Positions 1 to 36,774 of a stretch of DNA of 36,774 nt are shown here, piece by piece. The stretch is from a bacterium (GTDB lineage Bacteria > Zhuqueibacterota > Zhuqueibacteria > Oceanimicrobiales > Oceanimicrobiaceae): assembly GCA_046757025.1 (NCBI GenBank), contig JBHHXN010000037.1, positions 1 to 36,774 on the forward strand. Direction: 5' to 3'. The notes beneath the pieces are model-generated. The model was not told the DNA's origin. It did no database searches and saw only the letters and a program-made list of their open reading frames with translations. Positions within the stretch are counted from its first letter, which is position 1. Every line of letters starts with the position of its first letter. Both the position numbers and the translations under genes were made by a program.

Positions 1-101
1 TAAAGAATGTCCCACCAGCGTGCATTTTTGACCCGCCAGCGTTAGCGAAACCGTCACTTTTTAGCATATATTATCGCAGATTTGTTAACCTGGATTATTC
101 A

Positions 102-246
102 CCGCAGAGGTCGCTAAGAGCGCAGAGGTTAAACAAAAACAGCTACAGGTGAAGCCTCAATATTGTCATATTCTTTTCATTGCATGACGGCTCTGCAAAT
201 CCAACAAAAACCCCGCTAAGCGGGGCGACCTCAGCGCTCTCTGCGG
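102..246. repeat. REP-like imperfect palindrome (CCGCAGAG...CTCTGCGG type) with inner hairpin
   Basis: Inverted pairs ccgcagag 102-109 / ctctgcgg 239-246, gaggtcgc 107-114 / gcgacctc 225-232 and agagcgc 117-123 / gcgctct 234-240; inner hairpin ccccgct-a-agcgggg 211-225. Confidence 0.65.
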
Positions 247-324
247 CTCATGAATCAGGGTGCTTCACCGCACTTCTGCTCAAAATCACCTAAACACTTC
301 ACTTCAAACAAAGGGAGGCATATT

Positions 325-2019
325 ATGCAACTCGATTATAGATTAAAGGCAGCCGTTTCGGTTATGATTGCTGCGCTGCTAATTGGGGCTCACACGCAGG
401 TGGCCACTGCCCAGGAGCCGCGGATGGTCAAGGACATCAACCCGGGCGGTAGCTCCAACCCGGACGAGCTGATCTATTTCAACGGCGTGCTCTACATGCG
501 CGCCAACGACGGCAGCACCGGCGACGAGCTCTGGAAAAGCGACGGCACCGAAGCGGGTACCGTGCTGGTCAAGGATATCAACCCGCAGGGTAATTCCGTC
601 ATCAGGTGGCTCACCGAGGTCGGCGGCACCCTCTTCTTTCAGGCCAACGACGGGAATAACGGTCAAGAATTGTGGAAGAGCGATGGCACCACCTCAGGTA
701 CCATGTTCGTGAAAGACATCAACCCGGGCGGCCATGCCGCTCTGAGCTGGCTCACGGATGTGGGCGGCACGCTTTTCTTCCAGGCCAACGACGGTACCCA
801 TGGAGCTGAATTGTGGAAGAGCGACGGCACCGAAGCGGGAACCCAGTTGGTTAAAGATCTTACGGTAAGCAGCGGCAGTGGAAATTCAAACGGACGCCCG
901 CGGGACCTGATTAATTTCAACAACACGCTATATTTCTGGGCCACGAAAAGTAATGGCCATTCAGATGTTTGGAAGAGTGACGGCACAGAAGCCGGCACCG
1001 TAATAATTCAGGGCGAGAATTGGATGCGTGAACCCGTTGTTGTAAATGGCACGCTTTTCTTTCAGGGATTCGCAGGCACCAGAGGAAATGAACTTTTTAA
1101 AATAGACAACGCCACAGGCGAACCTGTTTTGATAAAAAACATTCATCCTGAAGGAAATGACAGCGATAGCTTCCCGGAAGCGCTGACCCGGGTCGGCAGC
1201 ACGCTCTTTTTTAACGCAGACGATGGCAGCCTCGGCCGCGAACTGTGGAAGAGCGACGGTACGGAGAGCGGCACGGTACTGGTAAAGGACATCCACCCCG
1301 GCAGCGGCTCATCCATGCCGCGGGAGGGAATAGCTAACGACCTGGAGGATGTCGATGGCACGCTGTTCTTCCGCGCTGATGACGGCACCACCGGTAAAGA
1401 ACTGTGGAAGAGCGACGGCACCGCGGCTGGCACGGTCCTGGTGAAAGACATTCATCCCACGGGCAGCTCAAACCCATCCGAGATCACCAATGTCGATGGC
1501 ATGGCCTACTTCCGCGCGGATGACGGCCAGCATGGCGTAGAGCTGTGGCGGAGCGACGGCACGGCTGCTGGCACGGTGATGATTAAAGATATCCACCCGA
1601 CTGGAAAATCAACTCCCGTCGAATTTACCGTTGTCAACGGTAAGCTGTATTTTAGCGCCAATGACGGTTTCAACGGCAGAGAGTTGTGGGTTTTGGACGC
1701 CATGACCACCTCTGTTGAGCAAAACCATACGGTACCCGAAGTATTTGCTCTGTCCCAGAACTACCCGAATCCGTTTAACCCGGAAACAACCATTCAGTAT
1801 CATCTTGGCGAAACCACGTCCGTAAAGTTACAGGTTTACGACCTGCTTGGTCGTCTGGTCACGACGCTTCTGGACGAAGGGCGACAGGAAATCGGCTCCT
1901 ACACGGTTTCGTGGGACGGTCGTGACGCAAACGGCCGCCAGGTGGCCTCCGGCGTTTATGTCTACCGCCTGACGACGCAACATCAGTCCTTGTCTCAAAA
2001 GATGATTTTTATGAAATAG
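325..2019 (+). CDS. Secreted ELWxxDGT-repeat (beta-propeller) protein with C-terminal T9SS-type/FlgD-Ig sorting domain
   Basis: Repeated ELWKSDGT...LVKDI(N/H)P units of about 48 aa; signal peptide ending ATA-Q; C-terminal LSQNYPNPFNPETTI...VYDLLGRLV...WDGRD...ASGVYVYRL. Start moved from 250 to ATG 325, which follows SD gggagg. Confidence 0.9.
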   Translation: MQLDYRLKAAVSVMIAALLIGAHTQVATAQEPRMVKDINPGGSSNPDELIYFNGVLYMRANDGSTGDELWKSDGTEAGTVLVKDINPQGNSVIRWLTEVGGTLFFQANDGNNGQELWKSDGTTSGTMFVKDINPGGHAALSWLTDVGGTLFFQANDGTHGAELWKSDGTEAGTQLVKDLTVSSGSGNSNGRPRDLINFNNTLYFWATKSNGHSDVWKSDGTEAGTVIIQGENWMREPVVVNGTLFFQGFAGTRGNELFKIDNATGEPVLIKNIHPEGNDSDSFPEALTRVGSTLFFNADDGSLGRELWKSDGTESGTVLVKDIHPGSGSSMPREGIANDLEDVDGTLFFRADDGTTGKELWKSDGTAAGTVLVKDIHPTGSSNPSEITNVDGMAYFRADDGQHGVELWRSDGTAAGTVMIKDIHPTGKSTPVEFTVVNGKLYFSANDGFNGRELWVLDAMTTSVEQNHTVPEVFALSQNYPNPFNPETTIQYHLGETTSVKLQVYDLLGRLVTTLLDEGRQEIGSYTVSWDGRDANGRQVASGVYVYRLTTQHQSLSQKMIFMK

Positions 2020-2279
2020 TGTCATACGCCCACTGGAAGACTAGAAATTTAAATATTCCTCAGTGGTATGACACTGAATAGGGTTACCATTATCGGGAGG
2101 ATTCATGTGGCATCCTCCCGAGCATTTTCTTTGGTCTGGCTATTCCTGGTAGGTTGCCTGGCTCGCGGTGGATTTGTCGCCCTCGTGCCTGGTCCGCTAA
2201 GTATTCCGCAGCGGAACAAAGGAATTTGGGATGGGAGCCCAAAGAGAAAACTCAGGATGATTCAAAAAAAATAAAAAAC

Positions 2280-2307
2280 TTGACATTTCAAAAGATAATA
2301 TTATCTT
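2280..2307 (+). promoter_or_regulatory. Candidate sigma70 promoter for the AT-rich island genes
   Basis: TTGACA 2280-2285, 16-nt spacer, TATCTT 2302-2307, with an A-rich tract upstream. Confidence 0.35.
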
Positions 2308-2753
2308 GAAACACAGGTAAAGGGATTTTAAAATTACCAAAGGTTCTCAACAGGAAGGTTGCTGAATAAAATTAGAGAATGTAACCATCAAATATAGATA
2401 AAACCTGTAGTTTCGATTTCAAGCTTTTGAAGCCAGGTTTAATTTTCCTTCATCTAGAACTCCATCTTGTTTACTCCTTGCGGTTTTAAGACTAACTATT
2501 GCTCAGGTAGAAGTAATAGATAGTTATTCTTTTCTGATTTTGTCTTTCTGACAATTGTAACTCGCACCTCCCTTCCACAGCACTTCTATTTTGCATTATC
2601 CAATAATCTGGGAAAAGCCAGGTACTTGAACGGATGCCTCTTCTGAGGCCACCAATCAGTGGCACATTATTTTGGATTTTTTTCAATTAAATGCTTCAAA
2701 TCTTTCTAATATATAAATTTAATTATTCACGACATTATTAAGGAGGAAATAGA

Positions 2754-3260
2754 ATGAAGGATCTAAAACCTATTAGGCCCAATCTTTATGCCGTCCAATA
2801 TTTTTTCTTTTTATGTATATTTTTCATTACATCGGGATGTGTTCATCTTGTTTCTTACTATGATGCAATTTCCTACAAGAATCTTACTGACCTTAAAGGC
2901 GAAATAAAAGTATTTTTCGACAGAGCGGTTGAGGATGGCGCACATGGAGAAGCCGACCTAAATATTCTCAAAGATTTCAAGGTTAAAATGTCTAGAGCCT
3001 ATGAGTACGAAAAGGGTAAGACATTAAATGAGGACACCATTGCCCAATTCGCAATATTGGACAGCACTTTGAATGACGTATTAGAAAGATATAAAAAACG
3101 GACATGGAATTCCGAAAATAACTGTGAAGATAGCCCAGCTACAAGTCCAGAAAAAGGTTGCTTAACCGCTACCTACTGTGAGTCAAAATGGAAGGTCCTT
3201 GAAACAGCTTTTGATATTGCTATTACAACAGAGCGGTCAAAACTCGAAAAAAAGAACTAA
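2754..3260 (+). CDS. Hypothetical lipoprotein
   Basis: SD aaggagg; hydrophobic stretch ending in lipobox-like ITSGC; helical body with three further Cys; AT-rich. Confidence 0.75.
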   Translation: MKDLKPIRPNLYAVQYFFFLCIFFITSGCVHLVSYYDAISYKNLTDLKGEIKVFFDRAVEDGAHGEADLNILKDFKVKMSRAYEYEKGKTLNEDTIAQFAILDSTLNDVLERYKKRTWNSENNCEDSPATSPEKGCLTATYCESKWKVLETAFDIAITTERSKLEKKN

Positions 3261-3296
3261 ACTTAAAATAAACATATTTAAATAAGGAGTTATCCC

Positions 3297-3620
3297 ATGG
3301 CTTCAATTAGCGAATTCTTAGACAGCCTTCTCGATGAGTCGGCTGATTTTGCTCGTGACGAACTTAAGACACTGATAAAGGAAGCAAAATCAGATAATCG
3401 GACTTTTATTAAACATATTGGCGAACTCACAGAAGAGTTCATTCAAATGCGCGCGCTTGGTCAACTTAACAATGATGAGTTTGAGGAGTTAATGAACGAT
3501 TTACTCGATCTCAGCAAAATGCAATTACGCAAACTTTCGGTACAGGCAAAAGTTCGTACAGAACGTATTGCTAACGGTATAAGAGATTTGGTTTTAAACA
3601 GGCTTCTTGCACTTATTTAA
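3297..3620 (+). CDS. Hypothetical all-alpha-helical protein, likely co-transcribed with the upstream lipoprotein
   Basis: SD aaggag; 36-nt gap to the upstream gene; amphipathic helical pattern. Confidence 0.75.
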   Translation: MASISEFLDSLLDESADFARDELKTLIKEAKSDNRTFIKHIGELTEEFIQMRALGQLNNDEFEELMNDLLDLSKMQLRKLSVQAKVRTERIANGIRDLVLNRLLALI

Positions 3621-3901
3621 GTGATGTACAGAAAGCTAAATGGATGGCATGGCATACCTTTGGTTAACAATCAAATAGAATATTTAAAATTTAAATTTAA
3701 CACATGCTGTTGATGAATGCTGCTGTGTTGCTTTTGTAACTTCATAGGTTTGTTTAAAGTGTGAAATATTTGCCTAGTTAGGTCTCTTCGTAACTGTTGT
3801 ACTTTAGCGTGAGCAAATTTTGCGTAAATCTTCAGAAAAAATCAAAAAAAGAACTATCAATTTCATAACTCCATATCAAAATCGTAAGGAGGGATCAAAT
3901 C

Positions 3902-4465
3902 ATGGACTCAATCGAGAACTTCCTTGGAAACCTAGGGACTTCCCTGGTCCTTATCGTAATAGTCGGAGCGCACATCCTGGAGGAGGTGTTTGCATCTTAC
4001 AACGCGTCTGGCGGTACCGGTCGCCTTAGAGGATTCCGCCGCTTTTTCAACCTGGAGTGGTTCCAGACGGGTAGAGAAGACTTTCCAGTCACGAGGCTTA
4101 AAGCCCTTGTCGTTGACCAGGTCGGTCTCTTCATGGTTTTGACTCTGCTCGCCCTTCTCGCCCTGGTCCCGGGCACCTTCTGGCCCAACCTCATTTGGGT
4201 GGCAGTTGGATTCATAACAGCGGACTTGATCCAGCACGGCGTGTTCAGCCTCGGGCGGCGAAAGTACTCGCCAGGTGTTGCAACCAGCGCCCTGTACCTC
4301 ATCTTCGTCGTTTATTTCTTTCTCACCGAGCTTGGGGGAGTGAACGAGAATGTGAATCCGTTGTTACCATTGGCTATTGGTACGGCCGGCTTGCTCAGCA
4401 ACTACATCCTGGCTTCCAGGAAGGTCCGAAAGTGGCGTCAGAGTCGCGAGCCCGTCCCAGCCTAA
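3902..4465 (+). CDS. HXXEE-domain membrane protein
   Basis: HILEE motif after the first hydrophobic helix, later QH and YSPGVATS motifs, about 5 TM segments; SD aaggagg. Confidence 0.8.
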   Translation: MDSIENFLGNLGTSLVLIVIVGAHILEEVFASYNASGGTGRLRGFRRFFNLEWFQTGREDFPVTRLKALVVDQVGLFMVLTLLALLALVPGTFWPNLIWVAVGFITADLIQHGVFSLGRRKYSPGVATSALYLIFVVYFFLTELGGVNENVNPLLPLAIGTAGLLSNYILASRKVRKWRQSREPVPA

Positions 4466-4658
4466 TAGCGGCACCGAGGTAGCTGTCGAGAAGCCCGATC
4501 CAGTACGGAGAAGTGTGCTCATCTACAATCAGCTCGAGTTCTCTGGGCAAAAAGATGGATACTTAAACCATGTGTTTTGTTTGAAGGCTTCAACTTTTTG
4601 AACACTGTGAGGCTTATTATCACTGAAAATGTTGAAAAGAACCAGTATGGAGGACAAA

Positions 4659-5003
4659 ATGAAAACGATCACATCAGCACTATTGCTTATAATGCTCATC
4701 CCCTCTTTAGTCTTCGCAGGAGAAATCTACGGAAGTATAAAAATGGGGAAAAGACCTGTTAGAGGAGTAAAGGTAGAAATCAAATCTACCCGTAAAACAC
4801 CCTATTCTGCCACAACTGACAGGCATGGTTCCTATATCATATACGTGAAAGAGAAAGGGAAATGCACACTCAAGCTTTATATAAAGGAGGGAAAGAAGGT
4901 GCATACTCCAACAATCAAAGTTTACTCATCTAAGAGTTCCGCGCACTACAATTTGATATTAGAAAAAAATAAGAAAGGAATTTACTCTCTGCGGAGGAAG
5001 TAG
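4659..5003 (+). CDS. Small basic secreted protein, carboxypeptidase-regulatory-like beta-sandwich
   Basis: SD ggagg before ATG 4659; signal peptide ending VFA-G; G.I...PV.GVKVEI...ATTDRHGSY pattern. Confidence 0.7.
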   Translation: MKTITSALLLIMLIPSLVFAGEIYGSIKMGKRPVRGVKVEIKSTRKTPYSATTDRHGSYIIYVKEKGKCTLKLYIKEGKKVHTPTIKVYSSKSSAHYNLILEKNKKGIYSLRRK

Positions 5004-5005
5004 GT

Positions 5006-6196
5006 ATGGAGAATAAAAAAAAGGAAACTAAAAAAAGGGATAAATGGGACAAGGCGGAAATTATTCTCAGACCAGTGGGTGGCTTGCTGGCTGCGATAAC
5101 TGTGGCAGGAGTTGGGTTCTTTGGTTCCAACTATCTGGACAGCCGGCAAGACAACGAACTGAGAATCCGACTCTACACTGAGTTGATCACTAATCGGGAA
5201 GAAGCAGATAGCGCGCTTCGGAAAGATATGTTTACTTCGATAATCGGAAGCTTTTTAAATCCTAAAGAAGCTAAGCTGGGACTGGAAGAAAAAGTACTGC
5301 AGTTGGAATTACTGGCATATAATTTCCACGAATCACTAAATCTTATGCCTCTTTTTTTACATCTCGATAAGCAGATAAACCTGTTAAAAATAGAAGATAT
5401 TGATTCTTCAAAACAGTCAATCCCAATACAATTAAACTCAGATAAGCAAGACTACAAAGATCGTCTGGACAAGGTTGCGAGAGAGATAACTCATAAGCAA
5501 TTGGCAATTCTGGGAAGAGCTGGAGAAACGCTTGAAAGATCGATCTATTTATCGGCAAGTTTCAACATAACCGAACAGTCTATTGACAGTCTGAAATTAG
5601 AAGGAGTTTCTGTTGACGTTCTGCAAGAGATTGAAAATTTTGAGGTGTTTATTGATAAGGAAAAAGTAGAAGAAGAAAAGTTAGAGGAAGAAAAGGTAAA
5701 ACTTTTAGATAGTCTTCAAGTCAGGATCGGAAAAGAACCAACGCGGAAGTATGGCGCATCGATTTTGAAACATCTCTACTATTCGCCGGGTTTTCGTAAT
5801 TCAAATTACACAACAAGCTCCTGGCTGATAGATGAGAGCCTGGAGATAGATGAGATCGAAAGAGATTTCAAAGTTCGGGTGTTAGAAGCTGATTCGACCG
5901 CAAAAGAATTGAAAGTGAGATTGGAAATCATTACCATCAAGGAGTCTTCTGATGAAGAATATACGAATGAAGAAGATGTCGCAGAATTCTGGGTCGGATT
6001 CTTCGACTTTCCGATGATTGATAATACACGCCTTTCACACGACCAACGCTGTGCAATAGTCCTGAATAAATTCGAATATCCTTTAGCGGAGATCACGTTA
6101 GTCTATTTTCCTGGATCCTATTCAAGCCTGAAAGAGAAACCCTATTATCAGGAAGTCGTGGAGAAACTCGTTACTGATAGAAGCAAGGATAAGTAG
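5006..6196 (+). CDS. Hypothetical membrane-anchored protein
   Basis: 396-aa ORF starting 2 nt after the previous stop; basic N-terminus followed by one TM helix (about aa 19-41). Confidence 0.75.
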   Translation: MENKKKETKKRDKWDKAEIILRPVGGLLAAITVAGVGFFGSNYLDSRQDNELRIRLYTELITNREEADSALRKDMFTSIIGSFLNPKEAKLGLEEKVLQLELLAYNFHESLNLMPLFLHLDKQINLLKIEDIDSSKQSIPIQLNSDKQDYKDRLDKVAREITHKQLAILGRAGETLERSIYLSASFNITEQSIDSLKLEGVSVDVLQEIENFEVFIDKEKVEEEKLEEEKVKLLDSLQVRIGKEPTRKYGASILKHLYYSPGFRNSNYTTSSWLIDESLEIDEIERDFKVRVLEADSTAKELKVRLEIITIKESSDEEYTNEEDVAEFWVGFFDFPMIDNTRLSHDQRCAIVLNKFEYPLAEITLVYFPGSYSSLKEKPYYQEVVEKLVTDRSKDK

Positions 6197-6238
6197 TCAA
6201 GGAGGCTTTGTTTGGTAACATAACTTATTTAATAAACG

Positions 6239-6262
6239 GCCTTATAGGACATAAGGCTTTCT
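6239..6262 (+). terminator. Possible intrinsic terminator between convergent genes
   Basis: Stem gccttat 6239-6245 / ataaggc 6251-6257 followed by tttct; the U-tract is short. Confidence 0.35.
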
Positions 6263-6415
6263 GGTTGTCATTTCGGTAGTCAGTATGTTACTCGTCGGCT
6301 TCGTATTTTAGCCTAACTCGTCGAGCAAATGAATTTGGGATTGCACCCCAAAACAATAATTCAGAGTGATTCAGAAAAATTGCTTTTATACCATCCCGTC
6401 CAACAAACAAAACAC

Positions 6416-8989
6416 TCAAACTACCACATTCACCAGCTTGCCAGGCACCACGATCACTTTGCGCACGTTCTGGCCTGCCAGTCGCTCACCAACCTGCTGA
6501 AGGGCGCGGCGCTCCAATTCCACTTTGTCATCACACATGTCTGCGGGCACCAGCATCTGATCGCGCAGTTTGCCGTTCACCTGAATGACAATGGTCTTCT
6601 CAGCGCGCTGGAGTGCGTTTTCATCGTACTCCGGCCACGACTGCTGCAGGACCGCGTCCGTGTGCCCCATGACGCGCCAGAGCTCTTCAGCGATGAACGG
6701 CGCAATGGGTGAAACCAGCAGCACCAGTTTTTCGATGGCCTGTTTCAGAAGGGGTTGGTTGAGGTCGTGCTGGTCCTGCTCACAAGCGCTGGTGTAGTCC
6801 CCCAGCTCATTGCTCAGCTCCATGATCGCCGCCACCGCCGTGTTGAAATGGAACGTCTTGAAATCGTAAGTGACTGCGTGGATGCGCTCGTTCAAAACAT
6901 GCCAGAGCTGCTTGTCGCGTTTGTTGAGTTTGGTCGCATCGATTTTCGCATCGGGCGTCTGCTTGATCACATCGCGGTAAGTCTGCACCAGCGTCCAGAG
7001 TCGATTCAGGAAGCGGGAGCCGCCGCGCACGCCTTCCGGGTTCCACTCGATTTCGCGTTCGGGCGGCCCCATGAACAGCGTGTACAGCCGTTCTGTGTCC
7101 GTACCAAATTCCTCGATGATTTCCGTGGGCGCGATGGCGTTCTTTTTCGATTTGCTCATCTTGGCCACCTCGCGGATGAGCGGCTGACCGTCCTGTGGGC
7201 ATAGCGGTTCTTCACCCAACTCGTGTATGTTGATCCAGCCGTGTTTTTTGCAGCGGTAGGCCGGGTGCGTGATCATCCCCTGGGTGAACAGGCGCGTGAA
7301 CGGCTCGTCGAAGTTCACCAGCCCCATATCGCGCATGGCTTTGGTGACGAAACGCGCGTACAGCAGGTGCAGAATAGCGTGCTCGATGCCGCCCACGTAC
7401 TGGTCCACCGGCAGCCAGGCGTTCACCAGGTCGGAGTCGAATATTTTCTCGTCGTCGTTTGAGGAGAGGTAGCGCATGTAATACCAGGCGGAATCCACAA
7501 ACGTGTCCATGGTGTCGGTATCGCGCCGGGCCGGTCCCTGACACTTTGGACAATCGGTTTCATAAAAATCGGCAATCTCCGCCAGACCTTTCTTTCCCAG
7601 AAACTCCACCTCTGGTAGCAGCACGGGAAGGTCTTGCTCCGGCACCGGCACGATGCCGCACTTTTCGCAGTGGATCATGGGGATGGGCGTGCCCCAGTAG
7701 CGCTGCCGCGAAATGAGCCAGTCACGCAAACGATAATTCACTTCGCCTTTTCCGCAGCCTTTGTCTTCAAGATATTGAACGAATTTCTTGATAGTTTCAG
7801 GGCCAGCGGGCAGACCGTCAAACGGACCGGAATTTAACATGACGCCCTCACCTAAGAAAGCCTCTGTCATATCCGCACCATCTATTTTTCCCCCTGCAGG
7901 CCCAATAACCGGCACGACCGGCAAATCAAACTTTCTGGCAAACTCATAATCGCGCTGGTCGTGGCCGGGCACCGCCATGATGGCGCCGGTGCCATAGCCC
8001 ATGAGCACATAGTCCGCGATCCAGATGGGGATGTTCGCGTTCGTGACCGGATTGATGGCGCAGGCGCCGATAAACTCGCCGGTTTTCTCTCTGTCCACTC
8101 GCTGGCGTTTGATATCGCTTTCAGCCACCGCCATTTTGACGTAGGCTTCCACCGCTTGTTTTCGTTCCGCAGTCGTGAGTTTCTGCACCAGCGGATGCTC
8201 TGGCGCCAGCACCATAAACGTCGCGCCATAAAGCGTGTCCGGACGAGTAGTGAACACTTCAATTTTTTCTTGGTTGTCAGCAACCTGAAAACGAATGGAC
8301 GCGCCTTCACTGCGGCCAATCCAGTTTTTTTGCATGGTGACGACCCGTTCGGGCCAGTGCTCTAACTTATCCAAGTCTTCGAGCAATTCCTGGGCATACT
8401 GGGTGATTTTGAAAAACCACTGAGTGAGATTTTTTTTGGTGACTTCCGCATGACATCTTTCACAGTTGCCCTCCACCACCTGCTCATTGGCCAGCACGGT
8501 GTCGCAGTTCGGGCACCAGTTTACCAGCGACGCCTTGCGATAAGCCAGCCCCTTTTCGTAAAACTTCAGAAACAGCCACTGATTCCAGCGGTAGTAGGCG
8601 GGGTCGCAGGTGGTCAGCTCCCGGCGCCAGTCGAACACCACGCCCCACTGCCGAAATTGCTGTCGAAAATTTTCGATGTTTTTATACGTCCATTCCTTGG
8701 GATGCACGCCGCGGTCGATGGCGGCGTTCTCTGCCGGCAGTCCAAAGGCGTCGTAGCCCATGGGATTGAGCACATGAAAGCCGTTCATGATTAGGAAACG
8801 ACTGTAGGCATCGCCGATGAGCCAGTTGCGGCCGTGGCCCACGTGCATCTCACCCGAAGGGTAGGGGAACATGTTCAGGTAGTACATCTTATTTGCGGTG
8901 TCACTCAGGTCGGGCTCAAAAAAGCCTTGCTCTTTCCAGAAGTCCCGCCACTTGTTTTCGATTTTTTTAAAATCATACCGTTCGCTCAT
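6416..8989 (-). CDS. leuS: Leucine--tRNA ligase
   Basis: [13 protein letters not shown] (HIGH), [15 protein letters not shown]1 editing motifs FTTRPDT and [36 protein letters not shown]-terminal QVNGKLR; SD gaggag. Confidence 0.98.
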
Positions 8990-9582
8990 TTGTTCACTTT
9001 TCTCCTCTTGCTGACTCGATTAGCTGTAAAAAATCAGGTTTCGTCACAACGCGATTTTAAATTTCAGTTTATACATGAATCAATTGAAAATAGTTCCTGT
9101 GATTTGTTCGGCCTATTAGCTCAAATCTGTTTTGATTGTTTTTTAACTCACACCCGTACATTGATGGGACCGTGTGAAACACACAATCAACCGTACGGTC
9201 ATTTCACGCTTTCCGGGCCAAGCGCTGATTGAACTTTTGACTTTTCACTCAGGCTCTTTCGCGTACTCCCCCTTGCCTACCTCTGCCAGTTAAAGCTTGA
9301 ACACCGAAATTTTCACAGATGGCGACTCCCCCAATTCATCTCAATAAAAAGAATTGATATCAATTTTCCTTTTCAAATACAAATGAAATAGACTTATATT
9401 AAATCATCTTCATTTTTATTGAAACTTTTGTTTAAGATTTTATATTAGAAAAATGGTGAATATGGTCAATAAAAATAAAAAATTAAAATAGAATTTGCAA
9501 GGGAATAAATCTGCAATACACTGGCTTTAATAAAGCAAGTTATCCACGCTGTGCAGAATTTGAACCAATTCAGGGATGAGGC

Positions 9583-10041
9583 ATGCGGCAAAAAATTTTT
9601 ACTACTTTTTGGTTTGTACTATTTTTAAATGTGTCTTGTTTTTCCCAGGACCAGGGATTCGGTCTGGGCATCATCGTTGGAGAGCCCACGGGCATCAGCC
9701 TTAAAAAATGGGTGGGCGAGTCCCGCGCCTTCGACGGCGCTGTCGCCTGGTCGTTTTCCGGGAAAAATTCGTTGGCCATTCATTTGGACTACATCAATCA
9801 CTACTTTCGATTTGCCAAACCGGATGCAGGAAAACTGCCATTTTATTACGGCATCGGGGGCCGGTTAAAATTTGACGACGGCGACGATAAACTCGGGGCG
9901 CGTATTCCACTGGGGCTGAACTATCATTTTGAAAATTTAACGTTGGATTTGTTCGTTGAAATCGTGCCGATCTTAGATTTGATTCCGGATACCGAATTCG
10001 ATCTGAACGCTGCCATCGGGGTGAGGTATTTTTTTAAGTAG
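9583..10041 (+). CDS. Small outer-membrane beta-barrel protein
   Basis: Signal peptide; GLGIIVGEPTGIS.K start; alternating amphipathic strands; C-terminal GVRYFF barrel signal. Confidence 0.75.
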   Translation: MRQKIFTTFWFVLFLNVSCFSQDQGFGLGIIVGEPTGISLKKWVGESRAFDGAVAWSFSGKNSLAIHLDYINHYFRFAKPDAGKLPFYYGIGGRLKFDDGDDKLGARIPLGLNYHFENLTLDLFVEIVPILDLIPDTEFDLNAAIGVRYFFK

Positions 10042-10260
10042 AGGCTGAACGAAAACGCGCCTATTCATGTCATTGGAGCGGTCAAAAAATTCGCAATTTT
10101 TCACCCTGAGCAGAGTCGACAAGTGCATTGGGAGACCGATTGGATAGACCCTTTTCAGCGAAGCAATCTCACTATCTGGAACGGCATGAGATTGCTTCGT
10201 CCCGAATAAAAATCGGGACTCGCAATGACAACTTTATCAATAGATTTCGTTCAATCATTA
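10039..10260. mobile_element. MITE-like element with REP-like palindromic core
   Basis: Left end tagaggctgaacgaaaac overlaps the TAG stop; degenerate inverted right end gatttcgttcaatcatta; internal IRs tgtcattg 10068-75 / caatgaca 10223-30, cgaagcaatctc 10159-70 / gagattgcttcg 10188-99, and gtcccga / tcgggac. Confidence 0.55.
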
Positions 10261-10390
10261 TTTGAAGTTAACATTATGTGTCAATTGATAAGATTCTTAC
10301 AGAATGACATTTCAGGATGATTTTTGAATATTGAATGCTTTATAAAAATTATGCACGTCGGGATTGAATTCATTTAATTTGAGGCGGAAG

Positions 10391-11611
10391 ATGCAATTTC
10401 AGAAATTAACATTTCAAAATAAAAACGGTGATCGGCTCTCGGCCCGTCTGGACCTGCCGGTAACAGGCGTGCCACAGGCTTATGCCTTGTTCGCGCACTG
10501 CTTCACTTGCACTAAAAACATCCGCGCGGCTGGCAACATCAGCCGCGCGCTCAACCGCGCAGGCATGGCGGTGTTGCGGTTTGATTTTACCGGACTTGGT
10601 GAAAGCGAAGGTGATTTTGCCGACACCAACTTTTCCTCAAACGTTGCCGATCTGATTGCGGCAGCGGAATATCTCGAAACGCATTACGCCGCGCCGCAAA
10701 TACTCATCGGCCATTCGCTGGGCGGCGCAGCGGTACTGCAGGCAGCGGCAAACATTCCATCTTGTGTGGCTGTGGCTACCATTGGCGCGCCGGCGAATCC
10801 AGACCATGTTACCCATTTGCTTCGCAGCTCACAAAAAACCATCGAAACCAGAGGCGAAGATGAAATTGTGCTGGCAGGCCGCACTTTTAAAATAAAAAAG
10901 CAATTTTTAGATGACTTAGAACAAACTAAAATGCAGGTCTGTATTCGCAATTTGAAACGGGCGCTGTTACTTTTTCACTCGCCCATCGACAATACGGTAG
11001 GCATCGAAAATGCAGAACAGATTTTTCAGGCGGCTAAACATCCTAAAAGCTTTATTTCGCTTCACTATGCCGACCATCTGCTTACCGATGAAAAAGACTC
11101 ACTTTACGTCGGTTCGGTTACCGCAGCCTGGGCAAAAAAGTACATTTCACAACCCACTGCGAAAATATTGGAGGAAGATTTAGCAGACAATCGCATTGTG
11201 GTGCACACTGGTCTTCACGGCTTGCAAACGGAAATCAGCGCCAACGGTCACAGCCTGGTCGCAGATGAACCGATTGCAGTGGGCGGCAGCAACTCCGGAC
11301 CCACACCGTACGATTATCTCGTTACGGCGCTTGGCTCTTGTACTGCCATGACCTTGCGCATGTATGCCGACCACAAAGGCTGGCCGCTGGAATCGGTAAC
11401 AGTTCGATTGAAGCACCAAAAAGTGTACGCACAGGATTGTGAGCGTTGCGTATCGCATAACACCAAACTCGACCCGATCGAACGAGAAATTGAGCTCGTC
11501 GGAGCGCTCACTACCGAACAAAAGCAGCGCTTGTTAAAAATCGCCGACCGTTGTCCCGTGCACCGAACTTTGCATTCGGAAATTTTGGTTAAAACGGCAT
11601 TGAAGGGATGA
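10391..11611 (+). CDS. Bifunctional alpha/beta-hydrolase / OsmC-family protein
   Basis: AHCFTC, RFDFTGLGESEG and GHSLGG nucleophile elbow; C-terminal ADEP...GPTPYD...ALGSCTAMT...DRCPVHRTL with two OsmC Cys. Start set at ATG 10391. Confidence 0.92.
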   Translation: MQFQKLTFQNKNGDRLSARLDLPVTGVPQAYALFAHCFTCTKNIRAAGNISRALNRAGMAVLRFDFTGLGESEGDFADTNFSSNVADLIAAAEYLETHYAAPQILIGHSLGGAAVLQAAANIPSCVAVATIGAPANPDHVTHLLRSSQKTIETRGEDEIVLAGRTFKIKKQFLDDLEQTKMQVCIRNLKRALLLFHSPIDNTVGIENAEQIFQAAKHPKSFISLHYADHLLTDEKDSLYVGSVTAAWAKKYISQPTAKILEEDLADNRIVVHTGLHGLQTEISANGHSLVADEPIAVGGSNSGPTPYDYLVTALGSCTAMTLRMYADHKGWPLESVTVRLKHQKVYAQDCERCVSHNTKLDPIEREIELVGALTTEQKQRLLKIADRCPVHRTLHSEILVKTALKG

Positions 11612-11723
11612 TCCTAAAAGGAAAAACCGGACACCCCGGTGGTCCCTTCAAGGGGAACAATAACCAATTTACTTTTAATCCAGGGAAAAATCAACTCACC
11701 ACAATTTTATCAAAGTATAAAAA

Positions 11724-12071
11724 ATGGACTTCAATACCTACACTGCTTCAGATGGGGCGGTCACCGTCATAGAAATTCCCGATCAGTTCGATTACAGCAT
11801 TTCAGAGTCCTTTCGGGTGCATTTGAAATCCTTAGTCGAAGAGGGGCGGTTTAAATTCGTCATCGATTTGAGCCAGAACAAATATATCGATTCCAGCGGG
11901 CTAGGTTCGCTGGTTTCCCGCATTTCCCTCATTCGCTCAAATGGCGGCGATATCCGGCTGGCCGCACCCTCTGAAACCGTCGTCAACGTGCTCAATCTCA
12001 CACATTTGAATAAAATATTAAAGTGTTTTGACGATGTCCACTCAGCCGTGGTCAGTTATGAATCGTCATGA
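11724..12071 (+). CDS. STAS-domain anti-sigma-factor antagonist (RsbV/SpoIIAA-like)
   Basis: VIDLS...YIDSSGLGSL motif with the phospho-acceptor Ser; 115 aa. Confidence 0.92.
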   Translation: MDFNTYTASDGAVTVIEIPDQFDYSISESFRVHLKSLVEEGRFKFVIDLSQNKYIDSSGLGSLVSRISLIRSNGGDIRLAAPSETVVNVLNLTHLNKILKCFDDVHSAVVSYESS

Positions 12072-12097
12072 GTTGAATTTTAATTAAGGAACAAACG

Positions 12098-13975
12098 TTG
12101 AAATCAGAGAGCGACAATTTAGAGAACGAGGGCGCACCGGACCGTTACCGGCATCACTATCTGCAGCCGAATTACGAACGTCCTGTTTTTGAATTATCAG
12201 AAAAATTTCGTCGAAGCATCTTTTCCAAATTGACCGCCCTTTATGGCGAGCGGCGGGCGCGACCGTGCTTTAAAGAACTGGAACGAATTTTAAAAGTGTA
12301 CTATGCGCATAAATCGGAGGAAATGATCGAAAGGGAAAAAAGGTTTAATCCCGCAGAGCGCCTCACAGAACGGCACGTCATTTTGATCACGTACGGCGAT
12401 TTGATCTATTGTGAGGGCCAGCATCCTCTTGAAACCCTGTCCGAACTGTGCAAACAGTATTTAAAAGGCGCTTTCAACACTTTGCACATTCTGCCGTTTT
12501 TTCCGTATTCGTCGGACCGCGGTTTTGCGGTAATGGACTTTGAAGAGGTGGATCCCAGATTAGGCACATGGGAGCATATCTTGAATCTCAAAAAAGATTT
12601 CTATTTGATGTTCGACGGCGTGTTTAATCATGTCTCCGCCAAAAGCCGCTGGTTTCAAGAATATTTAAACGGCAATCCAGAATATCGGCGTTTTTTCACG
12701 GAATTCTCCACGCAAAAAAAATTATCCGAGGATCAGTTGAAGTTGATCGTTCGACCGCGCACCTCGGATATCCTGACGCCGTTCAACACCATCCACGGCA
12801 GCCGTCTGGTGTGGACCACTTTCAGTCCGGACCAGATCGATCTCGATTACCACAATCCCCGCGTACTGCTGAAGATGGTGGAAATTTTGCTTATGTACGT
12901 ACGGCGGGGCGCGGACTTCATCCGGCTGGACGCCGTGTCGTATTTGTGGGAAGAGCTGGGAACTTCGTGCGTACACCTGAACCAGAACCACATTACCATC
13001 AAACTTTTCCGCGATATTTTAGACGCCGTGGCGCCCGAAGTGGTGCTGGTGACCGAAACCAACGTGCCCCACCAAGACAACATTCGCTATTTTGGCAACG
13101 GGTTTGATGAAGCACAAATGGTTTACAACTTTGCCCTGCCGCCGCTGGTTTTGCACACCTTTCAGAATGGCAACGCAGCCCGGCTCACCACATGGGCCGC
13201 CAGCGTCAAACCGATTTCGCCCGCCGCTACCTATTTTAACTTTCTGGACTCCCACGACGGCATCGGGATCATGGCGGTGGTCAATATTTTAAGCCCCGAA
13301 GAAATCGACCTGATGGCGCTGAAAGTTCTCGAGCATGGCGGGTTCATTTCTTACAAAAACAACGGCGACGGTACTGAAAGTCCGTACGAATTTAACATCA
13401 CCTGGTACAGCGCCATCAACCGCGAAGATTCGGATGAGTCCACCGAATTTCAGGTGAAACGCTATCTCGCATCCCGAGCCATTGCGCTGGTGTTCATGGG
13501 CGTGCCCGGCATTTATCTACATGGATTGCTGGGCTCGAAAAACGACGCCGAAGCCGTGCTGGAAGAAAAACAAACTCGCAGCATCAACCGCAAAACATTC
13601 AGCAAACAGGATCTGCTAAACCATCTGAATGACGTCAACACCTCCACATCCATGATTTTTTACCAGCTCGTGGATATGCTGCATATCCGAATCAATGAAA
13701 AAGCTTTTCACCCAAATTCGCCGCAAAAAATTCTGGATGTTTCTGATGCTTTTTTCACGCTGGTACGCACCACCGAGGATGGCTCAGAGGCCATCTTGAC
13801 CATCACCAACGTAACCGACCGGCAGCAGTCTTTTTCATTAAATGTTCGAAAAGCCGGTTTCAAGAATGAATCCTTTCGGGATATCCTGACGTACAAGCGT
13901 TTTAACACGGTAAATGCGAAACTTTCCATTACCCTGGAACGGTACGAAGTACTCTGGTTGAAAGCCCTCAATTAA
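12098..13975 (+). CDS. GH13_18 sugar phosphorylase, probably glucosylglycerate phosphorylase (YcjM-like)
   Basis: LITYGD, HILPFFPYSSDRGF, FNHVS, WTTFSPDQIDL, RLDAV (nucleophile), TETNVP (acid/base), SHDGIG, loop PYEFN; TTG start after SD aagga. Confidence 0.88.
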   Translation: MKSESDNLENEGAPDRYRHHYLQPNYERPVFELSEKFRRSIFSKLTALYGERRARPCFKELERILKVYYAHKSEEMIEREKRFNPAERLTERHVILITYGDLIYCEGQHPLETLSELCKQYLKGAFNTLHILPFFPYSSDRGFAVMDFEEVDPRLGTWEHILNLKKDFYLMFDGVFNHVSAKSRWFQEYLNGNPEYRRFFTEFSTQKKLSEDQLKLIVRPRTSDILTPFNTIHGSRLVWTTFSPDQIDLDYHNPRVLLKMVEILLMYVRRGADFIRLDAVSYLWEELGTSCVHLNQNHITIKLFRDILDAVAPEVVLVTETNVPHQDNIRYFGNGFDEAQMVYNFALPPLVLHTFQNGNAARLTTWAASVKPISPAATYFNFLDSHDGIGIMAVVNILSPEEIDLMALKVLEHGGFISYKNNGDGTESPYEFNITWYSAINREDSDESTEFQVKRYLASRAIALVFMGVPGIYLHGLLGSKNDAEAVLEEKQTRSINRKTFSKQDLLNHLNDVNTSTSMIFYQLVDMLHIRINEKAFHPNSPQKILDVSDAFFTLVRTTEDGSEAILTITNVTDRQQSFSLNVRKAGFKNESFRDILTYKRFNTVNAKLSITLERYEVLWLKALN

Positions 13976-14012
13976 ACAACTTGCATGTAACACTTATTTT
14001 TAAGGAATTAAT

Positions 14013-16853
14013 ATGAACGACTTAAAAGTTCTTTTAACCGGCATGATGCTGTTTTTCTGCTCTGTCGGAGCTGCCGAATTGCAGGCACAAAGCTCCGGTG
14101 CACAAAAATCCCTGGCTTTGGATTTGCATGCTAAGCTGCCACTGGACCCGAAAATCACCGTGGGCACCCTGGAAAACGGGCTCACCTACTATATTCGCGA
14201 GAATAAAAAACCCGAGAACCGTGCGGAGCTGCGGCTGGCCATCGACGCGGGTTCGGTGCTGGAGGAAGACGATCAGCAGGGCATCGCGCACTTTATCGAG
14301 CACATGGCCTTCAACGGCACTAAAAAATTTGCTCGGCAGGAGATCATCGATTACCTCGAATCCATCGGCATGCAATTCGGGGCAGACATCAACGCCTACA
14401 CCGGTTTCGATGAAACGGTGTACACTCTGCAGATCCCAACCGACGACGCCGAAATCGTCGAAACCGCTTTCCAGATTTTAGAAGAGTGGGCGCATAACAT
14501 CCGTTTTGAGGAAGAGGAAATAGAAAAAGAACGCGGAGTGGTCATCGAAGAACGGCGGCTGGGACGCGGCGCTGCCGCGCGCATGCTCAACAAACAGTTT
14601 CCCATCCTGTTCAAAAATTCTCGCTATGCCGAAAGATTGCCCATCGGAAAAAAAGACATTCTCGAAACCGCGCCCAGAGAGGCGTTTCTCGATTTCTACC
14701 GCAAATGGTACAGCCCGCATCTGATGGCGGTGGCGGTGGTAGGCGACTTCGATACGGCTACCATCAAAGATATCATCGAACGCCATTTTTCTCGCATCCC
14801 GCCCGTGCAGGAGGTTGAAGCTCGGCCGCTGTTTCCCGTACCCGATCATGACGAAACCCTGTTTGCCATCGCCACCGACGTAGAAGCCACTGGCACCAAC
14901 GTCAGCGTTTATCACAAACACGACGTCCATGATGAGCAAACCTACGGCGCTTACCGACAAACTATCCTGGAGCTGTTGTACAACAGTATGTTGAACAATC
15001 GTCTGGCGGAACTGCTGCGAAAACCCGAACCGCCTTTTTTACAAGCCTATTCGAACAACGGTCGATTCGTACGCTCCAAAGATTTTTACTATTTAGTGGC
15101 GGCGGTGAAAGAAAATCAGATCCTGTCCGGGTTGGAAACGCTGCTGCTGGAAGCCAACCGCGTAAAACAGCATGGTTTCACGCAGTCGGAGCTGGATCGC
15201 GAAAAAACCGCCTTACTGCGCAGCATGGAGCGGGCTTTTAACGAACGCGATAAAACCGAATCCAGCAATTATGCCGATGAATACATTCGCAATTTTCTCA
15301 CTGGCGAACCCCTGCCCGGCATCGAAGTGGAGTTTGAGCTTTTCAAAACATTCCTTCCCGAGATTCAACTGTCCGAAGTCAACCGTTTGGCCGATCAATG
15401 GCTGAGCGAGAAAAGCCGCGTGGTCATGGTCAGCGCACCAGAAAAGGAAGACGTGCCCATCCCCACAGAAAGCGAGCTGACCGAACTTCTGAACGCAGCG
15501 ACCAGAAGGTCCGTCTCCGCTTACGTGGATCATGTGACGGATTTGCCGCTGGTGGAGCACCCACCCGTTCCCGGTGAAATTGTGTCAGAAAAAACCATTC
15601 CGGAATTGGACGTCACCGAATGGACCTTATCAAACGGCGTCAAAGTGGTTCTGAAACCCACTGACTTCAAAAACGATGAAATTCTTTTCGGCGCCAGCAG
15701 TCCGGGCGGCCATTCGCTGGTTTCCGACGACCAATATGTGGCCGCGATTTCGGCCACCGCCATCGTGGAAGAATCCGGGTTGGGCAAATTTGATTTGATT
15801 GGCCTGCAGAAGAAACTCGCCGGTAAAATCGTGCGGGTATCGCCTTGGATCAATTCATTAGAAGAAGGGTTGTCCGGTGGCGCCGCGCCCCAGGATCTGG
15901 AAACCATGATGCAGCTTATTTATCTGTATTTTAACGCGCCCAGAATCGACAGCACTGCCTTTCTGTCCTTTCAAAACCGCATCAAGGGCGCCATTCAAAA
16001 TCGGCACGCCAGTCCAAATGCCGCCTTTCAGGACACCCTGCGTGTGACCATGGCCAACTACCATTTTCGCCGCAGACCGTGGTCGGAAGCGGTGCTCGAC
16101 GAAATGGACATGATGAAATCGTTCCAAATCTACCGGGACCGCTTTGCGGATGCCAGCGACTTTACTTTCTTTTTTGTTGGAAACTTTGAACTCGACAACA
16201 TGAAGCCGCTCATTCAAACCTATCTTGGCGGGCTGCCGGCCATTCATCGCAAAGAGACGGGCAAAGACGACGGCATCCACCCGCCCAAAGGTGTCATCGA
16301 GAAAGAAGTGTTGAAAGGGCTGGAGCACAAGAGCCGGGTCAGCCTCATTTTTACAGGAAATTTCAACTGGAACCGGGAAAACCGCCACCACATCACGGCC
16401 ATGGTCAGCGTCCTGCAAATTAAACTGCGGGAAGTTTTGCGTGAAGAGCTGGGCGGCACCTACAGCGTGGGCGTCTGGGCTTCGACTACCCACTATCCGC
16501 GAGAAGAATACCGCATCAATATTTCTTTTGGCTGCGCCCCCGAGCGCGTGGACGAGCTGACCCGCACCATTTTTCATCAAATCGACAGCTTGCGAATTTA
16601 CGGCACCACTGAAAAATATCTGCAAAAAGTAAAAGAAACCCAGCGCCGCAATCGCGAAACCGATTTAAAGGAAAATCGTTTCTGGCTGGGCGCTTTGCAA
16701 TCTTACTACTACCACCAGGAAGACCCCCTGAAAATACTCGAGTATGACCAGGAAATTGAGGCGCTGACTTTGGAGGACATCAAGCATGCGGCGCAAAGAT
16801 ATTTTAACAATGAAAATTACGTGAAGGTGGTATTGTATCCGGAAAAATCGTGA
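14013..16853 (+). CDS. Exported M16 zinc metallopeptidase (PqqL-like)
   Basis: Signal peptide; HFIEH inverted zinc motif, NAYTGFDET, EKERGVVIEE; second half with LSNGVKVVLKPT and LREELGGTYS. Confidence 0.93.
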   Translation: MNDLKVLLTGMMLFFCSVGAAELQAQSSGAQKSLALDLHAKLPLDPKITVGTLENGLTYYIRENKKPENRAELRLAIDAGSVLEEDDQQGIAHFIEHMAFNGTKKFARQEIIDYLESIGMQFGADINAYTGFDETVYTLQIPTDDAEIVETAFQILEEWAHNIRFEEEEIEKERGVVIEERRLGRGAAARMLNKQFPILFKNSRYAERLPIGKKDILETAPREAFLDFYRKWYSPHLMAVAVVGDFDTATIKDIIERHFSRIPPVQEVEARPLFPVPDHDETLFAIATDVEATGTNVSVYHKHDVHDEQTYGAYRQTILELLYNSMLNNRLAELLRKPEPPFLQAYSNNGRFVRSKDFYYLVAAVKENQILSGLETLLLEANRVKQHGFTQSELDREKTALLRSMERAFNERDKTESSNYADEYIRNFLTGEPLPGIEVEFELFKTFLPEIQLSEVNRLADQWLSEKSRVVMVSAPEKEDVPIPTESELTELLNAATRRSVSAYVDHVTDLPLVEHPPVPGEIVSEKTIPELDVTEWTLSNGVKVVLKPTDFKNDEILFGASSPGGHSLVSDDQYVAAISATAIVEESGLGKFDLIGLQKKLAGKIVRVSPWINSLEEGLSGGAAPQDLETMMQLIYLYFNAPRIDSTAFLSFQNRIKGAIQNRHASPNAAFQDTLRVTMANYHFRRRPWSEAVLDEMDMMKSFQIYRDRFADASDFTFFFVGNFELDNMKPLIQTYLGGLPAIHRKETGKDDGIHPPKGVIEKEVLKGLEHKSRVSLIFTGNFNWNRENRHHITAMVSVLQIKLREVLREELGGTYSVGVWASTTHYPREEYRINISFGCAPERVDELTRTIFHQIDSLRIYGTTEKYLQKVKETQRRNRETDLKENRFWLGALQSYYYHQEDPLKILEYDQEIEALTLEDIKHAAQRYFNNENYVKVVLYPEKS

Positions 16854-17095
16854 ACTTGGTTGTTCAATCATTTCTTTTTGTTACCGAGGACTTGGGTAGA
16901 TTATCAGGCAAGGCCCCGCTCAGGAGTATTTGGTGGTGCTTGCACAATTTCTGTTCAAAGATTGTTTGGTCCGGACGCCCAGGACTTTTTTCGTTTGATC
17001 ACCAGCAAACTTGACTCGTTTTGCCAAGGCAGTCGCAATTATTTTTTATCATTGTAAAAATCTAAATTCTGAAAATTTTACCGGAGGGCTACATC

Positions 17096-18226
17096 ATGCT
17101 TCTGTTTAATTTCTCAAAAGCGGGGATATTTTTAATAGGCTTCTGCGCCTTCGCCTTTGCGGCACAGGCGAAATCCCTGTCGATGCAAAAAATCAAGGTA
17201 TTTGAAAGCACCACCAAAACCTGGCATGAATCCACGGCTTTGATCGGCAGCCAGGAAGTGTTTTTGCCCATGACTTTATTGGCAACGGAATTTGGGCTCA
17301 CCAGGAAAAATCTCACAGACGACAAACTGGGCATCTGCCTGAACGAAATCTGCATTCCGTTCTCGAAAAACACAGGGGAAACATCGATTCAATTTCAACA
17401 TGGCCAGGAATACGTGCCGGCACGGCATCTGGTGAAAGCGTTGAACGGCCACATTGTTTGGGACGCCGAACAGGCGGAATTGCTGCTGAGTTTACGCCCG
17501 TACCAATCGGAGTCCGGGCAATTGAACACGGCCGTGTCAGATTTCACCTTACCCGATATGCAAGACAATCCGGTGGCCATTTCGGATTTCAAAGGTAAAA
17601 AGGTCATCGTATTCGCCTGGGCTTCTTGGTGAGCCTGCCGCGAATATTTGCCCGGGTGGCAAAAATTTTACGAGGCGAATCAGGATCAGAATTTCGAGCT
17701 GGTGACGGTGGCAGAAGATGTGCAGGGGGCTGAAAAGGCCCTGCCCTGGCTGAAAAAAGCCCATGCTCGTTATGTGACGCTCATCGACCGGGAAAACCAA
17801 TTGGGCAGTCGTTTCCAGGTCAACTATGTGCCTCTCACCATCCTTTACGACGAAACCGGCAGAGTCGTGCGCGGGCCGCAGCATTTTAACGGTAGTTCTT
17901 CGAAATCTTACGAAGAGCTTAGTAACTGGCTGCGAAATGGCCAAAGCGCCCTCACACAAAAAGGCCTTTCCAAACCCGAAAAAGCCATGGGGTTCGAATC
18001 GCCGGAAGCAGAGCTGCGGTTTCAGTTGGCCGCGTTACTCATTCAGCAGGGAAACAAACCACTTGCGCTCAGACAACTGAAAAGCGCTTTGCAAAAAAGT
18101 CCGAACAATTTCATTATTCTCAAGCAGATCTGGGCCATCGAAAATCCAGAGCGCTTCTACTCCAGCAAAGTAGATTTTAAATGGCAGCGCGAGCAGCTAA
18201 AACAAATGACCGAGAAGCCGGAATAA
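17096..18226 (+). CDS. Putative selenoprotein: exported TlpA/peroxiredoxin-like thioredoxin-fold protein (376 aa, Sec179) with C-terminal TPR-like region
   Basis: ORFs 17096-17632 and 17648-18226 are in frame and joined by TGG TGA GCC TGC CGC GAA TAT TTG, giving DFTLPD...KGKKVIVFAWASW-U-ACREYLPGWQKFY. The UGA occupies the position of the attacking Cys of the TlpA WASWCxxC site. Confidence 0.88.
17633..17676 (+). promoter_or_regulatory. Bacterial SECIS-like hairpin
   Basis: Upper stem tttgcc 17647-52 / ggcaaa 17658-63 with loop CGGGU, 20 nt after the UGA; basal pairing gcct 17633-36 / aggc 17673-76. Confidence 0.7.
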
Positions 18227-18348
18227 TCTCCATTGAAATCGGCCAATTAAAACTTGTACCAAATCGTGATCGATCGAAAAATCTCTTTTCTTGTCATCTG
18301 TGCAGTGCGAAGCAGGGTAAAAAATGGCCTTTTGGGTCAAGCACTATT

Positions 18349-18499
18349 TAGTGTCCATCCGTCATCGTCATTCCCGAGTGCTCCCTGCTTAAAACATGCA
18401 GGGACAAGCTCATCGGGAATCTCGTGCCTAACGGAACAATGGATTCCCGCTTAAAGATTGCGGGACTGACAAAAAAGGGCTCTTTACGGATGGACTCTA
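18349..18499. mobile_element. MITE-like element with 14-bp terminal inverted repeats and GTCATTCCCG/GGGAAT REP core
   Basis: tagtgtccatccgt 18349-62 / acggatggactcta 18486-99 (13/14 inverted match); TATTTA at both junctions; internal gtcattcccg...cgggaat and ggattcccgc...gcgggactgac. Confidence 0.65.
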
Positions 18500-18501
18500 T
18501 T

Positions 18502-18659
18502 TAGCGTCTGAACGAAAACTCGAGAAATACGCGAGATAAAAACCTCTTCGCGATAGTGTTCCTTCGACAAAGCTAAAGACAGGCCCCGCCGAACCAGATA
18601 GGAATTCACCCTCGGCCAGGAGGCCTTCGGGAAGATTGGGTCGTTTTGGTCAAGCACTA
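18502..18659. mobile_element. Second MITE-like element abutting the first
   Basis: Left end tagcgtctgaacgaaaac; right end cgttttggtcaagcacta; TATTTA junctions; 18608-18659 is an inverted copy of 23106-23159. Confidence 0.6.
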
Positions 18660-18777
18660 TTTAAACTGAAACATAAATACGAGATTCTTTGCTTTGCTCA
18701 AAATGACCTCGCCCATCTAATTTTCCTCGTTTTTCACTCACTCAGTCAACCCTTTAAACCCAATCTGCCATTTTTCC

Positions 18778-20172
18778 TTATTTGAGCAGGATCAGGCGCT
18801 TGGTTTGCAAAGCCTGGTCGATCTTGATTTGATAAAAATACATGCCGCAGCTCACCTCCCTGCCGGATTCATCCTTACCATTCCAGATGACAGAATGCGC
18901 GCCGTCCGGCCAAATTTGATCACCTGAGATTAGCTCCTTTACCAGACCGCCACTCAAGTTGAAAACATTTAGCTTCACGGGCGTTTTCAGTAGCAAATGA
19001 AATTCGATGCGGGTTTCGGCGTTGAATGGATTGGGATAATTCTGCCGCAAAATAAGCCGGTCTGGCGGCACCCCGACGCGGGTCTCAGCAACGCCTGTTA
19101 CCTTTTCACAATCGCCATAATCAAACAAAAAATAAACTCCGCAATCCGACGCAAACACCTGCTCGGAGCTGTGCCCGACGCCGGGCAGAATCACCTGTTT
19201 GTGCTTCTCCGTGATACTGCCGCCAAATTCCTCTTGCAAATAGTGGTAGTAAACACGCCCCCTCTCCAGACGATGCTTTCCTTGCAGCATGGCGGCGCAA
19301 CTTTTGTCCAGACTCGAAGAGTTGGGATTATTGTCATCTGCACCCAGAAAATAAACCATTCTTCGCTGCGGGTACTGAGCTCGAATCCGCTCCGCGCCTA
19401 CGCGCTTCATGTACCGGTTCAGAAACTTCAAACCGTATTTATAGTCGTGATAGTTTGGACAGTCTTGTATGGTATTTTCAGACGGCACAGCAAACTGATC
19501 CAGGCGACCACCGACCCGGCGTTTTTCACTAAAATACAAATAAGAGGATGGATTCGCCACCAGGTAGGTCATCTGAATGCCAAATTCCGACATCAACACC
19601 GCTTCGGTTTGGTTCCCCGCTGCATAACGATTCACAAACTGACCGCCTGCCGAATGCCCGGCCAGCACGATATTTTGAAGATTTGGATTCAGCGAAACCA
19701 GTCTGAAGAGAATGGTGTCGATGATGGCAAAGGAGCTGATTTCGGCTGGGCGCTCATGCTCAAAAGAGGCCTGTGATTCATCGCCCTTTTTCCAGCCGCT
19801 GCTGCTCCAAAACAGCGTGTAATCGAGTAAATCGAAGGCTTCGATATCTATCTCTAAAAGAAACTGCGGCGCCAAAATGAGGGTGGTGCTGTCTGCCCGG
19901 CCGGCGCGTCGGGCTGGATTGAGAATCCGTTCGTAATAATCTCTGGCGTTGCGATTGCTGCCGTGAATGACAATGACCGCCCGTTTGATATAGTCATGTA
20001 TTTGATCCAGTGAATAGTTTCTAAAATAGGGCACCGCCAGAATGTGGCCGTCCAGATTCAGCCGGATGAGCCGCGGCGCCACCACCACCACCGGCGTCTG
20101 AGCAGAAAGCGCGCTGAACAATCCGCTCAAGACCAAGCAAACTATCGGGACTATTTTAACGAGTCGATTCAT
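18778..20172 (-). CDS. Secreted alpha/beta-hydrolase with C-terminal T9SS-type/FlgD-Ig domain
   Basis: Signal peptide from MNRLVK (ATG 20172); VIHGS, LAPQF, GHSAGGQF, ANPSSY, GVGHS; C-terminal LRQNYPNPFNAET...WNGKD...GMYFYQI. Confidence 0.85.
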   Translation of the reverse strand: MNRLVKIVPIVCLVLSGLFSALSAQTPVVVVAPRLIRLNLDGHILAVPYFRNYSLDQIHDYIKRAVIVIHGSNRNARDYYERILNPARRAGRADSTTLILAPQFLLEIDIEAFDLLDYTLFWSSSGWKKGDESQASFEHERPAEISSFAIIDTILFRLVSLNPNLQNIVLAGHSAGGQFVNRYAAGNQTEAVLMSEFGIQMTYLVANPSSYLYFSEKRRVGGRLDQFAVPSENTIQDCPNYHDYKYGLKFLNRYMKRVGAERIRAQYPQRRMVYFLGADDNNPNSSSLDKSCAAMLQGKHRLERGRVYYHYLQEEFGGSITEKHKQVILPGVGHSSEQVFASDCGVYFLFDYGDCEKVTGVAETRVGVPPDRLILRQNYPNPFNAETRIEFHLLLKTPVKLNVFNLSGGLVKELISGDQIWPDGAHSVIWNGKDESGREVSCGMYFYQIKIDQALQTKRLILLK

Positions 20173-20191
20173 CGCACTCAAATGAAAACGG

Positions 20192-21790
20192 TCATTTTTT
20201 TCCAGGACCGTAGAGCACTTTCCCCGGCAGCGCGCCGGTCCAGCCCTGTTCATCCACAACGACTTCGCCGTTTACCAGCACATAAAGTAGGCCGATGGGA
20301 AATTGATGCGGCTGCTCCCAGGTGGCGGTATCCAGGATTTTCTCTGGATCGAAAATCACCAGGTCAGCCCATGCGTCTTTCACGATGCGGCCTCTATCCG
20401 CCAGTCCAAGCCTTCTGGCTGGCAGAGAGGTCATTTTACGGATGGCCTCTTCCAGCGTAATCACTTGTTTATCACGCACGTAACGACCCAGAACCCGCGG
20501 AAAGGTACCGTAGCTGCGAGGGTGTGGTTTGGCTTTACCAAATTCGATGGTGGCGCCATCGGAGCCGTGCATGGTCAACGGATGCTGCATAATTCGCTGA
20601 ATGTCCGCTTCATCCAGACAGTGATAGATGCCTCTGCCACCGCCTTCTGCCTGCAAATCCATGAGAGTTTCGGCGGCGTTCGCCACAGTGGGTTGTTTTC
20701 CGCGCAAACGGGTTATTTCCGTGAGATTTTTCCCTTCCAGTGTGGGGTCGGGTTCAAAAGATGAAACCACGATGCTGGCGGGATCGCCGCCGCCGCGATC
20801 AAAGAGAATGTTGTCCATAATTCCCTGCTTGATCTTTTCGCGTTGAGTGCGGTCCGCTAACCGCTGGAGAATTTTTTCCTTTCCCCCTGCCAGTGACCAG
20901 GCCGGGAACACCACGGTCAGCCGGGTGCTGGTGGCGGGATACGGGTACTGATCCAGCGTCACCTCCAGACCTTCAGCCACCGCGTCATCCACCAACTGCA
21001 ATGTTTGGACGCTCTGGCCCCAGGTGGACTTCCCCACCGCCTTGTGATGCGAGATCTGAACCGGGAGGCCTGCTTGTCTACCGATGTCGATGGTTTCCTT
21101 TACCGCCTCGATCAATCCGCGGCCTTCTTCCCGCATGTGCGAAGCGTAGAACCCGCCGTTTTCAGCCACCACTTTTGCCAGAGCAATCACTTCGTCGGTT
21201 TTCGCATACGCGCCTGGAACGTATTTCAATCCCGTGGACAAACCCACAGCCCCTTCCTGCATGGCTTGCTCGGTGAGATTTATCATTTTCTGCAGCTCCT
21301 CGGCAGTGGGTTGGCGGTTTTCGGTTGCCATCACTTCTTTGCGGATGGTGTTGTGCCCCACCAGAAGCGCCAGATTCAACGCGCAGCCGGTATCCTCCAC
21401 GGCCTGCAAAAACGCTCCGATGGGAAACGGTGAGCCGCCGCAGTTGCCGCCCACTACCGTGGTGACCCCCTGCCGAATGTAGTTCTCCACGGAAGGAATC
21501 TCTAATATTTTACGCTCGGCATGGGTGTGCATATCGATGAATCCCGGCGCCACAACCTTTCCCTCTACGTCGAGGATCTTTTCTGCTCGATCGGCAGGGA
21601 GGGCGCCGATACGGGTTATTTTGCCATTTCGAATACCCAGGTCTGCTTCAAAGGCTGGCCCGCCGCTGCCGTCGATGATACGCGCATTTTTGATTATCAA
21701 ATCGAATTCAGAAGTTCGCAGTCCGCACGCAAAACTCGCTAAGAAGAAAACCATCAGCATGCAGAGATAAAATTGGAAGTTTAATTTCAT
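20192..21790 (-). CDS. N-acyl-D-amino-acid deacylase (D-aminoacylase), probable lipoprotein
   Basis: APGFIDMHTH, GGNCGGS, SHMREE, ISHHK, GSDG, HPRSYGTFPR; lipobox-like SFAC. Start taken as ATG 21790 after SD gagga. Confidence 0.92.
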   Translation of the reverse strand: MKLNFQFYLCMLMVFFLASFACGLRTSEFDLIIKNARIIDGSGGPAFEADLGIRNGKITRIGALPADRAEKILDVEGKVVAPGFIDMHTHAERKILEIPSVENYIRQGVTTVVGGNCGGSPFPIGAFLQAVEDTGCALNLALLVGHNTIRKEVMATENRQPTAEELQKMINLTEQAMQEGAVGLSTGLKYVPGAYAKTDEVIALAKVVAENGGFYASHMREEGRGLIEAVKETIDIGRQAGLPVQISHHKAVGKSTWGQSVQTLQLVDDAVAEGLEVTLDQYPYPATSTRLTVVFPAWSLAGGKEKILQRLADRTQREKIKQGIMDNILFDRGGGDPASIVVSSFEPDPTLEGKNLTEITRLRGKQPTVANAAETLMDLQAEGGGRGIYHCLDEADIQRIMQHPLTMHGSDGATIEFGKAKPHPRSYGTFPRVLGRYVRDKQVITLEEAIRKMTSLPARRLGLADRGRIVKDAWADLVIFDPEKILDTATWEQPHQFPIGLLYVLVNGEVVVDEQGWTGALPGKVLYGPGKK

Positions 21791-21851
21791 TTTGATTCCT
21801 CTCAATTAGTTTGTTAGAACTCGTTCCATCCTCCGCAACTCAGGTCAATAA

Positions 21852-22991
21852 CTACATACCATCGCCGAACAGTTTTAACAGCTCCAAACCGGGGGTCAAC
21901 AATCGGCCGCCGGAAATGTTGCAGATCATCGCTACTACCACTTTTTCATCCGGCAGCATACACAACACCGTGTTGCCGCCGACGGAGCCGCCAGTGTGAC
22001 CCACGGCTATCTTACCGTTCATTTTCCAACGTCGCCACCCCATACCGTAGTTGGTCTCTTTCCCCGAATTTGTTTTCTGCGATTTGAACAGCAGCTCCAC
22101 CGTGGACGGTTTCAGAAAGTCGCTGTTGATCACGGCGTTGCCAAAAATCACCAGATCTGTGGCCGTGGACAAATAGCCGCCGCCGGCCCATTTGTAGCTG
22201 TTATCCACGTAAGGTGCGTTTATCAATTGGCCTGCTTGGTTTTTCACATAAAAACGCGTGCGGTTGTAGATGATTTCGGCATTCAAGTCCGCCACGGTCT
22301 GAATCATGCCCAGCGGTCGGATGACGTTTTCTCGCATGTAACTTAGGAAATCCTGACCCGAAGCCCCTTCCACCACCGCGCTGATCAAATTCCAGCCGTA
22401 GCTGGAATACTGATATTTCTCACCGGGACGGTAGAGCAGGGTATCGCTGGCAAATATATTCAAACCCGCGGTCACGCTGTCAAAATGCCGGTTCATTAAA
22501 AATTCCTGTCCGCGATAGTGCCGGATGCCCGCCAGATGGCCCGCCACCAAACGTGTGGTAATGGGGTATTTTTTTTCAGGAAAAGACGGCACATATTTTT
22601 GCACAGGCGCATCGAGATCGAGCTTACCCTGCTCGTACAACAACGCCACGGCAACGGAAGTCAGTGATTTTGACACGCTGCCGATGCGCATTTTGGTGTG
22701 CGGCCAAACCGGCACGCGATTTTCCACGTCTGCGTATCCAAATCCTTCCGCCCAGATGATGCTGCCGTTTTTCAAAACCGCTGCGGTCAAGCCGGGAATT
22801 CCCAGCGTGTCGATGTGCGTTTGCAGCATTTCCCGCGCCCGGGAGATGACCTGCGAATAATCGGAATCCTGCGCTGCCACCAAATATGGCGTACCGGGTT
22901 GGGCTGCAGCGAAGTTGCCTGGAATTAAAAATAGCAGCAGTGCAAAACACCCTGCTCTAAAATAATTTTTCACATCTTTTGGTAAATTCAT
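21852..22991 (-). CDS. Exported serine hydrolase, beta-lactamase / D-peptidase family
   Basis: Signal peptide; IGSVSK (SxxK), YQYSS, AGGG and GHTGG motifs; SD aaggagg. Confidence 0.9.
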   Translation of the reverse strand: MNLPKDVKNYFRAGCFALLLFLIPGNFAAAQPGTPYLVAAQDSDYSQVISRAREMLQTHIDTLGIPGLTAAVLKNGSIIWAEGFGYADVENRVPVWPHTKMRIGSVSKSLTSVAVALLYEQGKLDLDAPVQKYVPSFPEKKYPITTRLVAGHLAGIRHYRGQEFLMNRHFDSVTAGLNIFASDTLLYRPGEKYQYSSYGWNLISAVVEGASGQDFLSYMRENVIRPLGMIQTVADLNAEIIYNRTRFYVKNQAGQLINAPYVDNSYKWAGGGYLSTATDLVIFGNAVINSDFLKPSTVELLFKSQKTNSGKETNYGMGWRRWKMNGKIAVGHTGGSVGGNTVLCMLPDEKVVVAMICNISGGRLLTPGLELLKLFGDGM

Positions 22992-23105
22992 TGCGCCTCC
23001 TTAAGATGAATCTGGGTTAGGGTTCACTTCAATTTATATGATGGCATAAATCGGTACTCTTGAATTTCAAACAAATTAAAATAAATCGCGCTACCATGAA
23101 CCATC

Positions 23106-23159
23106 CAGTGTCTGAACGAAAACGACCCTATCTTCCCGAAGACCTCCTGGCTGAGGGTA
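23106..23159. repeat. Partial copy of the MITE-like family seen at 18502-18659
   Basis: cagtgtctgaacgaaaacgaccctatcttcccgaagacctcctggctgagggt closely matches the reverse complement of 18608-18659. Confidence 0.7.
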
Positions 23160-23278
23160 AAAACACGCTAAAGCGTGAACACCCATGATTCCGAACAGTT
23201 TGACCCGTAGAAAGCACCATTCAACGCTAAATCGCTCAATTCAGGTTACAAATAAAACCGTACACAATGAACTAAACA

Positions 23279-24148
23279 TCAAAATCTAACGTTGATCAAA
23301 GACATGCGGTAAACGACTGTCGGCCTTTCACCAGCGGGCAAATCTTTTTGCAGTTGAATATCCAGGGCAGGCATGTTCAAACGCATTCCATGTTTGTTGA
23401 GATTCAACACGCCTTTGTAGGGAGTCCGGGCTGCTGCGTAGTACCCCTGTATGGCGCCGAAAGATGTCAGCAAGGGTTTACCGAAAAGAATCACCAGCCC
23501 CACCAGGCCGGCATTTTCTGTTTGCAGGCTGCCTTCAAAAGCGAGAATGCCCACGGCCGTACCGGCCAGACCGCCCAGAAAGGCTGCGCCGAAGGTGCGC
23601 CAACCGTCGTCAAACTGGCCGGCGGTTTGCACACCGGCCGCGCAAAAAAATGCCGATCCCATTCCCCACACCAGATACAGCTCCATTCTTGAAGGACCAG
23701 AACCGCCGTTGAGTCCAAAGACGAAGAGATTGGTCACCCAGCCGCCGAAAAGCGACCCGGCGTAACCTGGAAAAAGTTCTCGGCCTCTTTTGCGCTCCTT
23801 TTCGATGGTTTTGAGCATGAGTGTGGGCGTCCGCTGGCTTTCGGCCACCTTTTCTATTTGTCCCCTAATATCCTGCAAGTAGAGCCAGCTCACCGGAATG
23901 GTTTGCTGGTGCGTTTTGCCATCCTCAAACGTTTCCAACTGCAAAACAAAAGTACTGGAATCGCTTTTGTAAAAAATTGCCGACTGAAAATTTTCAACAC
24001 TTGAAAAGAGTTGATACTTTTCTCGCTCTGCTTTGTCGATTTTATCCCCAACGAGCTCATGTATTACCTGGGGTTCAGTGGTTTCTTGAGCCAGGCTGGC
24101 CGTAGCCAGAGCCAACCACAAACAGCAGCTAAATTGGAATCCTTTCAT
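23279..24148 (-). CDS. Hypothetical exported/membrane protein with Gly-rich hydrophobic helices
   Basis: Signal peptide ending SLA-Q; polar N-domain; glycine-zipper-like segments; C-terminal beta strands ending in Phe. Confidence 0.7.
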   Translation of the reverse strand: MKGFQFSCCLWLALATASLAQETTEPQVIHELVGDKIDKAEREKYQLFSSVENFQSAIFYKSDSSTFVLQLETFEDGKTHQQTIPVSWLYLQDIRGQIEKVAESQRTPTLMLKTIEKERKRGRELFPGYAGSLFGGWVTNLFVFGLNGGSGPSRMELYLVWGMGSAFFCAAGVQTAGQFDDGWRTFGAAFLGGLAGTAVGILAFEGSLQTENAGLVGLVILFGKPLLTSFGAIQGYYAAARTPYKGVLNLNKHGMRLNMPALDIQLQKDLPAGERPTVVYRMSLINVRF

Positions 24149-24324
24149 ATTATAACTCTCAGATTTTCGACCATCTTATTTCTCCTCTTCGACACCCCAT
24201 AATAAATTATTTGAACGCCAAGACTCACTGAGGTTTTTCAGATCTTTACTCTGCACCCCTGCGGTCTGGGTGAATCGCACTCATTGGCCAGAAAAATGAC
24301 GCAGCTTTCTCACAAAAACGAATC

Positions 24325-27279
24325 CTAAAAAACCGCATCCCGGCGCACGGTGAGGGTATTCTGGTAGGTGCGGCCGTTGACGGTCAATTTCACCAGATAT
24401 TCGCCGGGCGCCGCCACAGCGCCGCGTATTCGGCCCACAAAAAACCGGCGCAGGGCGCGTACGTCGCGAAAATGCTCTACCAGTTTATCCCGCACTACAT
24501 TTAACTCTTCATCGTTTCTGGCTTCCTCAAACTCTTTTTTGACAGCCTTGATCCAATCTACCTGAGTTTTCGACAGTGCGGATAATTTCAAAAGCTGGGC
24601 AAAGGCTTTGTGCATGCGACTTTTGAACCGCTGCCGTTGATTTTCTGTGGGGTCCCAGCGTAAATCCCACAGGGCGCGGTTTATCCCCACTGCCCCCGAC
24701 ACTACCAGACGCCGACTCCGGCTGACCCGAATATCGGTGATTTTCATGACCACTTCTTTTTTCGAAGTTGATTTGAGATAGTAATTGATCAAACCGCCGC
24801 TGACCAGTTTCGCGCGTACGATATTTTCTCTTTTGGGAATATACGGCGGGTTCTCGCCGGCAAAAAACTGGTGCCCGCGCACTCCGCCGCGGGTGGCGTC
24901 GGCCCAGAGGGTGATCGGACGGATGTCGAAAATATGCGCTTCTGAATTCAGTACTTCCTCGGTCAACTGCTGCAAAGGCGTGATGTCATCCAGAATCCAG
25001 ATACTGCGGCCGTGGGTGCCGGCCACGAGGTCGCCGTCGCGCGGGTGAATCACCAGATCGTGAAACGCCACCGTGGGCATGTTGTTCATCAAGCGGGCCC
25101 AGGAAGTCCCGCCGTTGAGAGAAACAAAACAAGCAAACTCAGAGCCGGTAAACAGCAGATTTTTATTCTTCAAATCTTCCCGGATCACGTATATGGGCTG
25201 ATCATCTGGAAGGTTGCTGGTAATGTTGGTCCAGGTTTGACCAAAATCGCTGGTCTTGAAAATCCAGGTGGACAAATCGTCGCTGCGGTGGCCATCGAAG
25301 GTGAGGTAACAAACGCCGGCCTCAAAATGCGAAGCTTCCACCCTGCTCACCCAAATACCCGCGGGTACTTCAGAGATATTTTCACGAACATTTTTCCAGG
25401 TCACCCCGCCATTGCGGGTGAGCTGCACGTTGCCGTCGTCGGTGCCAACCCAGAGGATAGCAGGATTAAGCGGCGATTCGGAAAACGCGGTGATGGTGCA
25501 ATGCGTTTCCGCGCCTGTCGCATCCCGGGTCAGACCGCCGCTTTCGCGGTTGGTTTTAACCGAATCGTTTGTAGATAAGTCCGGGCTGATGATCTGCCAA
25601 TGACTGCCCTCATCCACGGTTTTGAATAGAAAGTTGCCGCCTAAAAATAACGTTTTGGGATTATGATGCGACATCACCAGCGGCGAACGCCAGTTGAAAC
25701 GAAACTGTTCCGGCAGACGGCTGCTCCCCGAATCTTCCTCTTTCGAAACATAGTCCCGATAATTGATGATATTCCCAGGATTGGGTCGTGTAAATTCCAC
25801 CGCACGTGTTTGGGCGTGGTACCTTCGAAAACTGCCGTTCTCGGCTTCGGTGTAAACTTTACGCCAGTCCGTGGGGTCGATCTGGACAAACATGCCGTCT
25901 CCCCAGTGCAGTTTCCACCAGCTATCGGTGAGGATGCCGCGCACGTCTTTGCTGAAGCTGGGCCCGCCCCAGGTGCCGTTATCCTGGGTACCGCCATAAA
26001 CGTAGTACGGCTCCCGCATGTCCACTCCGATGGCGTAAAATTGCCCCACTGGTAAATTGTCAAACAAAACAAAAGTCTGGCCGTGATCGTGCGTCAGGGT
26101 CAAGCCCTTGTCTTTTCCGAGATAGTAGCGGTCTTTGTTCGTGGGGTCGAGCCACATTGCATGAAAATCCAGTCCGCCTTCAAACTCGAGTCCGCCGGTG
26201 CGAAAAGTTTTGCCGCCGTCACTCGAAAGACGAATGGTGGTGGTCAAAACATACACGCGCTGGTCATTTAGAGGATTGATGCGGATCTGGCTGTAATAAA
26301 ACGGCCGGTTGTTGTAGCGATTCACGAACTGCCAGCTTTCGCCGCCGTCTTTCGAACGGTAAATGCCGCTGCCCAATTTAGTCATATCTGCATAATCTTT
26401 TTCATATAGTTGCGGCTGATAACCGTGCTCGATGATGGCCATGATGATTTTGGGATTTTTACGGTAGATGGCCAGACCGATTCTGCCGGTAATTCCCTCT
26501 GGGAGGCCATTGGTTAACTTAGTCCAGCTCGAACCACCATCGGTTGATTTGAAAATTCCGCCGTTTGGCCCACCCGAATCGAACCGGTAGGGTTTGCGCA
26601 GCCGCTGGTAAAAAGCCACGTAGAGCGTGTTCGGGTTCGTGGGGTGCATCACCAGATCGATGGCGCCGGTTTTGCCGTCATTGGGCAATCCGCCGCTCAA
26701 TTTCGTCCAGGTTTGGCCGCCGTCGGTGGATTTGAACAGACCACGGTCTCCCGAAAAGCCCCAGAGGTAACCGATGGCTGCCACATAAACGATGTCGCGA
26801 TTCGTGGGATGGGTCACCACGCGCGCAATTTGAAAGGTGTTTTTCAATCCCATGTTTTGAAAGGTCTGCCCGCCGTCGGTGGATTTGTAGATGCCGTCAC
26901 CCCAGGCGACGCTGTTGCGGTTGTTGGGCTCGCCGGTGCCCACCCAGATGAGGTTCGGATCCGGCTGAAACAGTGCCACGTCTCCGATGGACGCGCTGCC
27001 GTAATGATCGAAAATTGGCTGCCAGGTGGTGCCGGCGTTGATGGATTTCCAGACGCCGCCGGAAGCAGAGGCCACGATGACGTGTCGAAAATCTTCGTCC
27101 AGCGCTTCCACATCTACGATGCGTCCGGAAAAATTGGCCGGCCCAATGCTGCGCCATTGCATCTCTTTAAGTAAAGCGGTTTCGGCGTTCTGCGCCCACG
27201 CCGACACACAAAAAAACACCGCACTCACCAAAAAAAGCAAGCACAAGAATAAACGCTTTTTGGCTTCCCGATTTAACAT
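24325..27279 (-). CDS. VPS10/BNR-repeat (sortilin-like) glycosyl-hydrolase-like exported protein
   Basis: WRSIGPA...SGRI, many Asp-box S-x-D-G-G-x-T/S-W repeats, GGTQDNG, GTHGRSIWILDD; ATG 27279 follows SD ggaggg. Confidence 0.9.
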   Translation of the reverse strand: MLNREAKKRLFLCLLFLVSAVFFCVSAWAQNAETALLKEMQWRSIGPANFSGRIVDVEALDEDFRHVIVASASGGVWKSINAGTTWQPIFDHYGSASIGDVALFQPDPNLIWVGTGEPNNRNSVAWGDGIYKSTDGGQTFQNMGLKNTFQIARVVTHPTNRDIVYVAAIGYLWGFSGDRGLFKSTDGGQTWTKLSGGLPNDGKTGAIDLVMHPTNPNTLYVAFYQRLRKPYRFDSGGPNGGIFKSTDGGSSWTKLTNGLPEGITGRIGLAIYRKNPKIIMAIIEHGYQPQLYEKDYADMTKLGSGIYRSKDGGESWQFVNRYNNRPFYYSQIRINPLNDQRVYVLTTTIRLSSDGGKTFRTGGLEFEGGLDFHAMWLDPTNKDRYYLGKDKGLTLTHDHGQTFVLFDNLPVGQFYAIGVDMREPYYVYGGTQDNGTWGGPSFSKDVRGILTDSWWKLHWGDGMFVQIDPTDWRKVYTEAENGSFRRYHAQTRAVEFTRPNPGNIINYRDYVSKEEDSGSSRLPEQFRFNWRSPLVMSHHNPKTLFLGGNFLFKTVDEGSHWQIISPDLSTNDSVKTNRESGGLTRDATGAETHCTITAFSESPLNPAILWVGTDDGNVQLTRNGGVTWKNVRENISEVPAGIWVSRVEASHFEAGVCYLTFDGHRSDDLSTWIFKTSDFGQTWTNITSNLPDDQPIYVIREDLKNKNLLFTGSEFACFVSLNGGTSWARLMNNMPTVAFHDLVIHPRDGDLVAGTHGRSIWILDDITPLQQLTEEVLNSEAHIFDIRPITLWADATRGGVRGHQFFAGENPPYIPKRENIVRAKLVSGGLINYYLKSTSKKEVVMKITDIRVSRSRRLVVSGAVGINRALWDLRWDPTENQRQRFKSRMHKAFAQLLKLSALSKTQVDWIKAVKKEFEEARNDEELNVVRDKLVEHFRDVRALRRFFVGRIRGAVAAPGEYLVKLTVNGRTYQNTLTVRRDAVF

Positions 27280-27391
27280 ATTCACATCCCTCCGTTTAAT
27301 GAACATAATGTCATAACATTAAAGAACCAAATGAAATCAAGCGATATTTGGTTATACCATTCATTTCGAATAAATAAACAGATGAATTATC

Positions 27392-27778
27392 ATGCGTTTC
27401 TTAACAATTTTTGCCGTTGGTAGCATCCTGATTCTCTCGGCCTGTTCAGCAGGCAATCAGGCTGCTAAAAAAAACAGATTGCGTGATCGCAACTACATTT
27501 CATCCGAAGAAATCCAAATCAGCGCGGCCGGTGACGCTTACCATCTCATTAAAAATTTGCGTCCGCACTGGTTGCGAGGACGCGGATTCAAATCCCTGCA
27601 TCATCAGGAAGCTTCTCTCCCCATGGTTTATGTGAACGAGAATCGCCATGGCGACATCCATTCGCTGTCGTCGATTTCCACAGAAAATATCCACGAAATA
27701 CGATTTTATAATGCTGGAGATGCGGCGTTCAAATTCGGTTTGAATCATGCCGGCGGCGCCATTTTGATCAAGATTTAA
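27392..27778 (+). CDS. Small lipoprotein consisting of a stand-alone TonB-receptor plug-like domain (copy 1)
   Basis: Lipobox LSAC; IS..EI, AY.LI..LRP.WL.GRG, P.VYVN, I..ENI.EI...A...FG.....GAILI, matching the plug consensus visible in the SusC of this window. Confidence 0.78.
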   Translation: MRFLTIFAVGSILILSACSAGNQAAKKNRLRDRNYISSEEIQISAAGDAYHLIKNLRPHWLRGRGFKSLHHQEASLPMVYVNENRHGDIHSLSSISTENIHEIRFYNAGDAAFKFGLNHAGGAILIKI

Positions 27779-27988
27779 CTTTCTGTCAATCTTCACATTT
27801 GAAGCGTCATACTCATTGAAAACAGCAGATTATCGCAAGCCCTAAAAATGCGGCTAATTTGATGCAAGTAAAACGATACTGCTAAAATTTGCTGCGTTTT
27901 GTAAATAATGCCGGCTTATTTCGTTGCAATTCGACAGCCACAACTTCTATTTTGTAATCGCCTATCCTTCAGTCTTCGAATTTCATAC

Positions 27989-28017
27989 ACCTTCCAGGTA
28001 TTTGAGACCTGGAAGGT
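27989..28017. repeat. Perfect 11-bp hairpin (REP-like) between the two paralogues
   Basis: accttccaggt 27989-99 / acctggaaggt 28007-17 with a 7-nt loop. Confidence 0.6.
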
Positions 28018-28089
28018 TTCCCAGAAACAAAATCTAAATTAAATCATTTAATAAGGCAAACACTTTATCAGAAAAAGGGAGGGCAAACC

Positions 28090-28479
28090 ATGCGTTTCTT
28101 GAAATATCCGGTTATTTTATCGCTACTGGTTTTTGGAGCCTGTGCCTCTACCCAAAATGGCAATTCCAACTTCACCCGCCGAAACAGAGACTCTATTTCC
28201 ACCGCAGAGATACGGGCGAACTCCGCTGCCAATGCTTATGATCTCATCCATAATTTACGCCCGCACTGGCTGCGCGGCCGGGGCACGCGATCAATCAAAA
28301 ATGAGCAAGCCTCGTTTCCGTACGTGTATGTCAACGAAAGCCGGCACGGCGATATCCAATCTCTGAGGAACCTGGCTACGGAAAACATCACAGAAATCCA
28401 GTTTCTCAACCCGGGCGACGCCACCAACCGTTTTGGGCTTGGGCATGCCAGCGGCGCCATTTTGATCACCATGTATTAG
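28090..28479 (+). CDS. Small lipoprotein, stand-alone plug-like domain (copy 2, tandem paralogue)
   Basis: SD gggagg; lipobox FGAC; shares NLRPHWLRGRG, VYVNE.RHGDI, TENI.EI and GAILI with copy 1. Confidence 0.8.
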   Translation: MRFLKYPVILSLLVFGACASTQNGNSNFTRRNRDSISTAEIRANSAANAYDLIHNLRPHWLRGRGTRSIKNEQASFPYVYVNESRHGDIQSLRNLATENITEIQFLNPGDATNRFGLGHASGAILITMY

Positions 28480-28693
28480 GCGTTTAGCGTCAAACAGCCA
28501 CAAAGTATGGTCATAATGATTCGAAAAATCACAAATAAACAATAATAATACGATGAACAAATCGCAATTTGCCATTATCAAAATCCCAAACTGACTTCGC
28601 TGTATTCTAACCGCTGGCAATCCGCATTTGGCCGCCTTTCATTATAGTATTACTTCAGAACTTTTGCATTTTTTTGCCAAGAAAAATAAAAAT

Positions 28694-28796
28694 CGAAAAC
28701 CGGAAACCGAAATTCGTCGTCTATAGATTTTGAAATAGACAAGCCAACTCTGGAATTCCTTTTTGCGAATTTCGCTTTTCGGTTTGCGGCTTTTCG
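28694..28796. repeat. Inverted arrays of degenerate 7-mers
   Basis: cgaaaac cggaaac cgaaatt cg (28694-28716) faces cgaattt cgctttt cggtttg cggcttt (28766-28793). Confidence 0.5.
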
Positions 28797-29029
28797 CTGC
28801 ATTAGGAATTAATAAAAATGAAGGCCGGAATTGGGATTTGCTTTGCGCTTTACTACGTCAGCCATTTGTTCGAACCTTGTTCCCATTTTGTACTGCGAAG
28901 AGGCCCCGATTTCAGGGTTGATAATCGTGGCCTGACAATTTATGGCAGTATTTAGATAAATTCAATTGTCCCAGCCGTTTTTTCACTCGCGAAATGCTTC
29001 CAGCCCAAATCGTCAATCACTCAAATCAT

Positions 29030-29065
29030 AAAAAAACCCTGCCTAAAAAATTAGAGGCAGGGTTT
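29030..29065 (-). terminator. Rho-independent terminator of the susC-susD operon
   Basis: Stem aaaccctgcct 29034-44 / aggcagggttt 29055-65 with a U-run on the minus strand, 50 nt past the susD stop. Confidence 0.8.
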
Positions 29066-29115
29066 ATGAATTCAGTCATTCATTTGCAAGCATTTTCATC
29101 GCTATTCGCTCCGAT

Positions 29116-30486
29116 TCAATCTCCGGGGTCATTTTCGGTGCGTACATAAAAGCCCAGAAAGGTGACATTCGGATTGGTATTCAGCTCATCCAGCGAATAG
29201 AGCATCCGGCGTGGGATCTCTCGACCCAGCGGTGTTTCTGTAAACACCGGCAGATTGGTTCGTTTCCAGTCGCTCCAGATTTGAACATTCAGAAACAGGG
29301 CTTTGTATTTTTCCATCATGATCGCTTTGAGAACATCTGCTCCGCTAATACCCGTGTATCTCGGAAGGGAATTCGCTTCCAGGCCCCATTTTGCTTCCAG
29401 TCCGGGTTGAATGACGTCATTCAAAGTGGCCAGCGCTCCGGCTTCGTCGCCGGTGTTGTACTGGCATTCGGCAATGATGAATTGAGTTTCGTACCAGGTC
29501 AGCAGGTCCACATCCCAATCCGCGGCGCCGTAGGTTTCGGGATTGAGGAAACTGGCGTCGCCGTTGTTTTCACCCGGCTTGGAGCCGGAATAACCGCCAC
29601 TGCCATCCAATCCGAAATAAAGCGGCACGCGCGGATCATTTTCATTTTCCATGAGATCCACGATGAAAGCGCCGCATCTCACGTAACCAAAACGCCGCAA
29701 TTCGAACTGATACCACAAGGATTCTTCCCCACTGGTATTGGAATGGCGCGTTTGCCAGTTATCGTCGTTCGACTTGATGCCCATCTGGGCTTCTGTCATT
29801 GCCAAAGCATAATTTTCAGGGTTGACTTCCGCCCAGTTCAACAAAATGCGCGCTTTGAGAGAATGCGCGGCCGCGATCCATTTATCGGTATCGCCAGCAT
29901 ACGTGAAGTCATAGACATCGATGGTTTTGGTTTGACCGACATTCAAATCGGCGATGGCACTGTCGATGAGGTCTAAAACCTGATCACGAACAAACGATTG
30001 TTTGTCGTATTTTGGATGGGCAATGTCGGGATTGCACGCTTCGGAATAAGGAATGTCGCCCCACAGGTCCGAGGCGGTGCTGAATGCCAGCGCTTCCCAG
30101 AGTTTAGTAATGCCCACCAGGGTGCGTTTTTCTTCCTCAACGCCTCGTGTTTTCAAGGCTTTCATATCCACCAGCCCGCCGCCGCCGTAGAGGTCGAACC
30201 ATTGGTCGGCAAACTCATCGCCGGTCATTTCAAACAATTCATAGCCGGAATAGTGCTGGGACACCCCGGACATTTGCTGCAGGAACATGACCGGAACAAA
30301 GCTAAGCGGGCCGGTTAACACGCCGTACATATTTACCTGCATTCCGACAAATAAGTTGTCGGTGGGTACTTGCGTGGCCCGGTTCGGGTCGTTATCGAGT
30401 TGCTCGCCTTCCAGGAAATTCCGGCAACCGACAAGCGAAGCCAGCAGCGCAAGCACAGCTACCAATATAAAAAATCTCTTTATCAT
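29116..30486 (-). CDS. SusD/RagB-family outer-membrane lipoprotein
   Basis: Lipobox LVGC, DPN, DLWGDIPYSEA, P.YD.Q, LKARILL, IMMEKY..LF...W.DWKRT..P, IPRR..Y; directly follows susC. Confidence 0.93.
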   Translation of the reverse strand: MIKRFFILVAVLALLASLVGCRNFLEGEQLDNDPNRATQVPTDNLFVGMQVNMYGVLTGPLSFVPVMFLQQMSGVSQHYSGYELFEMTGDEFADQWFDLYGGGGLVDMKALKTRGVEEEKRTLVGITKLWEALAFSTASDLWGDIPYSEACNPDIAHPKYDKQSFVRDQVLDLIDSAIADLNVGQTKTIDVYDFTYAGDTDKWIAAAHSLKARILLNWAEVNPENYALAMTEAQMGIKSNDDNWQTRHSNTSGEESLWYQFELRRFGYVRCGAFIVDLMENENDPRVPLYFGLDGSGGYSGSKPGENNGDASFLNPETYGAADWDVDLLTWYETQFIIAECQYNTGDEAGALATLNDVIQPGLEAKWGLEANSLPRYTGISGADVLKAIMMEKYKALFLNVQIWSDWKRTNLPVFTETPLGREIPRRMLYSLDELNTNPNVTFLGFYVRTENDPGD

Positions 30487-30503
30487 GATATCGCCTCCCG
30501 ATT

Positions 30504-33500
30504 TTAGTAGTTAACATAGACGGTTAAACTGAAAGTCCTGGTCTGCGGTTGATTAAAGTAATCGCTGTCGCGGCCGTTGGTGGCCTGTCGGCGATTCGTG
30601 TCCGGATCGAAACCCGTATAATCGGTCCAGGTCTTGACGTTGCGCGCGCTCAATCGGAAATTGACATCGCTGAGTCCCATTTTTTTAATAAAGGAATTGT
30701 TCATGCGATAGCTGATGGAGATTTCACGCAATTTAACATAACTGGCGTCTTCGGTGAACTGGAAACCATCGCCAGAAAAACCGGCGCCGGCCGAACGGTA
30801 CCAGCTTTCTGTGAGCTCCACCGGTTTCGGAACGCCGTTTTCCGCGCCCGGCCCAATGCCTTTAATGTCGTTGCGACCGTTGGGACCCGTGCCAAATTTG
30901 CCAGTTAACGGAATGGATTTGATCTGGCCCCGATCTGCGGTTCCAGCGTGGGTGCCATAAGAAAACAGCGCACCTGCGCCGTGGTTCATGATGTATTGTC
31001 CCTGCACCATATCCACAAAGGCCGATACGGTCCAGTTTTTGAAAATGGTGAATTCGCTGCGAATGCCGCCGGTCCAATCGGGATTGGAGTCCAACCCGGA
31101 CCACATGGGCGAACCGGACATGATCGGATAACCGTCCTCCGGAATATAAACATCGCCATATTCCCACTGGCCAGCGTAGAATTCATCGATGTATTCTTTG
31201 GTACCATCGCCGTCCACATCCACCATTTCACCGCGGCCGCCATTCAAATCCGTCCGACCGAATCGTACGAAAGTATTCAAACGCATTTCACCGAGCTCAT
31301 GGCCTTCGCCGGCATAGGCCCAGCGGCCCACCCGTTCCCACAGCGCTCCGGACATATTGGTGACCATGTTTTTGTTTCTTGAATAGATTAGACCCAGGTC
31401 CCAGGAAAAATTGCGCATTCGGATGGGAACCAGATCCAGGGAAACTTCCCAGCCTTTGTTTTCGATGGTGGCCGCATTCCGGGTCTGTGAAAACGAACCG
31501 GTAGAAGGCACCACATTTAAGTCGAACAGCACGTCCGTTGACTTAGCTCTATAGTAGGTTACATCCAAGCCGATGCGGGAATTCCAGAAAGCGAGATTGG
31601 TTCCGACCTCGATTTCCTGGGTACGTTCGGGTTTTACGTTGTCATTGCCAAGAGTTGAGCTGGCGTAAAATCCGCTTTGACCGCGATAGGTCGGATTCAA
31701 CTCGGTTGAAGTGTATAAACTAAACCCTTTACCAGCAAGACTAAACCCGGAAACCGTGGTGTAAACGCCCGGCTGCACTCCGGCTTCACCGTAAGCAAAC
31801 CGCAATTTACCAAAATCGACATACGGTACTTGCGTAAGCTTGGTGAATTCCCATGCCGCGCTGAATTTGGGATACCAGTGCCGTTTCTGACTCTTGCCAA
31901 AGGTCGAAGAACCGTCATTCCTCATGGCAGCCGTGAGATACAATTGATCGTAAAGGTCGATGGTGGCCTGGCCAAAGAACGATTCCGTATGAATCAACCA
32001 TTCATATTCATTGGTACTTAAGTTGGTTGACACGGTGTTGTCGAGCTGGTTGAATCCCGGAACCCCCATATCGATGCCCGTGGTCTGCAAACGATCGTAT
32101 TTGCGTCGGTTGATATTGTGACCGAGCATCAGAGTCGCATCGATATTTTTGTACTTGCTCAGAAATTTATCGCCTTCCACCGTCACCACTAAATTGCCAT
32201 CGAGCTCATGATAGACAAAATCGGTCTTCCGCAGGTGTCCTCTGCCGCTTTCCCGAGAGCCGCTGGGCGGGTTGAGATACGTGGCCTGGTCATTAGAATA
32301 ATCAGAGCCAAACGTGTAGTCGAGCTTCACCCAGTCGAGCAAGTCGTATTCGCCTTTCAAATAACCGTACAATCGGCCAACATCCCGGGGGTTGCTGTGC
32401 TCGTTCATGATGAAGAACGGATTGTCAAACCTACGGCTCTTTTTCAGCACTTTTGCTTCGCTGTAACGGTAGGAGCGGTGAAAGCCGGTCTCGGGATCCA
32501 GATAAGGTAAATTGTTAAATTCCGGCGGCGTTCTGAGATTCCCGAGCTGCAAACCGATGGCATTGTCCCCTCTTTGCAAATAATTGGCATCGGTGTTGGC
32601 ATAAGCTATGTTGGCCGTCAGTTTAAATTTGTCCGTGATAACCTGAGACGCTTTTAAACGAGCCGTATATCGCTGGTAATCGGAGCCCGCTTTCCAGTGC
32701 CCTTTTTGATATAGACGACCAAATGACAGAAAGAAGGTGGTCAATTCGTTACCGCCAGACACGGTGAGATTGTTCTCATTTTCCCAGCCGGTGCCGGTGA
32801 TTTCCCGGCCGTGGTCAAAAACCGTATCTTCCGGCAAATTCGGATCATAATGCGGCGCCCCCGGAACATTCAACGGCCGGCCCCAGCTTCGGGAGTAGTT
32901 TTTCACGAAAGCGCCTTTGGTGCCCTGACCGAACCATCTTTGCACGGGGTAAAATTTGGTTTGCTTGGTTGCGCCAATATTGAATTTGTAGGAAATATTG
33001 GTTTTGCCCGGACGTCCACTCTTGGTGGTGATCAAGACCACGCCGTTTGAAGCGCGCGAGCCGTAGATGGCCGCGGCGGCCGCGCCTTTCAATATTTCGA
33101 TGGACTCGATATCCTCGCTGTTGATGTCCGCGGCCCGATTAGTGGTTTCGGTACCGCCATTGGAACCGATGGTATAGTCCGTGCGGTTGGAGATGGGCAC
33201 GCCATCTACCACAAACAACGGCTGCGTACTGCGGTCGATGGAAGCCGCACCGCGAATGCGGATGAAGCTGTTGGTACCCGGGTCGCCGCTGGACTGCTGC
33301 ACGTGCACGCCCGGCGCCTTCCCGGCCAGAGCCTGCACCACGTTGGCTTCTCCGGATTTGATGACCGTTTGCGGTTTGACTTTCGCGATGGAAACCCCCA
33401 GTTTTTCTTTGATCTGGGAAGATCCCAAACCCGTAACCACCACTGAGCCTAACTCCAGCACATCGATGTTGAGCTCAAAATTTTGGGTGATGGTTCCCGG

Positions 33501-33785
33501 CGAGAGCGTGACGTTTGCCGAGCTCGAACGAAATCCGATAAATTGCGCTTCCAGAACCACTTCCTGGCCACGAACATTTTCTGGAGGAACGTGAAAACTG
33601 TAAGCGCCGTCGGTGTCTGTAGCAGACCCAAAAGTGGTGTTCTTGATATAAACATTCGCGCCCGGCAAAGGATTGCCCACATCGTCGAAAACCACCCCTT
33701 TGATGGTGACATCTTCTTGTGCGGCCAGCCAGACCGGGGTGAATGCCAGTGTACAGGTCAATAATACTAAAACTACCTTTTTCAT
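30504..33785 (-). CDS. SusC/RagA-family TonB-dependent outer-membrane receptor
   Basis: Signal peptide, N-terminal carboxypeptidase-like domain, plug (IRIRG, PLFVVDG, DIESIEILKGAAAAAIYGSRASNGVVLITTK), barrel motifs RNDGSSTFG, KPERT, KLREISISY, terminal aromatic residue. Confidence 0.96.
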   Translation of the reverse strand: MKKVVLVLLTCTLAFTPVWLAAQEDVTIKGVVFDDVGNPLPGANVYIKNTTFGSATDTDGAYSFHVPPENVRGQEVVLEAQFIGFRSSSANVTLSPGTITQNFELNIDVLELGSVVVTGLGSSQIKEKLGVSIAKVKPQTVIKSGEANVVQALAGKAPGVHVQQSSGDPGTNSFIRIRGAASIDRSTQPLFVVDGVPISNRTDYTIGSNGGTETTNRAADINSEDIESIEILKGAAAAAIYGSRASNGVVLITTKSGRPGKTNISYKFNIGATKQTKFYPVQRWFGQGTKGAFVKNYSRSWGRPLNVPGAPHYDPNLPEDTVFDHGREITGTGWENENNLTVSGGNELTTFFLSFGRLYQKGHWKAGSDYQRYTARLKASQVITDKFKLTANIAYANTDANYLQRGDNAIGLQLGNLRTPPEFNNLPYLDPETGFHRSYRYSEAKVLKKSRRFDNPFFIMNEHSNPRDVGRLYGYLKGEYDLLDWVKLDYTFGSDYSNDQATYLNPPSGSRESGRGHLRKTDFVYHELDGNLVVTVEGDKFLSKYKNIDATLMLGHNINRRKYDRLQTTGIDMGVPGFNQLDNTVSTNLSTNEYEWLIHTESFFGQATIDLYDQLYLTAAMRNDGSSTFGKSQKRHWYPKFSAAWEFTKLTQVPYVDFGKLRFAYGEAGVQPGVYTTVSGFSLAGKGFSLYTSTELNPTYRGQSGFYASSTLGNDNVKPERTQEIEVGTNLAFWNSRIGLDVTYYRAKSTDVLFDLNVVPSTGSFSQTRNAATIENKGWEVSLDLVPIRMRNFSWDLGLIYSRNKNMVTNMSGALWERVGRWAYAGEGHELGEMRLNTFVRFGRTDLNGGRGEMVDVDGDGTKEYIDEFYAGQWEYGDVYIPEDGYPIMSGSPMWSGLDSNPDWTGGIRSEFTIFKNWTVSAFVDMVQGQYIMNHGAGALFSYGTHAGTADRGQIKSIPLTGKFGTGPNGRNDIKGIGPGAENGVPKPVELTESWYRSAGAGFSGDGFQFTEDASYVKLREISISYRMNNSFIKKMGLSDVNFRLSARNVKTWTDYTGFDPDTNRRQATNGRDSDYFNQPQTRTFSLTVYVNY

Positions 33786-34268
33786 ACCATTCTCCTCAAA
33801 TTAATTACCTGTTCCAGTATTATTAAAATTAAAGTATTTATGACAAAAAAAATCTCACCTCCTTTCTTGTCGTGATTTTAATGCTGAATTGATATTTTAA
33901 AATATCTTCGATGAAAAAGAAAATTTGTGATTATGCGTTAACATTTGATTCGAACACGAAAAATCCTGAATGCGCTTACCAATGCAGTAAGCAGGATCGT
34001 CCTTGAACTAAAAAAGAATAATTGCTTTATTTGGTTTTTGAATTCAAACCGTCTAAGAATTGCTGCTCAAACATTCACGTTTGAGAATCTATAATGGCAA
34101 AATAAGAAAAGCGAATTGAAATGGGTGAGGTGTAAAATTAATAAATACGCCAACCGACCCAATTGTAACCGCCTGTTTTACAACAAGACCAATTTATTGA
34201 GTGTATTTTATTAAATTTTCATTGTGGAAGTTGAAACTCAGAAATGCACTTTTTTTCAATGTTCGCGT

Positions 34269-34284
34269 TGCCAATAATGTGCCA
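34269..34284 (-). promoter_or_regulatory. Candidate sigma54 (-24/-12) promoter facing susC
   Basis: Minus strand reads TGGCACATTATTGGCA (GG-N10-GC), close to the consensus TGGCACRNNNNTTGCW. Confidence 0.55.
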
Positions 34285-34643
34285 TCAGAACATGAACCTT
34301 TGGTCATTCTCTGATAAACAGTGATTTATCAAGTAATTGCCTAACATTTCAAATCACCAGGTACTCCGCTTAAAAGCCGCGTTGTGTGAAATATTTTGCA
34401 TAGGGATTATGCAAAAATTGTAAAATTTTAACTTAAAGTCTTAACATGCAAAAAATTCTATTATGGTGTAACAATAATACCGTTGTGTGATATTTGAAGA
34501 CACCAACGGAAATTGCCGCCGACTGTTTTGCAATCCAGGCCTCCGAACTTCAATAAAAAACTATTTGCATTTTCTTCATTTTTTATTAGATTATTTTTGC
34601 TGAAAAGTAATAATTTCTGAAAATCAAATTTGGAGGAAATATC

Positions 34644-35294
34644 ATGTCCCGTTCCTCATTGAAAAGCGCACTCACTCTATTATTGATTTTCATGCTGTTA
34701 TTGTCGCCAAATCTGCAGAGCATGGCAGATACGCAAAAAAATCTGCTGCACGTGGCCTTTGTTGGCCTGAAATTCAAAAACCTGCCGCAGGCGCTGCAGG
34801 ATGAATTTATTTCCAGAATATCAAACCTCCTGAAATCAAACGCGTCCATCGTACTCACCAAGCCGGACGGCGCACTGAAAACGTTTGGTTCTGAGGCAAT
34901 AGGCAAACTGATTGAAAACCAGGATGTGGATTCTTTCCGCACGTTTGCCAATCAATATCAATTTGACCACCTGTTCACGGGTACATTAGAAAATCAAAAT
35001 ACCGATGGCGAACCGTTCTTTTTAGTGGGCGAGCTGATCCGATTCGATGCCGCAAACGAGCGCATCCATCGCTACATGATCAACAAAGAGTACAGCAAAA
35101 TTTCCAACGAATTGAATCTGTTTCAAAAACAGTTTGTGCAAACTCTCGCAAAAGAAGAAAAATCAAAACGCAGCTTTTTATCGGCTTTGCTCGTGGGCGG
35201 CATCGTCACCGCGGCCATACTCACGTTTCGCTTTACGCTGGGCAGTGCTGGCGCTGCAGAAGAAAACCCCGATGCCATAAAAGTGGACGAATAA
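34644..35294 (+). CDS. Hypothetical exported protein with C-terminal membrane helix
   Basis: SD ggagg; signal peptide; alpha/beta domain starting VAFVGLKF; hydrophobic segment near the C-terminus. Confidence 0.75.
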   Translation: MSRSSLKSALTLLLIFMLLLSPNLQSMADTQKNLLHVAFVGLKFKNLPQALQDEFISRISNLLKSNASIVLTKPDGALKTFGSEAIGKLIENQDVDSFRTFANQYQFDHLFTGTLENQNTDGEPFFLVGELIRFDAANERIHRYMINKEYSKISNELNLFQKQFVQTLAKEEKSKRSFLSALLVGGIVTAAILTFRFTLGSAGAAEENPDAIKVDE

Positions 35295-35672
35295 TCGCAC
35301 TGGCGATAAACATACCGGTCGACATTTATTAACGCGGTATGGCTGCCATTTCCGCTTTTCAAGCGACTTTTTGAATATCACACACAAACGCTTCCTCAGT
35401 ACGCTGAGCAGAGTATTATTTTCAGGTTGAAATGTTCATTTAATTTACCCCACGAGGACAGGTAATCCTCAGTAGATTTACGGTTTTAACGCAGAAATTT
35501 TCATTCTAAAGGAGCCCTTCGAAGTCGCTCAAAATGACAATTAAACAAGTTTACGGAACTAAAATGGATAGACATTTTGTGGGGTACTTAACTCGTAAAG
35601 TTACCGTATTAAAAAATTGACTAAATGACCTGTCACCTTTCCAAAGAGCTCTTTCAAAAAAACAGGAGCACC

Positions 35673-36377
35673 ATGAAATCGATTATGCTTTGCAATTCCG
35701 CATTTCCGTGGTTTGAGAAAAACAGTCGTTTAATTTTTGTACTGGCGCTCTGTGGCTTTATTGCTGCTTGTGGCACGGACAGCGAAAACAAACAAGAGCC
35801 GGCGCCCATCGTGAATATCACCAACGGCCAATTTGACGTGGTAGCCATCATGCCAGAAGATCTTACCAACGAAGACGGCGCCCCCTTTGGCTCGGGTTCC
35901 CTTTCATTTAAATATTCCGGAGACGATTCCGGTGCGTTTTCGGTGTCTGGCCCCCTGGCGATCGGCCAAATCCAGAATGACGCCGTCGGCGCCACCCTCG
36001 TCAAGTTAGAGGAAAACGATCTCGGCACCCAAAACGAAGGCTTCACCGTCGTGGGCTTTCATCCGCTGGGCAACGGCAAAGCGGATATCTTTGTCTTAGG
36101 CACCAAAACCAATACCAGTGTTCTCCCCATTAAAAACGGTGACGCCTTCGGAATCGGACCGCTGGAGTTTTTTAACGGACTTTTTTTAAAAGGCATAAAA
36201 ATTTCAGACTGGTGGGATGTAAACACCAACAAATTAGAGGTGGCGGAAATAGCCTACACCATCGAATCTGGATTCATTCAATTTGCCACCAGAGACAGCA
36301 CCCATTTTCGCGGCACCTTTGCGGGAACCACGGCCACGGGTCCAAACATCTCGCCGCTGCCGTTCCTCTTGCAATAG
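35673..36377 (+). CDS. Hypothetical beta-rich lipoprotein
   Basis: SD aggag before ATG 35673; lipobox IAAC followed by an acidic linker; Gly/Ser/Phe beta-strand pattern. Confidence 0.7.
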   Translation: MKSIMLCNSAFPWFEKNSRLIFVLALCGFIAACGTDSENKQEPAPIVNITNGQFDVVAIMPEDLTNEDGAPFGSGSLSFKYSGDDSGAFSVSGPLAIGQIQNDAVGATLVKLEENDLGTQNEGFTVVGFHPLGNGKADIFVLGTKTNTSVLPIKNGDAFGIGPLEFFNGLFLKGIKISDWWDVNTNKLEVAEIAYTIESGFIQFATRDSTHFRGTFAGTTATGPNISPLPFLLQ

Positions 36378-36441
36378 CCCCTGATGGCACGAATCCTTCG
36401 AATAGTCAGGTCATCCAGTTTGCTCAGCAGTCATTCAAATT

Positions 36442-36536
36442 TGTCATTCGGAGCGAGCCCGCCCAGCGAGAGCGCGAAGAATCTCATACTCCTGAGCATG
36501 GTTAGGTGAACAAACATTCGTGGTCAGAGATTCTTC
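36442..36536. repeat. REP-like element (TGTCATTC...GAAGAATCTC / GAGATTCTTC type)
   Basis: gaagaatctc 36476-85 / gagattcttc 36527-36; related half-sites near 18681-18707 and 35517-35539. Confidence 0.6.
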
Positions 36537-36728
36537 CATCGCAGCGCTTATCCCTTCACCTTGCTCAGGGCAGGCTTCAAACGAAGTCGAAACGGGCAGT
36601 TCCTGCTTTCCCGAATTTATTTCGGCCCGCACCAGGAAGTCTGTCCAGTAAAAATTAAATGCCCGCCTACTAAACGACGTAAGAATACCCCCCCCATCAC
36701 TGACAGGCACTAAAAAAATATTTTTTTA

Positions 36729-36757
36729 TTGATTTTCCAGAATGGATTGTGTATAAT
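36729..36757 (+). promoter_or_regulatory. Candidate sigma70 promoter for a gene beyond the window
   Basis: TTGATT, 17-nt spacer, TATAAT, preceded by an A/T tract. Confidence 0.5.
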
Positions 36758-36774
36758 AACTTATCCAACTGGTG

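Follow-up and report, generated by a model that had tools for sequence, protein, structure and literature searches.

The locus at 17096-18226 on the plus strand of the window (the whole stretch of 36,774 nucleotides of bacterial DNA analysed here) is annotated as two genes that are very likely a single gene, with an internal UGA that would be read as selenocysteine (Sec). The explanation that best accounts for the data overall, to which we give a probability of about 70%, is a gene with Sec at codon 179 whose product is a predicted exported thioredoxin-fold enzyme using a U-A-C site for the exchange of envelope disulfides. An earlier sequence-only reading of this DNA had called it a hidden selenoprotein; this is supported, annotation splitting the gene at the UGA. 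The kind of protein has been catalogued since 2008 (UGC-containing Prx/TlpA-like selenoproteins, NF041054), and the window's branch is a variant of it. The finding is thus mostly a correction of annotation, the function being predicted. The following features were delineated:

17083..17087, plus strand: Shine-Dalgarno-like GGAGG, 8 nt 5' of the ATG at 17096, from the sequence
17096..18226, plus strand: complete gene of 376 codons, UGA counted as Sec, with TAA as its stop; AlphaFold2 model from 83 sequences with Cys substituted for Sec, mean pLDDT 91.4, pTM 0.88, N-terminus of low confidence
17096..17170, plus strand: predicted signal peptide, residues 1-25, by inspection (Lys, hydrophobic core, A-Q-A end)
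17180..17491, plus strand: N-terminal beta-rich domain, residues 29-132, with C81-x4-C86, from the AlphaFold2 model; PF07833 at E=0.004, below cut-off
17528..17950, plus strand: ResA/TlpA-type thioredoxin fold, residues ~145-285, with P246 at what we take to be the cis-Pro position, from Pfam and PDB alignments
17630..17638, plus strand: redox motif U179-A180-C181 where helix 180-194 begins, its TGA at 17630-17632
17642..17668, plus strand: putative bacterial SECIS, upper stem 17647-17652 pairing with 17658-17663, loop CGGGU at 17653-17657, 20 nt after the UGA
18002..18214, plus strand: pair of TPR helices plus a helical tail at the C-terminus, KQIWAIE lying at 18122-18142, from Pfam, alignment and model

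An in-frame UGA codon at the redox site

From the ATG at 17096 the frame runs through 178 codons to FAWASW, reaches the TGA at codon 179, and continues as ACREYLPGW, staying open for 197 codons up to the TAA at 18224-18226. A standard gene caller breaks it into two ORFs, the second of which begins at a TTG at 17648; as the sequence-only reading had remarked, inspection found nothing SD-like at the usual spacing upstream of this TTG, in contrast to the GGAGG that precedes the ATG. The coding score per dicodon is 0.37 and 0.51 on the two sides of the TGA, marking both as coding; in the genome-wide reference of 20,964 TGA sites flanked by open frame before and after, only 62 exceed 0.25 on both sides. 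A full orthologue with 60% identity and the same TGA was recovered from one of 60 relatives (G008), a genome that also carries selA. Comparison of the two genes gave 57/41/93 changes at the three codon positions 5' of the TGA and 71/31/112 3' of it, with third positions dominating. Across the five codons from the TGA to the TTG the residues are the same in both genes, and three of the five differ synonymously. Further, the TGA is unchanged in contigs from four samples of one study, labelled as a hydrothermal vent metagenome, these being contigs, which drop rare variants, rather than raw reads, with two of the samples being possible sources of the window DNA. A promoter and terminator scan of 16700-18900 recovered no plus-strand site, its counts being at chance level.

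The gene is patchily distributed, being present in two of 167 genomes of the phylum, and a genome-contig scan with the single protein yielded 11 loci, all of them partial matches with 33-45% identity. A single metagenome scan, with the patterns KQIWAIE and KK[VT][IA]VFAW, which make the sample lean toward the KQIWAIE branch, recovered 135 relatives, indicating that the branch is widespread. The best 80 of these 135, along with the window gene and that of G008, constitute a set of 82 loci, within which L071 duplicates G008 and several others are near-copies or truncated. Column 179 of this set is TGA in 78 loci, TGC or TGT in four, and never TAA or TAG, over a G+C range of 0.29 to 0.73. This pairing of TGA with Cys codons, which the sequence-only reading had proposed to look for, joins the continuous frame and the coding character of both sides in bearing out its claim that a UGA at the redox site links the two ORFs. 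The four Cys forms probably represent about two lineages; L122 and L124 group together in a quick tree (a tree that does not include L133), and the single match of a length-matched word-index homologue search, P0002, is the TGC form in L072. The middle residue of the motif in the 78 TGA loci is Gly in 45, Ala in 29, and Met, Ile, Thr or Ser in one each. The sequence does read U-A-C instead of U-G-C, as had been pointed out, but with 29 of 78 TGA loci this is a common variant and no rarity.

In protein databases the branch is usually filed as two fragments: of the 150 best protein representatives, 11 have W-x-x-W as their last residues and 36 represent the C-terminal portion, just as had been anticipated for standard pipelines. 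The 34 intact database homologues with the short motif have Cys (22), Ser (six), Asp (five) or Trp (one) at column 179, a set that over-represents non-Sec residues because TGA forms cannot occur in it. A non-Cys residue at this column had been named as evidence against a selenoprotein, and 12 of the 34 do have one; however, eight of these 12 have lost the second Cys too, and for this reason we read them as degenerate members, with the Ser and Asp forms being presumably redox-dead. Six relatives, P0018, P0020, P0024, P0029, P0051 and P0060, are full-length and keep the architecture, but their first redox residue is Ser, Asp or Asn, and most lack the second Cys, which suggests that the scaffold has a non-redox role in them.

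Selenocysteine machinery and a probable SECIS hairpin

The source genome (94.8% complete) encodes the entire Sec apparatus that the sequence-only reading had said should be sought, namely selA (580.8 bits), selB (362 bits), two selD genes (406.4 and 379.7 bits), all above their curated cut-offs, and a tRNA-Sec with anticodon tca (65.3 bits, also above cut-off). The selD genes lie at G000:C344:1415-2341 and C73:3532-4455; the latter has an in-frame TGA and adjoins selB, while the former lies within a 755-codon frame and is probably a fusion. Seven further in-frame TGA candidates in this genome were chosen by eye, and on read-through five of them match known selenoprotein families, namely HdrA, a deiodinase-like protein and three DUF3179 proteins, with the remaining two giving no match. 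Each of the DUF3179 genes (L157, L158 and L159, on G000:C28, C335 and C16) has an in-frame TGA, and one of the three passed a strict hairpin test, weakly. The product of L160:114-923 on the minus strand (G000:C6, TGA at 86952) starts with a hydrophobic stretch; its gene has an in-frame TGA, giving M-T-U-G-C-P, and downstream of that a SECIS-like hairpin that is strong at -9.1 kcal/mol. With zero matches in a Pfam and NCBIfam scan, this product is a candidate uncatalogued selenoprotein. A second candidate selenoprotein, likewise with zero matches in a Pfam and NCBIfam scan, is encoded at L156:91-636 on the minus strand (G000:C45, TGA at 3935); it is predicted to be membrane-anchored, and has N-Y-U-V-G-C, a U-x-x-C motif, in what looks by eye like a thioredoxin-like protein.

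The bacterial SECIS consensus, in the portion of PMC13188914 that describes it, comprises a loop of 3-9 nt, a stem of 4-16 bp, a G within the first two loop positions, a distance of 16-37 nt from the UGA and an MFE of at most -7.5. The window hairpin agrees with it in its CGGGU loop, its 6-bp stem (UUUGCC/GGCAAA) and its 20-nt spacing, and the 48 nt after the UGA have an MFE of -14.2 (-5.2 for the upper hairpin alone). The folding energy of the 71-nt region is no better than that of shuffled sequences (z 0.10), and of 3000 TGAs sampled, 126 are followed by a hairpin of this class that is as strong. Because the hairpin by itself is no stronger than chance, the case for a SECIS, an element that the sequence-only reading had not brought up, rests on the family.

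The stem and loop are encoded by codons L185-P186-G187-W188-Q189, and across the family their synonymous positions are strongly constrained. The stem Leu codon is CTG or TTG in 63 of 64 distinct TGA stretches, where the remaining Leu codons in these genes predict 29.3, and the pairing of its first position with the third position of the Gln codon holds in 63 of 63, against 49.3 expected (CTG:CAG 49, TTG:CAA 13, TTG:CAG 1, CTG:CAA 0). All 64 TGA forms have G-G or G-U in the loop, as opposed to none of the four Cys forms, two of which also have a broken stem. A pair count over 46 sequences, hand-picked from the 78 TGA loci, found 93.5% paired, a value that none of 500 shuffles attained and that compares with at most 57.6% in slid controls. 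The synonymous stem pair in these 46 loci is C-G in 36, U-A in nine, U-G in one, and never mismatched, counts of covariation that are inflated by the kinship of the sequences; three of the six stem pairs never vary, as the protein sequence dictates them. When the window is compared with G008, no base differs in the five codons of the stem-loop, whereas about 60% of the other identical residues are encoded by different codons. These patterns point to a hairpin kept by selection on synonymous bases in the TGA forms.

Thus UGA179 is almost certainly decoded by Sec insertion, and the two other fates that the codon might have are both extremely improbable. One is that the TGA is a true stop, arising from a recent nonsense mutation or a sequencing error, or separating two distinct polypeptides. 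It is indeed a normal stop in this genome, terminating 914 of 2493 long frames, the hairpin taken alone is unremarkable, and the two halves are stored as separate proteins in public databases. Yet a true stop would hardly explain the occurrence of TGA at one and the same codon in nearly all loci across such a G+C range, its agreement in the contigs of the four samples, or the conservation of codons 180-184 as protein, and it would split the modelled fold between strand 169-175 and helix 180-194. The other is that UGA is read as Trp or Cys independently of the Sec system, for which one might cite the intact homologue P0075 that has Trp at this column at the protein level; against this stand the use of TGA as an ordinary stop, the presence of the Sec system, and the hairpin features, which track the TGA forms.

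Protein architecture and predicted activity

The central domain of the protein is recovered by PF00578 (AhpC-TSA; 56.8 bits against a cut-off of 26) and PF08534 (Redoxin; 46.3 bits, above cut-off), while the TPR match of the C-terminal region is below the Pfam cut-off and PF07833 (copper amine oxidase N-terminal domain) matches weakly, with E<=0.01 in seven of 54 members. In alignments with the structures 2yp6, 4hqz and 3kcm, which have a gap of one residue within the motif, residue 179 is matched to the first Cys of WASWCGPC or WATWCPPC; this agrees with the earlier proposal that Sec replaces the attacking Cys of a thioredoxin fold. In the model residue 179 follows strand 169-175 and directly precedes helix 180-194, with further helices at 303-373. 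P246 is invariant in all 54 alignment rows. Members of the branch come in long and short forms, which we counted after setting aside loci whose 5' end is open and six more whose starts are masked or broken: a hydrophobic N-terminal stretch is present in 22 of 23 long-form loci as against one of 25 short-form loci, and the Cx4C pair in 23 of 23 as against none of 25. The window protein is a long form, and is therefore predicted, with a high degree of probability, to be exported.

Its activity is probably thiol-disulfide exchange outside the cytoplasm. By analogy with established Sec biology, SelB with Sec-tRNA would bind the GG loop 20 nt downstream of the UGA and insert Sec. In the manner of thioredoxins, the selenolate of Sec179, located where the helix starts, would then attack a substrate disulfide, and Cys181 would resolve the mixed bond to leave a Se-S ring. 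With a motif one residue shorter than CxxC, this ring is likely to be strained and fairly oxidising. The TPR tail and the N-terminal domain would be likely to bind clients, and C81-C86 is likely to be a structural disulfide formed after export. We lean weakly, by a slender margin, to isomerisation or repair over pure reduction, because a Cys-Gly-Cys peptide is PDI-like and the predicted ring is strained and oxidising; in the part of the preprint that reports it (bioRxiv 10.64898/2026.01.27.701630) this peptide has an E0' of -0.167 V and mimics PDI, a value for a free peptide and not for a Sec-containing thioredoxin fold.

The main rival proposal is that the selenoprotein is a peroxidase, or that it reduces a dedicated partner in one direction only, for example apocytochrome c or an exported methionine sulfoxide reductase. 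The top Pfam match, AhpC-TSA, and weak GSHPx matches at E<=0.01 in 30 of 54 members would fit such a role, and so would the closest solved structures by sequence, which include ResA, TlpA and StoA, presumably all reductases. Moreover, the family is named Prx-like in the relevant sections of a 2008 survey and a 2022 review. Still, we consider this proposal unlikely: the motif with its flanks, W-A-S-W-U-x-C, is of the TlpA type, the motifs in that section of the review are different ones (TxxU in peroxiredoxins, UxxT in GPx-like proteins), and no such partner family is prominent by eye among the neighbours of the 82 loci. More generally, with neighbour clusters judged by eye, the largest is found in 10 of the 82 loci and none is family-wide, so no partner is indicated.

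As for the immediate surroundings, an M16 zinc peptidase gene (window 14013-16853, plus strand) lies 242 nt upstream on the same strand, and by inspection a homologue is upstream in G008 too. Just 3' of the gene, at 18345-18480, is a repeat of ~135 nt with at least 40 long genome matches of 86-100% identity among 40 of 123 candidates that were scored; its summed depth in the metagenomes is very high, and it resembles an element of the REP or MITE type. Further on, at 21852-22991 on the minus strand, is a beta-lactamase-fold serine hydrolase (PF00144, 218 bits), which falls far short of the thresholds of those class C beta-lactamase models that are listed.

Relation to known redox families

The preferred reading, an exported Sec-dependent thiol-disulfide exchanger, sets the protein beside ResA, TlpA, StoA and related CxxC thioredoxins (2yp6, 4hqz, 3kcm, 3erw, 1jfu and 1st9), with which it shares the fold, the flanking motif and the Pro position. 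Unlike it, these have CxxC with Cys and without Sec, and their matches span residues ~140-280, but not the N-terminal domain or the tail. The equivalog models are all under their cut-offs, with 52.2 of 170 bits for ResA, 53.2 of 230 for TlpA and 53.6 of 210 for StoA.

A closer parallel is offered by the UGC-containing Prx/TlpA-like selenoproteins, of which 46 sequences are tabulated in the portion of PMC2398784 consulted, and which are treated also in passages of PMC9312934 and PMC13188914. By the descriptions in these passages, a comparison of descriptions and not an alignment with the published example sequences, they too combine a PF00578 domain with a three-residue motif containing a single Sec, and the published U-G-C is literally the motif of 45 of the 78 TGA loci of the window's branch. 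U-G-C is the sole motif that these passages name, and they are silent on architecture, export and function. Our literature search found no experimental study of the family, and the branch may already be listed in papers or supplements beyond that search. A bolder proposal is that the KQIWAIE branch constitutes a separate selenoprotein family outside current models, almost always Sec-coded and with an exported long and a cytoplasmic short form, the exported one being an envelope Se-dependent disulfide isomerase with a natural U-x-C site; we put this forward tentatively, and regard it as doubtful in this full form. The family is a well-folded natural test case for redox motifs one residue short, with Sec, Cys and Ser/Asp versions together.

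The nearest catalogued family is NF041054 (WAxxUGC_long, 'ResA-like WAxxUGC motif-containing protein'), which ranks first among 18,950 models (150.9 bits, E 5e-44). Model positions 25-200 match the thioredoxin domain together with the Cx4C region, and positions 242-333 match the tail weakly; protein and model alike have the shortened W-A-x-x-U-x-C site, although the window protein has W-A-S-W-U-A-C, with the same spacing and Ala in place of Gly. In contrast to these likenesses, its score is far from the curated cut-off of 300. The G008 orthologue, scored without its masked N-terminus, attains 145.5 bits, and all 12 KQIWAIE-type loci that were scored fall between 129 and 167 bits; among 31 relatives scored, P0046 and P0051 alone reach 300 bits, with P0039 at 109. 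Also unlike NF041054, the window protein has a tail with KQIWAIE-x-P-x-x-F-Y, which is absent from the higher-scoring proteins in the compared alignment. In a quick tree, the base of which is poorly supported, nine proteins scoring 194-321 bits form one branch (SH-aLRT 98), with the window protein outside it, grouping with L035, L072 and L073. The model gives the window's branch about half its cut-off, so that many selenoproteins would be retrieved by adding a model with the motif relaxed to U-x-C. The window protein would work like the WAxxUGC proteins, yet it falls outside the NF041054 cut-off, and its branch is missed by the model.
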